Virus record (IMG/VR): IMGVR_UViG_3300032334_001433
Span: 1-64,000 of that record
DNA length: 64,000 nt
Source of the DNA: a virus
Lineage: Duplodnaviria > Caudoviricetes
Reading direction: 5' to 3' (one strand)
The notes under the pieces are model-generated. The model was not told the origin of the DNA. It saw only the letters and a list, made by a program, of their open reading frames with translations, and ran no database searches. This document shows positions 1 to 64,000 of the stretch, piece after piece. Position 1 is the first letter of the stretch. Each line of letters starts with the position of its first letter. The position numbers were made by a program, and so were the translations under genes.

Positions 1-159
1 GGTAATCAAGGTAACAGTGGCGCCGGTGGTTCCGGTGTAGCAATTATTCGTTTACCTGCAGCATATTTTGCATCAAATACAACAGGATCTCCTAACTTAA
101 GTATTGTAGGTGGATATAACATATATACATTTAAGAGTTCTGGTACAATAACATTCTAA
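1..159 (+). CDS. polyglycine (Gly-rich domain) adhesin-like protein, 3' end only
   Basis: Frame 1 reads GNQGNSGAGGSGVAIIRLP...TTGSPNLSIVGGYNIYTFKSSGTITF-stop, the C-terminal signature of all downstream paralogs. Confidence 0.85.
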   Translation, partial: GNQGNSGAGGSGVAIIRLPAAYFASNTTGSPNLSIVGGYNIYTFKSSGTITF

Positions 160-165
160 AATAAT

Positions 166-996
166 ATGACTTTCTCGTTTCAAAATCTTAGTTATACAGG
201 AAAATTCACATTTTTACCTGGTCCAATACCACCTCCAATAATTGATTATTTGGTTGTTGCTGGAGGTGGAGGCGGGGGCGGCACTGGCAATGACGGTAAC
301 GGCGGCGGAGGTGGCGCCGGCGGGTTTGTAATGGGGACAACGTCAGTTACTTCAGGATACACATTAAATATTTCAATAGGTGCAGGCGGCGCCGTTGCTG
401 CAAACGGTGTTGATTCAACTTTACAATTATCTGGATCATTGACTATTACTTCATTAGGTGGCGGCGGCGGTCAACAATATGGCATTGGTAATAGTGGTGG
501 ATCGGGTGCTGGAACGTCAAGGGTTGCAGATCGCGGCGGCTATGGATTACAGCCAGCAAGTGCCAGTGGCGGCTATGGTAACGATGGTGGTGCTTCCAGT
601 AGCGGATACTATGTTACTGGCGGCGGTGGTGCCGGTGCTGCTGGATCAGGATATCCTGGCGCAGGCGGCGCTGGTAAAGAATGGCCGGTTGGTTCTGGAA
701 CATACTATGCAGGTGGTGGCGCCAGCTGGTATGCAATGGGTGGTTCCGGCGGCGGTGGTAACGGGGCTCTTCAAGTTGGTAATAACACTGGCCAAAACGG
801 CGTAGCAAATACTGGCGGCGGCGGTAGCGTAGGCACAAATAACGGGGCTGAGGGCCGCGGCGGATCTGGTGTTGTTATCATTCAATATCTTGAGGGATAC
901 CCGCCCGCCGCAAATACAACTGGTTCACCTACAATAACTGTTTCTGGCGGATATAGAACATATAAATTTACAAGTACCGGTACAATAACATTCTAA
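166..996 (+). CDS. polyglycine adhesin-like protein
   Basis: N-tag MTFSFQNLSYTGKF, DYLVVAGGGGG, GGSGVVIIQY, C-term GGYRTYKFTSTGTITF. Confidence 0.85.
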   Translation: MTFSFQNLSYTGKFTFLPGPIPPPIIDYLVVAGGGGGGGTGNDGNGGGGGAGGFVMGTTSVTSGYTLNISIGAGGAVAANGVDSTLQLSGSLTITSLGGGGGQQYGIGNSGGSGAGTSRVADRGGYGLQPASASGGYGNDGGASSSGYYVTGGGGAGAAGSGYPGAGGAGKEWPVGSGTYYAGGGASWYAMGGSGGGGNGALQVGNNTGQNGVANTGGGGSVGTNNGAEGRGGSGVVIIQYLEGYPPAANTTGSPTITVSGGYRTYKFTSTGTITF

Positions 997-1003
997 AATA
1001 ATT

Positions 1004-1909
1004 ATGCCCATTTCTTTTCAAAATATTAACTATCAAGGCAATTTTACTTTTACAACTGGGCCATCACAGGTATCCAGCCCGTCAACTGTAGAATACTTAG
1101 TTATAGCCGGCGGTGGCGGTGGAGGTGGCGGCACAACTAGTCCCGGCGGGTCGGGCGGCGGCGCCGGCGGTTATAGAACAGCTACTGGATTTTCTGTTAC
1201 TCCAGGGGCAAACATAGTAATTACTGTTGGATCTGGCGGTACTGCTGGAACAGGAACATCGCCAATTGCGACTAAAGGAAGTGATTCAATATTTAGTACT
1301 ATTACTTCTACAGGCGGTGGAGCCGGCCAACATTATAATCAAACATTCAATTCTGCAATACATAGTGGTGGCTCAGGCGGCGGCGCATTTTGGAATTTTG
1401 GAACAGCTGGAACTGGTAATACGCCTAGTACAAGCCCAAGTCAAGGAAACGACGGTGGCCCAGCAGGCGGTGGTGGCGCAACTCAGGCAAGTTCTGGTGG
1501 CGGAGGAAGTAGCGCAGTAGGTGGGCAATCTACTGGGTCGGCCGGTGGAGCTGGAGGTAATGGTACTGCATCCTCAATTTCTGGTACTTCCACTACATAC
1601 GCTGGCGGCGGTGGCGGCGGCGCAGGCATTAATAGCACGTTAGGTGCCGGTGGTTCTGGAGGCGGCGGCAGCGGTGGGGCCACCTACGGCAATGGATCGG
1701 ACGGATCCACTAATACCGGAGGCGGTGGTGGCGGTGCAGGCGAAGAACAAAATGGTACTCGTACTGGAGGCAATGGTGGTTCGGGTATTGTAATTATACG
1801 TTATGCAGATTCTTATGCGGCAGCGACAACAACAGGATCTCCTAACGTAACAGTTGCCGGTGGTTATAGAGTATATAAATTTACAAATTCCGGCTCAATA
1901 ATTTTCTAA
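1004..1909 (+). CDS. polyglycine adhesin-like protein
   Basis: N-tag MPISFQNINYQGNF, EYLVIAGGGG, GSGIVIIRY, C-term YKFTNSGSIIF. Confidence 0.85.
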   Translation: MPISFQNINYQGNFTFTTGPSQVSSPSTVEYLVIAGGGGGGGGTTSPGGSGGGAGGYRTATGFSVTPGANIVITVGSGGTAGTGTSPIATKGSDSIFSTITSTGGGAGQHYNQTFNSAIHSGGSGGGAFWNFGTAGTGNTPSTSPSQGNDGGPAGGGGATQASSGGGGSSAVGGQSTGSAGGAGGNGTASSISGTSTTYAGGGGGGAGINSTLGAGGSGGGGSGGATYGNGSDGSTNTGGGGGGAGEEQNGTRTGGNGGSGIVIIRYADSYAAATTTGSPNVTVAGGYRVYKFTNSGSIIF

Positions 1910-1910
1910 A

Positions 1911-2831
1911 ATGATTACGTTCAATAATATTTCATCTTCAGGTAGTTTTAATTTTAATGTTACTACATTAGGGCCAACTGCCCCTTCGTCTGTAGACTAT
2001 TTGGTCGTAGCAGGTGGTGGCGCTGGCGGATATGGAATACAAAACTATTCTGACGGGGGCGGTGGAGGCGCTGGTGGACTATTACAAGCAACCGGGGCAG
2101 CTATAACTCCAAGTGTAACTTATACAATTACTATTGGTGCAGGCGGCGCGCAAAGTTCTTGGACCAATGGATCAAATTCTGTTATTTCAGGATCGGGGTT
2201 TACGACTGTTACTGCGGTTGGCGGAGGAAAAGGAACAGATACTCGTTATTATGGAACAGCCGCTGGTAACGGTGGAAGCGGCGGCGGAACATATGGTACT
2301 GCTGCTGGAGCAGTTGGTAAAGGTATTTATCCCGGTTCAACGTATATAGATGCACCTAGACAAGGATATGATGGGGCAGATAGTGGATCACCGGGATATC
2401 CTTATCCTACAGGCGGTGGTGGCGGTGCAGGCGGCGCCGGATTAACTGGTTCTGGATCTGTGGGTGGATCGGGTGGACCTGGTTTATATTCTACAATATC
2501 TGGTTCAAATGTTGCTTACGCTGGCGGCGGTGGTGGATCAGTAGTTCAAGGTTCGGGATATCTAAGTACCGGCGGTGTAGGTGGGGGTGGCCGAGGCGGC
2601 TCGCCCGGCCTTGCTGAGGCAGGTACTATAAATACAGGCGGTGGCGGTGGCGGTGGTGGCGGTACAGTATCTTCTCCTGCAGCGGGTGGGGATGGAGGTT
2701 CTGGTATTATAATTATCCGTTATGCTGATTCTTACAATGCTGCTTCAAGTACAACAGGTTCTCCAAACGTAACAGTGGCGGGTGGTTACCGAGTATACAA
2801 GTTCACAAGTTCTGGTTCAATAACTTTCTAA
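1911..2831 (+). CDS. polyglycine adhesin-like protein
   Basis: N-tag MITFNNISSSGSF and same domain signatures. Confidence 0.85.
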   Translation: MITFNNISSSGSFNFNVTTLGPTAPSSVDYLVVAGGGAGGYGIQNYSDGGGGGAGGLLQATGAAITPSVTYTITIGAGGAQSSWTNGSNSVISGSGFTTVTAVGGGKGTDTRYYGTAAGNGGSGGGTYGTAAGAVGKGIYPGSTYIDAPRQGYDGADSGSPGYPYPTGGGGGAGGAGLTGSGSVGGSGGPGLYSTISGSNVAYAGGGGGSVVQGSGYLSTGGVGGGGRGGSPGLAEAGTINTGGGGGGGGGTVSSPAAGGDGGSGIIIIRYADSYNAASSTTGSPNVTVAGGYRVYKFTSSGSITF

Positions 2832-2837
2832 ATAAAA

Positions 2838-4538
2838 ATGTTTACTTTTAATAATTTTAATGTTACTGGTAATTGGTCTGCAATTAGTTCGCAATACATC
2901 GGACCACCTACCGCCGTTGAATACTTAGTTGTTGCTGGTGGTGGCGGCGGCGGTGGATCTGTTGCTGGTGGTGGCGGTGCTGGCGGATTTTTAACAGCAG
3001 CCAATTTATCTGTTTCTACTGTTGATACGTATACAATTAATATTGGTGCTGGCGGTGCTGGCGGCGCAAATAAATATTTTGGATCAAATGGTTCAAATTC
3101 TTATATTAGTGCAAGTGGAAGTAATCTTATTATTGCAGTAGGTGGTGGATACGGTTCGGCAGGTAATGATACCAGTATAAATGGTGGGGCATGGAATGCT
3201 GGATCTGGAGGTTCTGGTGGTGGCGGTACAAATATTGTTGGAAGATTGGGAAATCCAGGTTCTGGCATTGTTGGTCAAGGTTATGCAGGCGGTGCAGGAT
3301 TTAATAGTAGTTCAGCTGGTTATACTGGCGGTGGAGGCGGCGCTGGTGGCGTGGGAGTAGCTGGAGATGGAACCACTGCAGGCGCTGGCGGCCCCGGTAG
3401 ATATTCCACATTAAGCGGAGCAAATGTTGCTTATGCTGGCGGGGGCGGTGGTGGTCAAAATGGCCTGGGCGGCGTCGGTGGAGGCGGAGTAGGTGGAGAT
3501 ACTGCACCAACCGCAGGTACAACTAATACAGGTGGCGGCGGCGGTGGTGGAAATGGATATGCGGCGGGCACAGGTCGAGCAGGAGGCTCTGGCATAATTA
3601 TCATACGTTATCCTACAAGTTATTCTCCTGCAACAAACACAACAGGTTCTCCAAATGTAGTTTATGCTGGCGGTAATGTAAGTTACATATTTACACAATC
3701 TGGTTCAATATCTTGGACAATTCCTTTTACTCTAGAGTATTTAATTGTTGCTGGAGGCGGAGGCGGCGGTGATAGCGAGAGTGGTGTTAACGCTTCCGGT
3801 GGCGGTGGAGGCGCGGGTGGTTTATTATCAAATGCAACTGCGTTTAGTGCATCTTTTGGAACTACATACACCGTGACTATTGGTGGAGGTGGCGCGGGAA
3901 GACGTTCATATGCTCGAGGAGCATCTGGAAACGCATCATCATTTAGTTCAATAAGCACAGTTGGTGGTGGTGGTGGCGGCACCAGCGGACAAAATAGTGG
4001 CGCAGGCGGTAATGGATTATCTGGTGGATCCGGCGGCGGGGGCGGTTATTATTCAAATGGCGGCGCTGGAACAACTGGTCAAGGGAACGCCGGTGGCTCA
4101 TTTTATACAGGTGTATGGATTGCTTCCGGAGGCGGCGGCGCCGGCCAAGCAGGCCAAGCAGGCGGAAGTTATGTTAGTGGCGGTGCCGGAGGTGCCGGTC
4201 TTTATTATACTATATCTGGAGCAAATGTTGCGTATGCTGGCGGTGGCGGTGGCGGCGCATATATGGACGCATCAGGAGGCGGTGGAGCGGGTGGCGCAGG
4301 TGGAGGCGGTAATGGAGCAAAAAATGGTGTGGGCGGCGATGCAACAACTAATACTGGCGGTGGCGGTGGCGGCGGCGCCGGAGGAAATGGTGGAGGAAAC
4401 GGCGGATCTGGTATAGTTATACTTCGTCATCCAGATACAATTCCTGCAGCAGCAAACACAACTGGATCTCCTAACGTAACGGTAGCTGGTGGTTACAGAG
4501 TATATAAATTCACAAGTTCTGGCACAATAACTTTCTAA
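2838..4538 (+). CDS. polyglycine adhesin-like protein, two tandem domains
   Basis: Two EYL(V/I)VAGGGG...GSGIxI(I/L)R units joined by TQSGSISWTIPFTL. Confidence 0.85.
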   Translation: MFTFNNFNVTGNWSAISSQYIGPPTAVEYLVVAGGGGGGGSVAGGGGAGGFLTAANLSVSTVDTYTINIGAGGAGGANKYFGSNGSNSYISASGSNLIIAVGGGYGSAGNDTSINGGAWNAGSGGSGGGGTNIVGRLGNPGSGIVGQGYAGGAGFNSSSAGYTGGGGGAGGVGVAGDGTTAGAGGPGRYSTLSGANVAYAGGGGGGQNGLGGVGGGGVGGDTAPTAGTTNTGGGGGGGNGYAAGTGRAGGSGIIIIRYPTSYSPATNTTGSPNVVYAGGNVSYIFTQSGSISWTIPFTLEYLIVAGGGGGGDSESGVNASGGGGGAGGLLSNATAFSASFGTTYTVTIGGGGAGRRSYARGASGNASSFSSISTVGGGGGGTSGQNSGAGGNGLSGGSGGGGGYYSNGGAGTTGQGNAGGSFYTGVWIASGGGGAGQAGQAGGSYVSGGAGGAGLYYTISGANVAYAGGGGGGAYMDASGGGGAGGAGGGGNGAKNGVGGDATTNTGGGGGGGAGGNGGGNGGSGIVILRHPDTIPAAANTTGSPNVTVAGGYRVYKFTSSGTITF

Positions 4539-4544
4539 ATAAAA

Positions 4545-7500
4545 ATGTTTACTTTACAAAATCTATCTTCTACCGGAAATTTTTATATTACGCAAGTAAA
4601 TATTCCTCCGCCATCTGACGTATACTTTAAATATGTTACAATGTTATTGCATGGCAATGGCGGAAACGCAGCACCATTTAATAAAGATTCAAGTACAAAC
4701 GCATTTCCATTAACTATTGTTGGAGATACCAAACCTTCAATTATTAATCCGTATCAAGATGGATATTATAGTAATTATTTTAACGGTAGCACGGATTATT
4801 TAACCGTACCAAGTAATGCAGCGTTTGGTGTTGGCACTGGCGATTTTACTTGGGAGGCGTGGATTTATCCAACTAGTTGGCCATCTGCAGGCAATTATTC
4901 ATGTTTAATGCAAGTTGGTAGTACAGGTTTATATTTAGGTTTAAATTCAGCTGGTTTTGGTTTAAGACAGTCTGGCACCGCAAACATTATTTCTTACGGA
5001 ACAAATCCAACAATAAACACATGGACACATATAGCAATCACCCGAAGCGGGACAACTTGTACATTATACTACAATGGTTTATCTGTTGCGACCGCAACTA
5101 GTGCCGCAAACTTTGCCTCTAGTAGTGTATGGATTGGGGCAGATGCTACACCCGGAAACTATTATAGTGGATATTTGTCTAATATGCGTTTGGTTAAAGG
5201 CACAGCAGTTTACACATCAACATTTACGCCGCCAACTACGCCATTAACAGCAATTACTAATACAAGTTTATTAACTTGCCAAAGTAGCAGGTTTAAAGAT
5301 AACAGTACAAACGCATTTACTATTACACCATCTGGTTCTCCAACAATATCTCAATTACAAATACCATTTACTGCTCCTACGTATACTTATGGTAGTGGAT
5401 ACTTTGATGGTACAGGGGATTACTTATCTACGCTACAAAATGCAGCATTTAATTTTGATACAGGTGCATTTACTGTTGAAGCATGGGTATACTATACAGG
5501 TACTCCTGTAAATTCAAGGATCGTTGGACTTGGTAATGGTGCCGTTGGCGGTAGCACATATACAGGATGGACATTAAATATCAACAGTTCTTTGACATCC
5601 ATAAATTGGTATAGATATGATGGTAGTACTGAAACTAATTTGAGCGCATCTTATACATTCTCACTTAATACTTGGTATCATGTTGTCGCGGCGCGTAATG
5701 GATCAGGTAATCTGTCAATGTATGTAAATGGTGCACGGGTATATAATAATGCAAGTGCTTCTGTAGCCTACAATAATATAAATTCAGATCCTTTGTATAT
5801 TGGTGCCGTCTATGACGGGTCTGGCGGCAGCAACAGTTGGAAATACTTCTCAGGTTATATATCTGATGTTAGACTGGTAAAAGGATCAACTACATACGAT
5901 CCAACATCGTCAACTTTAACAGTTCCAACGGCACCATTAACCGCAGTAGCAAATACATCGTTACTAACATTACAAACAAACGGGCCAGTAACAAATAATC
6001 TATTCTTAGATTCATCTATAAACAACTTTACTATTACTCGCAACGGCAATTCTACACAGGGAACATTCAGCCCGTACGATGTTAGTTGGTCTAATTACTT
6101 TGATGGTAGTAGTACTTATTTTTCGGTTCCAACTAATTCAAACTTGCATCTAGAAACTGCTTCAGTTTTCACAGTAGAAGCATGGATATACATTACTGGA
6201 ATACCATCAGGTGCATCACAATTAACCATTGTTGGTAATAGAAGCGGTATAAGCGTAAGTGGTTGGGAATTTAGAGTTAGTACTTCAAGAACATTGCAAT
6301 TTTATTATACAGGCAATGCAACGTCTAACACAAATTCTTCTGATGTATTAGCATACAATACTTGGTATCACGTTGCTTTAGTAAGAAACTCTGGAACTGT
6401 TCAAATTTTTATTAACGGAGTATTATCTGTAACTAATAATTCTATTACAAACGGAACATTAAATTCAACTGCGCTTACTATTGGTTGTGAGGGAACAGAT
6501 ACAACATCTATATTTCAAGGAAATATTTCAAATTTAAGAATTGTTAATGGTACGGCATTATATACATCTGCTTTTACAGCCCCAGCATCGCAATTAACCG
6601 CAATTACTAATACGGCGTTACTTACTTGCCAAAGCAATAGATTTATTGACAACAGTACAAACGCATTTGCTATAACAACTACAGGTTCCCTTTCAGTAGA
6701 AAGTTTTAGTCCGTTTGCACTTACAACGGCATATAATACTAGCGTTATTGGCGGATCTGCATACTTTGATGGTACAGGGGATTACTTAAGCATACCAAAT
6801 AATACTGCATTTAAACCCGGGGCATCTACAAATCCATTCTGTATTGAATGTTGGATTTATCCAACTGCAACTCCTGGATCAAATTTTGCAGTGCTTGGCA
6901 ATTATACCGTTGTGTCTTATCCAACAAGTACCAATGGTTTTGATATTATTACAAATTCATCGAATCAATTAGCATTTAGATGGGGGTATCCAAACTATAT
7001 TGATTCTGGTAATAGTGCAGCGATGTCATTGAATACATGGAATCATGTTGCTGTTTGTAGAAACTCAAGCGGATCGTTATCGTGTTATCTCAATGGTACC
7101 CGCTGGTTTAATTCATCTAGCAATACATCTACAACCGACGGAACAGCATCAAGTTTTTGGATAGGATGGGCAGGCAGTTTATCTGGGTCAACTATTAATC
7201 CTTTTACCGGCTACATATCAGATACCAGATTGGTAAAAGGATCGACCCCATATGATCCTACGTCAACAACTTTAACAGTTCCGGTTATCCCATTGACCCC
7301 AATAGCAAACACATCTTTATTATGTAACTTTACAAATGCAGCAGTTGTTGATAATTCGCAATTAAATAATTTAGAGACTGCTGGTAACGTACAAATAAAT
7401 ACGACTATTACAAAATTTGGTACAGGATCAATGTATTTTGATGGAGTTAGTAATTATTTAAGAATACCATACAACCAATCATTAAATTTTGGCAAAGGCG

Positions 7501-7976
7501 ACTTTACAATTGAATTTTGGTTATACCCTACAAGTAATGCGGCAAGCGAAAGTTATATTATGACTGCAGGCCCGGCAGGAGCCGGCGCTGTTAATAGAGG
7601 ATGGAGATTGTCGAGTAATATTGGTACAACATCTGGTATTTATTTTGCGCCGTTGGGTGCAGGGAATGAAATAAAATTAGGTAATTACCCATCATCTAAT
7701 TCATGGCATCATGTGGCAATTGTTAGATCAAATACAACTATTACTGGATATGTAGATGGTGTTGCATTAGGAACGACAATAAATGTAGGGGCAAATACTA
7801 TTACTGATATTACAACTGGAGACTTCTCATACGTCGGAGCGTTACATAATACAGGTGGTGTTGGACGATTATTTTATACCGGGTATTTAGACGATTTGCG
7901 TATCACCAAAGGTATCGCAAGATATTCAAATACCTTTACTATACCAACAACAGTTTTCCCCGACATTGGACCATAG
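4545..7976 (+). CDS. multi-LamG/concanavalin A-like lectin tail protein (5 modules)
   Basis: Five YF(D/N)GxxxYLxxP...FTxExWxY...WxHxAxxR...GY(L/I)SxxRLVKG units; N-tag MFTLQNLSSTGNF. Confidence 0.85.
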   Translation: MFTLQNLSSTGNFYITQVNIPPPSDVYFKYVTMLLHGNGGNAAPFNKDSSTNAFPLTIVGDTKPSIINPYQDGYYSNYFNGSTDYLTVPSNAAFGVGTGDFTWEAWIYPTSWPSAGNYSCLMQVGSTGLYLGLNSAGFGLRQSGTANIISYGTNPTINTWTHIAITRSGTTCTLYYNGLSVATATSAANFASSSVWIGADATPGNYYSGYLSNMRLVKGTAVYTSTFTPPTTPLTAITNTSLLTCQSSRFKDNSTNAFTITPSGSPTISQLQIPFTAPTYTYGSGYFDGTGDYLSTLQNAAFNFDTGAFTVEAWVYYTGTPVNSRIVGLGNGAVGGSTYTGWTLNINSSLTSINWYRYDGSTETNLSASYTFSLNTWYHVVAARNGSGNLSMYVNGARVYNNASASVAYNNINSDPLYIGAVYDGSGGSNSWKYFSGYISDVRLVKGSTTYDPTSSTLTVPTAPLTAVANTSLLTLQTNGPVTNNLFLDSSINNFTITRNGNSTQGTFSPYDVSWSNYFDGSSTYFSVPTNSNLHLETASVFTVEAWIYITGIPSGASQLTIVGNRSGISVSGWEFRVSTSRTLQFYYTGNATSNTNSSDVLAYNTWYHVALVRNSGTVQIFINGVLSVTNNSITNGTLNSTALTIGCEGTDTTSIFQGNISNLRIVNGTALYTSAFTAPASQLTAITNTALLTCQSNRFIDNSTNAFAITTTGSLSVESFSPFALTTAYNTSVIGGSAYFDGTGDYLSIPNNTAFKPGASTNPFCIECWIYPTATPGSNFAVLGNYTVVSYPTSTNGFDIITNSSNQLAFRWGYPNYIDSGNSAAMSLNTWNHVAVCRNSSGSLSCYLNGTRWFNSSSNTSTTDGTASSFWIGWAGSLSGSTINPFTGYISDTRLVKGSTPYDPTSTTLTVPVIPLTPIANTSLLCNFTNAAVVDNSQLNNLETAGNVQINTTITKFGTGSMYFDGVSNYLRIPYNQSLNFGKGDFTIEFWLYPTSNAASESYIMTAGPAGAGAVNRGWRLSSNIGTTSGIYFAPLGAGNEIKLGNYPSSNSWHHVAIVRSNTTITGYVDGVALGTTINVGANTITDITTGDFSYVGALHNTGGVGRLFYTGYLDDLRITKGIARYSNTFTIPTTVFPDIGP

Positions 7977-7977
7977 T

Positions 7978-10017
7978 ATGTTCACTATACAAAATCTTAA
8001 TATTGGTGGTGTTTCTGGATATGCAGCCTCATTTACACAACTGCCAACTGATACTTACTTTAATTATGTTACTTTGCTTTTGCATGGTGACGGGACTAAC
8101 AGCACCCAAAACAATACGTTTATAGACTCCAGCAGCAATGCGTTTACTGTCACTCGCACTGGCAGCGCAACGCAAGGTAGCTTTAGTCCATACGGTGTTA
8201 ATTGGAGTAATTACTTCAATGGAACAAACCAATATCTAATTGCGCCGTCTGGAGCAAGTACATTTGGAACTGGTGATTTTACTGTTGAATGTTGGATTTA
8301 TAAAACGTCAGCAGTTGACGCTACTATGTTGTGTAATGCAACAGGTAGTTCTGATAATAGTTATTGGTCATTCAGTAGCCTTGCTAATGGTACTGTTGGC
8401 ATAGGTATTAGGGATAGTGCTGCTGCTACGGTATCTGTAACCGGTAGTATAGTTATTCCTACCAATACCTGGGCTCATGTAGCAGTAACAAGACAATCTG
8501 GACTCGTTAGAGTGTTTGTCAACGGTGTATTGGATAATTCTGGAACTATTAGTAAATCAGTTACTGCTAGAACAACACTTATTGGAACATTTCAATATAC
8601 TGGATATGAAAACTATTTTCCGGGATATGTGTCAAATGTGAGAATAGTTACAGGTACAGCAGTATATACAGCAACATTTACACCCCCAACTGCTCCATTA
8701 ACTGCAATTTCTGGAACATCATTATTGACTTGTCAATCTAATCGTTTTGCTGATAGTAGTACTAATAACTTTGCTTTAACTGTTACGGGCGCCCCATCTG
8801 TTCAACGCTATAACCCGTTTGGCACGAGTTCAGCGTACTCTACTTCTGCAATTGGCGGGTCTGGCTATTTCAATGGGACAAGCGATTATTTAACTGCGCC
8901 AGCTAACGCGGCTCTTAGTATGGGAACCGGTGATTTCACTTGGGAGATGTGGGTTTATCCAATAACAACGCCAAGTGGAACTGGAACATCATCTAATCAA
9001 TTTCTTTTCGGGTACAGAAGTGGAAATGATACAAGCCCATATTTAACTTTAAATTCTGGTAGCGGAGGGACTAATCCAATTATATTGTTTAGCGGAGATA
9101 CTACTAATTTTCTTAGCACGACATTTCCTGCATTAAATAACTGGCATCACATTGCGATAACAAGATCAGGAACCGCATTAAAGATGTTCCTTAACGGCGC
9201 TGTGGTATCAAGCACCACAAATAGTACAAATTTTAGCGATGCTAGCACTCGCTATATTGGCGCAATAAATGGCGGAACTACATATTATTTCCCGGGCTAT
9301 ATATCAAATTTACGCATAGTTAAAGGCACAGCAGTTTACACCGCAGCATTTACGCCACCAACTGCGCCACTTACAGCAATAGCCAATACATCTCTTTTGC
9401 TTAACACCATTAATGGAGGCATTTACGACAATGCCATGATGAACAATTTAATAACCGTTGGTAATGCTCAAGTTAGTACTACGCAATCTAAGTTTGGCGG
9501 CTCATCTATGTACTTTGATGGCAGTAGTTATTTAAACCAACCATCATCTCAAAATTTTGCTTTAGGCGGTGATTTTACTGTTGAAGCATGGGTTTATTTA
9601 ACTGCCAATATGTCTGGCACTAATGCTGGTTATTTAACAGATTTTCGAGGTGGTTCAACAAGTAACTTTGCTTTAGGGTTCATTGGAGCAAGCGGCGTAA
9701 CAAAAATGTATGCGTACATTGGGTCAACTCCGGCAGAAACAACTGGAACTACAACTGTAACGCTTAATACATGGAATCATGTTGCTTTTGTTAGAAGTGG
9801 TAGTACAGTAACTATGTACTTAAATGGAACATCAAATGGGACGTTGAGTGCCTCATATGCTCAAGGAGCAACGAATGCAGTTATTTGTGCAAGATATACA
9901 GGTGCAACAGAATATATTACAGGCTATATAGATGATCTGCGTATCACAAACGGATACGCTCGCTATACCTCAAACTTCACCGCACCAACAGCAACCTTAC
10001 CCGATATCGGACCATAG
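7978..10017 (+). CDS. multi-LamG lectin tail protein (3 modules)
   Basis: Three LamG units; ATG 7978 gives N-tag MFTIQNLNIGG (track start 7966 is an upstream TTG); ends LPDIGP like preceding gene (FPDIGP). Confidence 0.85.
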   Translation: MFTIQNLNIGGVSGYAASFTQLPTDTYFNYVTLLLHGDGTNSTQNNTFIDSSSNAFTVTRTGSATQGSFSPYGVNWSNYFNGTNQYLIAPSGASTFGTGDFTVECWIYKTSAVDATMLCNATGSSDNSYWSFSSLANGTVGIGIRDSAAATVSVTGSIVIPTNTWAHVAVTRQSGLVRVFVNGVLDNSGTISKSVTARTTLIGTFQYTGYENYFPGYVSNVRIVTGTAVYTATFTPPTAPLTAISGTSLLTCQSNRFADSSTNNFALTVTGAPSVQRYNPFGTSSAYSTSAIGGSGYFNGTSDYLTAPANAALSMGTGDFTWEMWVYPITTPSGTGTSSNQFLFGYRSGNDTSPYLTLNSGSGGTNPIILFSGDTTNFLSTTFPALNNWHHIAITRSGTALKMFLNGAVVSSTTNSTNFSDASTRYIGAINGGTTYYFPGYISNLRIVKGTAVYTAAFTPPTAPLTAIANTSLLLNTINGGIYDNAMMNNLITVGNAQVSTTQSKFGGSSMYFDGSSYLNQPSSQNFALGGDFTVEAWVYLTANMSGTNAGYLTDFRGGSTSNFALGFIGASGVTKMYAYIGSTPAETTGTTTVTLNTWNHVAFVRSGSTVTMYLNGTSNGTLSASYAQGATNAVICARYTGATEYITGYIDDLRITNGYARYTSNFTAPTATLPDIGP

Positions 10018-10032
10018 AATGTTTTCTTTTCC

Positions 10033-10938
10033 ATGTTAACAATACAAAATTTTAATCTTAGTGGCGCAATGAGCTTTAACAATGTTTCTGGCGCATTACC
10101 AATTCCACCTACAGTGACATATATTTTAGTTGCGGGCGGGGGATCTGGTGGTACTGGAAATTATTCTGGTGGCGGTGGTGCCGGCGGGTTACTATCAAAT
10201 ACATTCTCAACAAGTGGCGGTGTAACATATTCTATCACGGTTGGGGCTGGCGGCGGAACTGCTGCAAGCGGCGGAGATAGTGCAATATCCGGAACAAATA
10301 TTACAACCGTTACTGCAGTTGGTGGTGGCCGAGGTTCGGGTGGTTATGGTAGTTTTGCCGGAGCAGCTGGTGGTTCTGGTGGAGGCGGTGGCGCAGGCGG
10401 CGGCGGTCCTGGCGCAGGTACCACAGGCCAAGGTAATGCTGGAGGATCTGCTGCTACAGGCGGCAACTATTCTGGAGGCGGCGGCGGAGGTTATGGTGCC
10501 GCAGGCAGTAATGCGGCCGACGGTGTAGGCGGCAATGGCGGTGTAGGTACAAGCACATACAGTTCATGGTTGTCTGATACTAATTTAGGGCACAATGTTA
10601 GCGGTACTAGATATCTTGCGGGTGGAGGTGGCGGGGCCATTGAGAGGGCATCTGGCACACCCGGTTCGGGTGGCGCAGGCGGCGGTGGCGCGGGAACACT
10701 TGGAGGAGGAGCTGCAACTTCAGCAAGTACCGGCATTATAAATACAGGTGGGGGCGGTGGTGCATGGACTTCTTATGGCGGAACCCAATATTCATATTTT
10801 AATGGTGGATCTGGCGTTGCTATTATTAGATATTCAGATAGTTACCGAGTAGCAACAACTACCGGCAATGTATCTTATATAGCAAATAATGGTTATCGTT
10901 ACTATGCATTTTTTGATTCTGGATCTTTAACTTGGTAA
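10033..10938 (+). CDS. polyglycine adhesin-like protein
   Basis: N-tag MLTIQNFNLSGAM, TYILVAGGGSGG, C-term GYRYYAFFDSGSLTW. Confidence 0.85.
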   Translation: MLTIQNFNLSGAMSFNNVSGALPIPPTVTYILVAGGGSGGTGNYSGGGGAGGLLSNTFSTSGGVTYSITVGAGGGTAASGGDSAISGTNITTVTAVGGGRGSGGYGSFAGAAGGSGGGGGAGGGGPGAGTTGQGNAGGSAATGGNYSGGGGGGYGAAGSNAADGVGGNGGVGTSTYSSWLSDTNLGHNVSGTRYLAGGGGGAIERASGTPGSGGAGGGGAGTLGGGAATSASTGIINTGGGGGAWTSYGGTQYSYFNGGSGVAIIRYSDSYRVATTTGNVSYIANNGYRYYAFFDSGSLTW

Positions 10939-10943
10939 TTTAA

Positions 10944-12128
10944 ATGGCTGGTATAAACTATAGAGTTTTAGGACAAGTAAACCCAACTAACGGGGTAACT
11001 ACTGCACTATATACTGTTCCAAATAATTACTCTACACGAGTAACAACTCTTGCCGTTTGCAACTATTCAAATGCAGCAACAAGATTTAGTATTGCTGTCC
11101 AACCATCAAATGCAACAATTGCGGCAAATAGTTATTTAAATTATAATACATGGGCACCTGCATATGATACTACTTTGTTACATACAGGAGTATCATTAAA
11201 TGATTCGGACGTTATTTCCGTAGTCACAAATGGTTCATCTAATGTCAGTTACACCCTTTTTGGATTTGAAACATCCAAAGATATGCCAACATTATCAAGT
11301 ATAGAATATTTGGTAATTGCCGGCGGTGGCGGCGGCGGTGACGGCCCTGGAGGATATGGTGGTGGCGGCGGTGGAGCCGGTGGATTTAGAACAGGCAATA
11401 CTCAAATACAAACAAGTGCAAATCTTGTTGTGGTAGTTGGAGCAGGCGGTACTAATAGTACAAACGGAAGCAATTCATACATTCTTGGCGGAAATCCTGC
11501 AGCAGGATATGTTATAAATCTAATATCTGTAGGCGGTGGCCGAGGCGCAAGTTATAGTGGTTCAGTTATACCTGCCGGTTCTGGTGGTTCTGGTGGCGGC
11601 GGTACAAATCTTAATGGTGATGCTGGTGGTACTGGTATTGCAGGCCAAGGATTTGCTGGCGGTCAAGGCGGCGGGCAGGCAACATACTATAACAACGGCG
11701 GTGGCGGCGGTGGCGCTAGTGCGGTTGGTACCGGCGGATCGTATGATGGTACTGGCGGCGCAGGTGCATATTCTGCAATAACAGGAACAAATATTGCCTA
11801 CGCCGGCGGTGGCGGAGGTGGAACAAACTGGGGCCCTAGTACAGGGGGCAGAGTAAGTTATGGTGGTGTCGGTGGTGGCGGCCAAGGCACAGCCTATGGT
11901 ACATTTTCGCAAAATCCACCAACTGCTGGTACAACAAATACTGGTAGTGGAGGAGGCGGAGGTGGTTCGGGTACAACTGGAGGTTATGGAGGTTCAGGTA
12001 TAGTTATAGTTCGTTATCCAACATATTATAGTGCAGCAACAACAACAGGATCGCCAAATGTAACAATTAGTGGCGGTTATAGAATTTATAGGTTCTGGCA
12101 AACCGGCTCAATTTATTTTAATAAATAG
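10944..12128 (+). CDS. small beta-rich domain fused to polyglycine domain
   Basis: First ~112 aa align by eye with the 110-aa ORF at 12522; remainder is the Gly-rich domain. Confidence 0.8.
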   Translation: MAGINYRVLGQVNPTNGVTTALYTVPNNYSTRVTTLAVCNYSNAATRFSIAVQPSNATIAANSYLNYNTWAPAYDTTLLHTGVSLNDSDVISVVTNGSSNVSYTLFGFETSKDMPTLSSIEYLVIAGGGGGGDGPGGYGGGGGGAGGFRTGNTQIQTSANLVVVVGAGGTNSTNGSNSYILGGNPAAGYVINLISVGGGRGASYSGSVIPAGSGGSGGGGTNLNGDAGGTGIAGQGFAGGQGGGQATYYNNGGGGGGASAVGTGGSYDGTGGAGAYSAITGTNIAYAGGGGGGTNWGPSTGGRVSYGGVGGGGQGTAYGTFSQNPPTAGTTNTGSGGGGGGSGTTGGYGGSGIVIVRYPTYYSAATTTGSPNVTISGGYRIYRFWQTGSIYFNK

Positions 12129-12162
12129 TCGGATATCAATTAATTTATCACAAGGAGATAAA

Positions 12163-12510
12163 ATGTCGCATTTTGCAAAAGTAGAAGATGGTATTGTAAC
12201 ACAAGTAATCGTAGTAGAGCAAGACGTTATTAATACTGGTTTATTCGGAGACCCAGAATCTTGGGTACAAACATCATATAACACATACGGTGGCGAGCAT
12301 CGTAATGGTGGCACGCCTTTGCGTAAGAATTATGCAGGTATTGGTTACAGTTATGATTCTCAAAGAGACGCATTTATTGCACCAAAACCATTTGCAAGCT
12401 GGGTTCTAGATGAGAGCACTTGCATTTGGAACGCCCCTGTTACTATGCCTACAGAAGGTGGTCCTTACAGATGGGATGAGGAAACAGTTAATTGGGTAGC
12501 AGTTAGCTAA
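12163..12510 (+). CDS. conserved phage protein within adhesin cluster
   Basis: AGGAG 7-8 nt before ATG 12163; MSHFAKV...WVQTSYN...LRKNYAGIGYSYD..RDAFIAPKP..SW.LDE..C.W.AP motif set. Confidence 0.8.
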   Translation: MSHFAKVEDGIVTQVIVVEQDVINTGLFGDPESWVQTSYNTYGGEHRNGGTPLRKNYAGIGYSYDSQRDAFIAPKPFASWVLDESTCIWNAPVTMPTEGGPYRWDEETVNWVAVS

Positions 12511-12521
12511 AGAGAACGCAT

Positions 12522-12854
12522 ATGGCAATAACGTATAAAGTTTTGGGGCAAGCCGCCCCAGCTGCAACCACAAATACTGTACTATATACTGTACCTGCAT
12601 ATATGAGTGCGGCGACATCTACGTTATCCATATGCAATCAAAATGCTACCGATGCAAGATTTCGTGTAGCTGTACAGCCTGCAAATGCATCTATACAGTT
12701 TAAACATTATATTGCATATGATACAATTTTACCCGCATATGAAACCATTTCATTAACTATAGGGATGACATTGGCAACTACGGATGTAGTTACCGTGTAT
12801 GCAAACACAACAAATATTAGTTTTAATTTATTTGGGTCAGAGATTAATACATGA
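12522..12854 (+). CDS. small beta-rich virion-type protein, paralog of N-terminus of 10944
   Basis: YKVLGQ..P....T.LYTVP...CN...F..AVQP...LFG.E shared with 10944. Confidence 0.8.
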   Translation: MAITYKVLGQAAPAATTNTVLYTVPAYMSAATSTLSICNQNATDARFRVAVQPANASIQFKHYIAYDTILPAYETISLTIGMTLATTDVVTVYANTTNISFNLFGSEINT

Positions 12855-13681
12855 CCTTAAGACGATATAGTACTACTAAAGTTAGCCGGTCACGAGTTTT
12901 TTCGACGTCCGGCACAACTACTAGTAATAACGTAAGTCGTCAGATGAGAATAGATTATTTAATTGTTGCTGGCGGCGGTGGCGGAGGCGGCAATCCTAGC
13001 ATAGATTCTGATAGAGATGGCGGTGGCGGTGCTGGCGGGCTTGTTATGGGATCCGTCGCTGCAAGTAAATTTGGAATAGGAACAGCAATATCTATACAGA
13101 TTGGAACTGCAGGAACAACATCTACTTCCCCAACTGCGGGCAGTGATAGTTATTTAGGTCCTGTAATTGCGTATGGTGGGGGCAAAGGTGGATATTTTGG
13201 TTCCAATGCCGGCACAGGCGGTTCTGGAGGTGGGTCGGGAAGAAATTCAAGTCCTGCAGGAAAAACTCAAATAAGTTATCCGGAATATGGTGGGACTGGA
13301 TTTGGTAACGCAGGCGGCGGCCAAGGAGATGGAATATTTGCATCTTCCGCAGGTGGTGGCGGTGGTGCTTTAGGTCCTGGTGGATTTTCTGGTGGCAATT
13401 CTGGTGGTTTAGGAATGGTATCAACTATTACTGGATCTGCAGTAACATATGCAAGCGGAGGCAGGGCAGGATCATTAATAACATATCCAACAAATACTGG
13501 TTCTGGGGGCAGTGTCCAACCATATGGTGGCACGACTCAACCAACAGATGGTATTGTGATAGTAAGACATTTGGCATCGTACCCTCAAGCAACAACTACT
13601 GGTTCTCCAACAATAACAATATATGGTAATTATATAATTTACACGTTTACGAGTTCTGGCTCAATAACATTCCCGGGATAG
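12851..13681 (+). CDS. polyglycine adhesin-like protein with basic N-terminus
   Basis: ATGA overlap with 12522 gene; DYLIVAGGGG; C-term IYTFTSSGSITFPG. Confidence 0.8.
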   Translation: MTLRRYSTTKVSRSRVFSTSGTTTSNNVSRQMRIDYLIVAGGGGGGGNPSIDSDRDGGGGAGGLVMGSVAASKFGIGTAISIQIGTAGTTSTSPTAGSDSYLGPVIAYGGGKGGYFGSNAGTGGSGGGSGRNSSPAGKTQISYPEYGGTGFGNAGGGQGDGIFASSAGGGGGALGPGGFSGGNSGGLGMVSTITGSAVTYASGGRAGSLITYPTNTGSGGSVQPYGGTTQPTDGIVIVRHLASYPQATTTGSPTITIYGNYIIYTFTSSGSITFPG

Positions 13682-13685
13682 AATA

Positions 13686-15353
13686 ATGTCAATCATTTTT
13701 AACAATATAAGTATTTTTGGTAATTTATCTGTAGTAACACCTTACATACAATTGGCTCCAAGCACTGTTGAATACTTAGTTGTAGCTGGCGGCGGTTCTG
13801 GTGGTTATGGTAACGGTGGAGGAGGCGGCGCTGGAGGATATCTTGCAAATGTTGGATATTCGGTAAATACTACTGGAATTTATACTATAACCGTTGGAGC
13901 TGGAGGATCATCTTATTCTTCTGGTTCAAATTCTGTTTTGTCTGGAGCAATAACAGTAACAGCAATTGGTGGCGGTAAAGGTGGTTCTAGTGCAGGTGGA
14001 ATTAACGGAATAGGTGGTGGTTCTGGCGGCGGCGGCGCTAGACAAAGTGGAACTGCTGGTAGCGGAACTTCTGGGCAAGGAAATGCTGGAGGTGTTGGGT
14101 CGAGTGGAGATTTTTCTGGCGGTGGAGGTGGTGGCGCCGGCGGAGTTGGTGGTGGTGGTAGCAGCGGCACCTCTGGTGCTGGTGGCGCAGGATTATATTC
14201 TACAATATCTGGTTCAAATGTTGCTTACGCAGGTGGCGGTAGTGGTGGTAGTTATGGATTGTCTGTAGGTTCTGGCGGTATTGGTGGTGGTGCTACCGGC
14301 ACTAATTCAAGTACAAAACCAACCGGTGCTACTCAAAATACAGGCGGCGGCGGTGGTGGCGCAGGATATTCTGGTTCGGAAGTTTCTACTTTGAGCGGAG
14401 ATGGAGGTTCTGGTGTTGTAATCATACGTTATCCATCTGATTATAAATTAGCAACATCAACGACAGGTTCTCCAAACGTAGTAACATCTGGCGGCAATGT
14501 AAGTTACATATTCACACAATCTGGTTCAATATATTGGGGCAACCCACCTTCTCTTGAGTATTTAGTTGTTGCTGGCGGCGGCGCAGGCGGCGGATCTTAT
14601 CTAGGCGGCGGCGGCGGCGCCGGCGGATATGTGACCGGAACATCTTTAAGTACAACTTTTGGTGCTACTATTACTATTACTGTTGGCGCCGGAGGAACTG
14701 GAGTATTAACAAATAATGGCGGATATGGATCAAATTCTGTTATTATAGGAGCCAACACAATTACAAGTATTGGTGGCGGTGGCGGTGGCTCCGGAGGTTC
14801 TTCAGGCGGAACACAAAGTCCAGGCAATCCTGGTGGTTCTGGTGGTGGTTCTACAGGATATTATACAGGCGCCGGCGGCGCAGGTACCTCAGGCCAAGGA
14901 AATAACGGTGGTACAGGAGCCACGTACGGCGCTGGCGGAGGCGGTGGCGCAGGCGCAGCCGGTAGTGCTGGTACTAGTGTCAATGGCGGCAATGGTGGTA
15001 TAGGATTATATTCCACTATTTCTGGAGCAAATGTTGCGTATGCCGGCGGTGGCGGGGGTGCAGCATATACAGGGACAAAAGGCACCGGTGGCACTGGCGG
15101 CGGCGGTGACGGAGAAGCGTATGGTGGCACTCCTGCGGCTGTAACAGGAACATCGAACACGGGCGGAGGTGGCGGTGGTGGCGGCGGGTATGGCGGACAA
15201 ACTGCTGGTGGAAATGGTGGATCGGGTGTTGTTATACTGCGATATCTTGATTCTGGTCCAGCGCCGGCATCCACAATAGGTTCACCAAACGTAACTGTTA
15301 CTGGTGGTTATAGAATATATAGATTCTGGCAATCCGGTTCAATAACTTTCTAA
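13686..15353 (+). CDS. polyglycine adhesin-like protein, two tandem domains
   Basis: Two units joined by TQSGSIYWGNPPSL; N-tag MSIIFNNISIFGNL. Confidence 0.85.
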   Translation: MSIIFNNISIFGNLSVVTPYIQLAPSTVEYLVVAGGGSGGYGNGGGGGAGGYLANVGYSVNTTGIYTITVGAGGSSYSSGSNSVLSGAITVTAIGGGKGGSSAGGINGIGGGSGGGGARQSGTAGSGTSGQGNAGGVGSSGDFSGGGGGGAGGVGGGGSSGTSGAGGAGLYSTISGSNVAYAGGGSGGSYGLSVGSGGIGGGATGTNSSTKPTGATQNTGGGGGGAGYSGSEVSTLSGDGGSGVVIIRYPSDYKLATSTTGSPNVVTSGGNVSYIFTQSGSIYWGNPPSLEYLVVAGGGAGGGSYLGGGGGAGGYVTGTSLSTTFGATITITVGAGGTGVLTNNGGYGSNSVIIGANTITSIGGGGGGSGGSSGGTQSPGNPGGSGGGSTGYYTGAGGAGTSGQGNNGGTGATYGAGGGGGAGAAGSAGTSVNGGNGGIGLYSTISGANVAYAGGGGGAAYTGTKGTGGTGGGGDGEAYGGTPAAVTGTSNTGGGGGGGGGYGGQTAGGNGGSGVVILRYLDSGPAPASTIGSPNVTVTGGYRIYRFWQSGSITF

Positions 15354-15359
15354 ATAAAA

Positions 15360-16181
15360 ATGGCATTCATATTCACAAATCTCAATTTTGGCGGTACAAT
15401 TTCAGTAACTGCTCCTAGTTTGGTATCTCCAATTGTAGAATACTTAGTTGTTGCTGGCGGAGGATCTGGCGGTGGACCTGGTAGTTCGAGCGGAGCAGGT
15501 GGAGGTGGAGCAGGAGGTTTACTTTTATCCAATGTAATCGGATATTATGGAGTTACTTATACAATAACGGTTGGTGGGGGAGCATCAGGTGGCGCTGGGA
15601 CAAACGCTGCAGGATCTAATGGATCAAATTCTTCAATTACATCATCATCAACAACAAGTGTTATAGCCCTTGGCGGCGGATATGGATCGTTATTTCCAAA
15701 TGGTGGAGATGGTGGTTCTGGTGGCGGAACTTCTGGTAACGGGTCATACTATCCTGGCAGAGGCGGATATGGTACAGCTGGCCAAGGAAATAATGGTGCG
15801 GTTGGTACTGGAACACTAACAAGCGGCGCCACAACAGGTGGCGGTGGCGGCGGTGCGGGCGGTGCCGGTAGTACAAACAGTTCGGGTGGTTCTGGTCTTA
15901 GTAATAGTATTACAGGGTCGTCTGTTACATATGCTGCAGGCGGCGCTGGCGGTAGCAGCGGTGGCGGTACTGGTTCTGCAGGTGGATCTAATACAGGTAA
16001 TGGAGGAGCAGGTTGCGGTGGTGGCGGCGGTACTGGAGCAGCGGGTGGTTCTGGTATTGTAGTTCTTCGATATGCAGATTCAAATCCAGCGGCAGCAAAC
16101 ACAGTAGGTTCACCAAATGTAACTGTTACCGGCGGTTATAGAATATATAGATTCTGGCAATCTGGAACAATAACTTTTTAA
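15360..16181 (+). CDS. polyglycine adhesin-like protein
   Basis: N-tag MAFIFTNLNFGGTI and domain signatures. Confidence 0.85.
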   Translation: MAFIFTNLNFGGTISVTAPSLVSPIVEYLVVAGGGSGGGPGSSSGAGGGGAGGLLLSNVIGYYGVTYTITVGGGASGGAGTNAAGSNGSNSSITSSSTTSVIALGGGYGSLFPNGGDGGSGGGTSGNGSYYPGRGGYGTAGQGNNGAVGTGTLTSGATTGGGGGGAGGAGSTNSSGGSGLSNSITGSSVTYAAGGAGGSSGGGTGSAGGSNTGNGGAGCGGGGGTGAAGGSGIVVLRYADSNPAAANTVGSPNVTVTGGYRIYRFWQSGTITF

Positions 16182-17126
16182 ATGTTTACCTTTCAAAATC
16201 TTAGTTTTGCTGGAACTTGGTCTGCCGTAGGATTGCCCAGCGCAGCCACTGCTCCGTCAACTATAGATTATTTGGTTGTAGCTGGAGGTGGAGGCGGTCC
16301 GGGTGCATACTATGGAGGTGGTGGTGGCGCTGGAGGTTTACGTTCTACAGTAACAACAACCGGCGGCGGAGGAAATCTTGAATCTCAGTTATCAGTTGTT
16401 GCTAGTACAACATATAATATAACTGTAGGCGCAGGTGGAACCGCCGGTGGATCTGGCAACGCTGGTAATAATGGTTCAAATTCATCTATAATTGGAGGAG
16501 CAGTCAATATAGTATCCTTGGGTGGTGGCGGAGGGCAGTTCTATTTAACTGGTGCGCCTGCCGGCCAAGGTGGTTCTGGTGGTGGCGCCGGGTCTGGTTC
16601 TACATATAGTATTTTGGGCACAGCAAATCAAGGATATAACGGTGGCACAGGCGGAGGTGGCGGTGGTTCTACGGGTGCTGGCTCTGGTGGTGGGGGCGGT
16701 GGTGGCGCTGGAGGCGTTGGTGGCAACGGGGTAAATAATGGATATCCTAGTGGTACTGGTGGCTCAGGCGGTCCAGGAATATACACTACTATTAGCGGAG
16801 CAAATGTTGCATATGGTGGCGGCGGTGGCGGTGCAGGATATGCAAGTGGAGGGTCTCAAACTTATCCAGGCGGTGTAGGTGGCGGCGGTGTAGGTGGAGC
16901 CGGCGGTTCTTCTGCTACTGCAGGTACGGCAAATACTGGGGGTGGCGGAGGCGCCGATGATGGTCATGCATTTACTACAGGTAAAGATGGAGGTTCCGGT
17001 ATAGTTATCATCCGCTATTCTAGTTCTTATAATGCGGCATCTGCTACAACAGGTTCACCAAACGTAACTGTTACTGGTGGTTATAGAATATACCAATTCA
17101 CGAGTTCTGGCTCAATAACTTTTTAA
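16182..17126 (+). CDS. polyglycine adhesin-like protein
   Basis: N-tag MFTFQNLSFAGTW and domain signatures. Confidence 0.85.
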   Translation: MFTFQNLSFAGTWSAVGLPSAATAPSTIDYLVVAGGGGGPGAYYGGGGGAGGLRSTVTTTGGGGNLESQLSVVASTTYNITVGAGGTAGGSGNAGNNGSNSSIIGGAVNIVSLGGGGGQFYLTGAPAGQGGSGGGAGSGSTYSILGTANQGYNGGTGGGGGGSTGAGSGGGGGGGAGGVGGNGVNNGYPSGTGGSGGPGIYTTISGANVAYGGGGGGAGYASGGSQTYPGGVGGGGVGGAGGSSATAGTANTGGGGGADDGHAFTTGKDGGSGIVIIRYSSSYNAASATTGSPNVTVTGGYRIYQFTSSGSITF

Positions 17127-17131
17127 ATAAA

Positions 17132-18856
17132 ATGGCATTTACAATTCAAAATCTTATTCTCGGCGGCAATATGCAAACATCGCAGCCTGCCCTTGGTGCA
17201 CCTTCCGCAGTAGAATACTTAGTTGTTGCTGGTGGGGGTGGCGGCAGCGGATCTAATAACGGCGCAGGCCGAACTGCAGGCGGCGGCGCTGGAGGTTTTC
17301 GAACAAGTACAGGATATTCTGTAAACACTTCTGCAACTTATACTATAACCGTTGGGGCGGGCGGCGCAGGCGGAACTACTTATACAAGTTTTCCAGTAAA
17401 AGGCAATAATTCATCTTTCGCTACTATTACTAGTACAGGTGGAGGATATGGTTCAAATGACGGAGACAATGCTGGTACTGGAGGTTCGGGCGGTGGTTCA
17501 TCTTATTCTGGAAGAACTCCTGGATCAGGAAATCAAGGAGGATATTCTCCTGTAGAAGGATATGCGGGTGGAACTGGAACTGGTTCATCCGGTGGCGGCG
17601 GTGGCGGTGCCGGTGCGGTTGGTAGTGACGGAAATGGTGCAGGCAATGCTAGTGGCGGTATTGGTGTATCTTCTTCTATTAGTGGAACTGCTACTTACTA
17701 TGCAGGCGGGGGAGGAGCAGGCGTATATTCAGGAGGATCTGCAGGCGCGGGCGGTCTTGGCGGAGGAGGTAGTGGCGGCGGTTCTGGAGCCAATGGTACA
17801 AGTGGAACTACAAATACTGGAGGCGGCGGCGGTTCTGGAGGTACAAGTGGAGGCAATGGTGGTGCAGGTGGCTCTGGAGTTGTAATCATTCGTTACCCAT
17901 CTGATTATACTGCAGCAATTACCACAACTGGTTTGCCAAATGTAAGTGTAACAGGCGGTTATAGAATATACCAATTCAATAGTTCTGGAACAATATCTTG
18001 GGCCCCGGTCTTATTTATCGAATATTTAGTTGTTGCTGGTGGTGCTAGTGGTGGTTCTCCATATGCTGGAGGCGGCGGTGCAGGTGGATTTAGATCATCA
18101 GTAATTGGCTCTACTAGTGGAGGCGGTGCCAGCGCTGAATCTGTATTAAGTGTAAGTGTAGGAACTACATATACAGTAACAGTAGGTGCAGGTGGAGCAT
18201 CGCTAAATAATACGTCTACTCCTGGAAACAATGGGTCAAATTCAGTATTTGGCACTATTACATCTATTGGTGGTGGTGGAGGCGGTTGGCGATATAGTAG
18301 TGGTTCGGGGTCTAATGGGTCTTCTGGTGGTTCTGGAGGAGGGGCAAACGATAATTACTGGGGTGGTTATAGTTTTACCGGTGGCGCAGGAACAACAGGG
18401 CAAGGATACGCTGGTGGTAGTGGAAGAGCAAGTAGTGGTTTATTAAGTTCTGGTGGTGGTGGAGCCGGTGCTGTTGGTGTAAGTGCTTCTTCAGGAGGTA
18501 CGGGAGGTGCTGGCCAAACAAATCCTATAACTGGAACAGCAACATATTATGCTGGCGGCGGCGGGGGCGGCGCATATACTGGACAAAGTGGTGGCTCGGG
18601 TGGTGTTGGTGGTGGTGGTCGAGGATCAGGCGGCGGGCTGGCTTCTGTTGACGGAACTACAAATACTGGTAGCGGTGGTGGTGGTGGCGGAGACGGAGGA
18701 TATGAAGCATCAGGGGCAGGAGGTTCTGGAATAGTTATTATTCGTTATGCGGACTCAAATGCAGCAGCATCAAATACAATAGGTTCTCCTAATGTAACCG
18801 TTTCGGGTGGTTACAGAGTATACCAATTCACGAGTTCCGGTTCAATAACTTTCTAA
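17132..18856 (+). CDS. polyglycine adhesin-like protein, two tandem domains
   Basis: Two units joined by NSSGTISWAPVLFI; N-tag MAFTIQNLILGGNM. Confidence 0.85.
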   Translation: MAFTIQNLILGGNMQTSQPALGAPSAVEYLVVAGGGGGSGSNNGAGRTAGGGAGGFRTSTGYSVNTSATYTITVGAGGAGGTTYTSFPVKGNNSSFATITSTGGGYGSNDGDNAGTGGSGGGSSYSGRTPGSGNQGGYSPVEGYAGGTGTGSSGGGGGGAGAVGSDGNGAGNASGGIGVSSSISGTATYYAGGGGAGVYSGGSAGAGGLGGGGSGGGSGANGTSGTTNTGGGGGSGGTSGGNGGAGGSGVVIIRYPSDYTAAITTTGLPNVSVTGGYRIYQFNSSGTISWAPVLFIEYLVVAGGASGGSPYAGGGGAGGFRSSVIGSTSGGGASAESVLSVSVGTTYTVTVGAGGASLNNTSTPGNNGSNSVFGTITSIGGGGGGWRYSSGSGSNGSSGGSGGGANDNYWGGYSFTGGAGTTGQGYAGGSGRASSGLLSSGGGGAGAVGVSASSGGTGGAGQTNPITGTATYYAGGGGGGAYTGQSGGSGGVGGGGRGSGGGLASVDGTTNTGSGGGGGGDGGYEASGAGGSGIVIIRYADSNAAASNTIGSPNVTVSGGYRVYQFTSSGSITF

Positions 18857-18860
18857 ATAA

Positions 18861-19733
18861 ATGTCGTTTACTATTCAAAACATTATTTTTGGCGGAAATA
18901 TGTTGGCGTTCCAAGCGCCAATAGATCCGCTCATAGTTGAATACTTAGTTGTTGCTGGAGGAGGTGGTGGCGGCGCACGTTATGGCGGCGGTGGAGGTGC
19001 AGGTGGCTATAGAGCCAATACCGGATATTCTGTTTCTACTGGAACACCAATTACTGTTACGGTAGGTGGAGGTGGCAATGGCGGTGCAGTCGGTGCTTAC
19101 AATGCAGGTGTCTCTGGATCAGACTCAGTTTTCGGCACTATTACATCTACGGGCGGTGGCGGTGGCGGTAATGGAGCAAAAAATGGTGGTTCTGGCGGTG
19201 GAGGAAGTTATGATGCTGCATATGGTTTAGGAAATACTCCTGCAACTGTTCCATCACAAGGTAATAATGGCGGATCTGGTATTATAGTATCGGGATGTCC
19301 TAGAGCAGGGGGTGGCGGTGGAGCAGGAGCCGTTGGAGCAGATGCTGTGGGTGGTAATGGAGGTAACGGCGGCGCTGGATTATATTCTACAATAACTAGT
19401 TCAAATGTTGCCTATGCTGGAGGTGGAGGCGGTGGCGTTTATTTAAATGGAACTACTGCAGGAACTGGAGGTGTTGGGGGCGGAGGAAATGCTGGCACCC
19501 CAAATGTTGGAAACGGCAATGCAGGAACAACAAATACCGGTGGCGGCGGCGGTGGCGGAAGTTGGAGCAATACTACAGACACAAGTGGTGGCTCTGGAGG
19601 CTCGGGCATTGTTGTAATTAGTTACGCTAATACATATGGTTACGCAACCAATACAATTGGATCTCCAAACGTAATAACTTCCGGCGGTAATATAATCTAT
19701 AGATTCTGGCAATCAGGTTCAATAACTTTCTAA
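18861..19733 (+). CDS. polyglycine adhesin-like protein
   Basis: N-tag MSFTIQNIIFGGNM and domain signatures. Confidence 0.85.
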   Translation: MSFTIQNIIFGGNMLAFQAPIDPLIVEYLVVAGGGGGGARYGGGGGAGGYRANTGYSVSTGTPITVTVGGGGNGGAVGAYNAGVSGSDSVFGTITSTGGGGGGNGAKNGGSGGGGSYDAAYGLGNTPATVPSQGNNGGSGIIVSGCPRAGGGGGAGAVGADAVGGNGGNGGAGLYSTITSSNVAYAGGGGGGVYLNGTTAGTGGVGGGGNAGTPNVGNGNAGTTNTGGGGGGGSWSNTTDTSGGSGGSGIVVISYANTYGYATNTIGSPNVITSGGNIIYRFWQSGSITF

Positions 19734-19739
19734 ATAAAA

Positions 19740-20603
19740 ATGTTTACTTTTCAAAATTTTAATGTCAGTGGACCGTTTTCTGTTTATGGCGGACCTCCGC
19801 CAGGCCCACCCGGAAGCATAGAATACTTAGTTGTTGCAGGTGGTGGCGGAGGTGGAAGTGCAACTACTAATAATACTGGTATGGGCGGTGGAGGTGCTGG
19901 CGGATACAGATCCAATACCGGATATTCTGTTTCTGCCGGATCAGCAATAACAGTTACAGTCGGTGCTGGAGCGGCGGCAGGTGGATATAACGGACAAGAT
20001 TCGATATTTGGAACTATTACTTCTACTGGTGGTGGTGGCGGCGGTACTTATCTTGGCGCAGGTGGATACGGCGGCAAAAGCGGTGGTTCGGGAGGTGGTG
20101 GTTCTGGGTATGGAACATTAACTCCTGGTAGTGGCACTTCTGGACAAGGAAATTCTGGTGGTTCTGGATACGCTTCGGGTAATGGATCTGGAGGCGGCGG
20201 TGGCGGCGCGGGTGCTGTTGGTGGTATAGGAACTGGCTCGGGCGGCGTTGGAGGTGTAGGGATATCTTCTTCAATATCTGGCACATCATCATACTATGCA
20301 GGCGGTGGTGGCGGTGGTGGCGATGGAGCCGGCGGCGGCGCTGGCGGCACAGGAGGTGGTGGAGGAGGTGGTGCAGCATCAAATGGTTCAACCGCAACTT
20401 CAGGAACAACAAATACTGGCGGTGGAGGCGGAGGTGGTTATTACTATTCTGGTGTGGGCGGCGCAGGCGGCTCGGGTGTAGTTATTATTCGTTATTTAGA
20501 TTCATATACTGCTGCTTCAAATACAACAGGTTCTCCTAATGTAACCGTTTCGGGTGGTTACAGAGTATACCAATTCACAAGTTCTGGTTCAATTACGTTT
20601 TAA
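19740..20603 (+). CDS. polyglycine adhesin-like protein
   Basis: N-tag MFTFQNFNVSGPF and domain signatures. Confidence 0.85.
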   Translation: MFTFQNFNVSGPFSVYGGPPPGPPGSIEYLVVAGGGGGGSATTNNTGMGGGGAGGYRSNTGYSVSAGSAITVTVGAGAAAGGYNGQDSIFGTITSTGGGGGGTYLGAGGYGGKSGGSGGGGSGYGTLTPGSGTSGQGNSGGSGYASGNGSGGGGGGAGAVGGIGTGSGGVGGVGISSSISGTSSYYAGGGGGGGDGAGGGAGGTGGGGGGGAASNGSTATSGTTNTGGGGGGGYYYSGVGGAGGSGVVIIRYLDSYTAASNTTGSPNVTVSGGYRVYQFTSSGSITF

Positions 20604-20619
20604 CCTATTTTTAATCGTA

Positions 20620-20627
20620 TATAAATA
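20620..20627 (+). promoter_or_regulatory. T4-type late promoter
   Basis: Exact TATAAATA in intergenic gap 26 nt before ATG 20654. Confidence 0.8.
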
Positions 20628-20653
20628 AATAGATAACAACAAAAGGTCAAGAA

Positions 20654-23600
20654 ATGACGCGCAAAATAGATTCTAGTTTAATTAGTCCATTAGGCGGAAC
20701 AGAAGGACAAGTGCTTGGGATTAGTTCGGGCAATGTTACCTTTATTGCTGCAGGAAGCGGTGGCGGCGGGACTACTTATGCAAATTCTATTGTAAATCTT
20801 AATACTGCAAATGTAACAGAATCTGCGTCAAATTTATACTATACAAATGCAAGAGTTATTGCTGCAGTTGCAAATACAACAATAAGTAATCTAACTGTTG
20901 CTGGTAATGTAACAGTTTTGGGCAATGTAATTGCCAACGCATTTATATCTACCACAAGCGGCCCAGCTATATTATCATCTACAACAGATGTATATATCAA
21001 TTCAACAAGTAATGTAAATATTACTGCAACCAATGTAAATGTTACCGGAAACTTAACCGCAAACTTTTTTAGAGGTAATGGCTCTTTATTAACTGGTCTT
21101 GTCACTTCTGTAAATTCCGTTACTGGCAACTTAAATGTTTCTGGTAACGTAATTGCCAACGCATTTATATCTACAACAACTGGACCGGCTATACTATCAT
21201 CTACGACAGATGTGTATATCAATTCTGTAAGTAATGTAAATATTACTGCTAATAATATAAATTTAAATTCAAACGTAAGAACAACAGGGAATGTAACAGC
21301 AAATTATTTTGTTGGAGATGGTTCGAGATTAACTGGCATAACTGCAAATGCAAGTAGTTCGATTACTGGAAATCTAAATGTTTCTGGTAATGTAATTGCA
21401 AATACTTTTGTTTCTACTGCGGCCGGTACTGCGGCTTTAATTTCATCTACAGATTTTGTATTAAATGCCGCGGGCAATGTAAGTATTACATCAAGCAATA
21501 TTAATTTAAATTCTAATGTTTATGCAACAGGAAACATTAATGCAAATTATTTCAAAGGTAATGGCGCATTATTAACTGGTATTGTTACTACAATTAATTC
21601 TGTAACAGGTAACCTAAATGTTTCTGGTAACATAATTGCAAATGCAATATACACCGGGGCAATAATTAATACCGGCAATGCATCAGCTGGGTATTTTATT
21701 GGTAATGTAGTTGCCACAACTGTTGTGGCAACCGGCAATGTAACTGGTGCATATTTCCTAGGAGATGGTTCAAGATTAACTAATATAAGTAGTTCCGCAA
21801 ATATTAGTTCAGTAGCAGGAAACTTAACTGTAACAGGGAACGTAATTGCTAATACTTTTGTTTCTACAGGAACAGGAATTGCATCATTAATCTCTTCAAC
21901 AGATTTTGCGTTAAATTCTGCAGCAAATGTAAATATTACTGCAAGCAATATTAATTTAAATTCTAATATAGTAAGAATTCCCGGCAATTTAAACGTTGCT
22001 GGTAATGTGATTGCAAATGGCGCAGTAATTTCTGCAAGTTTAATTGGTACATCTGCTGGCGCAGGTATTATATCATCGACATCTGATATAAACATCAATG
22101 CAACAAGTAATGTAAATATTACCGCAAACAATATTAATTTAAATTCAAACGTATTCACTACGGGCAATGTAAGCGCAAATTTCTTCAGGGGAAATGGTTC
22201 ATTGCTAACAGGATTAGTTACATCGGTTAGTTCTGTAACAGGTAACTTAAATGTTTCCGGCAATGTAATTGGAGCATATTTTGTAGGAGACGGTTCTAGA
22301 TTAACCAATGTAGTTGCAACTTCTGCAAATATTAATTCTGTAACAGGCAACCTAACAGTATCCGGAAACGTAATTGCTAACGCATTTGTATCTACTGGAT
22401 CGGGGGCAGGTGGTATATCTTCTCCTGTAGATTTTTATGTTAACTCGGCAGCAAATGTTAACATTGTATCAAGTAATATAACACTTAACTCCAATGTAGT
22501 AATTTCAGGAAACGTAAGTGCAAACTTCTTTAGAGGTAACGGCTCATTACTAACAGGCCTTGTTACTTCTGTAAATTCTGTAAGTGGTAATTTAACCGTT
22601 AGTGGAAACGTAATTGCCAACGCAATTTATACTGGCGCAGTAATTAATACGGGAAATGCATCAGCCGGGTACTTTATTGGTAATGTAATTGCAAATACAG
22701 TTGTTGCAACGGGAAATGTAACAGGCGCGTATTTTGTAGGAGACGGTTCTAGATTAACCAATGTAGTTGCAACTTCTGCAAATATTAATTCTGTAACAGG
22801 TAACTTAAATGTTACCGGAAACGTAATTGCTAACGCATTTGTATCTACTGGTTCAGGATCTGGCGGAATATCATCCCCTGTAGATTTTTATGTTAATTCC
22901 GCAGCAAATGTTAACATTGTATCAAGTAATATAACACTTAGTTCAAATGTTGTAGTTTCTGGCAATTTAAATGCGAATTTCTTCAGGGGAAATGGTTCAT
23001 TACTAACGGGTATTGTTACATCAATTAATTCTGTAACTGGTAATTTAACTGTTTCTGGTAACTTGCTTATAGGTTCAATTGGATATGTTGGTATAGGTAC
23101 ATCTAATCCGGATGCAGAATTAACAATTCTAGGATACCCACAAACTGCAGCATATCCACTTACTGGCAACAGCAATACTCTTGGTACAGAAATACATATC
23201 TCTGGTGCGGATAATGCAATTACTCGTATCACACAAGATTCGTTTGGTGCAAATACATATGTTGCATTTACTGGTAGAGCCGCCCGCGGCAATGCAGCAA
23301 GCCCAAGCCAAACACAAAATAATGATATATTGTCTCAATTTACAGGGCGCGGTTTCAGTAATGGTACTTTGCAATTTGGTACGGCGTCGACCGGGCGCGT
23401 TGATGTAGTAGCAGCAGAAAACTTTACTGATAATAGTAGAGCAACTAAAGTATTGGTATTTACTACACCTATTGGCGCAAATGTACCAGTTAATACTGCG
23501 ACATTTGATAGCACAGGCGCGTTCAGCGCCAATGGTAATATTACAACAGGTGCATATTTCATAGGCGACGGTTCTAGATTAACTAATCTAGCAGCGGCAA

Positions 23601-26600
23601 GTACTGTAACAGGCAATTTGACAGTTAGTGGAAACGTAATTGCAAACTCTTTTGTATCTCCTGCAGTAGGCGCTGCAACCCTATCTTCTGGATATGATGT
23701 AACTATATCTTCATCTGCAAATGTTGGACTTACAGCAAATAATATTAATTTAAATTCTAATGTATTTGCAACAGGTAATATTAAAGCAGGGGTTAACTCT
23801 TATTTTATAGGTAATGGTGCATTACTAACAGGCATTGTTACATCAACTAATTCCGTAACAGGTAATTTATCAGTAACAGGAAATGTAATTGCGAATGCGT
23901 TTGTGTCTCCTGTTGTAGGAACTGCCACATTATCTTCAGGATACGATTTAACTATATCATCATCTGCAAATGTAAATATTACCGCAAGTAACATTAATTT
24001 AAATTCAAATGTATTTACAACAGGTAATGTAAGTGCCAATTTCTTTAAAGGCAATGGCTCGTTACTAACAGGAATTGTTACAACTATTAATTCTGTGTCA
24101 GGGAATTTAACAGTAACAGGTAACGTAATTGCAAATGCAGTTGTTACAACAGGTAATGTAACTGCCAGTTCTTTTGTAGCAACATCTGCAGGTGCGGGTT
24201 ATATTTCATCAACATCTGATGTAAATATGAGCGCCACAAGTAACGTAAATATTACTGCAAGTAACATTAATTTAAATTCCAATATTTACACTACAGGATT
24301 TTATAGAGGTAATGGTTCTTTATTAACTGGTATTGTTACTGCAATTAATTCTGTAACAGGTAATTTGAACGTTACTGGCAATATAATTTCAAATGCAATT
24401 ATTTCGACAGGAAATGTTACCGGTGTATACTTTATAGGCGACGGTTCTAGATTAACTAATATAAGTGCAAGCAGCAATTCTGTAACGGGGAATTTAACAG
24501 TAACAGGTAACGTAATTGCTAATGCCTTTGTGGCGACTGCAACAGGTGCAGGTTATATTTTATCTACTTCGGATGTAAATATAAATGCAGCAAGCAACGT
24601 AAACATTACTGCAACTAACATTAATTTAAATTCAAATGTATTTACAACAGGTAATGTAAGTGCAAATTACTTTAAAGGTAACGGTGCATTATTAACAGGA
24701 ATTGTTACAACTATTAATTCTGTTGTTGGCAATTTAACTGTATCTGGTAACGTAATTGCAAATGCAGTTGTTACAACGGGCAATGTAATTGCTAACTCGT
24801 TTGTTTCACAACAAGGCGGCGCAGGGTATATTTCTTCATCGTTAGATATAAATATGACCGCTGCAAGTAATGCAAATATTACTGGCGCAAATATTAATTT
24901 AAATTCAAATGTATTTACAACCGGCAATGTAAGTGCAAATTATTTCAAAGGCAATGGTTCATTGCTAACAGGCATTACTGCAACCGTTAACTCCGTAGCA
25001 GGTAATTTGTCAGTAACAGGAAATATAATTGCAAATGGCTCGGTAATTTCTGCAACTTTTGTTGGAACCTCGGTTGGAGCAGGATTAATCTCATCTACAT
25101 CCGATATTAACATTAACGCAACAAGTAATGTAAACATTACGGCAAGCAATGTTACGCTAAATTCAAATGTTGTAATTTCTGGAAATGTAAGCGGAAACTT
25201 CTTTAGAGGAAATGGTTCTCTGTTAACCGGTCTTGTTACTACGGTCAATTCCGTAACAGGTAATTTAAATGTTTCGGGCAACGTAATTGCAAATGGATCC
25301 GTAATTTCTGCGACATTTGTTGGAACTTCTGTTGGCGCAGGCCTTATTTCTTCAACATCCGATATTAACATTAACGCAACAAGTAATGTAAACATTACGG
25401 CAAGCAATGTTACCTTAAATTCAAACGTAAGAACAACAGGCAATGTTACAGCAAATTATTTCTTAGGCGATGGCTCTAAATTAACAAATCTACCTTCGGC
25501 GAGTTCTGTAACAGGCAACCTAAATGTTTCTGGCAACGTACTTGTAGCATCGGGCGGCAGCATTGCCGTTGGTACATCTTTACCCGATGCCGAAGTTACA
25601 ATTTTAGCTTATCCTCAGACAGTAAGTTATACAGTTACTGGTACTAGCAATACCGCCGGCACGGACTTACACATTACAGGCGCGGACGGTTCTGTAACTC
25701 GTATCACACAAGACTCATTTGGCTCAAATACTTATGTGGCATTTACTGGGCGTGCGGCAAGAGGAACCGCTACAAGCCCAACACAAACCCAAAACAATGA
25801 CGCATTAGCACAATTTACTGGACGCGGTTTCAGTAATGGCAGTTTGCAATTTAGCACAGTATCAACCGGACGTGTTGATGTAGTAGCAGCAGAAAACTTT
25901 ACCGATACTAGCAGAGCTACTAAGGTATTAGTATTTACAACTCCAACTGGTTCGATTGCCCCAGTTAATACTGCGACATTTGATAGCACAGGTGCATTTA
26001 CTGCTAATGGAAATGTTACAACCGGCGCATATTTTATTGGTGACGGTTCTAGATTAACTAATCTAGCAGCGGCAAGTACTGTAACTGGCAATCTAAATGT
26101 TTCCGGTAACGTAGTTGCTGGCGGTAGTTTCATATCTACCGGCAATCAAACAGGCACATTATATTCAAGTGCAAACTTAGTAATATCTACTCCTGCAAAT
26201 ATTGTACTACAAGGTAATGTATTTACAACAGGAAATGTTTATGCAAGTTACTTTAATCTTCAAGGTAATTTAACTGTTACAAATGCCGTAAGTGCTAATA
26301 CTTTTATAGCTTCCGGAAATCAAGATGGTACTATATCATCAACATCAAATATTGGTATATCGTCAACCGCATATATCTCATTATCTGCAAATACGGTAAC
26401 ATTAACATCTGCATATAACGCAAATGCAGTATTGTCTAGTGGTGCTAATATAGTATTAATGGCAAGTTCGGGCAATAGTGTAGTTATATCAAATTCTACA
26501 TTAAGATTTGCTAGTTTAAATACTGCGAATTTAAATAATAATTTAGCACCTGGCGATACAGTTTATAATATTGGATCAAATGTATTAAGTTATCGCAATT

Positions 26601-26953
26601 CAAGCAATGCGTGGGTTGAGGTAGGATATGCAAATATTCCACAGAATAGCCAAAATACAAATTACACATTAGTTAGAGATGATTCTGGCAAGCATATTTT
26701 CCACCCAGCAACAGATACAAATCCTCGTACTTATACAATTCCATCAAATAGTAATGTTGCATATCCAATAGGAACGGCAATTAGCTTTATTAATATGTCG
26801 GCAAATACTGTTTCAATTGCAATTGCAGTTGATACAATGTATCTAAGTCCGTCGGGCAATACAAGTGTTCGTAGTTTGACTACATGGGGTACAGCAACCG
26901 CAGTAAAAATTACTTCTAATTCTTGGATTATTTCCGGAAGCGGTTTAACATGA
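20654..26953 (+). CDS. 2099-aa repetitive Asn/Gly/Thr/Val-rich tail fibre-like protein
   Basis: Many ~80-90 aa units with GNL(N/T)VxGNVIAN and YFxG(D/N)GSxLT(G/N); duplicated ~190-aa domain; C-terminal tip domain. Confidence 0.75.
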   Translation: MTRKIDSSLISPLGGTEGQVLGISSGNVTFIAAGSGGGGTTYANSIVNLNTANVTESASNLYYTNARVIAAVANTTISNLTVAGNVTVLGNVIANAFISTTSGPAILSSTTDVYINSTSNVNITATNVNVTGNLTANFFRGNGSLLTGLVTSVNSVTGNLNVSGNVIANAFISTTTGPAILSSTTDVYINSVSNVNITANNINLNSNVRTTGNVTANYFVGDGSRLTGITANASSSITGNLNVSGNVIANTFVSTAAGTAALISSTDFVLNAAGNVSITSSNINLNSNVYATGNINANYFKGNGALLTGIVTTINSVTGNLNVSGNIIANAIYTGAIINTGNASAGYFIGNVVATTVVATGNVTGAYFLGDGSRLTNISSSANISSVAGNLTVTGNVIANTFVSTGTGIASLISSTDFALNSAANVNITASNINLNSNIVRIPGNLNVAGNVIANGAVISASLIGTSAGAGIISSTSDININATSNVNITANNINLNSNVFTTGNVSANFFRGNGSLLTGLVTSVSSVTGNLNVSGNVIGAYFVGDGSRLTNVVATSANINSVTGNLTVSGNVIANAFVSTGSGAGGISSPVDFYVNSAANVNIVSSNITLNSNVVISGNVSANFFRGNGSLLTGLVTSVNSVSGNLTVSGNVIANAIYTGAVINTGNASAGYFIGNVIANTVVATGNVTGAYFVGDGSRLTNVVATSANINSVTGNLNVTGNVIANAFVSTGSGSGGISSPVDFYVNSAANVNIVSSNITLSSNVVVSGNLNANFFRGNGSLLTGIVTSINSVTGNLTVSGNLLIGSIGYVGIGTSNPDAELTILGYPQTAAYPLTGNSNTLGTEIHISGADNAITRITQDSFGANTYVAFTGRAARGNAASPSQTQNNDILSQFTGRGFSNGTLQFGTASTGRVDVVAAENFTDNSRATKVLVFTTPIGANVPVNTATFDSTGAFSANGNITTGAYFIGDGSRLTNLAAASTVTGNLTVSGNVIANSFVSPAVGAATLSSGYDVTISSSANVGLTANNINLNSNVFATGNIKAGVNSYFIGNGALLTGIVTSTNSVTGNLSVTGNVIANAFVSPVVGTATLSSGYDLTISSSANVNITASNINLNSNVFTTGNVSANFFKGNGSLLTGIVTTINSVSGNLTVTGNVIANAVVTTGNVTASSFVATSAGAGYISSTSDVNMSATSNVNITASNINLNSNIYTTGFYRGNGSLLTGIVTAINSVTGNLNVTGNIISNAIISTGNVTGVYFIGDGSRLTNISASSNSVTGNLTVTGNVIANAFVATATGAGYILSTSDVNINAASNVNITATNINLNSNVFTTGNVSANYFKGNGALLTGIVTTINSVVGNLTVSGNVIANAVVTTGNVIANSFVSQQGGAGYISSSLDINMTAASNANITGANINLNSNVFTTGNVSANYFKGNGSLLTGITATVNSVAGNLSVTGNIIANGSVISATFVGTSVGAGLISSTSDININATSNVNITASNVTLNSNVVISGNVSGNFFRGNGSLLTGLVTTVNSVTGNLNVSGNVIANGSVISATFVGTSVGAGLISSTSDININATSNVNITASNVTLNSNVRTTGNVTANYFLGDGSKLTNLPSASSVTGNLNVSGNVLVASGGSIAVGTSLPDAEVTILAYPQTVSYTVTGTSNTAGTDLHITGADGSVTRITQDSFGSNTYVAFTGRAARGTATSPTQTQNNDALAQFTGRGFSNGSLQFSTVSTGRVDVVAAENFTDTSRATKVLVFTTPTGSIAPVNTATFDSTGAFTANGNVTTGAYFIGDGSRLTNLAAASTVTGNLNVSGNVVAGGSFISTGNQTGTLYSSANLVISTPANIVLQGNVFTTGNVYASYFNLQGNLTVTNAVSANTFIASGNQDGTISSTSNIGISSTAYISLSANTVTLTSAYNANAVLSSGANIVLMASSGNSVVISNSTLRFASLNTANLNNNLAPGDTVYNIGSNVLSYRNSSNAWVEVGYANIPQNSQNTNYTLVRDDSGKHIFHPATDTNPRTYTIPSNSNVAYPIGTAISFINMSANTVSIAIAVDTMYLSPSGNTSVRSLTTWGTATAVKITSNSWIISGSGLT

Positions 26954-27771
26954 CCGGTATACACCAATTCTTTTCAGTTATGGGTACGGCAAGTACTTCA
27001 ACTGCTAATTATTATACTGGGGATATTGTACTTTACGCAAATTATGGCGGGAGTTATCCAGGTTCAGGAGCAACCGGCGGTGCCGGAGGTACTTCAACTG
27101 CAAGTTATGGTGGTGTGAACTTATCAGGTGGTGGCGGATATGGTGGTACTCAATCAACAGGTACCAGTAGCGGCGGCCCTGGTGGAAACGGTAGTTATAC
27201 GTTAGATAGTAACGTAACTTTAGCAAATCCTGCAGGAGTAATAACTGCATCTGGCGGATATGGCGGTTATAGTACAAGAAGTTATGGTGGCCCGGGCGGT
27301 GGCGGGCCAAATGGTGCGGCCGGAGGAAGTCCTGCTGCAATTGGATCAAGCTTTGGCGGATCTGGAGGATATGCTAGCGATTTCCAAGGCATACAAGCAG
27401 CATTATCCGCAGCTGGAGTATCTGGTTGGGGATATGGCGGTAGCGGAGCAAATCGTCTTTCTAGCCCTGCATCATCTGGAGGTCTCGGTGGAGGTGGCGG
27501 CGCCACATCTGCCGCTAGTACATCGGGTGGCGCAGTTACTTCGGGTGGCAGCGGTCTTGTTCTTGTACAATATACTGCAGGCGGTACAACAACTACCAAC
27601 TATTATAGTGCCGGCACATCTACTACGGTTACATTACCTGCACGTTGTACAACTCTAAAAATATGGGTACAAGGCGGTGGCGGTGGCGGTTCTCCTTGTT
27701 CTGGAGCTAGTTATGCAGGCGGCGCTGGCGGAGGTGGCGGCTTAGCATTCTACGAATGGCTCCCGCTTTAA
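26950..27771 (+). CDS. polyglycine protein, circularly permuted relative to 28290
   Basis: ATG 26950 overlaps fibre stop (ATGA); start MTGIHQFF; Gly-rich. Confidence 0.8.
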   Translation: MTGIHQFFSVMGTASTSTANYYTGDIVLYANYGGSYPGSGATGGAGGTSTASYGGVNLSGGGGYGGTQSTGTSSGGPGGNGSYTLDSNVTLANPAGVITASGGYGGYSTRSYGGPGGGGPNGAAGGSPAAIGSSFGGSGGYASDFQGIQAALSAAGVSGWGYGGSGANRLSSPASSGGLGGGGGATSAASTSGGAVTSGGSGLVLVQYTAGGTTTTNYYSAGTSTTVTLPARCTTLKIWVQGGGGGGSPCSGASYAGGAGGGGGLAFYEWLPL

Positions 27772-27773
27772 CA

Positions 27774-27781
27774 TATAAATA
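27774..27781 (+). promoter_or_regulatory. T4-type late promoter
   Basis: Exact TATAAATA in gap before ATG 27822. Confidence 0.8.
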
Positions 27782-27821
27782 ATGTGTGGCAAAGTAGGCC
27801 ATACAATAATCGGAGCAATAG

Positions 27822-28271
27822 ATGGCCAAGTTAAAAGTATCAGAATTACAAGCAACAACTCAAATAAATTTGAACGATACATTGTATATTGTTCAAAATG
27901 GTGTTAGCAAACAAGCAAATGTGTCTACATTCTTTGCAAATACTTTAGGCTCTCCTCAGATTGCATCTGTTACAAATTATTCTCTTCTTATAAGAGACCA
28001 AGATAAGCATTTGTACTTTACAAATGGCACAGATGTAACATTATCTATTCCAAATAATACTGAAATTTCTTGGCCTATTGGCACAACAATTAAAGTTGTT
28101 GCAAAAACAACAAATCAATCAAATGTTATAGTTAGCCCAAATGTAGGAGTATCTTTATACTTGGCTGGCAATTCAACATCAACATCTAGAAAAATTACAC
28201 CGTATGGCGTAGCAACTTTATTAAATGTTGCAGCAAATACTTGGTTTATAAGCGGCAACGCAATCGTTTAA
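27822..28271 (+). CDS. short fibre-like protein sharing C-terminal tip domain with the 2099-aa protein
   Basis: NYSLLIRDQDKHLY...IPNN...WPIGT...TWFISG vs NYTLVRDDSGKHIF...IPSN...YPIGT...SWIISG. Confidence 0.75.
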   Translation: MAKLKVSELQATTQINLNDTLYIVQNGVSKQANVSTFFANTLGSPQIASVTNYSLLIRDQDKHLYFTNGTDVTLSIPNNTEISWPIGTTIKVVAKTTNQSNVIVSPNVGVSLYLAGNSTSTSRKITPYGVATLLNVAANTWFISGNAIV

Positions 28272-28289
28272 TTATTTTTAGGTAATATA

Positions 28290-29876
28290 ATGTTTTCTCT
28301 AACTGGCGGCCAAATCACAGGAAGTTTTGAACTTTCGTATAGACCTCCATTTGTATTTCCATCTTTGCCGGCTCTTTTTGGAAATACAATTCCGCAAGGC
28401 CAGGTTGCATGGAATGGAGTTTCTGGAATATATAACGGCGGGACAAATACAACTTATTGGAATGTTCCTGCAAAAGTATCCAACATCTCCATTGTAGCAA
28501 TTGGGGCAGGGGGCGGCGGTGGTAGCCCTGCAGGTCCTTGGGCAGCTGGCGGCGGCGGACTTGCATATGGAAGTATTCAAGTAGTTCCTGGTAGTAATAT
28601 TACAATAGTTTATGGAAACGGTGGAGGAAATTATCTCAGCGGCGGAACATTTAATCATGGCCCTGGCGGTGCATCTTCTGTAAGTTATTTAGGTAGTACT
28701 ATAGTTATTGGATATGGTGGCGGAGATATTAGCTCTTCAAGCGGGACATCTGCTGGAGGATCATATTCGACTACAGGAGTTGATTCCTCACAACCATATG
28801 GTGGAGGATCCGGCGGTGCAGGATATGGAGGAATTACAGGAAACGGAACAGGGGGCGGCGGCGGCGCCGGCGGATATAGCGGAACAGGCGGCGCAGGCGG
28901 CGCAAATGCTACAGGTTCTGCAGGATCTGGTGGCGGCGGTGGCGGAGGATATCAAAGTTCTGGCGGCGGAGTCGGATATCTTGGTGCAGGCTCAAGCGGC
29001 GGCGCTCAAAGTTCTGCAGGGTCCGGAGGAAATGGTGGTTCGGGCGGAGGGCAAGGAGGATTATCTCCTTCTTATGTGGGCGGATCTTTTGGTGGAGGTG
29101 GTGGCGGTTCTTATATGTATTTGAATCCATATTCTAGTTATCCTCAATATGGTGGCCCGGGTGCAGTGAGAATAGTTTGGGGACAAAATAGACGATATCC
29201 AGATACTGCAAATGTTGCTGATGTAACCGCAATTACTTGGCCAAATTCTCCAAGAGATTTAGCAAACATAGTTGCATGGTATGACGAACAATCATTTGAT
29301 GACCGTCGTCAGGTTTGGTATGATAGATTGGGCAACACATCTATTTCAGCAACCACAGTCAATTGTTCACTAGTATCACTTTCTGGTGGTAATGGTGCAA
29401 ATACAAATCTTGTATCGGCAATAAGTGGCTCTACATCAAGTAGTATTACATGGCCTACGGGACTTGTATCAAACACGTATACTATATTCCATGTAACAAG
29501 ATATTCGGGTTCAAACAAACAAAGAATTTATTCAACAACTGGCGGTCAAGATTGGGCGTCGGGGCATATTAATGGCGCAGCAGGTCAATTTAAACATGGC
29601 AGTTTATTAACTGGTTCGGATGGAGTTACTGATTATTATGGCACAAATTGGTTTCTTACTACAGATCAATTGAATTTGGGAAGAACAAATGGAGTCACTC
29701 GAGGAACAGGATCAGGTATTACAACATATCCAGCCACTTTAGCAATTAATAAATATAGCACAGAGAAGAGTGATTTCCAAACAGTATGTTTAATTATTTG
29801 TTCTGGAGAAACAGTTCTTGGAGATTACCTAGCTCTTGAGACCTGGTTAAGAAATTACTACGGAATAACATCATAA
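28290..29876 (+). CDS. polyglycine domain plus C-terminal lectin/LamG-like domain
   Basis: WNVPAKVSNISIVAIGAGGGGG...GAVRIVWG then IVAWYD...YTIFHVTRY...LETWLRNYYG. Confidence 0.75.
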   Translation: MFSLTGGQITGSFELSYRPPFVFPSLPALFGNTIPQGQVAWNGVSGIYNGGTNTTYWNVPAKVSNISIVAIGAGGGGGSPAGPWAAGGGGLAYGSIQVVPGSNITIVYGNGGGNYLSGGTFNHGPGGASSVSYLGSTIVIGYGGGDISSSSGTSAGGSYSTTGVDSSQPYGGGSGGAGYGGITGNGTGGGGGAGGYSGTGGAGGANATGSAGSGGGGGGGYQSSGGGVGYLGAGSSGGAQSSAGSGGNGGSGGGQGGLSPSYVGGSFGGGGGGSYMYLNPYSSYPQYGGPGAVRIVWGQNRRYPDTANVADVTAITWPNSPRDLANIVAWYDEQSFDDRRQVWYDRLGNTSISATTVNCSLVSLSGGNGANTNLVSAISGSTSSSITWPTGLVSNTYTIFHVTRYSGSNKQRIYSTTGGQDWASGHINGAAGQFKHGSLLTGSDGVTDYYGTNWFLTTDQLNLGRTNGVTRGTGSGITTYPATLAINKYSTEKSDFQTVCLIICSGETVLGDYLALETWLRNYYGITS

Positions 29877-29884
29877 TTACTATA

Positions 29885-30274
29885 ATGAGATTTGAATTGA
29901 CTGAAGAAAATTTTATGATGTATGCCATGAAGCATTATGATAATCCATATTGCAAAGGCATGGACGAATTCTTAGATGATATAAAGCGTTTTAAATATAT
30001 TAAACGTCTATTGGGAAAGTATCTTAATAATAAAGAACTTAAAGAACGATTAATTATAAATCACATAATTATTTTAAATAATTTATTTGGAGTAGAAGCA
30101 GCAACAAAGATGTTGTTCTTCAAGATAGATAAAAAATACTGGTCACAACTGAAAACATTTCTGGTATTTTTAAATTATATGCCAGAAAAAGTAGTCATAA
30201 CCGAGGAGTCTCCCATATTTGAATCGGAGATCACATTGGATCAAAAAATAATAGAAATTTTAAGAAAAGTATAA
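29885..30274 (+). CDS. conserved T4-like hypothetical protein
   Basis: LTEENF..YA.KHYDNP...EF.DD.KRFKYIKRL...LKERLI.NH.I.L.N.FG motif typical of aquatic T4-like phages (recalled, not searched). Confidence 0.7.
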   Translation: MRFELTEENFMMYAMKHYDNPYCKGMDEFLDDIKRFKYIKRLLGKYLNNKELKERLIINHIIILNNLFGVEAATKMLFFKIDKKYWSQLKTFLVFLNYMPEKVVITEESPIFESEITLDQKIIEILRKV

Positions 30275-30275
30275 A

Positions 30276-30824
30276 ATGGGTAAATTTGTAGATTCAGTAA
30301 TAACCTATAGAATCCTTCGTCTTTTGACAACACCATTTGAAAAAACGGATGCTTATAAATTGGGCATTATAGATAAAAATGGTAATGAACTTAAAAAGAT
30401 GAGTGACCTGAATACGGTTGAAGAAAGAGATGCATATACTCTTTTGCACCGATTGGTATTCAGATTGAAAAAGATTATTAATAAAGTTCCAGTTGCGAAC
30501 AAAACTTTGACATCATATGCAGCTGCGTATGCATTAGTAAAAGAAAGTCTAGATAGCAATCATGAACCGATTGACTTAGAATTTCAGTATATAAATAAAG
30601 TAAGCGCCGAATTAAATTCGGAGCTGGCGATAGTTGAAGAGTTTTTAAATGGAAATAAGATGTTTACATTTAAACAGTTTTCAGAAGATGGCGAAGGTGG
30701 AGTCGCGGCAAATAATGCTGCAGCAACACCGGGGATTGCAGGATTGCCTCCAGACCAACCCCCTATTAGCAAAAAACGTCAGAAAAAATGGGTTGATAAA
30801 AATAGTATATTTAGGAGAAAATAA
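30276..30824 (+). CDS. conserved T4-like protein upstream of primase (61.1-like position)
   Basis: YR.LRLLTTPFEKTDAYKLGIID.NG...AYTLLHRLVF.LKK motif; synteny with primase. Confidence 0.65.
   Translation: MGKFVDSVITYRILRLLTTPFEKTDAYKLGIIDKNGNELKKMSDLNTVEERDAYTLLHRLVFRLKKIINKVPVANKTLTSYAAAYALVKESLDSNHEPIDLEFQYINKVSAELNSELAIVEEFLNGNKMFTFKQFSEDGEGGVAANNAAATPGIAGLPPDQPPISKKRQKKWVDKNSIFRRK
30590..30597 (+). promoter_or_regulatory. possible internal late promoter
   Basis: Exact TATAAATA 62 nt upstream of in-frame ATG 30660. Confidence 0.45.
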
Positions 30825-31231
30825 TGGAAATTTTATTTGTATTAGTATTAGGCGTACTTGCAGTTGGCGCATATGTTTTCTTTAAATCAGGGAAAAACGA
30901 TGTTGACACTCAATCGCAGACGTTGAAGACTTTAAACACACCAGTTGCTGCCCCTGTCACAACCGGCACAATTTCGCTTGCGCCAGTTGATACCCCTGCA
31001 AAAATTACAATTACAAAAGCAGAAGAAGCACCAAAGGAAGCACTTGTAAGTGTTATTTCTCAGGTTGCAGAAGCTAAACAAGAAACAGTAGTTGCTGAGC
31101 CTGCACCAGTTGTAGAGCCAGCACCTGCGCCAGTTGTAGAATCTGCGCCGGTTGTAGAAGAAACCAAACCTGCAGCAAAGAAAACGACAGCGGCAAAAAC
31201 AACTGCACCAAAACCAAAAAAGAAGAAGTAA
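30824..31231 (+). CDS. membrane-anchored Pro/Ala/Lys-rich protein
   Basis: N-terminal hydrophobic helix, (E/A)PAPVV repeats, K-rich tail. Confidence 0.7.
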   Translation: MEILFVLVLGVLAVGAYVFFKSGKNDVDTQSQTLKTLNTPVAAPVTTGTISLAPVDTPAKITITKAEEAPKEALVSVISQVAEAKQETVVAEPAPVVEPAPAPVVESAPVVEETKPAAKKTTAAKTTAPKPKKKK

Positions 31232-31237
31232 TGCAAA

Positions 31238-31480
31238 ATGGAAATGATAGATACGCAATCGAGGCTTGCTGTCATGGAACATGAAGTTAAAAATATATGT
31301 GAAGAACTAAAAGAACTTCGTTCCGAACAAAAAGAACAACATCAATTGATGATGGCCAAATTATCCAAAATGGATGAAAGAATTGGCATAATCGAAAAAT
31401 GGAGATGGATGCTTATTGGCGGCGCTTTGGTTACAGGATATTTCCTGGCCCATGTACAATTAGGCAAATTCTTCGGTTGA
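31238..31480 (+). CDS. coiled-coil protein with C-terminal TM helix (holin-like, uncertain)
   Basis: Heptad N-terminus, WRWMLIGGALVTGYFLA. Confidence 0.6.
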   Translation: MEMIDTQSRLAVMEHEVKNICEELKELRSEQKEQHQLMMAKLSKMDERIGIIEKWRWMLIGGALVTGYFLAHVQLGKFFG

Positions 31481-31505
31481 TTTTTTATCATTTCTATATT
31501 ATAAT
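31477..31505 (+). promoter_or_regulatory. sigma70-type promoter for primase
   Basis: TTGATT-17nt-TATAAT. Confidence 0.65.
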
Positions 31506-31528
31506 TAAGGCTCTTAATGGAGCCTTAA
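31505..31528 (+). promoter_or_regulatory. hairpin sequestering primase Shine-Dalgarno
   Basis: TTAAGGCTC-ttaatg-GAGCCTTAA perfect 9-bp stem; GGAG 31519-31522 lies 7 nt before TTG 31530. Confidence 0.65.
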
Positions 31529-31529
31529 C

Positions 31530-32546
31530 TTGTCTTTATTCCTCGATTTAAAATATTTAAAATTAATCAGCAATAGATTGCCATTGTTCAAACAAAAGAA
31601 CAATCATGTCTATAACTGTAGGTGCATCCTGTGTGGAGATTCTTCCTCAAAGAAAACCAAAACACGTGGATATTTCTATGCCATAAAAAACGACTTATTT
31701 TATAAGTGTCACAACTGTGATGCGTCAATGCACTTTGGTTCATTCCTAAAGCAACTTGATGCAATGCAGTATAATCAGTATACTCTTGAACGATATAATG
31801 AAGGCTTGCCATTATCTAAACCCCATCAAAAGATTGAGGATAAGTTTAAAATGGCACAACCTGTTTTTGAACAAAAAAATATTCTAGATGAACTATTGGA
31901 TCGTCTAGATAAATTACCAGAAGATAATGAGGCAGTTCAATTTTGTTTGAAAAGAAAGATTCCAAAAGAAACTTTTGACCGTTTATATTTTATTGACGAT
32001 ATCCGAAAAATTGAACAACTGTCTGATAAGTATAAAAACACGTTAAAAACATCTGAACCCAGATTGGTCATTCCTTTCTATGACCAGGATGGTTTATTAG
32101 TAGGAGTAACTTGTAGAGCATTGAGAAATGAATCTTTGAGGTATGTTACTATTAAAATTAATGATGAAAAGCCTTTTATCTTTGGGCTTGACTTCGTCGA
32201 TAAAAAGAAAAAGGTTTATGTAGTTGAAGGTCCTATTGATAGTTTGTTTATTCCAAATTGTATTGCAGTTGCAGGTACTGCATTTGGTAAGTTGGATAGC
32301 TTAGGTATTCCAAAAGAGAATCTAGTTGTCATTTTTGATAATCAGCCAAGGAATAAAGAAGTTTGTAAGATCATTGACAAAGCTATCAATAGCAATTATA
32401 ATACTGTTATATGGCCTCAGACTTTGGAAGAAAAAGATATTAATGATATCGTATTAACGGGCAAGGATCCGTTTAAATTGATTACAAAGAACATATATAA
32501 TGGTCTAGAAGCAAAAATGAAATTCGTATCATGGAAAAGGTGTTAA
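31530..32546 (+). CDS. gp61: T4-like DNA primase
   Basis: CRCILCGDS...CHNC zinc finger, RLVIPF, TOPRIM VVEGPIDS, KDIND; TTG start. Confidence 0.95.
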   Translation: MSLFLDLKYLKLISNRLPLFKQKNNHVYNCRCILCGDSSSKKTKTRGYFYAIKNDLFYKCHNCDASMHFGSFLKQLDAMQYNQYTLERYNEGLPLSKPHQKIEDKFKMAQPVFEQKNILDELLDRLDKLPEDNEAVQFCLKRKIPKETFDRLYFIDDIRKIEQLSDKYKNTLKTSEPRLVIPFYDQDGLLVGVTCRALRNESLRYVTIKINDEKPFIFGLDFVDKKKKVYVVEGPIDSLFIPNCIAVAGTAFGKLDSLGIPKENLVVIFDNQPRNKEVCKIIDKAINSNYNTVIWPQTLEEKDINDIVLTGKDPFKLITKNIYNGLEAKMKFVSWKRC

Positions 32547-33218
32547 ATGAAAGTTAAATTAATCTCAAATTCGAAACCATCTAGAGATATGGTGGCTGAA
32601 GGAATTTATGAAATTGAAGATTTGGTATCGTTTTGTGCAAGGGTATCAAATCCATCCAATCAATATAATTTAGAAACTGCGGACAAATTAATTAAATATC
32701 TAATTAAGCACCAGCATTGGTCTCCGCTTGAAATGGTTAGTGTATGTTTAGAGATTACTACAACACGAGATATTGCTAGACAGATTTTACGTCATCGTAG
32801 TTTCTCATTCCAAGAATTTAGTCAGCGTTATGCAGACCCAACTAAAGAATTGGATTTTGAGGTAAGAGAAGCAAGAATGCAGGATCCAAAGAATCGTCAA
32901 AATTCTATTGAGACTGAAGATACAGAATTAAATAAAATGTGGCAAGCTAAACAAAGAGATCTTATTGCAGAAGCAAGACGAACTTATATTTGGGCAGTTA
33001 CTAATGGTATTGCTAAAGAACAAGCCAGAGCAATATTGCCCGAAGGTTTAACAGTTAGCCGACTTTATATGAATGGAACCTTGAGGTCTTGGATACATTA
33101 TATAATCCTACGTGCTAGCAATGGCACACAAAAAGAACATGCTGAAATTGCACTAGCATGCGCTCAAGTAATTGCAGATATTTTTCCGTTGACTAAGGAA
33201 CTTGTAAATGAACAGTAA
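32547..33218 (+). CDS. thyX: flavin-dependent thymidylate synthase
   Basis: HWSPLE, QILRHRSFSFQEFSQRY, R..TQKEH. Confidence 0.95.
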   Translation: MKVKLISNSKPSRDMVAEGIYEIEDLVSFCARVSNPSNQYNLETADKLIKYLIKHQHWSPLEMVSVCLEITTTRDIARQILRHRSFSFQEFSQRYADPTKELDFEVREARMQDPKNRQNSIETEDTELNKMWQAKQRDLIAEARRTYIWAVTNGIAKEQARAILPEGLTVSRLYMNGTLRSWIHYIILRASNGTQKEHAEIALACAQVIADIFPLTKELVNEQ

Positions 33219-33585
33219 TGATGACGTTAAAACATTTATGCTTGCAGGCGAGCAAAAAGTTTATATTAATCCAGCAATTACAGATGATAGAACCAATCAA
33301 GCAGAATTATATTTAAAATTAGTGACAGAAGAATACAATGAATTAATTGAAGCATTTCGCAATAATGATCTTATTGAAATTGCAGATGCTTGTGCAGATT
33401 TAAAATGGGTAATCGAAGGACTTGAACATTCTTTAGGCATTCCGCAACAATCAGTTTGGGATGAGGTGTCTAGATCAAATATGTCTAAGATGGTTGATGG
33501 AAAATTAATAAAAAGAGCAGACGGCAAGGTGTTAAAGCCCGACACGTTTGTACAACCAAACATAAAAAAAGCATTGGGGATTTAA
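33208..33585 (+). CDS. MazG/PRA-PH-like NTP pyrophosphohydrolase
   Basis: EEYNEL...EIADACADL, EV.RSNMSK, RADGKVLKP. Confidence 0.85.
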   Translation: MNSNDDVKTFMLAGEQKVYINPAITDDRTNQAELYLKLVTEEYNELIEAFRNNDLIEIADACADLKWVIEGLEHSLGIPQQSVWDEVSRSNMSKMVDGKLIKRADGKVLKPDTFVQPNIKKALGI

Positions 33586-34302
33586 ATGTGGTTACTGAAT
33601 TTCGTACCTGATATCATATTTCACGCTATATTGATAGCTGGGATAATGGTATTTCTTGTTTCTTTTCTTTTAAGATTTATTCCATTCTTTAGAACATACG
33701 GTGCACTTATTCAATTTGGTTCAGTAATATTAATTGCATTTGGCGTATGGTTTGAAGGTGCAATGAGTAATCAAGCAGAATGGGAAGCTAAAGTAGTAGA
33801 AATGGAAGTCAAGGTTGCTGAAGCTCAAGCAAAATCTGAAAAGACAAATACTGAAATTGTTACACAAGTTGTAGAGAAAACAAAAGTTATCCACGAAAAA
33901 GGTAAGAACATTATTAATTACGTAGATAGAGAAGTCGTTAAAGATAAAGAAGTAATTAAGTTTGTAGAGAATTGTCCAATCCCTAGCGTAATTGTAAAAG
34001 CACACAACGCAGGTGCATTGAATCAACCTATTGAAATTGTTAAAGCGCCCGAACCTGCTGCATCTGCAGTACCAGCACCAAAAATAGAATCTAAAACTCA
34101 AGACCCAGTAAAAACTGTTGCAACTGTAACAACTTGGGCAAATATTAGACCAACCAAAGATAGTTCAAGCGAAAAAATTGAAAAGCTAGCACCATACACT
34201 AAGATAGAAATTATTCGTTTGGAAGGCAACTATGCTTTTGTTAAATCAAATAAAGAAGGTTGGATAGGTAAAGAATTTATCTCCATAGAGAAAAAAGGAT
34301 AA
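33586..34302 (+). CDS. i-spanin (Rz-like) with C-terminal SH3b domain
   Basis: Two N-terminal TM segments, coiled coil, Pro/Ala linker, ANIR...KIEII..EGNYAFVK...EGWI; precedes lipoprotein gene. Confidence 0.7.
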   Translation: MWLLNFVPDIIFHAILIAGIMVFLVSFLLRFIPFFRTYGALIQFGSVILIAFGVWFEGAMSNQAEWEAKVVEMEVKVAEAQAKSEKTNTEIVTQVVEKTKVIHEKGKNIINYVDREVVKDKEVIKFVENCPIPSVIVKAHNAGALNQPIEIVKAPEPAASAVPAPKIESKTQDPVKTVATVTTWANIRPTKDSSSEKIEKLAPYTKIEIIRLEGNYAFVKSNKEGWIGKEFISIEKKG

Positions 34303-34305
34303 GTA

Positions 34306-34572
34306 ATGAAATATCTAATAATTTGTTTGGCAATGTTTCTTGTTGGATGTGCTACAACTGTTCCAGTAGTTGCAAAATTTCCTACAGCACCCGAAGTATT
34401 AACAGAAAAATGCGCAGCACTAAAAACAATTGAGGGCGAGAATATTAGTATAATTGAATATACTAAAACAGTAATAGCGAACTATACATTGCATTATGAA
34501 TGTGTGGCGAAAAATGATGCTTGGATTGAATGGTATAACAAGCAAAAATCTATCTTTGAAGAAGTAAAATAA
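34306..34572 (+). CDS. o-spanin (Rz1-like) lipoprotein
   Basis: Signal peptide with lipobox LVGC, Pro-rich start of mature chain, two further Cys. Confidence 0.8.
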   Translation: MKYLIICLAMFLVGCATTVPVVAKFPTAPEVLTEKCAALKTIEGENISIIEYTKTVIANYTLHYECVAKNDAWIEWYNKQKSIFEEVK

Positions 34573-34592
34573 CAACTGGAGTAAGAAAAAAT

Positions 34593-36413
34593 ATGTCGCA
34601 AGAAATTGTACATGGTATTAATGTAGATTATACAAGAGATAATCTATTTGATGAACTAGGAATTAAAAGATTAAAAGAAAGTTACATGAAAGATGACGAA
34701 AAATCTCCACAGGAAAGATTCGCATTTGTATCGTCGTCGTTTGGTTCGAACAATGCACACGCTCAAAGATTATATGATTACTCTTCTAAGCATTGGTTGT
34801 CTTATTCCACTCCCATTCTTTCTTTTGGTCGTAGTAAGCGTGGGCTCCCTATTTCGTGTTTTCTACCATATCTTGATGATTCCGCAGAGGGTTTGGTTAA
34901 TACATTATCGGAAGTAAATTGGCTCAGTATGTTGGGCGGAGGAGTTGGTCTTGGTATTGGAATTCGTTCTTCTGATGATAAATCTGTTGGTGTCATGCCT
35001 CATCTTCGCACATATGACGCATCCAGCCTCGCGTATAGGCAAGGAAGGACTCGCCGCGGTAGTTATGCTGCATACCTTGACATTTCTCATCCTGACATTT
35101 TAATGTTCTTGGATATGAGAAAGCCAACAGGTGATCCAAATATGCGAGCATTGAATCTACATCATGGAATTAATATCACTGATGATTTTATGCACATTAT
35201 TGAAAAGTGCATGATGGATCCTACTGCTAATGATGATTGGCAATTAAAAGATCCTCACGATGGCGCTGTTCGTGAAATTGTATCCGCAAAAGAATTATGG
35301 CAACGTATTCTTGAGATGCGTATGCAGACAGGCGAACCATACCTACATTTTATTGATACCAGCAATCGCATGATGCCAGAGTTTCAAAAGAAACTTGGAT
35401 TGAGTATTAAACAAAGTAACCTATGTTCTGAAATTATTTTACCAACAGATAAAGAACGAACCGCAGTATGTTGTCTATCATCTTTAAACTTAGAATACTA
35501 TGATGATTGGAAAAATGAACCGCAATTCCTTAAGGATGTTGCTGAAATGCTTGATAATGTTCTGCAGTATTTTATTGATAACGCACCATCTGCAATAGCT
35601 AGAGCAACTTATTCTGCTACCCGTGAACGTTCTATTGGTATTGGTGCATTGGGTTGGCACGCATATCTGCAAAAAAATAATTTGCCATGGGAATCTGCAA
35701 TGGCAGTAGGCGCTAATCATAAAATCTTTAAGCATATTCGTGAAGGTTTAGATGATGCAAACATTGCAATAGGAAAAGAAAGAGGCGAGGCACCTGATGC
35801 TGCTGGTACAGGTAAAAGATTTAGCCATATGATGGCAATTGCACCCAATGCATCATCTTCTATTATTATGGGCAATACTTCTCCATCTATTGAACCTTTA
35901 AGAGCAAATGCCTATAGACAAGATACATTATCAGGTTCTTCTTTAAATAAGAATAAATGGCTTGATAAAGTTATCATGGCATACTTGTCGCCAAATGATA
36001 CTCCATTGACGCCAAAAGGTGAGCAAGAATATGCAGACATTTGGTCTTCTATTATTGCGAATGATGGCAGTGTTCAACATCTAACATGGATGGATGATTG
36101 GACTAAAGATGTATTTAAGACATCTATGGAAATTGACCAACGATGGGTTGTGCAGCATGCGTCAGATCGTCAACAATATATTGACCAAGCACAATCGGTT
36201 AATCTATTCTTCAGACCAGATAGCAATGTGATGTATATTCATGCTGTTCACTTCCAAGCATGGAAACAAGGATTGAAAACACTTTACTATTGCCGCTCTG
36301 AAAAGATTGGTAAAGCAGATAAAGTGTCTAAGAGAATTGAAAGAAAAGTGATGGAAGAATTAGATATGAAAACTTTAGCTTCTGAAGAAGTTTGTTTAGC
36401 TTGTGAGGGATAA
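34593..36413 (+). CDS. nrdA: class Ia ribonucleotide reductase alpha subunit
   Basis: ISCF, GGGVG, SNLCSEI, AIAPNASSS, DQAQSVN, KTLYY, C-terminal CLAC. Confidence 0.97.
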   Translation: MSQEIVHGINVDYTRDNLFDELGIKRLKESYMKDDEKSPQERFAFVSSSFGSNNAHAQRLYDYSSKHWLSYSTPILSFGRSKRGLPISCFLPYLDDSAEGLVNTLSEVNWLSMLGGGVGLGIGIRSSDDKSVGVMPHLRTYDASSLAYRQGRTRRGSYAAYLDISHPDILMFLDMRKPTGDPNMRALNLHHGINITDDFMHIIEKCMMDPTANDDWQLKDPHDGAVREIVSAKELWQRILEMRMQTGEPYLHFIDTSNRMMPEFQKKLGLSIKQSNLCSEIILPTDKERTAVCCLSSLNLEYYDDWKNEPQFLKDVAEMLDNVLQYFIDNAPSAIARATYSATRERSIGIGALGWHAYLQKNNLPWESAMAVGANHKIFKHIREGLDDANIAIGKERGEAPDAAGTGKRFSHMMAIAPNASSSIIMGNTSPSIEPLRANAYRQDTLSGSSLNKNKWLDKVIMAYLSPNDTPLTPKGEQEYADIWSSIIANDGSVQHLTWMDDWTKDVFKTSMEIDQRWVVQHASDRQQYIDQAQSVNLFFRPDSNVMYIHAVHFQAWKQGLKTLYYCRSEKIGKADKVSKRIERKVMEELDMKTLASEEVCLACEG

Positions 36414-36414
36414 T

Positions 36415-36663
36415 ATGAAGATTTATAGATTTACCGCATCATGGTGCCAGCCATGTAAAGCAATGGCAAAGATATTAGAAGGTGCAAACACAGGTAATAT
36501 TCCAATTGAAGTAGTTGATATTGATGTATTTCCTGATGTGGCTGCAGAATATAGAATACGTAGTGTACCTACATTAGTAATGGTAAATGAAGATGGACAA
36601 GCATTGAAAACAATCGTTGGTGTAAAATCTGAAACAATTTTAAAGGAGTGGTTAAATGATTAA
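36415..36663 (+). CDS. thioredoxin
   Basis: F.ASWCQPC, IRSVPTL; ATG 36415 just after nrdA stop. Confidence 0.9.
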   Translation: MKIYRFTASWCQPCKAMAKILEGANTGNIPIEVVDIDVFPDVAAEYRIRSVPTLVMVNEDGQALKTIVGVKSETILKEWLND

Positions 36664-37642
36664 GAAAGCTTCTAGTAGATTGACTGACGAAAGACAATCA
36701 TTTAAACCATTTAACTATCCATGGGCATATGATGCTTGGTTGAAGCATGAGCAATCTCACTGGCTTCATACAGAAGTACCTATGTTGGAAGATGTTAAGG
36801 ATTGGAAAAACAAACTAACAGATTCCGAAAAACATTTTCTTACTAACATTTTCCGTTTCTTTACTCAAGGTGATATTGACGTTGCTGGCGGCTATGTAAA
36901 TAATTACTTGCCCTACTTCCCACAACCTGAAGTACGAATGATGTTATTAGGATTTGCTGCAAGAGAAGCATTGCACATTGCAGCATATTCCCATCTTATC
37001 GAATCACTTGGTATGCCAGAAAGCACATACAATGAGTTTATGGAATATCAGGAAATGAAGGACAAGCATGAGTATGTGTTGGATTTATCCCAAAAGAACT
37101 CGACAAAAGAGAATACAGCAACGCACATCGCAGTATTCTCAGCATTCACCGAAGGTATGCAATTGTTTAGTTCTTTCATTATGTTATTGAACTTTCCACG
37201 TAATGGAAACATGAAAGGCATGGGTCAAATTGTTACTTGGTCTATTGTAGATGAAACAATGCACGCTGAGAACATGATTAAGTTGTTTAGAACATATATC
37301 GAAGAGAACAAAGAAATTTGGAACGATGATCTAAAAGGCAAAATTTATTCTATTGCTGAAAAGATGGTTGAGCTTGAAGATAAGTTTATTGATCTAGCAT
37401 TTAGCATGGGTGAGATGAAAAATCTTACATCCGAAGAAGTCAAAAAGTATATTCGTTATATTGCTGATCGTAGATTAATTTCATTAGGTCTAAAAGGCAT
37501 CTTTAAAGTTAAACGTAATCCATTGCCGTGGGTTGAGGAAATGATTAATGCTCCTACACATACTAATTTCTTTGAGCAACGTGTAACTGATTATGCTAAA
37601 GGATCCTTGTCTGGTTCATGGGAAGAGGTCTGGGCAAAATGA
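36656..37642 (+). CDS. nrdB: ribonucleotide reductase beta subunit
   Basis: FFTQGD, REALH, FTEG..LFSSF, DETMH, NFFE. Confidence 0.97.
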   Translation: MIKKASSRLTDERQSFKPFNYPWAYDAWLKHEQSHWLHTEVPMLEDVKDWKNKLTDSEKHFLTNIFRFFTQGDIDVAGGYVNNYLPYFPQPEVRMMLLGFAAREALHIAAYSHLIESLGMPESTYNEFMEYQEMKDKHEYVLDLSQKNSTKENTATHIAVFSAFTEGMQLFSSFIMLLNFPRNGNMKGMGQIVTWSIVDETMHAENMIKLFRTYIEENKEIWNDDLKGKIYSIAEKMVELEDKFIDLAFSMGEMKNLTSEEVKKYIRYIADRRLISLGLKGIFKVKRNPLPWVEEMINAPTHTNFFEQRVTDYAKGSLSGSWEEVWAK

Positions 37643-37815
37643 GCAATGAAAAGGTGATAACGTTCGTAGATAAAAGACGAGCAATTTGTAATGAATGTGA
37701 GTTTAAAGAAAAGATTATTGGCGCAGACATTTGTTCAAAATGTGGATGTGCTATATGGGGTAAGGTGAGATTGAGCGGACAAAAATGTCCAGAAGGAAAA
37801 TGGCATGCCGAATAA
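37639..37815 (+). CDS. small Cys-rich (zinc-binding) protein
   Basis: RRAICNEC...CSKCGC...K.RL....CP.GKW; ATGA overlap. Confidence 0.75.
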   Translation: MSNEKVITFVDKRRAICNECEFKEKIIGADICSKCGCAIWGKVRLSGQKCPEGKWHAE

Positions 37816-38272
37816 ATTTGATGATGCACATATGAAGGTTGCAGAGACCTATGCTAAGTTATCTTCTGCAGGTAGATTGAAGGTTGGAGCAATTATTGTT
37901 AAAGATGATAGAATCATTAGCATTGGGTACAATGGTACACCTGCTGGTTGGGATAATGCGTGTGAGGATATAACTTCAGAAGATTCTTCGTATATAATTG
38001 ATCCTGGCGGTCCGGAATATCAAATGCGGGTAATTGGTACAAAGACAAAACCAGAAGTTATCCATGCTGAAATGAATGCTATTGGTAAACTTGCTAAATC
38101 TGCAGAGTCTGGTAATCAGGCAACAATGTACATCACCCATGCGCCATGTTTTGAATGTGCTAAGCTTATACATATTGCAGGTATAAAGAAAGTATTTTAT
38201 CGCGAGCAATATAGAAGCACCGAAGGTTTAGAATTTTTAAATAAATGTACTATTGATGTGGAGAAGATATGA
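37805..38272 (+). CDS. cd: dCMP deaminase
   Basis: VGAIIV, GYNGTP, HAEMNA, PCFEC. Confidence 0.93.
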   Translation: MPNKFDDAHMKVAETYAKLSSAGRLKVGAIIVKDDRIISIGYNGTPAGWDNACEDITSEDSSYIIDPGGPEYQMRVIGTKTKPEVIHAEMNAIGKLAKSAESGNQATMYITHAPCFECAKLIHIAGIKKVFYREQYRSTEGLEFLNKCTIDVEKI

Positions 38273-38769
38273 AAACAGAAAATTTAAGAATTGGTTTTGT
38301 TGCATCAACTTTTGATTTGTTCCACGCAGGGCATGTCATTATGCTTGAAGAAGCAAAGAGACAATGCGATTATTTAATTGCAGCAATACAACTTGATCCT
38401 ACATTGGATCGTCCAACAAAGAATAAACCTGTACAATCTATTATTGAAAGACAGATTCAAGTTTCATCATGCAAACACGTTGATGAGATTATTGTTTATT
38501 CTACAGAAAAAGAACTTGAAGATATTTTAATGTCATTGCCAATAGACGTTAGAATATTGGGAGAGGAATATAAAGACAAAGAGTTTACTGGCAAAGACAT
38601 TTGCATTAAACGTAAAATAGATCTATACTATAATAAAAGAGATCACTTCTTTAGCTCGTCTGACCTTCGTCTAAGAGTTTACGAAGCAGAATCAAAGAAA
38701 CGAGGAGAACCCGAGGCATGCCAAAAAGCAAACACGAATGCGTCGAATGTGACGCAATCTTCACGATAA
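38269..38769 (+). CDS. TagD-like (glycerol-3-phosphate) cytidylyltransferase
   Basis: STFDLFHAGH (HxGH), ER, R.H.FSSS.LR. Confidence 0.85.
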   Translation: MKTENLRIGFVASTFDLFHAGHVIMLEEAKRQCDYLIAAIQLDPTLDRPTKNKPVQSIIERQIQVSSCKHVDEIIVYSTEKELEDILMSLPIDVRILGEEYKDKEFTGKDICIKRKIDLYYNKRDHFFSSSDLRLRVYEAESKKRGEPEACQKANTNASNVTQSSR

Positions 38770-38873
38770 GCCATCAACTAGATGAGACTTATTATGAGGT
38801 AACAAACTGTCCTTTCTGCGGTGCAGAAATAGAACATGATGACCAGGACGATGACGACGAAGAATTGTCCTAA
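38718..38873 (+). CDS. small zinc-ribbon protein (not in ORF track)
   Basis: MPKSKHECVECDA...NCPFCGAEI + acidic tail; GAGGAG 10 nt upstream. Confidence 0.7.
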   Translation: MPKSKHECVECDAIFTISHQLDETYYEVTNCPFCGAEIEHDDQDDDDEELS

Positions 38874-39189
38874 ATGTGGTATCGAACATAAAAAGCCTGG
38901 GAAATTTTGTTCCCGGGCTTGTGCCAATTCCAGAGAATGGAAAGATGAGCATAAACAACTATTCTCTGAACGGCAAGCAGCCTACATGGCAAGAGAAGAA
39001 TCTGAAGAACACAGAGCAAAGAAATCTATTCAAACCAAAATGCTTGTTAAAGCTGGCATTATGGGAACAGGAGAAGCGACGGAAGATCCTGAAGATGTGA
39101 TGACAAACCCGGATGATTATTTCTTTGTTCCTCCAAGGGATGAGGGTGATAGTTTTTCTGATGGAAATGACTATTGGGAGACCGTATAA
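38851..39189 (+). CDS. hypothetical protein with N-terminal Cys motif
   Basis: CPKC...KFCSRACANSR. Confidence 0.7.
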   Translation: MTTKNCPKCGIEHKKPGKFCSRACANSREWKDEHKQLFSERQAAYMAREESEEHRAKKSIQTKMLVKAGIMGTGEATEDPEDVMTNPDDYFFVPPRDEGDSFSDGNDYWETV

Positions 39190-39192
39190 ATA
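39185..39192 (+). promoter_or_regulatory. T4-type late promoter
   Basis: Exact TATAAATA 21 nt before ATG 39214. Confidence 0.75.
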
Positions 39193-39213
39193 CTAATTTA
39201 AATTGGTATTTAA

Positions 39214-39615
39214 ATGTGGTTATATAAGAACAAAGAATTAGAAGTAATTCCAGATGATGCATATGGGTATGTTTATCTGATTACTAACACTATTACTAAT
39301 CGTAGATATATAGGTAAAAAACTATTTTGGTTTAGAAAAACTAAAGTAGTTAAAGGTAAAAAGAAAAGATTAAAGGTAGAATCAGATTGGAGAGATTATT
39401 GGTCTTCATCTGATGAGTTAAAAGCTGATGTATTAAAGCACGGCGAAGATAATTTTGTTAGAGAAATATTGCATATATGTCCAAATAAAGGATTATGCAA
39501 TTACCTTGAAGCTAGGGAGCAGATGGATAGGAGAGTATTGGAATCGGAAGATTATTATAACGGTCAGATACAATGCAGAATTCATCGTACTCATATTAAA
39601 AACTTAAAAAGTTAA
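39214..39615 (+). CDS. GIY-YIG family nuclease (Seg-like)
   Basis: GYVYLITN...YIGKK, Y.SS, F.REIL, E, YYN. Confidence 0.8.
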   Translation: MWLYKNKELEVIPDDAYGYVYLITNTITNRRYIGKKLFWFRKTKVVKGKKKRLKVESDWRDYWSSSDELKADVLKHGEDNFVREILHICPNKGLCNYLEAREQMDRRVLESEDYYNGQIQCRIHRTHIKNLKS

Positions 39616-39625
39616 AGGGGACAAA

Positions 39626-39742
39626 ATGTTAGATACCTTATTTTGGATAGGAATTGGCGCATTCGTTGGTTGGAATTTTCCTCAACCTTTTTGGGCAAAA
39701 GCAATTCAAGCAAAGATGCAAGAAACGTTTAGCAAAAAATGA
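39626..39742 (+). CDS. 38-aa membrane peptide (not in ORF track)
   Basis: AAGGGG SD, MLDTLFWIGIGAFVGWNFPQPFWAK; ATGA overlap with next gene. Confidence 0.65.
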   Translation: MLDTLFWIGIGAFVGWNFPQPFWAKAIQAKMQETFSKK

Positions 39743-40389
39743 AACCGACAATTGCTATTTTTGTAAAACATCCAGAATGCTCATTGGATTCTGCGAATGG
39801 TATAAGAATAGCATTGTCTTCAGAATATAATGTTAGAACATTTTCAGTAGGTGATATTAAACCTAGTTTGTTTAAGGGTTTAGATGTTATTGCTTTTCCT
39901 GGCGGTATAGGAGATGCAGACAAATATTATAATTTTATTGGTCGCAAAGCCGGCAATATGATTGAAGATTTTATTGACGATGGCGGACATTATCTTGGCA
40001 TTTGTATGGGTGCTTATTGGGCAGGCCATCATTACTTGGATATACTAGACGGAGTAAAATGCGAACAGTATATAAAAAGAAAAACCAGCGATATAAAACG
40101 CAGTTACAGTACAATCGCAACTGTCAATTGGAATGGGCAATCAGAAGATATGTTCTTTTATGATGGGTGCGCATTAATTGGTGACGAGAGAAAATTTAAA
40201 ACTATTGCTCGATATTGTAATGGTGATCCAATGGCAATAATTCAAAATAGAATAGGTATCATAGGTTGCCATCCTGAGAGCACCAAACACTGGTACGAAA
40301 AACCCTACGAATACATTAATAAATATTGGCACAAGGGATCTCATCACGATCTATTATTAGATTTTACTAATACACTAATACAAAAATGA
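39739..40389 (+). CDS. class I glutamine amidotransferase-like (BPL_N-type) protein
   Basis: FPGG, GG.YLGICMGAY nucleophile elbow, GCHPE. Confidence 0.8.
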   Translation: MKPTIAIFVKHPECSLDSANGIRIALSSEYNVRTFSVGDIKPSLFKGLDVIAFPGGIGDADKYYNFIGRKAGNMIEDFIDDGGHYLGICMGAYWAGHHYLDILDGVKCEQYIKRKTSDIKRSYSTIATVNWNGQSEDMFFYDGCALIGDERKFKTIARYCNGDPMAIIQNRIGIIGCHPESTKHWYEKPYEYINKYWHKGSHHDLLLDFTNTLIQK

Positions 40390-41144
40390 TAATTACCGGC
40401 GGAATAGTTTTAACTCAAGGTATGTTGCTCGCGCCAGGGCCTTTGCCTGCAAGTATAAGTGCGCCATTAGTATTTGATTTGGATGCTGCTAATTTTTCTG
40501 CAGCACCGATCACTGGTTCAAAAGATGCTACAGGAACTTATACACTAACAGTGAATAATTCAAGTTCTACAATTGGTTGGAGTAGCAGCAATGGAGGTAT
40601 GTTTACCAAAAGCGCTAGCATAGCAACAGATAATATTGTAGTAGGCCCCAATACTACTAATGCAAATTATTCCGTATTCATGGCATATCAACCACAAAAC
40701 ATTTCTAGTGGTGGGCAAGGGCGAATATTATCTACAAACTCTGGACAAGATTGGTTACTAGGAACCTATGCGCCTGCTCCGGGAAGCGGAACAGTTTATA
40801 TGAATGTATACTACCCAGGCAGTGAGGTTTGGTTATCGCACGATCCTGCAGATGCAAACTGGCATTTTATCTGGGCAACATATAATTATACTACCGGTGT
40901 TGCAAATCTTTATATTGCATCATCTACAGTTAATAATACAATAGGGCCAACTGCAGTATATAAAACAACAACTTTTTCTGCCAGTAGTAATAGAGGATTT
41001 AATCAGTTTCTACTATGGTGCAGACCAGGGCCAAGCGAACCGGGTCAAGCAAATATTGGTTTTATTAAATCATATAGCGGGCCATTAACACTTACAGATA
41101 TACAAAATCTTTGGTCTCAATATCATAATAGATTTGGAATTTAA
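40386..41144 (+). CDS. lectin/LamG-like protein
   Basis: LVFDLDAAN, YSVFMAY, WHF...TY, IGFIKSY..PLT..DI.NL. Confidence 0.7.
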   Translation: MIITGGIVLTQGMLLAPGPLPASISAPLVFDLDAANFSAAPITGSKDATGTYTLTVNNSSSTIGWSSSNGGMFTKSASIATDNIVVGPNTTNANYSVFMAYQPQNISSGGQGRILSTNSGQDWLLGTYAPAPGSGTVYMNVYYPGSEVWLSHDPADANWHFIWATYNYTTGVANLYIASSTVNNTIGPTAVYKTTTFSASSNRGFNQFLLWCRPGPSEPGQANIGFIKSYSGPLTLTDIQNLWSQYHNRFGI

Positions 41145-41876
41145 ATGATAATTCAAAATGTTACTTTTATAAACGGAAGCACATTGAGCCCGTCTTCGAC
41201 AGTGCAAGTATCTGCAATAGGATCTATTGCAAGTACAGTAAGTCCCACGTTAAATGGTACTACTACAACTAGTAGTAATCCATATTCAGGTATAACTGCA
41301 AATAGTTATAATATGAATGGCACGAGTAACTATCTTAGTATACCTGCTAGCTCAAATTGGGCATTTGGTACTGGAGATTTTACTGTGGAATGGTGGCAAT
41401 ATATGACAAGTCAACCTTCAAATCCTCGAGTATTTGCTGTAGGAAATTATCCTTCCACTTCTATCGGTGTCAGTATTGAAGGGGGTGCTTTTTATGTTTG
41501 GGAAGTTAATGGTTATAGATTCAGTTTTTCTCTAACATCTTATTTAAATAATTGGATACATTTTGCAATATCTAGAGTAAATAATTTTACTTCGATATAT
41601 AGGAATGGTACTAGAATAGGAGCATCTTATTCTGATAACAATAATATTACAAATAGTACCACATCTCTCAGTATTGGCCAAGAAAGTACCGCATCATCTA
41701 ACAGTTACTTCCCGGGATACATAACTAGTTTTAGAATATGTAAGGGACTTGGTGTTTATACTGGCAATTTTACTGTGCCTACAAGCCAATTAGGACAAAC
41801 TCAAAGCGCAAATCCATACGGCGGCGCCAACACTTCAGTGATCACAAACCAATGTGTTCTATTATTAAACCCTTAG
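41145..41876 (+). CDS. LamG-like protein
   Basis: FGTGDFTVEWW, WIHFAISR, YFPGYITSFRI.KG..VYTGNF; N-tag MIIQNVTFING. Confidence 0.8.
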   Translation: MIIQNVTFINGSTLSPSSTVQVSAIGSIASTVSPTLNGTTTTSSNPYSGITANSYNMNGTSNYLSIPASSNWAFGTGDFTVEWWQYMTSQPSNPRVFAVGNYPSTSIGVSIEGGAFYVWEVNGYRFSFSLTSYLNNWIHFAISRVNNFTSIYRNGTRIGASYSDNNNITNSTTSLSIGQESTASSNSYFPGYITSFRICKGLGVYTGNFTVPTSQLGQTQSANPYGGANTSVITNQCVLLLNP

Positions 41877-41885
41877 GATTTTATT

Positions 41886-42200
41886 ATGGATTTTTTTGAA
41901 ATACTATTAGCAATTGCATTTTTCTTTTTGCTAGTAAATTACATATCAACCACACGCAGAAGAGTGATGTTCATGTATAAAATGCATGAAGCTATGGAAC
42001 AGACCAGGGAACAGATTAGATTATGCTCTATAGAAAAGCACGGAGACATACTCTATCTATGGTCAAAAGATGGAAATACCTTTATTACTCAAGGTAGAAC
42101 ATTGGATGAGATTAGAGCAAATTGTCTAACTTATTTTCCAGAAGATAAGTTTATTATTGAAGATTCGCAAAACTTACTTGAACCCACACCATCAGTGTAG
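41886..42200 (+). CDS. hypothetical membrane-anchored protein
   Basis: N-terminal TM; F..QG.TLDE motif. Confidence 0.65.
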   Translation: MDFFEILLAIAFFFLLVNYISTTRRRVMFMYKMHEAMEQTREQIRLCSIEKHGDILYLWSKDGNTFITQGRTLDEIRANCLTYFPEDKFIIEDSQNLLEPTPSV

Positions 42201-42206
42201 ATATAA

Positions 42207-42240
42207 AGCATACTATCATAAAAGGTAGTATTGTTTTTAA
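42207..42240. terminator. intrinsic terminator between convergent operons
   Basis: ATACTATC-ataaaa-GGTAGTAT stem followed by TGTTTTT. Confidence 0.6.
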
Positions 42241-42248
42241 TTTTTTTA

Positions 42249-42764
42249 TCATGTAAATATCTTTGGTTCTTTACAACCAATTACTTTATCTAAAATATCA
42301 ATAGTGTCCATGATATAACCTTTGTGCATGATGGCAATACCGTTGCCCTTCTCATGCCAATCGACGATGTTTGAATACTTGTCGTCAATTAGGATATCTC
42401 CAGGGCGGCACCATTTCCATTTGTCTGTACTAAAAGGTCCAAAGTTTACTACAAATCCTGGAAAATATTTAGCAACCCAATCTTTTTTATCTTCCATGGC
42501 ATAAGGTACAGTATCTTTTCTTGGGATTGCTGTTAAGAACTCTACATTATACTTCGGAGTGATACCTTTACAGTATCCAACCAAAGTAGTAGCACCTTCC
42601 ATTAAAGGAAGATTGTAGTATAGTCTATACTCGGATGCTATTATTTTCCATTCTTCGGGTGAGATACTTCGGTCTGTCCAAAGTACTGTCCTACCCAGAA
42701 TTTTACTAACGTGTTCACTGAAGCCTGCTACGACTTCATCTAAGTCAATATAAATTGTGTTCAT
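42249..42764 (-). CDS. 5'(3')-deoxyribonucleotidase (HAD, NT5C-like)
   Basis: IYIDLDEVV, FLTA, K..WV, ILIDD, W...G.AI. Confidence 0.85.
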   Translation of the reverse strand: MNTIYIDLDEVVAGFSEHVSKILGRTVLWTDRSISPEEWKIIASEYRLYYNLPLMEGATTLVGYCKGITPKYNVEFLTAIPRKDTVPYAMEDKKDWVAKYFPGFVVNFGPFSTDKWKWCRPGDILIDDKYSNIVDWHEKGNGIAIMHKGYIMDTIDILDKVIGCKEPKIFT

Positions 42765-43036
42765 ACTATTCTTCTTAAAGTTCTTACTTGTTCATCTGGC
42801 ATAATACAAACTCTTGCTATAATTTCTTTAGTAAAAGTATTTGGATCATCTCTTAAATTAATCTCAATCAAATTATTATCCAACATATAAAGCGCAATCT
42901 GGTTGGCAATATTTCGTTGTATAGCTCTTTTTAAATCTGAATCACTATTTGCTCTTACAATTGTGTGATGAGAAAGTTGTTCTCTGTAAACAACAAGTTT
43001 GCCCCCAACTGGAACATCTACTATTTTTATATTCAT
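42761..43036 (-). CDS. hypothetical protein
   Basis: In tightly packed minus-strand operon. Confidence 0.6.
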   Translation of the reverse strand: MNIKIVDVPVGGKLVVYREQLSHHTIVRANSDSDLKRAIQRNIANQIALYMLDNNLIEINLRDDPNTFTKEIIARVCIMPDEQVRTLRRIV

Positions 43037-43037
43037 A

Positions 43038-43193
43038 TTAATTCAATGGATCATTTGAATGATAATACATAAACAATTTTAGATAGTAATCAAATTGCGC
43101 AGGATAATGTACGGGAGAAGGTATCTTATCGCCAAACACTTCCTTCATCTTTTTAGCAATAAGTTGCAATTGTTCCTCAGTTACATTATCCAT
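43038..43193 (-). CDS. 51-aa hypothetical protein (not in ORF track)
   Basis: MDNVTEEQL...FGDKIPSPVHYPAQFDYYLKLF fills operon gap. Confidence 0.6.
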   Translation of the reverse strand: MDNVTEEQLQLIAKKMKEVFGDKIPSPVHYPAQFDYYLKLFMYYHSNDPLN

Positions 43194-43407
43194 GTATTCT
43201 CATTATCCTATTATAATTTTTTCTACTCTCTTCTAGATTAAAAGAAGATTCTACATTGGTTATTTCTTTTAATACGGGGTGCAGTAATTTGGCATTCAAT
43301 CTTTTAGACATTGTTTCAATAACAACATTCGCATCTTTACCTGCTCTAATTTCTTTTAGAGCTTTGTCTAATTCTTTAGATTGTACTTGCTCTATCCAGC
43401 CACTCAT
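43186..43407 (-). CDS. stand-alone glutamyl-tRNA reductase (HemA) dimerisation-domain-like protein
   Basis: EQV...KAL....G.DA......(K/R)L..(K/R)L(L/I)H...K matches HemA C-terminus by eye. Confidence 0.6.
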   Translation of the reverse strand: MSGWIEQVQSKELDKALKEIRAGKDANVVIETMSKRLNAKLLHPVLKEITNVESSFNLEESRKNYNRIMRIHG

Positions 43408-43607
43408 TTAAAGTAACGGTTAATAGTCAGTAGCTTTGTCTCGCATTGTGCCATTGCTTCTAATTCTTTATAGAATGCGCCCATAATATCCGCAGAAGCA
43501 TTGCCTAAAGGATGGCTGATTACAATCTCAGCATTTAGCCGATGACTTTCCAATTCAGCTTCAAGCCTACGTTTTGTTGTAGCAACAATATCATTTCTAA
43601 AATCCAT
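43404..43607 (-). CDS. hypothetical protein
   Basis: Operon packing, ATGA overlap. Confidence 0.6.
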   Translation of the reverse strand: MDFRNDIVATTKRRLEAELESHRLNAEIVISHPLGNASADIMGAFYKELEAMAQCETKLLTINRYFK

Positions 43608-43614
43608 AGTATTC

Positions 43615-43863
43615 CTAGTATTCTTCTAATCGACGTTTAATGTCTTTGTGTTTAACTACGATAATGTTTCTAACGACACCATCGTTTTTGATAGGTAGAT
43701 CAAGATGTATTGTTACTTCAGGTCCATCATTTTCATTGACAAATCTATCATTGCCTACACTACCGATGAAAGGTATCTTGTTATAATAACCAAATACTCT
43801 ATCACCGATATCGTAAGTATGCTTATATGCCTTAGCTTCAAAATAATTTGTCTGCCAGCCCAT
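43615..43863 (-). CDS. hypothetical protein
   Basis: Operon packing. Confidence 0.65.
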   Translation of the reverse strand: MGWQTNYFEAKAYKHTYDIGDRVFGYYNKIPFIGSVGNDRFVNENDGPEVTIHLDLPIKNDGVVRNIIVVKHKDIKRRLEEY

Positions 43864-44362
43864 CTTTAGCTCTCCAAATAGAGATTGATTCCGTCAATGC
43901 CTGCTCAACAAATTCATTGAATGTAATATCCAACTTATGTGCAGCCTTCATCATAAACAGTAACTCGTCATCTGGAATATTAACAGACATTAGTACTCGT
44001 GTATCATAATCTAGACCATGAATAATAGCGTTTGCTTTTTCTGCAAAGTCTTCGTATAAATCAAGATCGATAAACTTTACATCATCATACGCAGCATCTT
44101 CAATGCCTCGAGTTTTGCATTCATCAAAGTATGCATCTTTAAATTTTTCATTAAAGATACGATATGAACGTCTATTAATAAAATCATGCGCTTCCATGAC
44201 AAATACGGTTTGATCTTCAGTATCATACATGACAGATACTTCATATTGTTCGAGCGCGCTGCTAGTTAGACTATATGCATTGTCGCCGAAGCAACGCCAC
44301 ATATAATTCGACCCTTCTCCAATCTTATATTCAACCAACTCAAAGTAATCTTGTAGTGTCAT
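43838..44362 (-). CDS. hypothetical protein (C-terminal ribbon-helix-helix/HicB-like segment possible)
   Basis: 174 aa with SD; AAH.LDITFN.FVE.AL. Confidence 0.7.
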   Translation of the reverse strand: MTLQDYFELVEYKIGEGSNYMWRCFGDNAYSLTSSALEQYEVSVMYDTEDQTVFVMEAHDFINRRSYRIFNEKFKDAYFDECKTRGIEDAAYDDVKFIDLDLYEDFAEKANAIIHGLDYDTRVLMSVNIPDDELLFMMKAAHKLDITFNEFVEQALTESISIWRAKDGLADKLF

Positions 44363-44370
44363 AATATATC

Positions 44371-44517
44371 CTATTTGTTATTTAGCAAATCCTGCATATC
44401 TTTAAGCAATGGACGCATTTCATCCTTCACATTGGCCTCAACCATTCTTGCGAATAATTGCACTGCATCATAATCAAATGATGTTCCGTCACACGCTAAT
44501 CCAGCTTGTATTGCCAT
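44371..44517 (-). CDS. 48-aa hypothetical protein (not in track)
   Basis: MAIQAGL...QLFARMV fills operon gap. Confidence 0.5.
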   Translation of the reverse strand: MAIQAGLACDGTSFDYDAVQLFARMVEANVKDEMRPLLKDMQDLLNNK

Positions 44518-44521
44518 TTCA

Positions 44522-44785
44522 TCAATTTTCTCGTTCGTCATCTATTTCCTCATCTATAATCTCAGCATCTTCTAACTTAACTATATTAAGGTACCCGGCT
44601 GGCTCTCTGCTCATGTAACAATCATCGTACTCCCGTACATAAGGAACTACTTCACCTACAAGTTTACTGTACCACATTAAAGAATCCGAGCATTTAAGAA
44701 TCTTTAATGATCGTTTAATTACTGGTAGTTTGAGAGTAGGGGCTTCCATATCTTCAATCTGAGTTTTGCGCCAGCCTTGTGCCAT
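44522..44785 (-). CDS. hypothetical protein
   Basis: LKI.KC.D...WY..LVG...Y.SREPAGY.NIV. Confidence 0.65.
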   Translation of the reverse strand: MAQGWRKTQIEDMEAPTLKLPVIKRSLKILKCSDSLMWYSKLVGEVVPYVREYDDCYMSREPAGYLNIVKLEDAEIIDEEIDDEREN

Positions 44786-44789
44786 AATA

Positions 44790-45014
44790 TTAGAAACTTA
44801 AAATAGATTTTTTCTGATTAAGCATTGAAACAACTTTGTCAAGTGGTTCAGTTACTTCCCATGTACCGTGTGGAGGACAGAAGATAAAGGTGCGGAGTTC
44901 CGTCACTTCATCTACAGTTACCTCACTAGAGTGAATGGTAGCAATCAAATCTGAATTGATTGCGATTTTGTTTCCGCGATGCGCAGCGGTTGCGTTTGTC
45001 AAAGTAATATACAT
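44790..45014 (-). CDS. hypothetical protein (FlbD-like hairpin motif possible)
   Basis: ATG 45014 MYITLTN...IAIN.DLIATI...WEV.E....V. Confidence 0.6.
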   Translation of the reverse strand: MYITLTNATAAHRGNKIAINSDLIATIHSSEVTVDEVTELRTFIFCPPHGTWEVTEPLDKVVSMLNQKKSILSF

Positions 45015-45015
45015 T

Positions 45016-45363
45016 TTATTCCCAAGTTCTATGTGTTTCTGTAATGTGTTCACACCCGTCGTATTCTTCAATATACCATTCTACGTCATCGGGTATTTCC
45101 ACAACTTTTAAATCGGCATAAGCTCCGCTGGCCATATGTTTCAACTCCTCGACAACTTGTACAAGATACTTGTCGTCACGATCAAGATTGCCTTCATAGA
45201 AAAAGTGAGTATTATCTACACGACCTTCTTCATAGAAAAAAGATGCCCCATTTTTAGTTTCAGTCTTAACGAGATTCAACCCAGCAAGCTCACCATACCG
45301 AACTACAGCATCATCGGATAACCCGAATCCGCCATAGCATTTATTTATAACGATTTTTTTCAT
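45016..45363 (-). CDS. conserved phage hypothetical protein
   Basis: KIVINKCYGGFGLS...R.D..LVQVVE.L...A.G..A.LKVVEIP..VEW.I.EYDG.E. Confidence 0.8.
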   Translation of the reverse strand: MKKIVINKCYGGFGLSDDAVVRYGELAGLNLVKTETKNGASFFYEEGRVDNTHFFYEGNLDRDDKYLVQVVEELKHMASGAYADLKVVEIPDDVEWYIEEYDGCEHITETHRTWE

Positions 45364-45578
45364 ACTATTTTACCTAACACTTTGTAGATTAATTTATCCA
45401 ACTCTGTTTGGTAATCGTTGTTACCCATTCGACGCTTCATCCAGATTTTTTCAAGCAATTCCTTTGGACCCTCAGGAAGATCATCTGGCATTGCGTCTCG
45501 AGATTCAAGCTCATCAATTAGATCCTGAGTATCAAAATCAGATAAGTCAACTTCTACTTCTGTAGTAACGTAAGCCAT
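45360..45578 (-). CDS. hypothetical protein
   Basis: EVDLSDFDT.DLIDELESR. Confidence 0.65.
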   Translation of the reverse strand: MAYVTTEVEVDLSDFDTQDLIDELESRDAMPDDLPEGPKELLEKIWMKRRMGNNDYQTELDKLIYKVLGKIV

Positions 45579-45763
45579 TATACAATCTCCTCAACAATTC
45601 CAAGAATTTCTGCTAAAATCAGCAACCAGCCTGTCAAGACAAATGACCCCATAATAAGAGCAGTCCCTGCTCCAATTCGTACAGCGCTCTTTACAATGCT
45701 AACATAAAAATGTCCCTTGCTTGTATCTTTAGGTTGAATTTCAATCTTATCAAAATCAATCAT
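45578..45763 (-). CDS. small membrane protein
   Basis: HFY.S.VKS..RI + hydrophobic C-half. Confidence 0.65.
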   Translation of the reverse strand: MIDFDKIEIQPKDTSKGHFYVSIVKSAVRIGAGTALIMGSFVLTGWLLILAEILGIVEEIV

Positions 45764-45936
45764 AGCATTTGCCTATTTAGTTTAGATTCTAGAAATGCAA
45801 TGCGACGCTCAATTGACGCATTCGCCTCATCGTCAAGTTCTCCTCGGATCTCGCACAAATGAACAAGCTCATTCATAATAGATTCGTTAGTTTCGTCTAC
45901 TTCACGTAGCTCGATTTGTTTATTCTGTTTCATCAT
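45760..45936 (-). CDS. hypothetical protein
   Basis: Operon packing. Confidence 0.55.
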   Translation of the reverse strand: MMKQNKQIELREVDETNESIMNELVHLCEIRGELDDEANASIERRIAFLESKLNRQML

Positions 45937-46240
45937 CTGCTCCAAGTTTAATGGTTACGCTTGTGACACTATCATATCGAAAGCTGCGCCAAGCATTAGC
46001 TTCCAAATCATAAACTGCAAGTGTTTCTTCGCTCACCTTGCGTGTATTTTCTTTTTTGTTTTCTTCAATTGCTAGTCCGGGAACCAGCGTAGGATCCAAT
46101 GTGCAAAGCATTTTACGCTCTGTTCCATCTTTCTTAATGAACTCTACAGTTGAAGAGCCATGCTTCAAGATAGATTTAATCCAAATCTTGAATGCAATAT
46201 AGTCTTCGTCAGACAATTTTTTTTCTAAAGTATCAGTCAC
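45920..46240 (-). CDS. WYL/SH3-like beta-barrel protein
   Basis: V.F.KKDGT.R.M.CTL...V.D....WRSFR.D; GGAG SD before GTG. Confidence 0.75.
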   Translation of the reverse strand: MTDTLEKKLSDEDYIAFKIWIKSILKHGSSTVEFIKKDGTERKMLCTLDPTLVPGLAIEENKKENTRKVSEETLAVYDLEANAWRSFRYDSVTSVTIKLGADDETE

Positions 46241-46264
46241 ATGATCTCCATTAATTTATCCTAT

Positions 46265-46293
46265 ATTGTAGCACACTTTACTCTGCTTGTCAA
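46265..46293 (-). promoter_or_regulatory. sigma70 early promoter for minus-strand operon
   Basis: TTGACA-17-TACAAT with TG extension. Confidence 0.8.
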
Positions 46294-46317
46294 GCAATTT
46301 TTATCCATTTGATAAAC

Positions 46318-46623
46318 TTATTGTGTATTCAAAACTGGCGAATACTCGGCAATCAGCGCTCGCTCTAAATTATGAGCAGGAGTCTTGCCACGAACAATCG
46401 CTAACTCTTGTGCTAGAAATGATTCAGCGCCAAACTCTCTGATTGCTTTACATAATGCCCAAGAACGATTCTCAGTACGAGCTCGTTGAATGTGCTTCAA
46501 TATACGAACACGTAAATCTTTCTTTCGAGATCCCTGCGTGATGCCAATGTAGAAATCACCAGTAACAGCATTTGTGATACTGTATACTATATGCTTTCGG
46601 TCAGAACGTTTCTTTCTCATCAT
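46318..46623 (-). CDS. small GIY-YIG nuclease-like protein
   Basis: HIVY.ITN...FYIG.T, R..KH, E..LI...P.LN; ATG 46623 at predicted +1. Confidence 0.75.
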   Translation of the reverse strand: MMRKKRSDRKHIVYSITNAVTGDFYIGITQGSRKKDLRVRILKHIQRARTENRSWALCKAIREFGAESFLAQELAIVRGKTPAHNLERALIAEYSPVLNTQ

Positions 46624-46629
46624 GTCGTT

Positions 46630-46658
46630 ATTATAGCACCTTTTGTCCATTGTGTCAA
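46630..46658 (-). promoter_or_regulatory. sigma70 early promoter (leaderless)
   Basis: TTGACA-17-TATAAT, ATG exactly 7 nt downstream. Confidence 0.85.
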
Positions 46659-46704
46659 GCATTTTTTAGTACCCATATGAGCAAAAGGGTCTTTCAAAAA
46701 ATGC

Positions 46705-46733
46705 TTGACAAGAGCATCGAAAGGTGCTAAAAT
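46705..46733 (+). promoter_or_regulatory. sigma70 early promoter, back-to-back with 46630
   Basis: TTGACA-17-TAAAAT; ACCC-12-GGGT between the two. Confidence 0.8.
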
Positions 46734-46761
46734 AGAGGCTTAATTAATTAGAAAGTGTCTT

Positions 46762-47016
46762 ATGCGTAGAAAAGAAATTATCAAAGGCCTAAAGAACTCT
46801 ACTCGTTTTCGAGTGATGCTTAATGGCATTGGTCTTTATATGAGTATCAGCGACACTGAGAAGTGTTTCGCTACAAGTTCGCACAGAGTGGCGACACAAG
46901 TTGCGCTGCAGCAATTAGTTAAAGAGAAGACTACTGGTCTTGGCACCACAGTTAAAGTTTACAACGACAAGTTACAATCCGAATCAATTCAAGTACAGGT
47001 GGATATACTACAATGA
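46762..47016 (+). CDS. hypothetical early protein
   Basis: First ORF after promoter. Confidence 0.65.
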   Translation: MRRKEIIKGLKNSTRFRVMLNGIGLYMSISDTEKCFATSSHRVATQVALQQLVKEKTTGLGTTVKVYNDKLQSESIQVQVDILQ

Positions 47017-47258
47017 CAAATACAGATTACGATCTCGACGAATTCGTTAACAATAGCGGAACTAATGTCGATTTTACTAAGTATGAAGACGATGCAAGCA
47101 CAATCGATATGTTTGAACGACTTCCAGCAATGTTCGCAGCGAAATTCAAATGGGATACTTTGAATGAAGATGCAGACCCAGTACTGGTATGGGAGCTTAA
47201 TGGGCAACCCGTAGCATGGTACGATTGCGAAAGATTCGTAGGATATATAAAAGCATAA
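47013..47258 (+). CDS. hypothetical early protein
   Basis: ATGA overlap; VAWYD.E. Confidence 0.65.
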   Translation: MTNTDYDLDEFVNNSGTNVDFTKYEDDASTIDMFERLPAMFAAKFKWDTLNEDADPVLVWELNGQPVAWYDCERFVGYIKA

Positions 47259-47274
47259 AACGGAAAAACCCGTA

Positions 47275-47352
47275 ATTTAAGGGTACTAACCTATTGATTT
47301 TATTGTGGAATCTGACACACGAAATCGTAAAAATGCTAAAGTACCCTTAAAT
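47275..47352. repeat. perfect 13-bp inverted repeat, 52-nt spacer
   Basis: ATTTAAGGGTACT (47275-47287) / AGTACCCTTAAAT (47340-47352). Confidence 0.8.
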
Positions 47353-47405
47353 AGACGTTTTACTTGACAATATACCTATATACCCTTTTCAATGAAAATC
47401 TTACA

Positions 47406-47470
47406 GTATCCGACTCTTTTGCTCGGATACTTACTTTTTGCTTGACACGATGACCAAAAAGTGCTATAAT
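47406..47470 (+). promoter_or_regulatory. stem-loop + sigma70 early promoter cassette
   Basis: GTATCCGA..TCGGATAC; TTGACA 47442-17-TATAAT 47465; then TGAGGCTTAAACAGTAAGGAAC. Confidence 0.85.
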
Positions 47471-47497
47471 TGAGGCTTAAACAGTAAGGAACACGAA

Positions 47498-47806
47498 ATG
47501 GCAAAGCTCTTAATTTCTACTCAGATTCACGAAAACTATGGCGCCCATGATTGGGACGGCGTAGGTGAATGCCCGCAATACTGGAAAGCCAAGGGCGGCA
47601 GTGATTATGTCGTTAAGAAGTTTAAAGGCGATGCTACTATGGCTATCATGGGTCTGCGTTCGCAAATTGAATGCGATGACGAGTACTATCGCGAATCCAT
47701 TATTGATTGGAAAATCGTTCCTAACGATTATATGACCGAGTTTGAAAAAGATCAGCTCGACTATATGGGTAAGATTCAGTTCGCTCCTAAAGAACTCGTT
47801 TGGTAA
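47498..47806 (+). CDS. conserved phage hypothetical protein
   Basis: KL.I.TQ..ENYGAHDWDG.GECPQYWK.KGG..Y. Confidence 0.75.
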   Translation: MAKLLISTQIHENYGAHDWDGVGECPQYWKAKGGSDYVVKKFKGDATMAIMGLRSQIECDDEYYRESIIDWKIVPNDYMTEFEKDQLDYMGKIQFAPKELVW

Positions 47807-47816
47807 TATATATTAT

Positions 47817-47987
47817 ATGTCCTACACAGTATTCAAAAATTCTAAAGAATTCGGACCTCGTAAAGGTCTTGAAGGTCCTTTCCATTATCGAAATGGCAGA
47901 GTTCTATATTACGATCCTAAAGAAGGAAAGTATTATGATCCTTTGACAGATTTCTATGTAGAATATGAAGAAGTTAAAGACTTATAA
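47817..47987 (+). CDS. conserved small phage protein
   Basis: GLEGPF.Y.NG.VLYYDPKEG.YYDP.TD.Y; ATG 47817. Confidence 0.7.
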   Translation: MSYTVFKNSKEFGPRKGLEGPFHYRNGRVLYYDPKEGKYYDPLTDFYVEYEEVKDL

Positions 47988-48092
47988 ACTAACCAATAAT
48001 AAAATCTATGCATCAATACTTTTCATATTTGTATTGTATGTCACAGTATCCGTATTTGCTTTGGGATTGTTGGATTACCTGCTCTACGCAAA

Positions 48093-48218
48093 ATGAAACA
48101 CATACTAGTAAACGCAGTTAGAGAAATGCTAGAACGTCATTGGGACGTCTATGAGATTGCAGCAAAGCTGAATTTAGATGTTAACCTAGTTCAGCAAATA
48201 ATTGACCTGTTAACCTAA
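48093..48218 (+). CDS. 41-aa HTH-like peptide (not in track)
   Basis: VREMLERHWDVYEIAAKLNL. Confidence 0.5.
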   Translation: MKHILVNAVREMLERHWDVYEIAAKLNLDVNLVQQIIDLLT

Positions 48219-48232
48219 AAGGAATTTTTGTT

Positions 48233-48475
48233 ATGGAAAAACCAGTAGTCCAATATGTCGGAGAAGCCAAGGTATATGTTTGGCCTTATTCTCCAGAAGA
48301 CAAACCAGTCTATGTCGCCCGCATACCTTTGGCTTTAAATCATCCAACACTAGGCAAATGCCCCGATATTAGAACATCTCGAATTGTCAAACAACCAGAT
48401 GAGTCTGGTCGATTTGAAACCCTCAACACAATATATGAAAAAGTAGAAAGTGAAGATAATCATGGAAATGAATGA
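48233..48475 (+). CDS. hypothetical protein
   Basis: HP.LG...IRTS.IV...FETLNT.Y. Confidence 0.65.
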   Translation: MEKPVVQYVGEAKVYVWPYSPEDKPVYVARIPLALNHPTLGKCPDIRTSRIVKQPDESGRFETLNTIYEKVESEDNHGNE

Positions 48476-48725
48476 ATATGTAAAAGAGCTCGAGGCTCAA
48501 GTTGACCCAACCTTTGTTGAAAAGATTAAAGATTGGCCAGTAGAAACAAAACTCTATATGTACTTGCACAATATTCAATTGGCAATGATGAAAGAGTTTA
48601 AAGAAAATCAAGTTGTATTTCCTAAAGTACCAGCTAAAGACTTTATGCAATGGCGTATGCCAAAGATTGAATATCTAGGTTATCCTACTCCAGGTACTAC
48701 AACTTATGAATACAAGCAAGGTTGA
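48462..48725 (+). CDS. hypothetical protein
   Basis: Operon packing; start 48462 or 48468. Confidence 0.55.
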   Translation: MEMNEYVKELEAQVDPTFVEKIKDWPVETKLYMYLHNIQLAMMKEFKENQVVFPKVPAKDFMQWRMPKIEYLGYPTPGTTTYEYKQG

Positions 48726-48891
48726 TAAACTCTATAAGATTGCAATGGTTCAAGACGGTATAGAGTCTGAAAGAGATCTTATACACGCATTCGCCGAGTT
48801 GATTGTTCGAGAATGTGCTGATATTGCTGCCGATCATGATGGGTTGGATATTTACGAAGAAATTAGAGAACATTTCGGAGTTCAAGAATGA
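48706..48891 (+). CDS. hypothetical protein
   Basis: FAELIVRECA...I.EHFGV motif. Confidence 0.65.
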   Translation: MNTSKVDKLYKIAMVQDGIESERDLIHAFAELIVRECADIAADHDGLDIYEEIREHFGVQE

Positions 48892-49079
48892 AAATAACAG
48901 AAGTGCAAGCACATAACACTCGTATTCATAATGAAGTCGTTAGAACAGAACGAATTCATAATGAACAACTAAACAAGCATCGTCTTGAGAAATTGCGTCA
49001 AGTTGATACTGAGGAAAAACGTATTGAAGCAAATCGGCGCATGAATCGCGCTGGTCAAAATATAGATAGGATGGCATAA
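48888..49079 (+). CDS. hypothetical protein
   Basis: ATGA overlap; GQNID..A. Confidence 0.6.
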   Translation: MKITEVQAHNTRIHNEVVRTERIHNEQLNKHRLEKLRQVDTEEKRIEANRRMNRAGQNIDRMA

Positions 49080-49235
49080 TGATAAAATATATTGCATTAT
49101 TCTTGGCAATAATAACCGCATTTCAAATGTATCAATTTTGGGATTCGGCATTATTTGATGTATGGTGTGTTGGATTCACAGGTTGGCTTAATGTATTTAT
49201 CTATGAGTTAGAAAAAGAAAAGAAAAACATTGCGA

Positions 49236-49472
49236 ATGTCGCATAAAGATATTATTTGGATTGTTGCCGGAAATCGAGAGGAATTTCATTCGTATGTACG
49301 TCGCAAAATGCCATTAGGACATGATCCAAATAATTATAAGTTTGTATATTCTGTCGATCAATTGCGTGGATTAAATAGTATCAAAGGTTTCTATATTGGA
49401 AACTACAAATCAAGAAAAGATATTAATATTATTCAAGCAATTATTAATGTAATTAAACTTTCAGAAACTTAA
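49236..49472 (+). CDS. hypothetical protein
   Basis: I.IVAGN..EF...V..V.QLRG. Confidence 0.55.
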   Translation: MSHKDIIWIVAGNREEFHSYVRRKMPLGHDPNNYKFVYSVDQLRGLNSIKGFYIGNYKSRKDINIIQAIINVIKLSET

Positions 49473-49570
49473 CATCTTTTCCCTTCCTTGTCAACCTTTT
49501 TATAGTACCCGAGTCTTTTGCTCGGGTACTTCACTTTGTGCTTGACACTCTGCTCAAAAGGTGCTATAAT
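49466..49570. promoter_or_regulatory. bidirectional promoter cassette with central stem-loop
   Basis: Minus TTGACA(49489-94)-17-TAAGTT; GTACCCGAG-tcttttg-CTCGGGTAC; plus TTGACA 49542-17-TATAAT 49565. Confidence 0.8.
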
Positions 49571-49596
49571 TGAGGCTTAAACAGCAACAGGAGTAG

Positions 49597-49803
49597 ATGA
49601 TGCGTGAACAGACAACGAAACTTCTAGATATGATGGCCGAGGGATTGATCTCTGCAGAAGCAGTTGCAGATATGTGTCTTGCCTATATGAGTGAAGACGA
49701 TGTGGCAGATATGATGCGGTCCAACGACATTGTTGACTATGATGAAGATGATGGTCAGCCCGACGAAGCCCAGGAATGGGAATCGTTTGACCCAGATTGC
49801 TAA
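49597..49803 (+). CDS. hypothetical early protein
   Basis: L.YMSEDDV.DM; DGQPDEAQEW..FDPDC. Confidence 0.7.
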   Translation: MMREQTTKLLDMMAEGLISAEAVADMCLAYMSEDDVADMMRSNDIVDYDEDDGQPDEAQEWESFDPDC

Positions 49804-49818
49804 TAGAAAGGATAATAT

Positions 49819-49983
49819 ATGTGGATAGTACAAGTTTACGATACAGTTGAAGCAACATTCAAGTATGAGGAATTTCGCAATCGCAAGGCTGCAGAATCCT
49901 ACGCTGAAGATTTTGAAATTATCGCTAGTCTGTATGGACAGGCTGGACGCTATACAAAGATATCAGTTCAGTACATGAGTTAA
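49819..49983 (+). CDS. 54-aa hypothetical protein (not in track)
   Basis: AAAGGA SD, ATG 49819 to TAA 49983. Confidence 0.55.
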   Translation: MWIVQVYDTVEATFKYEEFRNRKAAESYAEDFEIIASLYGQAGRYTKISVQYMS

Positions 49984-50036
49984 CCCTTCGGAGCAAAGGG
50001 TCTTTGCTTGACATTTGACTCCAACGGTGCTATAAT
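49983..50036 (+). promoter_or_regulatory. stem-loop + sigma70 early promoter
   Basis: ACCCTT..AAGGGT; TTGACA 50008-17-TATAAT 50031. Confidence 0.85.
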
Positions 50037-50062
50037 AGAGACATAAACAGTAAGGAACTTAT

Positions 50063-50251
50063 ATGACACGAGAAGAAGCTAGAATCGCACAAGAACAAGC
50101 AGTTGCAGAATTCTTGGCAAAAGGTGGAATGGTTGAGGTGTTGAAGGGTCGGAAGAATCCGAAACCCGTTAGTGCCCGAGGCAAATTCAATTCTGGAATG
50201 AAAATTCGAATGGACCCAACGGCCCGTTTCCCTAGCAAAACTTACGCTTAA
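50063..50251 (+). CDS. hypothetical early protein
   Basis: AVAEFLAKGG.V..L. Confidence 0.65.
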   Translation: MTREEARIAQEQAVAEFLAKGGMVEVLKGRKNPKPVSARGKFNSGMKIRMDPTARFPSKTYA

Positions 50252-50260
50252 GGATTTTAT

Positions 50261-50482
50261 ATGATTGCAGAACAGACACAATACGATACTCGACATGGCG
50301 GACCCTTTGACCGGGGCAGTGCAGATTCCTATTACAATCGAGAATATTCTCCGCATTACTACACAGGTGATACCTACAATAGCAATCGGATTGATTTGAA
50401 AGATATGACTGCGGCTGAGATTACAGCATACACCGCAGGATACAATGAGAACGAAGAATCGAGCAACAAGAAAGCTTGGTAG
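50261..50482 (+). CDS. conserved phage hypothetical protein
   Basis: HGGPFDRG.ADSYY.R...PHYY...EI.AY.AGY..NE. Confidence 0.75.
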   Translation: MIAEQTQYDTRHGGPFDRGSADSYYNREYSPHYYTGDTYNSNRIDLKDMTAAEITAYTAGYNENEESSNKKAW

Positions 50483-50483
50483 T

Positions 50484-50546
50484 ACCCAAGCAATCCGTAG
50501 GGTCTCTTTCTGAATGCTTGACAAGATGACCAAAAGGTGCTATAAT
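50484..50546 (+). promoter_or_regulatory. stem-loop + sigma70 early promoter
   Basis: ACCC-12-GGGT; TTGACA 50518-17-TATAAT 50541. Confidence 0.85.
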
Positions 50547-50572
50547 TGAGGCTTAAACAGTAAGGAACTTAT

Positions 50573-51160
50573 ATGGCAAGATACGAAATTACCCCTTTTA
50601 ATTTGGCTGACATTGGTTATAATGGACATGGTTCAATCCGTATTAAGGTTGAGGGTTATTGGTCTCAGGATGTCATTACCCTTTATATTGATCGCGCATA
50701 TGGTTCTAATGGATGGACCGTTAAGCTTTCTCATTCCTCCGGTGGTCGAGATACCAAAGTAATAGAGTGCGATATGGAAGCAGAAATGAATTTTGCTACA
50801 GCACTTAATGTGATGGCTAAAATTGGTCTTGATATTAAGACAACTAAGTTAGGTATGCTGGAAGAAAATTATCAGCGCAGAATCAAAGACGACAAAGAAC
50901 GCCTTGAGAAAGAAAAGGCAGAATTTGCTGCAGCTGTCGCGGCTGATAAAGAAATTGGAATTGCGTTGGCTCGATATAAATTAGATACCATAGGCGATTT
51001 CGGTGAATTGAAAGTATTTGCCCGCGGAACAGATAAAATCCGTCGATTCTCAGTATCGCATCGGGTTAAAAAGACATTCTTTCTGCAGGGAATGCGAATT
51101 TCCAAGCAGGAAGCAATTGTAGAGTTGGCAAAATGCTCAACTCGTGAAGTAACTATCTAA
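50573..51160 (+). CDS. hypothetical early protein
   Basis: 195 aa directly after promoter and AAGGA SD. Confidence 0.75.
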   Translation: MARYEITPFNLADIGYNGHGSIRIKVEGYWSQDVITLYIDRAYGSNGWTVKLSHSSGGRDTKVIECDMEAEMNFATALNVMAKIGLDIKTTKLGMLEENYQRRIKDDKERLEKEKAEFAAAVAADKEIGIALARYKLDTIGDFGELKVFARGTDKIRRFSVSHRVKKTFFLQGMRISKQEAIVELAKCSTREVTI

Positions 51161-51170
51161 GGAAAACATT

Positions 51171-51428
51171 ATGAATCAGATTCAAAAAGAAGCCGCCCTA
51201 TACGTGGCAAAAGTAATTAGTTTGGCAGTTGGCGTAGGAATGGTAACGTGTTTATCAATACTTTATATTGGTATGACAGAAACGTTTTTATTAATCGCCG
51301 GGTTATTGCTAGTTAATCTGGCATTTGCCGCATTCGAGAATAAAGTAAAAGAATTGGAACACTTGGAACGCATGAATGAAATTGCAGCTGATCGAGAAAA
51401 ACGTATGGCTGAATTGAATGCAAAATGA
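51171..51428 (+). CDS. two-TM membrane protein
   Basis: Two hydrophobic segments then coiled coil. Confidence 0.7.
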   Translation: MNQIQKEAALYVAKVISLAVGVGMVTCLSILYIGMTETFLLIAGLLLVNLAFAAFENKVKELEHLERMNEIAADREKRMAELNAK

Positions 51429-51451
51429 ATTAAACAAGCGTTTGCTACATT

Positions 51452-51652
51452 ATGAACGATCAGCTTAGAAAATTTTATCGTTTATCTGGACTTGACATCT
51501 ATGGTCTCGGAACAGATAGAGAGAAATGGGAAGCAGCAGTCAACAGATATACTGAGTTCGTTATCAGGGAGTGTGGGTGTTATCTCCTTGAAAATGAGGT
51601 AGTAGACATTATGGATGTGATTGGTATGGAAGATCACTTTAAAGGAAAATAA
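51452..51652 (+). CDS. hypothetical protein, distant paralog of 48706
   Basis: EFVIREC...EDHFK vs ELIVREC...REHFG. Confidence 0.6.
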   Translation: MNDQLRKFYRLSGLDIYGLGTDREKWEAAVNRYTEFVIRECGCYLLENEVVDIMDVIGMEDHFKGK

Positions 51653-51653
51653 A

Positions 51654-51851
51654 ATGGCAAAAGAAAAAATCAACGAAAACTTCAACCTGAGCTTCTCTTC
51701 ACGGGATAGTAATACTAGCGATACTATTATGGATTGCAATATCAGTTTTGAAAATCCACGAGACGACCATGCAGTCGTATCTAAGATTGCTACTTGGCTT
51801 GTAGCAATTGGTCGGACCAATATCGCAGTTCGAATTGTGAATCCAAAATAA
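51654..51851 (+). CDS. hypothetical protein
   Basis: AAAGGA SD, ATG 51654. Confidence 0.6.
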   Translation: MAKEKINENFNLSFSSRDSNTSDTIMDCNISFENPRDDHAVVSKIATWLVAIGRTNIAVRIVNPK

Positions 51852-52009
51852 TATGTTCTTCTGGACAATTGTAATCCTCTCAACGAACATTACCTATATT
51901 GGTCAGTTTGAGGATGAGATCAAATGCAATAAAGCTGTAGAAGCGATTAAGACACAATATATTAAAGCGGCATGCGTTCAAGTCAAAGCGCCCGAACCTA
52001 AGAAATAAT

Positions 52010-52225
52010 ATGAGTATGATGATGAAAAGAGTAGTAACAATGTGCGATCCGCCTAGTGGGTGGAAATGGGGATTTCCGAAAGTAATGCCGGAAGGTCTAA
52101 TTGGCAAAGCATTTGACGAGTGGCTAATAAGCGAAGGAATGCCCAGGTCAGAAATTGATTATTGGAATAATAGTCAATTGGGTTATATGCCTATACGATG
52201 CTGGAATGAGGAGTTTGACGAATGA
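52010..52225 (+). CDS. hypothetical protein
   Basis: DPPSGWKWGFPK..P...WL..EG.P. Confidence 0.65.
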   Translation: MSMMMKRVVTMCDPPSGWKWGFPKVMPEGLIGKAFDEWLISEGMPRSEIDYWNNSQLGYMPIRCWNEEFDE

Positions 52226-52479
52226 GTTATAGTCGTTGGAGTGATAGTGTTTGGCATAGTTTTTATAATGTGAATGGTAGGTTAAGTCTGTGGTATGATA
52301 TGGATCGTATTATAGATTGGACTGAGGGTGAATTGTTAGAACTTATGTCACTTGAACAAAAAGAGATTGTCGAAACATTAATGGAGACATATGGTTGCCT
52401 GGAATCTGAAGCAATTGAAGCCATTGAATATATCGAGCTGTTTCTAGAAGAGTATGATCCTGAATTAGATATAGAGTAA
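52222..52479 (+). CDS. hypothetical protein
   Basis: MSYSRWS.S.W; ATGA overlap. Confidence 0.65.
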   Translation: MSYSRWSDSVWHSFYNVNGRLSLWYDMDRIIDWTEGELLELMSLEQKEIVETLMETYGCLESEAIEAIEYIELFLEEYDPELDIE

Positions 52480-52692
52480 TATGATTAGTTTTATTATGGG
52501 ATATATCGTAGGAGTCTTGTATATGTGCTATCGTAGTAATGAAGAACAAAAGGTCAATATACCATGATAGAAATACTAGTAATAATGATCGTTTCTTTGG
52601 CAATAAAGATAAGTATCGTATATACTATGAAATCAAGATATAGTAAGTATTGATCGAATATTGCTATAATATAGCATATACTGTATATAGAC

Positions 52693-52712
52693 TGTGGATA
52701 ACCTGTGGATAG
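52693..52712. promoter_or_regulatory. tandem DnaA boxes
   Basis: TGTGGATAA (exact reverse complement of TTATCCACA) + CC + TGTGGATAG (1 mismatch) in non-coding DNA. Confidence 0.6.
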
Positions 52713-52858
52713 AGATCGCAGAGTTCTCTAAAATCGAGCCTAAAGAAAACTCTGTATTTATACGGTAGAACAATGGTTCAGATTCTATACGACCGTATCA
52801 GATTATAAACGGCAGAGTAATAATCTAAACTCGCGAGTCACCAAATAGATCTCTATGT

Positions 52859-52962
52859 TCTATAACATCTTTTCCCTCCCCTGTCAACCTTTTTATAGTA
52901 CCCATACACCCTGCAGGGTCTTTAAACTAATGCTTGACGATCTGACCAAAAGGCGCTATAAT
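52859..52962. promoter_or_regulatory. bidirectional promoter cassette
   Basis: Minus TTGACA(52882-87)-17-TATAGA; ACCC-12-GGGT; plus TTGACG 52934-17-TATAAT 52957. Confidence 0.8.
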
Positions 52963-52988
52963 AGAGGCATAAACAGTAAGGAACTTAT

Positions 52989-53246
52989 ATGAACAGCAAA
53001 CAGATCGCAATGTATGGTATGACCGAAGCAGACATCAAAGCACAGTATATGGAGTCTATTACAGCAAAGTTCTCCGGTCTGGAGATGGTTGTAGCGGGCA
53101 TTCTAAGCGATTGTCAAGAGATGAATCAGTATCAGCACGCTGCAGCAGTGAATCAAGAAGCCAATAAAGAGCGGATTCGTCAGCAGTTGAACGTAGCAAA
53201 GTTCATTCTGTTCGATATGATGGATCAGCGTGGTCATAGCGTATAA
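52989..53246 (+). CDS. hypothetical early protein
   Basis: After promoter, AAGGA SD; RQ.LN.AK..L. Confidence 0.7.
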   Translation: MNSKQIAMYGMTEADIKAQYMESITAKFSGLEMVVAGILSDCQEMNQYQHAAAVNQEANKERIRQQLNVAKFILFDMMDQRGHSV

Positions 53247-53256
53247 GGAACCAGTT

Positions 53257-53430
53257 ATGTCGTATTTCTCGAATCTCTACAATTTGATTACAGAGGCCAT
53301 TGAGATGGACATGGGGAAGTATAATATAATAGATCTGATGATAGATGAGGGAATCCCTGCAGAGGCGGCTCCTATTATATTAGATCAGTTCATTAAGTCG
53401 AAGGGATCGTATCCCCTAGGCGCCGAGTGA
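53257..53430 (+). CDS. hypothetical protein
   Basis: AAGGA SD before ATG 53257. Confidence 0.55.
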   Translation: MSYFSNLYNLITEAIEMDMGKYNIIDLMIDEGIPAEAAPIILDQFIKSKGSYPLGAE

Positions 53431-53451
53431 GAAATTCTCGGCAACTAAAGT

Positions 53452-53685
53452 ATGGAGAATGGTATGAAAGTGTATTCGTTGGTGTCGTTCGTAGACTATG
53501 AGGGTTACTATCTGGTGGGTATATACGGATCTCTAGAGGACTTGATGAAGTACGTAGAAGACGGTAAGTGGTACGTTGATCGCCTGGGATACGTAGAGTC
53601 TGAGCTGGGGGAGGAGATAAACGTAATGGCTGAGGTAGTGTACGTGCCCTTTGTGAATTCTAGTAATGAGCAGGTAATGGTATAA
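53452..53685 (+). CDS. hypothetical protein
   Basis: VYSL....YEG..L.G.Y.S motif. Confidence 0.6.
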   Translation: MENGMKVYSLVSFVDYEGYYLVGIYGSLEDLMKYVEDGKWYVDRLGYVESELGEEINVMAEVVYVPFVNSSNEQVMV

Positions 53686-53686
53686 G

Positions 53687-53748
53687 ACCCTACAGCCCAA
53701 AGGGTCTTTTGGAAAGTGCTTGACGATCTGACCAAAAGGTGCTATAAT
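53687..53748 (+). promoter_or_regulatory. stem-loop + sigma70 early promoter
   Basis: GACCCT..AGGGTC; TTGACG 53720-17-TATAAT 53743. Confidence 0.85.
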
Positions 53749-53776
53749 TGAGGCATAAACAGCAACAGAGGTGTAT

Positions 53777-54685
53777 ATGAAAGTAGCAGTCAAATTCAAC
53801 AAAGCAAAGAATCGTTTCGAAGGATTCGTGGATGGCAAAATGGTAACACGTTCAAAGCATGAGATGTACGTCAAGAACGTTCTAGCTAGCATGGGTCTAG
53901 AGGTCGAAGAGTCCACAGGTCTCGTGAACAATCAGCCCAAGATTGACGAGTTTGGCATCAATAAGCGCTTTGAGTTCGTTCAGCAGATGGTCACAATGGT
54001 TGGTAAGAAGACTATTGCCTCAGCGATCATCACAGGTCAGGGTGGTCTGGGTAAGACGCACACAGTGTTGAAGTCGCTCAAGGCTCAGGGCTTGATCGAT
54101 ACTACAGACCTCGCCTCGTTCGAAGAGGGTTACAAGTTTAACTCTTCGAAGTCTTATCGTGTTGTCAAAGGTTACAGCACAGCAAAAGGTCTCTATCGTA
54201 CGTTGTTCGAGGGTAACGGACAAGTGCTCGTGTTCGACGACTGCGACAGTGTTCTCAAAGATCCCGTAGCGTTGAACTTGCTCAAGGGTGCCCTGGACTC
54301 TTACGGTGAGCGCTGGATCTCCTGGAACGCAGACATGAAAGACGAAGATCTGCCCCGTTCCTTCAAGTTCACAGGTTCCATTGTGTTCATCAGCAACATG
54401 GACGCTGATCGTATAGACCAAGCAGTGAAGACACGCGCTATGTGCGTTGACTTGTCCATGACACAGATGCAGAAGCTAGAGCGCATGGAAGTGATCATGA
54501 AAGAAGACGAATTCCTGCCTGAGTACAGCATTAATTTTAAGCAAGACGCTTTGAATTTGCTTAAAGAAGTAGCAAATACAGTAGACAATCTGTCTCTGCG
54601 TTCGTTGATTGCGGTGACGAAGATTCGCGCTGAGAATGAGAACTGGAAAGATCTGGCTCGTTACATCGTCAGTGCCGGGGCGTAA
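53777..54685 (+). CDS. P-loop (AAA+/SF3-like) ATPase
   Basis: Walker A GQGGLGKT, Walker B VLVFDDCD, IVFISN, R. Confidence 0.8.
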   Translation: MKVAVKFNKAKNRFEGFVDGKMVTRSKHEMYVKNVLASMGLEVEESTGLVNNQPKIDEFGINKRFEFVQQMVTMVGKKTIASAIITGQGGLGKTHTVLKSLKAQGLIDTTDLASFEEGYKFNSSKSYRVVKGYSTAKGLYRTLFEGNGQVLVFDDCDSVLKDPVALNLLKGALDSYGERWISWNADMKDEDLPRSFKFTGSIVFISNMDADRIDQAVKTRAMCVDLSMTQMQKLERMEVIMKEDEFLPEYSINFKQDALNLLKEVANTVDNLSLRSLIAVTKIRAENENWKDLARYIVSAGA

Positions 54686-54686
54686 A

Positions 54687-54740
54687 GCCCTACAGGGCAA
54701 AGGGTCTTTGCTTGACCCTCTGTCCATTATGTGCTATAAT
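54687..54740 (+). promoter_or_regulatory. stem-loop + sigma70 early promoter
   Basis: CCCT..AGGG; TTGACC 54712-17-TATAAT 54735. Confidence 0.8.
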
Positions 54741-54766
54741 CGAGACATAGTAACAAGGAAACCAAA

Positions 54767-54856
54767 ATGAAACGATTCGCTCTAGAACTCTTCCAAGCAA
54801 CAGTCTTCGCAGCGACAATGTTCGCAGCTTTCATCATCTACTTCTACGCAATGTAA
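54767..54856 (+). CDS. 29-aa hydrophobic peptide (not in track)
   Basis: AAGGA SD; MKRFALELFQATVFAATMFAAFIIYFYAM. Confidence 0.6.
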   Translation: MKRFALELFQATVFAATMFAAFIIYFYAM

Positions 54857-54857
54857 T

Positions 54858-55076
54858 ATGACTACGAAATACACTAGAGAACAGATCAATAAAGTCCTTG
54901 ATACCTTCGTAGAGACAAGCTACGAACACTGGGGCTTCTACTCCTACTCTGCTGGTGCTCTACAGAGCCAGCTAACTACTCTACTCGCGGACATGCCAAA
55001 GCATAAGCAAGCAGAAGTGTTGAACGTATTCATAAAAATGACAGAGAAATATAGTAAAGAAAAGGAATCTGTATGA
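54858..55076 (+). CDS. hypothetical protein
   Basis: YSYSAG.L.S. Confidence 0.65.
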   Translation: MTTKYTREQINKVLDTFVETSYEHWGFYSYSAGALQSQLTTLLADMPKHKQAEVLNVFIKMTEKYSKEKESV

Positions 55077-55258
55077 GCAAAATGAAGGATCTATTCATCG
55101 AAATCGAAGTTTTGTATGACGCAGGCATCTCAGAGACGGAGATCGCCAGACGCTTGAATATACCCTTAGGGGCGGTTCGGGCGGTGACAGATGCCGTGGA
55201 CGAGATGGCATACCATGTAGATATGCGCGAAGGGTACGACCGCGAGGTTATGGTATAG
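55073..55258 (+). CDS. small HTH-like protein
   Basis: LYDAG.SETEIARRLNIP...V. Confidence 0.65.
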   Translation: MSKMKDLFIEIEVLYDAGISETEIARRLNIPLGAVRAVTDAVDEMAYHVDMREGYDREVMV

Positions 55259-55572
55259 TCTTAGAGGGGCTGGCGGGTACCTAGGGGGTACCCTCAATTA
55301 TAAGTCAGCACCCCTCGCTGCTATATCCTCAGCTTATGCCCCTCCACCTTATATCAACACTTATCCATTTCTCCCTACGGCTCTCCACTCTTATCTCAAA
55401 AAAATTTCCCCCAGAAAAATTTCCCCAGAAAAACAACACTAAAAAGAGTTCCTCTATTCCTACTCTATCGATACTCTACCCCTACACTATGACGTTTATT
55501 AATATATACTAGATAGAAGCCATAAACTACACTAATCGTTTCTATACTATACTACACTATAAGGAGATCTGT
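55259..55572. other. non-coding, strand-skewed segment with cruciform and direct repeats
   Basis: GGGTACC-taggg-GGTACCC (55275-55293); C-rich/G-poor plus strand from ~55300; AAAAATTTCCCC(C)AG twice (55400-55428). Confidence 0.7.
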
Positions 55573-55875
55573 ATGTCATCTGAAGAACAAAAATTCTTAC
55601 ACTCTCAACGCATTTTAAAGAAAGATGCATCTATACGTAGACAAACAAAGATCGCGAAGACATTTGGAGTAGATCGTTACATTAAAGAGCCTCATCGTTT
55701 GGCTAAGCATCATGCTCTGGATTGTGGGCATGCTGGCTGCATGATCTGTTCAAATGGTCGAAAGACTCATGGTGAACTTACTGTGCAGGAAAAACGTATG
55801 TTTCAGGATAAACTACACTTTGAACCAGTTGATTCTGTTGACGAGATTCTTGAAGAAGAGGCTTTCAAACGTTGA
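55573..55875 (+). CDS. conserved phage hypothetical protein
   Basis: EPHRLAKHHALDCG...C..C.N.RK...ELT.QE.R; AAGGAG SD. Confidence 0.75.
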   Translation: MSSEEQKFLHSQRILKKDASIRRQTKIAKTFGVDRYIKEPHRLAKHHALDCGHAGCMICSNGRKTHGELTVQEKRMFQDKLHFEPVDSVDEILEEEAFKR

Positions 55876-55899
55876 AAATACCAAGATGAACAAAGACGC

Positions 55900-55928
55900 T
55901 TGACACTTAACAGAAAAGATGTTATAAT
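55900..55928 (+). promoter_or_regulatory. sigma70 promoter (leaderless)
   Basis: TTGACA-17-TATAAT, ATG 55935 at +1. Confidence 0.85.
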
Positions 55929-55934
55929 AGTACT

Positions 55935-56123
55935 ATGAATGCCAAAGAACGATTAGAAACAGTCGAGGACCTTAAGGGTCTTTTAAAGCTCTTGAACGAG
56001 GGTAAGTACTGGGACGGACGCAGTTGGATCTATCAACTTATTATTCCGCATCGGTTCGTGCCGTATATCGACGGACTAGAAAAAGCAATTAAACTACTGG
56101 ACGATACCGAAGATGAACTATAA
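55935..56123 (+). CDS. hypothetical protein
   Basis: Starts at predicted TSS. Confidence 0.6.
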   Translation: MNAKERLETVEDLKGLLKLLNEGKYWDGRSWIYQLIIPHRFVPYIDGLEKAIKLLDDTEDEL

Positions 56124-56595
56124 ACAAGACTCCGAAACTGGAGAATTCGATATTAACTACGATAACATTATTAAGAACAAAGAATGTTTATCCATAACTA
56201 GAATCTTGGCAGCTGATCTGCAGGCCAATCCATACTACACCGTCGGACAGTTTCTAAAGAATCTAAACGACGTTGATCTGGCCGAACTGAATAATATCGT
56301 GAACTGTAACTTCAAAGCCGATCTTGACGATGTCGACGATGAGGAAGAACGCGAGACTGATCCTCGAATGGCCGATATCGTACTGTTGGCTGAGATGTTG
56401 TCAAGAGGTGAGGATGTCGTATCCAAATCCGACGAAGAACTTTTGACCAAAGTAAACCAGTTCATGATCTTTATCTCCATCGAGAGCCTACGTCGAAAAG
56501 GTATGGTTGAGGCATATCATTCCAATATGACATTCGGCGATGATGGAAACGAGAGAGTGATCGTAAAGAAACTAACTGATTTAGACGAAGACTAA
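56113..56595 (+). CDS. hypothetical acidic protein
   Basis: 160 aa, operon packing. Confidence 0.7.
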   Translation: MNYKQDSETGEFDINYDNIIKNKECLSITRILAADLQANPYYTVGQFLKNLNDVDLAELNNIVNCNFKADLDDVDDEEERETDPRMADIVLLAEMLSRGEDVVSKSDEELLTKVNQFMIFISIESLRRKGMVEAYHSNMTFGDDGNERVIVKKLTDLDED

Positions 56596-56609
56596 TAGGA
56601 ACTAATATA

Positions 56610-56927
56610 ATGAGTAAACTTGAACAATTCTCCCGTCCGTGCGAGACATTTGATCCAACCAATAAACATCATAGAGAAATCTTTCACGCTGCCCTGCGGC
56701 ATCGTTCATGGGGCCGTTCTCCCATTCGATTCTGGTTAATCGAAGAAACTACTAGTTTGATGGATCAGTGTACTAAGAAGATGGCTCGTTATTATATGGA
56801 AAAAGAATTCGGCAAAATTGACGAAAAAACAACAGCTGACGAAATCAAAATTATCAAAGACTATAAAGAGGCATCTATTGATCCAAGTCGCTTGACAAGA
56901 ACAACATATGGTGTTATAATAGACTAA
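56610..56927 (+). CDS. hypothetical protein
   Basis: FDP.N..HR......SWG..P.RF...YY..KEF. Confidence 0.7.
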   Translation: MSKLEQFSRPCETFDPTNKHHREIFHAALRHRSWGRSPIRFWLIEETTSLMDQCTKKMARYYMEKEFGKIDEKTTADEIKIIKDYKEASIDPSRLTRTTYGVIID

Positions 56928-56949
56928 GTAACAACAGCATAGGACTAAC

Positions 56950-58041
56950 ATGGCGCGAAATACATCTGCACTTTCCGGTAACGAACCTGACGTATCTTTG
57001 ATTGACGGTACTGATTCACAGTACAATATCAAGTTGATGCGTGTCATGAACTGGTATTCTGCAGAGAAGCTGAAGAGCGATGCTCGAAAGTATATCCGGG
57101 ATTATGTTAAGGCAAAGATGCCAACCGAACTAAAGACTTTCGACGAAGTAAAAGATGTCGAGATTGTAAATACCTATGGTTGGATTTCCCGTGTTATTAT
57201 GCTAGGTGGTTCTATTTCTGATAATCATCTTGTAAAGTTTAATAATTACATTCGTAGGATTCTAGATTCAACCGTTAAGGTAGAAGAACCTGTAGTACAA
57301 GTTGTAACTACATCCGCTCCTCGAGCATCTATTCAAGATGCAATGAAAGAAAAGATCTCTGAGTATATCGGAGAACTAGAAGGTTGCTTGGACAAGATGG
57401 TTCGAGACAAGGAAGATTTCTCATTGTATAAACATATGCAAGCAAATCATATTCCAAAGCCATATGTTGCAGATGTTAAAGAATGGTCTAAGAAGAATCT
57501 CAGAGAGTTTATTGCTGCGTATGAAGGTAAAGATGCTCAGTTGAATGAGGGATATTCCTTTTTGCAGAAACGTGAGCTAAAAGCTATCGTTAAAACACTG
57601 GCTCAATGTATTGAGGATTGTGATAAATATTCAGAATTCAAGAAAGCAAATCGCAAGCCTCGAGTGTCCAAACCGAAAGCACCGGGCATTCAAATCAAAG
57701 CTTTGAAGTTTAAACGTTCTGATACCGAACTTGGTCTGCAGTCTGTATCTGCAACAGAGATCATTGGTGCTCAACAAGCATGGTTCTACAATACAAAGAC
57801 TCGTAAGTTGATAGTATATCGTTCGGAATCAGGGTTTCAGGTTAAAGGTTCAAGTATTCAGAACTACGAACCAGAACAGTCTATTCAAAAGACTTTGCGT
57901 AAACCTGCAGAACAGATTAAGGCAATGATGGCTTGTGGTAAAGTACAACTAAGAAAATTTATGGATACGATTAATGCCAAAGATCAACCAGCAAATGGTC
58001 GTATCAATGCAGAAATGATTATCCTAAAAGCTATTAAATAG
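56950..58041 (+). CDS. conserved T4-like hypothetical protein
   Basis: NWY...; IIGA..W.YN.K.RKL..Y...VKG..I.N.....S..K.LRKP...GR.N...I.LK. Confidence 0.8.
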   Translation: MARNTSALSGNEPDVSLIDGTDSQYNIKLMRVMNWYSAEKLKSDARKYIRDYVKAKMPTELKTFDEVKDVEIVNTYGWISRVIMLGGSISDNHLVKFNNYIRRILDSTVKVEEPVVQVVTTSAPRASIQDAMKEKISEYIGELEGCLDKMVRDKEDFSLYKHMQANHIPKPYVADVKEWSKKNLREFIAAYEGKDAQLNEGYSFLQKRELKAIVKTLAQCIEDCDKYSEFKKANRKPRVSKPKAPGIQIKALKFKRSDTELGLQSVSATEIIGAQQAWFYNTKTRKLIVYRSESGFQVKGSSIQNYEPEQSIQKTLRKPAEQIKAMMACGKVQLRKFMDTINAKDQPANGRINAEMIILKAIK

Positions 58042-58051
58042 AAAGACCTTA

Positions 58052-58954
58052 ATGTCATTATCACTATCATATTGTCAACTAATAAGAATTGTTCTTGCAC
58101 AAATGGGCGGAAGCCCAGTTCAACAAATTTTCAACGAAACTTCTGGCGGCGCTCAAAAGATTATTAAAAGCTTAGGTATACCAGGAGCAGCAGAATTTGG
58201 CGAAGCAGCAGCATTAGCAGAATTTACACAACAAATTGTTGCACAGGTAAAACTAGTTTCCAGCGAAATTAATAATGCAACTGTAATTGCACAACAATTC
58301 TTTCATAATCCCGTAGCAGAGGGACTAGGAACAATTAATACAACTATTCAAACTAGGATTGATTACCTTTCAGCAATTGAATCTAAAACAGCCGATCAAA
58401 CAGATGAACTGGCACATTTGCAGGAAGTTAAACCTAAATTAACTAGTTTCTTAACATACACAAATCAATTATCTGGACAATCAACAGGTGGCGGCGGATT
58501 TGCTGGAGGATGTACTTTAGCAGATCTAATGGGATCTGGATGTAGTAAATCTGCAGATGTTCCTGATGTAGATTTACAAACAATTGTCGATGGATTTAAT
58601 AGTGGCGCAATTATAACTGCAGCAAAAGATAAATTGATTAAAGCAGTTGCGGATGGTACAGGATATACTGGGGCAGTTGCAGCATTACAAGATTTAAACT
58701 CTGCAGTAGTAAATTTTAATAATGTTATTGAAAACAAACTAAACGAAAAGATTATTACTGCAGCAGTTGAACAATTCATTGTTGGATTGGCTTTTGATTT
58801 GCTATCAGGATGCAACAGCAAGTTAATGAATGCAATTGTTAATCCTACTGCTAAAGCGGCAATTACCCCGTTTGTAGAATACCAACAAAAAATTAGAAAT
58901 GGCGAATTGCCTGCGGGTGGTGTATCTCCTGCAAATACTACAATGAATACTTAA
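58052..58954 (+). CDS. hypothetical helical protein
   Basis: 300-aa ORF, no recognised motif. Confidence 0.75.
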   Translation: MSLSLSYCQLIRIVLAQMGGSPVQQIFNETSGGAQKIIKSLGIPGAAEFGEAAALAEFTQQIVAQVKLVSSEINNATVIAQQFFHNPVAEGLGTINTTIQTRIDYLSAIESKTADQTDELAHLQEVKPKLTSFLTYTNQLSGQSTGGGGFAGGCTLADLMGSGCSKSADVPDVDLQTIVDGFNSGAIITAAKDKLIKAVADGTGYTGAVAALQDLNSAVVNFNNVIENKLNEKIITAAVEQFIVGLAFDLLSGCNSKLMNAIVNPTAKAAITPFVEYQQKIRNGELPAGGVSPANTTMNT

Positions 58955-58969
58955 TAAAAAGGATATATT

Positions 58970-59857
58970 ATGATTGTTGTTGATTATAGCCAAACGGCTA
59001 TCTCAAATTTTATGGCTGAAATTGGAGGACGTAAAGATATTGAAGTACAGACTCCGCTTCTTCGACATATGATTTTAAATTCGATACGAGGATATAAACA
59101 AAGGTTTGGAAAAGAATATGGTCAAATTGTTATTGCGTGTGACAATCGAACATACTGGCGTCGTCAAGTATTCCAATACTACAAAGCTGGTCGCAAAAAA
59201 GCTCGAGAAGATTCTGGTCTAGATTGGAAGGCAATCTTTGAATCACTTGATCTTATTCGTAATGAAATCAATGCATTCTTTCCATATAAGGTTGTTAATG
59301 TCGAAGGTGCAGAAGCAGATGACGTTATTGCTATTTTGGCAGAGTGGTCTCAGACTAATGATTTGCGCGAAGGTTCTGTCTTTGACGATGATCCAAAGCC
59401 ATTCCTAATTATCTCAGGCGATCACGATTTCATTCAACTACAAAAGTATAAGAATGTGAAACAGTATTCGCCAATTCAAAAGAAATTTGTTAAACCGGAT
59501 AACTCGCCAGAACAGTATTTGTTTGAGCATACTATTAAAGGCGATAAAGGTGACGGCATTCCAAATGTTCTTTCTGCGGATGATTCTATTGTTGCCGGTG
59601 AACGACAAAAGCCGGTTTCATCTAAGAAATTAGAAGCTTGGTACAAAGACCAAAGCACGTTGCCAAATGATGCAGAATTTAAAACTAGATTTGAACGAAA
59701 TAAAACACTTGTTGATTTTGCATATATTCCTGAAGATCTTAAAAACGCCGTTATAAATAACTACGTAGAGCAGCCCGTAAAAAACAAAAGTATGCTTTTG
59801 AATTTTTTCGTTGAACATAAAATGAAAAACATGCTAGAATTGATTGAGGAATTTTAA
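58970..59857 (+). CDS. rnh: T4-like RNase H (5'-3' exonuclease)
   Basis: VDYSQ, IVIACD, YWRR, YKA.RKK, EADDVIA, SGDHDF.QL, GD..DGIPN. Confidence 0.95.
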   Translation: MIVVDYSQTAISNFMAEIGGRKDIEVQTPLLRHMILNSIRGYKQRFGKEYGQIVIACDNRTYWRRQVFQYYKAGRKKAREDSGLDWKAIFESLDLIRNEINAFFPYKVVNVEGAEADDVIAILAEWSQTNDLREGSVFDDDPKPFLIISGDHDFIQLQKYKNVKQYSPIQKKFVKPDNSPEQYLFEHTIKGDKGDGIPNVLSADDSIVAGERQKPVSSKKLEAWYKDQSTLPNDAEFKTRFERNKTLVDFAYIPEDLKNAVINNYVEQPVKNKSMLLNFFVEHKMKNMLELIEEF

Positions 59858-60345
59858 TGAAAACAACAATACCACAAATCTTTGCCGAAGTTGAGAAAGC
59901 TCAAACTAAACAGGCAAAAGTAAATGTTTTGCGCGCATATAGTCATCCTGTACTTATAGGTATGTTGCAGATTAATTTCAACCCAGATGTTAAACTGCAC
60001 TTACCCGAAGGACATCCTCCGCATAAAAGAGATCAAACTATACCCGAAGGATATTCTGAAACTAATTTGTTTGCAGAATTTCGTCGTATGTATATTTGGC
60101 TCGATCCAAATATTAACCTTACAAAAATGAAGAAAGAACAACTCTTTATTCAAATGCTTGAAGGTATTCATTGGACCGAAGGAGATGATTTGTGTCTTGC
60201 AAAAGATAAAAAATTGCAAACAAAATACCCCTCACTAAAAGAAGACATTGTTCGAGAAGCTTTCCCTGATGCATTGCCCCCTCCTAAACCAAAGGAGAAA
60301 AAGGAACCAGTAGCAAAAAAAGAGAAAGTCTCTTTGAAAGATTGA
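59857..60345 (+). CDS. conserved T4-like hypothetical protein downstream of rnh
   Basis: LPEG.PP...L..E.R.MY...K.EQLFIQMLEG.H..E. Confidence 0.8.
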   Translation: MKTTIPQIFAEVEKAQTKQAKVNVLRAYSHPVLIGMLQINFNPDVKLHLPEGHPPHKRDQTIPEGYSETNLFAEFRRMYIWLDPNINLTKMKKEQLFIQMLEGIHWTEGDDLCLAKDKKLQTKYPSLKEDIVREAFPDALPPPKPKEKKEPVAKKEKVSLKD

Positions 60346-60494
60346 CTCGGTTCTTCAAACGAGACATATCTGAACCTGAACCGGTCGTCAGTAAATGGTT
60401 AGATCAAGGAGAAATGCCAAATGATCCAAATCATGATCCTAGACTAATGAGACATCATAAGTACAGAGCATTTGATAAGTATTGAAAATAATGC

Positions 60495-60523
60495 TTGACA
60501 ATTGCTCTAAAAGATGTTATAAT
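60495..60523 (+). promoter_or_regulatory. sigma70 promoter
   Basis: TTGACA-17-TATAAT with TG extension. Confidence 0.85.
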
Positions 60524-60543
60524 TATATTATGGAGATCTTATT

Positions 60544-60933
60544 ATGACTATGCACCTTATTGGACCTTGGCTTTCTACAAACGGAAAGAAAAAAGGTAAA
60601 GTTAAATTTAAAAGCGCCGAAGAGGCTAAACGTGCGCGGCAACTTGATAAAGAATGGGTTGCTATGAAAAAGAAGTGGGGCGTTGAAGCAGAAGAGAAAA
60701 AACGTAAGCAGGCAATGTCTGCAGAAGTTTTGAAATATTCTCTTGACATTCCTGCAGGGCGTAGTACTGCCCACATCAAAAGTCTTAATCAAGACAACGG
60801 AGTTGCTGTTCTAGCACCCGCAAAAAAATATACAGGAACTAAAGTATTGGGTATTGGTACGATGCATAAATCTAACGCAGTACCTATCTTTAGTGATGAC
60901 GAAGCAAAAGAAATTTCATCTATGAGGCGATAA
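60544..60933 (+). CDS. conserved phage hypothetical protein
   Basis: YTG..V.GIGTMHKSNAVP...A.EIS.MRR. Confidence 0.8.
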   Translation: MTMHLIGPWLSTNGKKKGKVKFKSAEEAKRARQLDKEWVAMKKKWGVEAEEKKRKQAMSAEVLKYSLDIPAGRSTAHIKSLNQDNGVAVLAPAKKYTGTKVLGIGTMHKSNAVPIFSDDEAKEISSMRR

Positions 60934-61277
60934 TGAGTATAACAACACGCAATTGGGGATATTATAATGTATTATATACCTACGGAAAAGAAGTTAAACT
61001 TAAAGAATTAACTATAGATCCCGGTAAATGTTTAAGTATGCAAAAACACAAAGATAGAGCAGAACATTGGTTTGTTGCTGAAGGTACTGCAACAGTCTAT
61101 ACTTTGGATGTTAGCACAGATGTTGAGCTATATGGAGTATTTGATAAATTTCAAAGCCTACATATACGCAAAGAAGAGTGGCACCAACTTTGCAACGAAA
61201 CTGATGCACCATTGAAAATTATTGAAATCCAGTATGGATATAATTGTATTGAAGATGATATTATAAGGAAAAATTAA
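60933..61277 (+). CDS. cupin, mannose-6-phosphate isomerase C-terminal-like
   Basis: R.WG.Y..L, LSMQKH..RAEHW.V..G.A, WHQL.N, L.IIEIQYG....EDDI.R. Confidence 0.85.
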   Translation: MSITTRNWGYYNVLYTYGKEVKLKELTIDPGKCLSMQKHKDRAEHWFVAEGTATVYTLDVSTDVELYGVFDKFQSLHIRKEEWHQLCNETDAPLKIIEIQYGYNCIEDDIIRKN

Positions 61278-61279
61278 TT

Positions 61280-61555
61280 ATGGCAGGTATTCCATCAAAC
61301 CCAAAAGATCGTAAAGAAATCTTTGATTGTATGAAAGAAATTTCAAATAGTATGACTCGCATGGAAGGCGAACGCGAATTCATCCGTGAAGCAATTAAAG
61401 AAATTTGTGATAAACAAGAACTTAGTAAAAAGACATTTCGTCGTATGGCTAAAGTATATCACAAACAAAATTTTAGCAAAGAAATTGAAGAACACGAAGA
61501 ATTTGAAACAATGTACGAAACTATTACAAATTCTACAACAATGGCAAGTGCATGA
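61280..61555 (+). CDS. dsbA: T4 DsbA-like dsDNA-binding protein
   Basis: E.S......E......I.......K.F......YHKQN...E.EE.E..Y.T pattern as T4 DsbA (not the disulfide oxidoreductase). Confidence 0.65.
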   Translation: MAGIPSNPKDRKEIFDCMKEISNSMTRMEGEREFIREAIKEICDKQELSKKTFRRMAKVYHKQNFSKEIEEHEEFETMYETITNSTTMASA

Positions 61556-61740
61556 TTCGATATATACTAGAAGCAACCTGGCGTGACAAAATTGGTCGCA
61601 ATAAAAAGCAATCAATCGTTGGCGTATATGCCAGTGTTAAAGATATTGAAAAAGCCAAAGAAAAAGTAATTAACGCCCCGCATCGTTATAAGAGTGTTAC
61701 CTTTAACGTAAATGTGGAAGAACATCCATTTTTTGCCTAA
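61552..61740 (+). CDS. hypothetical protein
   Basis: ATGA overlap. Confidence 0.55.
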   Translation: MIRYILEATWRDKIGRNKKQSIVGVYASVKDIEKAKEKVINAPHRYKSVTFNVNVEEHPFFA

Positions 61741-61759
61741 ATTTTAAGCAACCCTATGC

Positions 61760-61788
61760 TTGACACGAGTACTATTTTCTGTTATAAT
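61760..61788 (+). promoter_or_regulatory. sigma70 promoter (leaderless)
   Basis: TTGACA-17-TATAAT, ATG 61795 at +1. Confidence 0.85.
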
Positions 61789-61794
61789 AGAGAC

Positions 61795-61941
61795 ATGAAA
61801 CAAGTAAAAAAACTTCCTGTTAGAAATTTTGTTGCGAAAGATCTTCGTACACCAAAATATCGTCTGAAAGTTGTTGAACTTAAAACTCGTTACAAACGTA
61901 AGGCAAAAACTCAAAATGACTACAATCTCCAATATCTTTGA
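61795..61941 (+). CDS. 48-aa basic ArfA-like peptide
   Basis: NFVAKDLRTPKYRLKVV...YKRKAK resembles ArfA NAIEALLHDPLFRQRVE...YMRKGK. Confidence 0.5.
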   Translation: MKQVKKLPVRNFVAKDLRTPKYRLKVVELKTRYKRKAKTQNDYNLQYL

Positions 61942-63238
61942 TTCGCTTGCAGCAGACAATTCTCGTCTGGCTAAAGAAGCAATTCTAACTTGGAACAAGG
62001 ATAATAAAGATCTTCAACGAGCAATTAAACTTGCGCTTGATCCTTTGATTAGTTTTTACATTCGCAAGATTCCATCCTATACTGCAAAAGGCAAAAAAAC
62101 TTTGTCTTGGGCAATGGATCAAATTGAGAATGAACTGGCTACTCGTAATGTTACTGGCCATGCCGGTATTGACCTATTGACTAATGTATTGGAATCATTA
62201 AATGAAGCAAACGCCAGCGTTATTGAAAAAATCATCAAGAAAGATCTTCGATGCGGAGTATCTGAGGCAACAGCAAATAAAATCTGGCCAAAGCTTGTCT
62301 CAACCTATCCGGTTATGTTGGCTTCTGGATTCGAGCAAAAACTTGTCGACAAAATTAAATTCCCTGCGTACTGTCAGTTAAAATTGGATGGTATGCGTTT
62401 TAACGCAATTGTGCGTAACGGCACAGTAGAATATAGGAGCCGAAATGGCCGAGAACTTTCTATTCCGAGTAAGTTGTTTAGTGACGCAATACTCAAACTT
62501 GCTAGTTATTATGGTTCCGATTATGTGTTTGATGGCGAACTACTTGTTGTAGATTCTGCAGGTAAACCGTTAGATCGTAAAACAGGCAACGGTATTCTTA
62601 GCAAAGCTGTTAAGGGTACTATGTCTGATAAAGAAGCGACAATGGTTCGTGTAACATTATGGGATGCAATTCCTTTTACTGCCTTTCAAATAGGCAAATA
62701 TACTACACCGTATAACGATCGCTTTATGGAATTGATACAAAATATTGATTTCCTTAAAGGTGCATCTGCAATAGGACATCTTGTAGATATTGTGTGGACT
62801 AAGGAAGTTAATAATCAGTATGATGCACAAAAGATTTTTGAGAAGTTTCTTGCTGAAGGTCAAGAAGGAACTATCCTAAAATCCAAGACAAATATCTGGG
62901 AAGACAAACGTTCTAAAGAACAGATCAAGTTTAAAGGCGAACTCGATTGCGATCTTAAAGTTGTTGATTGGGTTGAAGGTACAGGTAAAAATGTAGGTCG
63001 TCTCGGAGCACTTGTATGTGAATCCGAAGATGGCAAAATTCAAGTGAATGTTGGATCAGGATTTACTGATGATGAGCGAGATTCAATTGGTAAAGATGTT
63101 ATTGGTAAAATTGTGTCAGTAAAATATAATGCTCGTATTAAGGATCGTGGCGATAATGTTGAACGATTGTTCTTGCCAATTTTTATTGAGCTTCGTTTAG
63201 ATAAAACAAAAGCAGATATGGAAAATAAAATCAAATGA
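61916..63238 (+). CDS. gp30: ATP-dependent DNA ligase
   Basis: KLDGMR, VFDGEL, WDAI, EGTILK, K.K, VGSGF, LFLPIF; start at ATG 61916. Confidence 0.95.
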   Translation: MTTISNIFDSLAADNSRLAKEAILTWNKDNKDLQRAIKLALDPLISFYIRKIPSYTAKGKKTLSWAMDQIENELATRNVTGHAGIDLLTNVLESLNEANASVIEKIIKKDLRCGVSEATANKIWPKLVSTYPVMLASGFEQKLVDKIKFPAYCQLKLDGMRFNAIVRNGTVEYRSRNGRELSIPSKLFSDAILKLASYYGSDYVFDGELLVVDSAGKPLDRKTGNGILSKAVKGTMSDKEATMVRVTLWDAIPFTAFQIGKYTTPYNDRFMELIQNIDFLKGASAIGHLVDIVWTKEVNNQYDAQKIFEKFLAEGQEGTILKSKTNIWEDKRSKEQIKFKGELDCDLKVVDWVEGTGKNVGRLGALVCESEDGKIQVNVGSGFTDDERDSIGKDVIGKIVSVKYNARIKDRGDNVERLFLPIFIELRLDKTKADMENKIK

Positions 63239-63405
63239 AAAAATGGTCTGTTAAAATAGAAGAAGATCCTGAAACAGGAGAAGCTATACTAAACTTTCCT
63301 TTTGATTTTTTAGAAGAAACAGGTTGGAAAGAAGGCGATACTCTTATATGGGAAGATCTTAAAGATGGCACTTGGGCTTTAAGTAAAAAAGGTGATAAAA
63401 ATTAA
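63235..63405 (+). CDS. AbrB/MazE-like small DNA-binding protein (not in track)
   Basis: IEED.ETGE.IL.FP.DFLE..GW.EGD.L.W...DG.W.L.K. Confidence 0.7.
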   Translation: MKKWSVKIEEDPETGEAILNFPFDFLEETGWKEGDTLIWEDLKDGTWALSKKGDKN

Positions 63406-63949
63406 TATCTTTTATCTACATAATGACACTATTGAATGTGCAAAACTACATACCGACAAGCATGTCGTAAAAATGATTCTTGAATATGCCCAGCTTCTTT
63501 CTACTGCCCATCGTTTTCTCGATGGTATTCTTTATGTGGGTCGTTCAGCATCTGGACGAAAGAAAACTTCATATATTCTTATGGATCAGCGTGATTCTGT
63601 TCTTTATGCTTCTACTCATATCAATCATCCTTCAGCTATTTGGGTAAGAAAGTCAAAAGAAAATTATATTTGGCTATCTAATATGTTAGTTGCACTATGT
63701 GGGGAATATACATATAGATATGGGAAGACACATAAAGTAGAACGAGACGGACTTTGCTTTGTTTTGCTGAAAAATATTCCAAAAAATATTGGTAATCAGG
63801 GCTGGTCAGAACCTACTCCTGCAATGCCTGATACATATAAAGTGGATGCAAATTCCATTAAATCATATATAAATTATTACGTAGGTGCAAAGCAACATCT
63901 TGCATCATGGAAAAAACGAGAAAAACCTGATTGGTACATTTATGCCTAG
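63392..63949 (+). CDS. denV: pyrimidine dimer DNA glycosylase (DenV family-like)
   Basis: NIFYL...A..H.DKHVVKMILEYAQLLSTAH, H.NHP...W, PAMPD, Y..YY...K..A.W..R..P.W. Confidence 0.75.
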   Translation: MIKINIFYLHNDTIECAKLHTDKHVVKMILEYAQLLSTAHRFLDGILYVGRSASGRKKTSYILMDQRDSVLYASTHINHPSAIWVRKSKENYIWLSNMLVALCGEYTYRYGKTHKVERDGLCFVLLKNIPKNIGNQGWSEPTPAMPDTYKVDANSIKSYINYYVGAKQHLASWKKREKPDWYIYA

Positions 63950-64000
63950 TTATACTTTAAAATGTTTAGATTGTGAAACTGTTTTTGATGTTTTATGTTC
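63942..64000 (+). CDS. FmdB-like zinc ribbon protein, 5' end only
   Basis: MPSYTLKCLDCETVFD (MP.Y...C..C...F). Confidence 0.65.
   Translation, partial: MPSYTLKCLDCETVFDVLC

What the first reader, a model, noticed from the sequence alone, without database searches (positions are those of the whole stretch)
43186..43407. Stand-alone HemA dimerisation-domain mimic in the early operon
Seen: IEQVQSKELDKALKEIRAGKDANVVIETMSKRLNAKLLHPVLKEI. Known: glutamyl-tRNA reductase dimerises through a C-terminal helical domain (E. coli, from memory, [45 protein letters not shown]) and competes with translation for Glu-tRNA(Glu). Inference: the 73-aa phage protein could poison host HemA dimers, cutting tetrapyrrole synthesis and diverting Glu-tRNA to phage translation.
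Basis: partly seen in the sequence, partly recalled or inferred. Interest (0 to 1): 0.7.

Follow-up and report, generated by a model that had tools for sequence, protein, structure and literature searches.

The report
Phage mini-copy of HemA pairing domain
A lake phage keeps an early gene that encodes only the pairing domain of the bacterial enzyme that starts heme synthesis; it probably latches onto the host enzyme to retune that step, but whether it slows or sustains it is untested.

Summary
Window 43186-43407 (minus strand) encodes a 73-aa protein that passes Pfam GlutR_dimer (31.5 bits, cut-off 22.9). The complete 202.7-kb T4-like phage has no other piece of HemA. The protein belongs to a broad stand-alone family (well over 100 clusters at 50% identity). 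The family profile finds one locus, the HemA C-terminus, in 261 of 300 Gammaproteobacteria, and only GluTR (1GPJ) in the PDB. It is under purifying selection and sits behind consensus sigma-70 promoters; isolated copies in jumbo phages have their own leaderless promoter. This genome also carries heme oxygenase, a bilin reductase and tRNA-Glu. In several jumbo phages the gene lies just upstream of HSP20-ClpS-heme oxygenase-bilin reductase. It was not found in 41 phage records with ALA synthase (mostly fragments). A predicted heterodimer with HemA gave weak support only (0.59, control 0.00). Best reading: an early phage microprotein that binds host HemA (about 0.7). A brake on ALA synthesis (0.42) is somewhat likelier than stabilisation (0.25). 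Diverting Glu-tRNA to translation is not shown. I found no paper on it; this scan has noted the family in at least five other genomes.

The parts
43186..43407 (-). 73-aa stand-alone glutamyl-tRNA reductase (HemA) dimerisation-domain protein (P0001)
   Evidence: 20 close homologues of 71-77 aa at 76-99% identity; dN/dS about 0.2-0.4
43252..43398 (-). Core that aligns to HemA (residues 4-52): end of the spinal helix, Gly turn, and the helix bearing S-x-R-L-x-x-K-L-L-H
   Evidence: Pfam stretch; hhalign; shared conserved E12, A16, G23, S34, K40, H43
43204..43236 (-). Last helix (residues 58-68) with the phage-specific, nearly invariant Tyr65; takes the place of the third helix of the domain
   Evidence: AlphaFold2 model; Y65 in 99% of the family; profile aligns to 1GPJ 338-394
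46630..46658 (-). Consensus sigma-70 promoter (12/12) heading the leftward gene run
   Evidence: motif match only
46265..46293 (-). Second near-consensus sigma-70 promoter (11/12) directly ahead of the leftward operon 46240 to 42249
   Evidence: motif match only
43404..43607 (-). Upstream 67-aa gene (phrog_1811, unknown function); its stop overlaps the start of the mini gene by 4 nt, and no Shine-Dalgarno motif is seen, so translation is probably coupled
   Evidence: same order in L008 and L009
43038..43193 (-). Downstream 51-aa gene overlapping the stop of the mini gene by 8 nt; unknown function
   Evidence: conserved in L008 and L009

Best explanation
An early phage microprotein derived from the C-terminal dimerisation domain of proteobacterial HemA. 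Made from a host-type sigma-70 promoter early in infection, it pairs with host HemA subunits through the retained three-helix interface in place of a second HemA. The result is a one-armed enzyme that cannot form the V-shaped dimer that cradles HemL, so ALA output falls. The likeliest gain is a brake on the pathway while phage heme oxygenase and bilin reductase remove heme and so lift the host's heme feedback on HemA, which would otherwise let phototoxic porphyrins build up; spared Glu-tRNA would be a side gain. Shown: homology, stand-alone state, selection, promoter motifs, company of heme genes. Inferred: expression, binding (about 0.7 in either direction), inhibition and benefit.
For: Host-invariant core residues are kept across 89 divergent phage members (E12 97%, A16 92%, G23 97%, K40 98%, H43 85%; entropy rho 0.48, hydrophobicity rho 0.70), while host-conserved R25, R32 and N62 are relaxed. 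Three-helix model of a long member. Heterodimer with a Dechloromonas HemA C-terminus: score 0.59, best control 0.00, runs share at least 71% of contacts, partner pLDDT at least 69. That mark was reached by 58 of 80 solved and 2 of 110 mismatched pairs, but at 0.60 or under by only 7 solved pairs and both mismatches, so it is weak, and it may come from memory of the GluTR homodimer. Host looks betaproteobacterial, a group that uses HemA (RpoZ best hit Ralstonia). All five isolated copies examined have a consensus promoter ending 5-6 nt before the ATG. The dimer is built from three helices per monomer and its V shape receives HemL (PMC6399207); plant FLU inhibits GluTR through this same domain (PMC4726326); loss of heme feedback gives phototoxic protoporphyrin in E. 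coli (PMC4263509).
Against: The phage encodes heme-consuming enzymes, and phages with the same HSP20-ClpS-HemO-bilin reductase cassette carry an ALA synthase that adds flux (PMC11480375), which fits sustaining the pathway at least as well. It has its own tRNA-Glu. Identity to any sampled HemA is only 25-45%, and the phage members form their own branch, so they may prefer to pair with themselves. The true host HemA was not tested.
Confidence: 0.42

Rival explanations
1. It binds HemA (or titrates a negative regulator that docks on this domain) and so stabilises or de-represses the enzyme after host gene expression is shut off, keeping ALA flowing to heme and bilins. It would be the counterpart of viral ALA synthase for hosts that use the C5 pathway.
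For: Lies within 4.5 kb upstream of HSP20-ClpS-HemO-bilin reductase in 8 loci from 6 protein clusters. Both complete genomes with the gene have heme oxygenase and no ALA synthase. None of 41 ALA-synthase records has it. DnaK of one phage of each kind matches Burkholderiaceae best, so host class does not plainly explain the split. Heme-bound HemA is a Lon and ClpAP substrate (PMC6399207).
Against: No known way for a lone pairing domain to activate the enzyme; subunit exchange removes one catalytic arm. The records are mostly fragments and related to each other. The split is also expected if ALA-synthase phages infect Alphaproteobacteria, which lack HemA. The gene is often the last of an early operon, so adjacency may be inherited layout; it is 25 kb from heme oxygenase here and 57 kb in G001.
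Confidence: 0.25
2. It homodimerises and does not touch HemA: a self-contained six-helix bundle co-opted to bind another partner, heme or tRNA, perhaps through its phage-specific residues and tail.
For: Family-specific W4, P44, Y65 and a C-terminal A/P/S-D-H/Q motif in 66 of 91 long members, not seen in the HemA C-termini aligned. One old phage branch apart from proteobacterial HemA (98/89 support, 50 columns).
Against: The tail is absent from this 73-aa clade, so it is not essential. Polar host-invariant residues are kept, and the link to heme genes recurs across two kinds of phage.
Confidence: 0.25
3. A remnant of a captured hemA with no present function.
For: No catalytic or NADPH domain anywhere in the genome.
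Against: dN/dS about 0.2-0.4; well over 100 clusters with intact frames of like length; dedicated promoters; kept in at least three different gene contexts.
Confidence: 0.04

Closest known systems
C-terminal dimerisation domain of glutamyl-tRNA reductase (HemA/GtrR; Pfam PF00745; Methanopyrus kandleri 1GPJ)
   Same: Homologous over the three-helix region; same conserved core; passes the Pfam cut-off; 1GPJ is the only PDB hit of the family profile (E 0.0037).
   Different: No catalytic or NADPH-binding domain; most of the spinal helix is missing; Pro shifted by one (H-P for H-x-P); diverged third helix with invariant Tyr; many members add an acidic tail with D-H.
Viral ALA synthase with hemO and pcyA/pcyX (Wegner et al., PMC11480375; Chen et al., 10.1101/2020.02.13.942896)
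   Same: Large freshwater phages that act on the ALA step and carry heme oxygenase and a bilin reductase.
   Different: Those are full enzymes that bypass HemA. This is a non-catalytic fragment that would act on the host enzyme. The passages read do not mention it, and the two were not found together.
Plant FLU, the negative regulator of GluTR (PMC4726326)
   Same: Would act on the dimerisation domain of the same enzyme at the same rate-limiting step.
   Different: FLU is an unrelated TPR protein that docks on the intact dimer; this protein is a copy of the domain itself.
MicroProteins (dominant-negative lone dimerisation domains such as Id and LITTLE ZIPPER) and cyanophage CP12 (from my own knowledge)
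   Same: A small non-catalytic protein that retunes a host or parent protein by binding it.
   Different: Known microProteins act on eukaryotic transcription factors, and CP12 is a whole host regulator; a phage fragment of a metabolic enzyme's own interface is not one I know to be described.

Membership tests
Pfam GlutR_dimer (PF00745) | Score above the curated cut-off | tested here: met
   31.5 bits against 22.9
Pfam GlutR_dimer (PF00745) | Reciprocal, specific match to HemA C-termini | tested here: met
   Family profile matches in 261 of 300 Gammaproteobacteria, once per genome in all but two, in frames of about 420 aa; hhalign 99.2%
Pfam GlutR_dimer (PF00745) | Three-helix fold like domain III of 1GPJ | tested here: inconclusive
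   Models are all-helical with the expected breaks, but monomer fold searches gave no clear match
Pfam GlutR_dimer (PF00745) | Forms a six-helix dimer | tested here: inconclusive
   Heterodimer 0.59 against control 0.00, weak, stand-in host, like complex already solved; homodimer not tested
Glutamyl-tRNA reductase enzyme (TIGR01035) | Catalytic domain with active-site Cys and NADPH-binding domain | tested here: not met
   Only model positions 347-407 are matched in the whole complete genome; the JGI label 'glutamyl-tRNA reductase' on homologues is an over-annotation
Dominant-negative microProtein | Lone interaction domain homologous to a larger protein, encoded as its own gene | tested here: met
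Dominant-negative microProtein | Binds and inhibits the parent protein in the cell | not testable with these tools
   needs pull-down and ALA assay
Phage early host-takeover gene | Host sigma-70 promoter and early transcription | tested here: inconclusive

The most novel reading that the evidence does not exclude
Large freshwater phages control the first step of tetrapyrrole synthesis in two alternative ways: by bringing an ALA synthase, or by a microprotein cut from HemA's own pairing domain that exchanges into the host enzyme. Soil Betaproteobacteria appear to have made a like microprotein independently, so this would also reveal an undescribed protein regulator of bacterial HemA.
Probability: 0.55. 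Interest if true: 0.75.

Novelty: new variant of a known kind. Interest (0 to 1): 0.6.

Why it matters
[quoted passage not shown] A natural 73-aa binder would be a ready probe of what dimerisation does for HemA and for channelling to HemL. It also bears on an open question in phage biology, why non-photosynthetic lake phages carry heme oxygenase and bilin reductase: the sign of this protein's effect on ALA tells whether they feed or drain the pathway, and one expression experiment can read it. Pipelines that label these genes 'glutamyl-tRNA reductase' miscount them as enzymes.

Tried and rejected
Fold searches with monomer models of P0001 and of a long member gave only generic helical matches in PDB (Foldseek, VIA-align) and nothing in the Atlas; uninformative for short helical chains. 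Single-sequence search of PDB found nothing; only the profile did. No match in cultured phages of INPHARED for P0001 or P0168, and no PHROG. A split or full hemA, hemL and alaS were sought in this genome and not found; the HemA catalytic domain was not found in five related records. Two primary papers on GluTR structure were not held, so the effect of removing the domain is from memory only. Five paper searches found no description of the phage protein. The constrained tree test did not finish. Weak Pfam hits to Rep3_C and others are below their cut-offs and were rejected. Pattern searches with the wide alignments could not run, and P0190 found nothing in IMG/VR, which limits the number of complete genomes with the gene to two.

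Full report
Setting. The window is the first 64 kb of a 202,665-bp virus record with direct terminal repeats, 100% complete. Gene content is T4-like; the major capsid protein is 67% identical to Methylophilales phage Melnitz and 66% to Pelagibacter phage Mosig, so no close cultured relative exists. The genome has 26 tRNAs, among them tRNA-Glu(UUC) at 165587-165662, and a tmRNA. Its RNA polymerase omega subunit matches Ralstonia best, at 50%, in a small and biased collection. A betaproteobacterial host is likely but not established.

Observation. The ORF 43186-43407 on the minus strand gives the 73-aa protein quoted. It passes Pfam GlutR_dimer at 31.5 bits against 22.9 and touches the hemA model only at its last 60 positions. 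It is the only hemA match in the genome; hemL and ALA synthase were not found. Twenty near relatives of 71-77 aa share 76-99% identity, keep the same neighbours, and show dN/dS of about 0.2-0.4, a rough figure for so short a gene.

Family. A profile search of 1.84 billion representatives returned 142 clusters, nearly all 53-117 aa. Most are 85-100 aa proteins with W, E, A, G, K and Y nearly invariant and a D-H tail motif (66 of 91); the ones whose contigs I saw lie on large-phage DNA. P0001 belongs to a shorter clade without the tail. Its sole PDB hit is GluTR 1GPJ, residues 338-394. Against 32 proteobacterial HemA C-termini it aligns without gaps over 55 columns (99.2%). Column by column, the host-invariant E, A, G, K and H and the hydrophobic pattern are kept (rho 0.70 in register, at most 0.30 shifted), host-conserved R25, R32 and N62 are relaxed, and W4, P44 and Y65 are new. 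The ESM Atlas gives the same family, with one viral and two bacterial clusters on top. In a tree of 50 columns the 42 phage rows fall on one side of a 98/89 branch together with one long-branch HemA, apart from proteobacterial HemA; few columns and base-composition bias limit this.

Expression. The gene lies in a leftward run of overlapping small genes, 46240 to 42249, headed by promoters at 46658 (12/12) and 46293 (11/12). Such promoters cluster in the small-gene regions and are nearly absent from the virion genes. In jumbo-phage loci L018, L019, L020, L267 and L269 the homologue is not at the end of a small-gene operon and has its own 11-12/12 promoter ending 5-6 nt before the ATG, a leaderless unit; only 2 of 235 ORFs in this genome have that arrangement. 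This points to deliberate early expression, but it is motif evidence; RNA data could not be fetched.

Company. This genome encodes heme oxygenase (68516-69040) and a ferredoxin-dependent bilin reductase (69040-69714), 25 kb away. In 8 loci from 6 protein clusters the mini gene lies within 4.5 kb upstream of HSP20-ClpS-heme oxygenase-bilin reductase, in some with PfkB and HSP70 between. The complete 383-kb phage G001 has both, 57 kb apart. It is not a fixed part of the cassette: 34 of 35 records picked for heme oxygenase, mostly fragments, showed none, and ten of those carry ALA synthase. A further 31 ALA-synthase records also showed none. The 41 records sum to about nine genome equivalents, with only one complete, and are related to each other; positive controls rang. 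No record with the mini gene has ALA synthase. DnaK from one phage of each kind matches Cupriavidus or Ralstonia best, so host class is not an obvious cause, though DnaK may be an old capture. Wegner et al. (PMC11480375) propose that viral ALA synthase both sustains heme and frees tRNA-Glu, so the split fits either sign for the mini gene.

Binding. AlphaFold2 gives all-helical models (P0001: pLDDT 82, helices 2-21, 26-36, 39-52, 58-68; a long member: three helices and a loose tail); fold searches were uninformative. Cofolding the family with the HemA C-terminus of Dechloromonas H13 as a stand-in scored 0.59 against a best control of 0.00; runs agreed in at least 71% of contacts, partner pLDDT at least 69. 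That mark was reached by 58 of 80 solved and 2 of 110 mismatched pairs, but at 0.60 or under by only 7 solved pairs and both mismatches. Since the GluTR homodimer is solved, the pass shows likeness more than binding.

Mechanism. HemA dimerises through three helices from each monomer, and its V shape receives HemL; heme-bound HemA is degraded by Lon and ClpAP (PMC6399207). FLU inhibits plant GluTR through the same domain (PMC4726326). A lone copy that keeps the core is most simply a subunit decoy; I put binding to HemA at about 0.7. A heterodimer would lack one arm and the HemL cradle, so inhibition is the default (0.42), and it would make sense as a cap on porphyrin build-up once phage heme oxygenase removes the feedback signal; such build-up is phototoxic in E. 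coli (PMC4263509). Stabilising or de-repressing HemA, as the counterpart of viral ALA synthase, remains live (0.25), as does a HemA-independent role of a homodimer (0.25).

Cellular parallel. Stand-alone 53-77 aa copies also occur in GC-rich bacterial DNA. Five assemblies, four labelled Betaproteobacteria or uncultured soil-type bacteria and one Enterobacteriaceae (probably mislabelled), have a short copy besides a full-length hemA. These group with betaproteobacterial HemA, not with the phage branch, which suggests a separate origin of the same device.

Verdict. A real, selected, widespread and, in the papers I could search, undescribed phage gene. It is a member of the GlutR_dimer domain family, is not a reductase, and probably works as a microprotein on host HemA; the sign of the effect is open. 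The scan has noted the family in at least five other genomes with the same reading; I reached the heme-cassette link and the exclusion with ALA synthase before reading those notes. Novelty: new variant of a known kind. Interest 0.6.

Noticed in passing
L021:1921-2100, L025:3872-4144, L052, L059, L068:3908-4108, L015:8001-8198: Stand-alone HemA pairing-domain genes of about 55-80 aa in bacterial assemblies that also hold a full hemA; a possible native regulator, apparently of separate origin from the phage family.
   Followed up: partly
G000:C1:68516-69714 (beyond the window): Heme oxygenase and ferredoxin-dependent bilin reductase, coupled, in a phage with no ALA synthase.
   Followed up: partly
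G000:C1:170914-171129, 170234-170683, 166859-167128: Phage-encoded RNA polymerase omega subunit, rubrerythrin and GroES inside or beside the tRNA cluster.
   Followed up: partly
   Followed up: no
L013, L016, L148, L261, L268 and many loci from L134 to L168: A conserved jumbo-phage cassette HSP70-HSP20-ClpS-heme oxygenase-bilin reductase-CsgF-CsgG; ClpS is the adaptor of ClpAP, a protease reported to degrade HemA.
   Followed up: partly
C-termini of the long family members (A2, A6): An A/P/S-D-H-V/I-x-D tail in about two thirds of members, absent from the HemA C-termini aligned and from P0001; predicted without fixed structure. The His could bind heme or a metal (guess).
   Followed up: partly
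window 42249-42764 (-): Last gene of the same operon is a 5'-3' deoxyribonucleotidase (phrog_2643).
   Followed up: no
window 166-20603 (+) and G000:C1:198824-202665: About twenty paralogous glycine-rich genes in tandem, many starting M-F-T-x-Q-N and sharing a Y-L-V-V-A-G-G-G motif; probably a receptor-binding or fibre array.
   Followed up: no
G000:C1:115420-122248: A cluster that by inspection looks like queuosine or 7-deazaguanine genes (QueE-, FolE- and QueD-like); not run against profiles.
   Followed up: no

Follow-up and report, generated by a model that had tools for sequence, protein, structure and literature searches.

ArfA is a peptide with which bacteria release ribosomes trapped on broken messages. 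Known also as YhdL (PF03889; PDB 5H5U, 5MDV, 5U4I, 5MGP) and found in gamma- and betaproteobacteria, it is small and basic and has no fold alone, properties shared by the phage peptide described here. Its residues 27–30 form an added strand on RF2, F25 provides RF2 selectivity, P23 stacks on A1492/A1493, L19, L24 and F25 grip RF2 W319, and A18 must be small so that the N-terminal minidomain orders and RF2 opens (PMC8012679, PMC5378476). The basic residues 31–48 fill the mRNA channel, and truncation at residue 47 is tolerated while truncation at 40 is not (PMC8012679, PMC5378476). An A18T mutant binds RF2 without activating it (PMC5378476), activity drops only a little with K34C and withstands single mutations in the channel part (PMC4245945, PMC8012679), and the C-terminal loop obstructs the channel and sets the limit on mRNA length (PMC8012679). 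Non-stop ribosomes are likewise supplied with a release factor by the small adaptors BrfA (Bacillus subtilis) and ArfT (Francisella), and adaptors of this kind are often species-specific. BrfA, which works through an added strand, one aromatic residue and a basic tail, is unrelated to ArfA in sequence (PMC6881298). A recent survey counted ArfA in 0 of 2,376 Alphaproteobacteria and in 37 of 1,000 Betaproteobacteria (PMC11633108).

Phage ArfA genes are already annotated and in print, named by similarity only: Citromicrobium phage RXM gp10 (PMC8953757), pelagiphage HTVC027P gp30, which is highly expressed both early and late in infection (PMC12753301), J2-1 ATN93434.1 and a gene of Brevundimonas phage Bambus. 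At the loci we read, these are short, phage-encoded homologs with ordinary stops, as is our peptide; unlike it, most retain KG(K/R)GS and are matched by PF03889. Other cultured phages carry ArfA-like genes that are misannotated or unannotated. In Salmonella phage Arash the gene is labelled 'ribosomal protein L2' (L071:1417-1641), in pf16 and RsoM2USA it was missed and an opposite-strand ORF called instead (L072:1486-1638 and L076:1534-1656), and in Cr30 it is uncalled (L075:1468-1617).

The window, the whole stretch of 64,000 nucleotides that we analysed, covers the opening 64 kb of a virus record that is complete at 202,665 bp (36.6% GC). Judged by its gene content (RNase H, DsbA regulator, ligase) the phage is T4-like; we found no close cultured phage, the top ligase matches being about 41% identical, and lake-type samples appear to be the main source of its relatives. 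A permuted two-piece tmRNA of betaproteobacterial type with the tag ANDELFALAA lies 5 kb downstream of the locus, outside the window (record 66826–67091; L112:3827-4092), and weakly suggests a betaproteobacterial host; a host search using this tmRNA returned tRNA-like fragments as its sole matches. No release factor, ArfB or SmpB was found in the phage genome. The record also has 26 tRNA genes (150709–170898) that cover all 20 amino acids, most of them in a single array at 165.5–168.2 kb, and L112:5517-6715 holds neighbouring ORFs of 174 and 224 aa that by eye resemble a pair made up of a heme oxygenase and a bilin reductase of the ferredoxin-dependent kind. Close to the locus, window positions 60933–61277 encode the cupin half of a gene alone, where relatives L116, L367 and L368 carry a 255-aa cytidylyltransferase-cupin fusion.

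A predicted sigma70-type promoter, TTGACA-17-TATAAT with an extended −10 TG, occupies positions 61760..61788 on the plus strand; it matches at 12 of 12 positions and is kept in nine close loci, the total of promoter-like sites across the region being at chance level (21 versus 21.9 in shuffles). The 48-aa ArfA-like gene of the DUF7230 family follows at 61795..61941 (plus strand), with its ATG at the predicted +1 and an ordinary TGA stop. A sequence-only reading of this DNA had described a 48-aa basic peptide lacking KKGKGS, ended by a normal stop and placed ahead of ligase. All of this was borne out: the ORF with the quoted residues is present in translation, the motif is missing, the stop is ordinary, and promoter, peptide ORF and an overlapping ligase start succeed one another.

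The gap between the −10 box and the ATG is 6 nt (the ATG begins 7 nt past the last T), too short for a Shine-Dalgarno (SD) sequence, and both promoter and 6-nt gap are conserved across the nine close loci with differing gap letters. Gene callers prefer a 61-aa version that starts at ATG 61756. We rejected that version: in L116 and L117 an in-frame TAA breaks the longer frame and the short ORF is intact, which supports the start at 61795. Over codons 10–36 pN is 0–0.024 versus a pS of 0.16–0.56 (0.05 in a near-identical pair). Since pN lies far below pS, promoter spacing is conserved and the 61-aa frame is interrupted, ORF 61795–61941 is a real protein-coding gene under purifying selection.

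Translation in the close phage lineage is very probably leaderless, and the transcript would be an early one, as had been proposed. Among the 40 near-consensus promoters of the genome, three place a reading-frame ATG likewise (46658 on the minus strand, 55900 and 61760), and in the commonest promoter class an SD lies within a leader of about 26 nt. The other two, at window positions 46658 (minus) and 55900–56123, are also perfect promoters with the ATG 6 nt beyond the −10 box; no Pfam family matches the 62-aa product at 55935. Window positions 47442–54740 hold a run of near-identical strong promoters whose leaders of about 26 nt contain AAGGA, an arrangement typical of regions of hyperplastic early-gene cassettes. 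Distant phages with identical gene order (L012, L036) have a 16-nt leader with an SD upstream of the peptide, so the leaderless start is not family-wide. The leaderless transcript and ligase context stand as traits of the close lineage and fall as properties of the DUF7230 family. In yet another lineage (L011:2992-3030, L015, L155, L197) a TTGACA...TATAAT promoter lies across the first DUF7230 codons, TATAAT being read as Tyr-Asn; there is no start codon past +1, and the peptide would need an upstream transcript, with the inner promoter serving the next genes.

The downstream gene encodes an ATP-dependent DNA ligase of 440 aa (61916..63238, plus strand). Its start overlaps the final 26 nt of the peptide gene, so that the last eight peptide codons overlap the ligase start (ATG 61916), and the same 26-nt overlap is seen again in L006-L008, L116, L117 and L122. 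A weak, putative SD-like AAGG for ligase (61900..61903, plus strand) lies within codons 36–37, 12 nt 5′ of the ligase ATG; the corresponding distance in L116 and L117 is 5 nt. In two complete relatives (RNase H 73–74% identical) the same promoter leads through a 19-nt SD leader directly to ligase, and a search with a positive control found the peptide neither at that locus nor in the rest of either genome. Because the same promoter feeds ligase in these relatives without the peptide, the gene is an accessory gene sitting in the ligase leader. Elsewhere, genes of the DUF7230 family precede many unrelated genes, which suggests that the association with ligase reflects a shared strong host-polymerase promoter, not DNA repair. 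Translational coupling to ligase may well be a second role of the ORF. Immediately 3′ of ligase, window positions 63235–63405 hold a 56-aa AbrB/MazE-like ORF (weak PF04014, PHROG 661), with no adjoining toxin partner seen.

The peptide fits the whole DUF7230 model (PF23876) at about the cut-off, with 26.7 bits against 27 (E 6e-6, model positions 2–37 of 42). A relative 76% identical to it, P0009, scores 31.5 bits, 22 of 30 homologs match the model, and the peptide also matches two unannotated PHROGs, 2701 and 20887. Pfam files DUF7230 as function-unknown; our literature search found no mention of the name, no publication connecting the family with ArfA, and no report of an assay of any phage member or of any member lacking K34-G35-K36 (KGK). 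At least 516 relatives were confirmed on viral contigs, and further ones are present in cultured Acinetobacter and Rhodobacter phages and, amid housekeeping genes, on chromosomes of SAR86 and Pelagibacteraceae. In SAR86 (L037-L044) and Pelagibacteraceae or related bacteria (L050, L053, L055-L057) the ArfA-like genes have 35–44 codons, some with KGK and some without, and the SAR86 copies without KGK also neighbour housekeeping genes. This copy is an ordinary member of the family, and such phage genes are common.

Likeness to ArfA, the central proposal of the sequence-only reading, was recovered by hhalign, an iterated HMM, a PDB profile search and bridge sequences, and was not recovered from the single sequence. 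The peptide alone had no match to ArfA by BLASTP, Pfam, NCBIfam or PDB phmmer, PF03889 had no match in the phage's own genome, and just one of the 30 homologs matches PF03889 (E 0.077). Profile alignment by hhalign of the 30 homologs to 29 cellular ArfA proteins, a set that leaves out one mis-extracted row (L087), gave a probability of 80% (E 1.4e-5, score 27.5), versus scores of 8.4 ± 2.0 for 150 column shuffles (none reaching 27.5) and 9.8 for the reversed profile. Removal of the two most similar ArfAs left a probability of 25% and a score of 20.1 versus 8.2, which exceeds all shuffles. The homologous core, peptide residues 10–39 (61822..61911, plus strand), is predicted by hhalign to align with E. 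coli ArfA 13–45 with K34-G35-K36 deleted. An HMM built from E. coli ArfA 1–55 alone takes in the peptide at round 2 (E 3e-4) and then converges; from the pool of 17,664 six-frame fragments, which is small and family-enriched, it admitted no decoy. Searched against 177,635 PDB sequences, profile A2 (34 KGK-less members, one row of which, J2-1, was originally retrieved by an ArfA query) matched ArfA chains exclusively (best E 0.03), and no BrfA chain was among the PDB matches of either A2 or the narrower profile A1.

Several sequences bridge the two families. The Pseudoalteromonas phage J2-1 protein has an E. coli-type N-terminus and no KGK and passes both cut-offs (41.3 against 25.5 for ArfA, 28.6 against 27 for DUF7230). 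Pelagibacteraceae chromosomal peptides combine the AKDLRTPKY motif of our peptide with KKGKGS, Ralstonia phage RsoM2USA combines the peptide's AKDLR start with KKGKGS, and both are above the ArfA cut-off; LRTP itself occurs in two gammaproteobacterial ArfAs. As a lead, with a recognition score under threshold, the ESM Atlas placed the peptide near a DUF7230 cluster (0.92) and a cluster in which 23% of members are labelled ArfA (0.91). On these comparisons we are highly confident that the peptide and DUF7230 are homologous to ArfA and form a divergent branch of it. On strict membership, judged from its sequence, the peptide is a DUF7230 protein and a homologous variant, not a PF03889 ArfA: it is phage-borne, scores under the PF03889 cut-off, and lacks the motif, the A18 patch and the non-stop control.

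Position by position, the peptide retains N14, I16, L20, P23, F25 (as Y), R26, R28 (as K), V29, K33, Y39, R41, K42 and K44 of ArfA. These include the RF2-binding P23, aromatic 25 and strand 26–30, kept as P20, Y22, R23, K25 and V26, and the basic channel tail Y39-x-R41-K42-x-K44, kept as Y33, R35, K36 and K38. The peptide has 32 residues beyond L20 and so reaches past N47, the limit below which activity is lost (PMC5378476). The face that activates RF2 differs: K15 stands in for A18, D16 for L19 and K21 for L24, which puts charges on two of the three residues of the L19/L24/F25 patch, and the KH pocket motif is KT (H45 to T). Histidine at position 45 is found in 55% of cellular ArfA and in 37% of the KGK-less branch; the equivalent position here coincides with the ligase start overlap, and in L117 the His codon itself provides the ligase ATG. 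K34-G35-K36-G37-S38 is invariant across the 29 sampled cellular ArfA, a set collected with a Pfam model that favours the KGKGS motif, and the peptide has a deletion of three of these residues (K34-G35-K36). Position 18 is A or S in all 29 and K in the peptide. The 102 KGK-less members share the changes at A18 (K or R in 95%), L19 (D in 97%) and L24 (K in 99%), the L20–F25 figures being partly circular because L24 lies within the motif used to collect the family; Y-x-R is in register in 82 of the 102. The peptide has a short basic N-terminus with no counterpart of the E. coli ArfA 2–16 minidomain, which a second cellular class (L101-L109) likewise lacks, and it has no hydrophobic 72-aa tail.

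AF2 gave the lone peptide no fold (pTM 0.24). Co-folded with residues 120–365 of E. coli RF2 as a stand-in, it gave weak support for binding, at 0.41 versus 0.02 for the best control, with contacts agreeing at 69% or more across runs and a partner pLDDT of at least 57, possibly through memory of solved ArfA-RF2 complexes. Of 80 solved pairs 58 attain the co-fold mark, as do 2 of 110 mismatched ones; just 7 of the 80 solved pairs, and both mismatches, attain it with a value of 0.60 or less, and a pass at the 0.41 level is wrong more often than right unless the pairing was likely beforehand.

Unlike arfA, the gene contains no internal hairpin. A search within and after the ORF found no arfA-like hairpin or terminator, the best local fold being −10.3 versus −19.5 kcal/mol for E. 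coli arfA, and we rejected an internal terminator or non-stop mRNA design. With no arfA-like hairpin there would be no tmRNA-based repression, and the description of the factor as constitutive fits the ordinary stop and the missing hairpin and terminator.

We considered whether the peptide is specifically linked to tmRNA. A tmRNA is present in 15 of 24 peptide carriers and in seven of the eight near-complete ones, and in 2.3% of cultured phages (PMC9004378). Control relatives chosen by other genes had tmRNA in eight of eight cases and the peptide in none (only two of these are complete), and we rejected a specific link. Carriage of tmRNA by all eight controls without the peptide marks it as a clade trait, and tmRNA is near-universal in this uncultured T4-like group. 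A clade-wide tmRNA counts against the peptide being a blocker of rescue and is not positive proof that it rescues.

Taken together, the peptide is best explained, with moderate confidence, as an unregulated RF2-dependent ribosome rescue factor that probably works like ArfA. It would be made from the first codon of a transcript that host polymerase starts at the ligase promoter. Where a ribosome has stalled on a stop-less message, the peptide's basic tail (K30, Y33, R35, K36, K38) would enter the vacant mRNA channel, residues 22–27 would extend RF2 domain 2/4 by one strand, Y22 standing for F25, RF2 would open and the nascent chain would be released untagged. Since its own mRNA has a stop codon, the peptide would escape the tmRNA hold placed on cellular arfA and accumulate whenever the promoter fires. 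The likely benefit would be that ribosomes caught on broken mRNA during infection become available again to phage translation, beside the phage tmRNA. The sequence-only reading further proposed that such a factor counters mRNA-cleaving abortive defences; our analysis turned up evidence neither for nor against this. We infer channel binding and RF2 contact from the retained residues and their structural counterparts; RF2 activation is the uncertain step. Activity is favoured on four grounds: free-living bacteria carry the altered residues in chromosomal genes, BrfA opens RF2 using a different N-terminus, ArfA tolerates single channel mutations, and the phage group devotes a tmRNA of its own to rescue.

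With K, D and K at positions 18, 19 and 24, the peptide may instead be the dominant-negative mimic that the sequence-only reading offered as its alternative. A blocker would fill the channel and keep RF2 closed, as ArfA A18T does, or exclude both tmRNA-SmpB and ArfB; host ribosomes that have stalled would then stay parked, or nascent chains would go untagged. Retention of the binding elements with change of the activating ones across 102 KGK-less members is what such a mimic predicts, as are a strong host-type promoter and freedom from non-stop control. We nevertheless consider it unlikely: the same substitutions occur in SAR11-type chromosomal genes with KKGKGS and in SAR86, a cell is unlikely to retain an inhibitor of its own rescue, and the phage's own tmRNA would be inhibited. 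BrfA moreover activates RF2 by a different N-terminus, with one aromatic stacking on the switch-loop Trp (PMC6881298), so activation could survive without the E. coli patch.

A shift in specificity seems slightly less probable again. Here loss of KGK would loosen the ceiling of about 3 nt of mRNA beyond the P site, or the peptide would work with RF1 or without any release factor, and it would act on ribosomes stalled mid-message, such as those left when a defence system cuts tRNA or mRNA. The deletion, fixed in more than 100 distinct members, does fall in the ArfA loop that sets the length limit (PMC8012679), and RF2 selectivity needs F25 plus a hydrophobic patch that is altered here. The argument is purely structural, however: the aromatic at the F25 position is retained, and with Y-x-R in register in 82 of 102 members the tail probably occupies the same pockets. 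Least probable of all, in our estimate, is that the ORF is a mere leader coupling ribosomes to the ligase start, or encodes a basic RNA-binding peptide unrelated to rescue. Its place between the ligase promoter and an overlapping ligase start with a weak SD would suit a leader, but selection acts on the amino acids and not on the frame alone (pN at most 0.024, pS up to 0.56, codons 10–36) and family genes precede many different genes. Mimicry of the uS14 N-terminus was suggested by a match of profile A1 (E 0.27); we rejected it, since the match spans 17 residues and is lost with the broader A2, with which ArfA alone remains, and the peptide has no cysteine, hence none of the zinc-finger cysteines of type Z uS14.

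If the preferred reading of the peptide as an active rescue factor holds, DUF7230, with its at least 516 viral loci and its members on SAR11-type and SAR86 chromosomes, would be a family of release-factor adaptors, and ArfA-type rescue would reach lineages scored as without ArfA (PMC11633108). Activity would also mean that rescue of this type can do without the invariant KGK turn and without the A18/L19/L24 face, and the DUF7230 peptide offers a direct probe of how ArfA opens RF2. Were it a blocker instead, it would be the first case of a virus inhibiting ribosome rescue in bacteria. What this copy adds is a clear picture of an accessory gene within a ligase leader.
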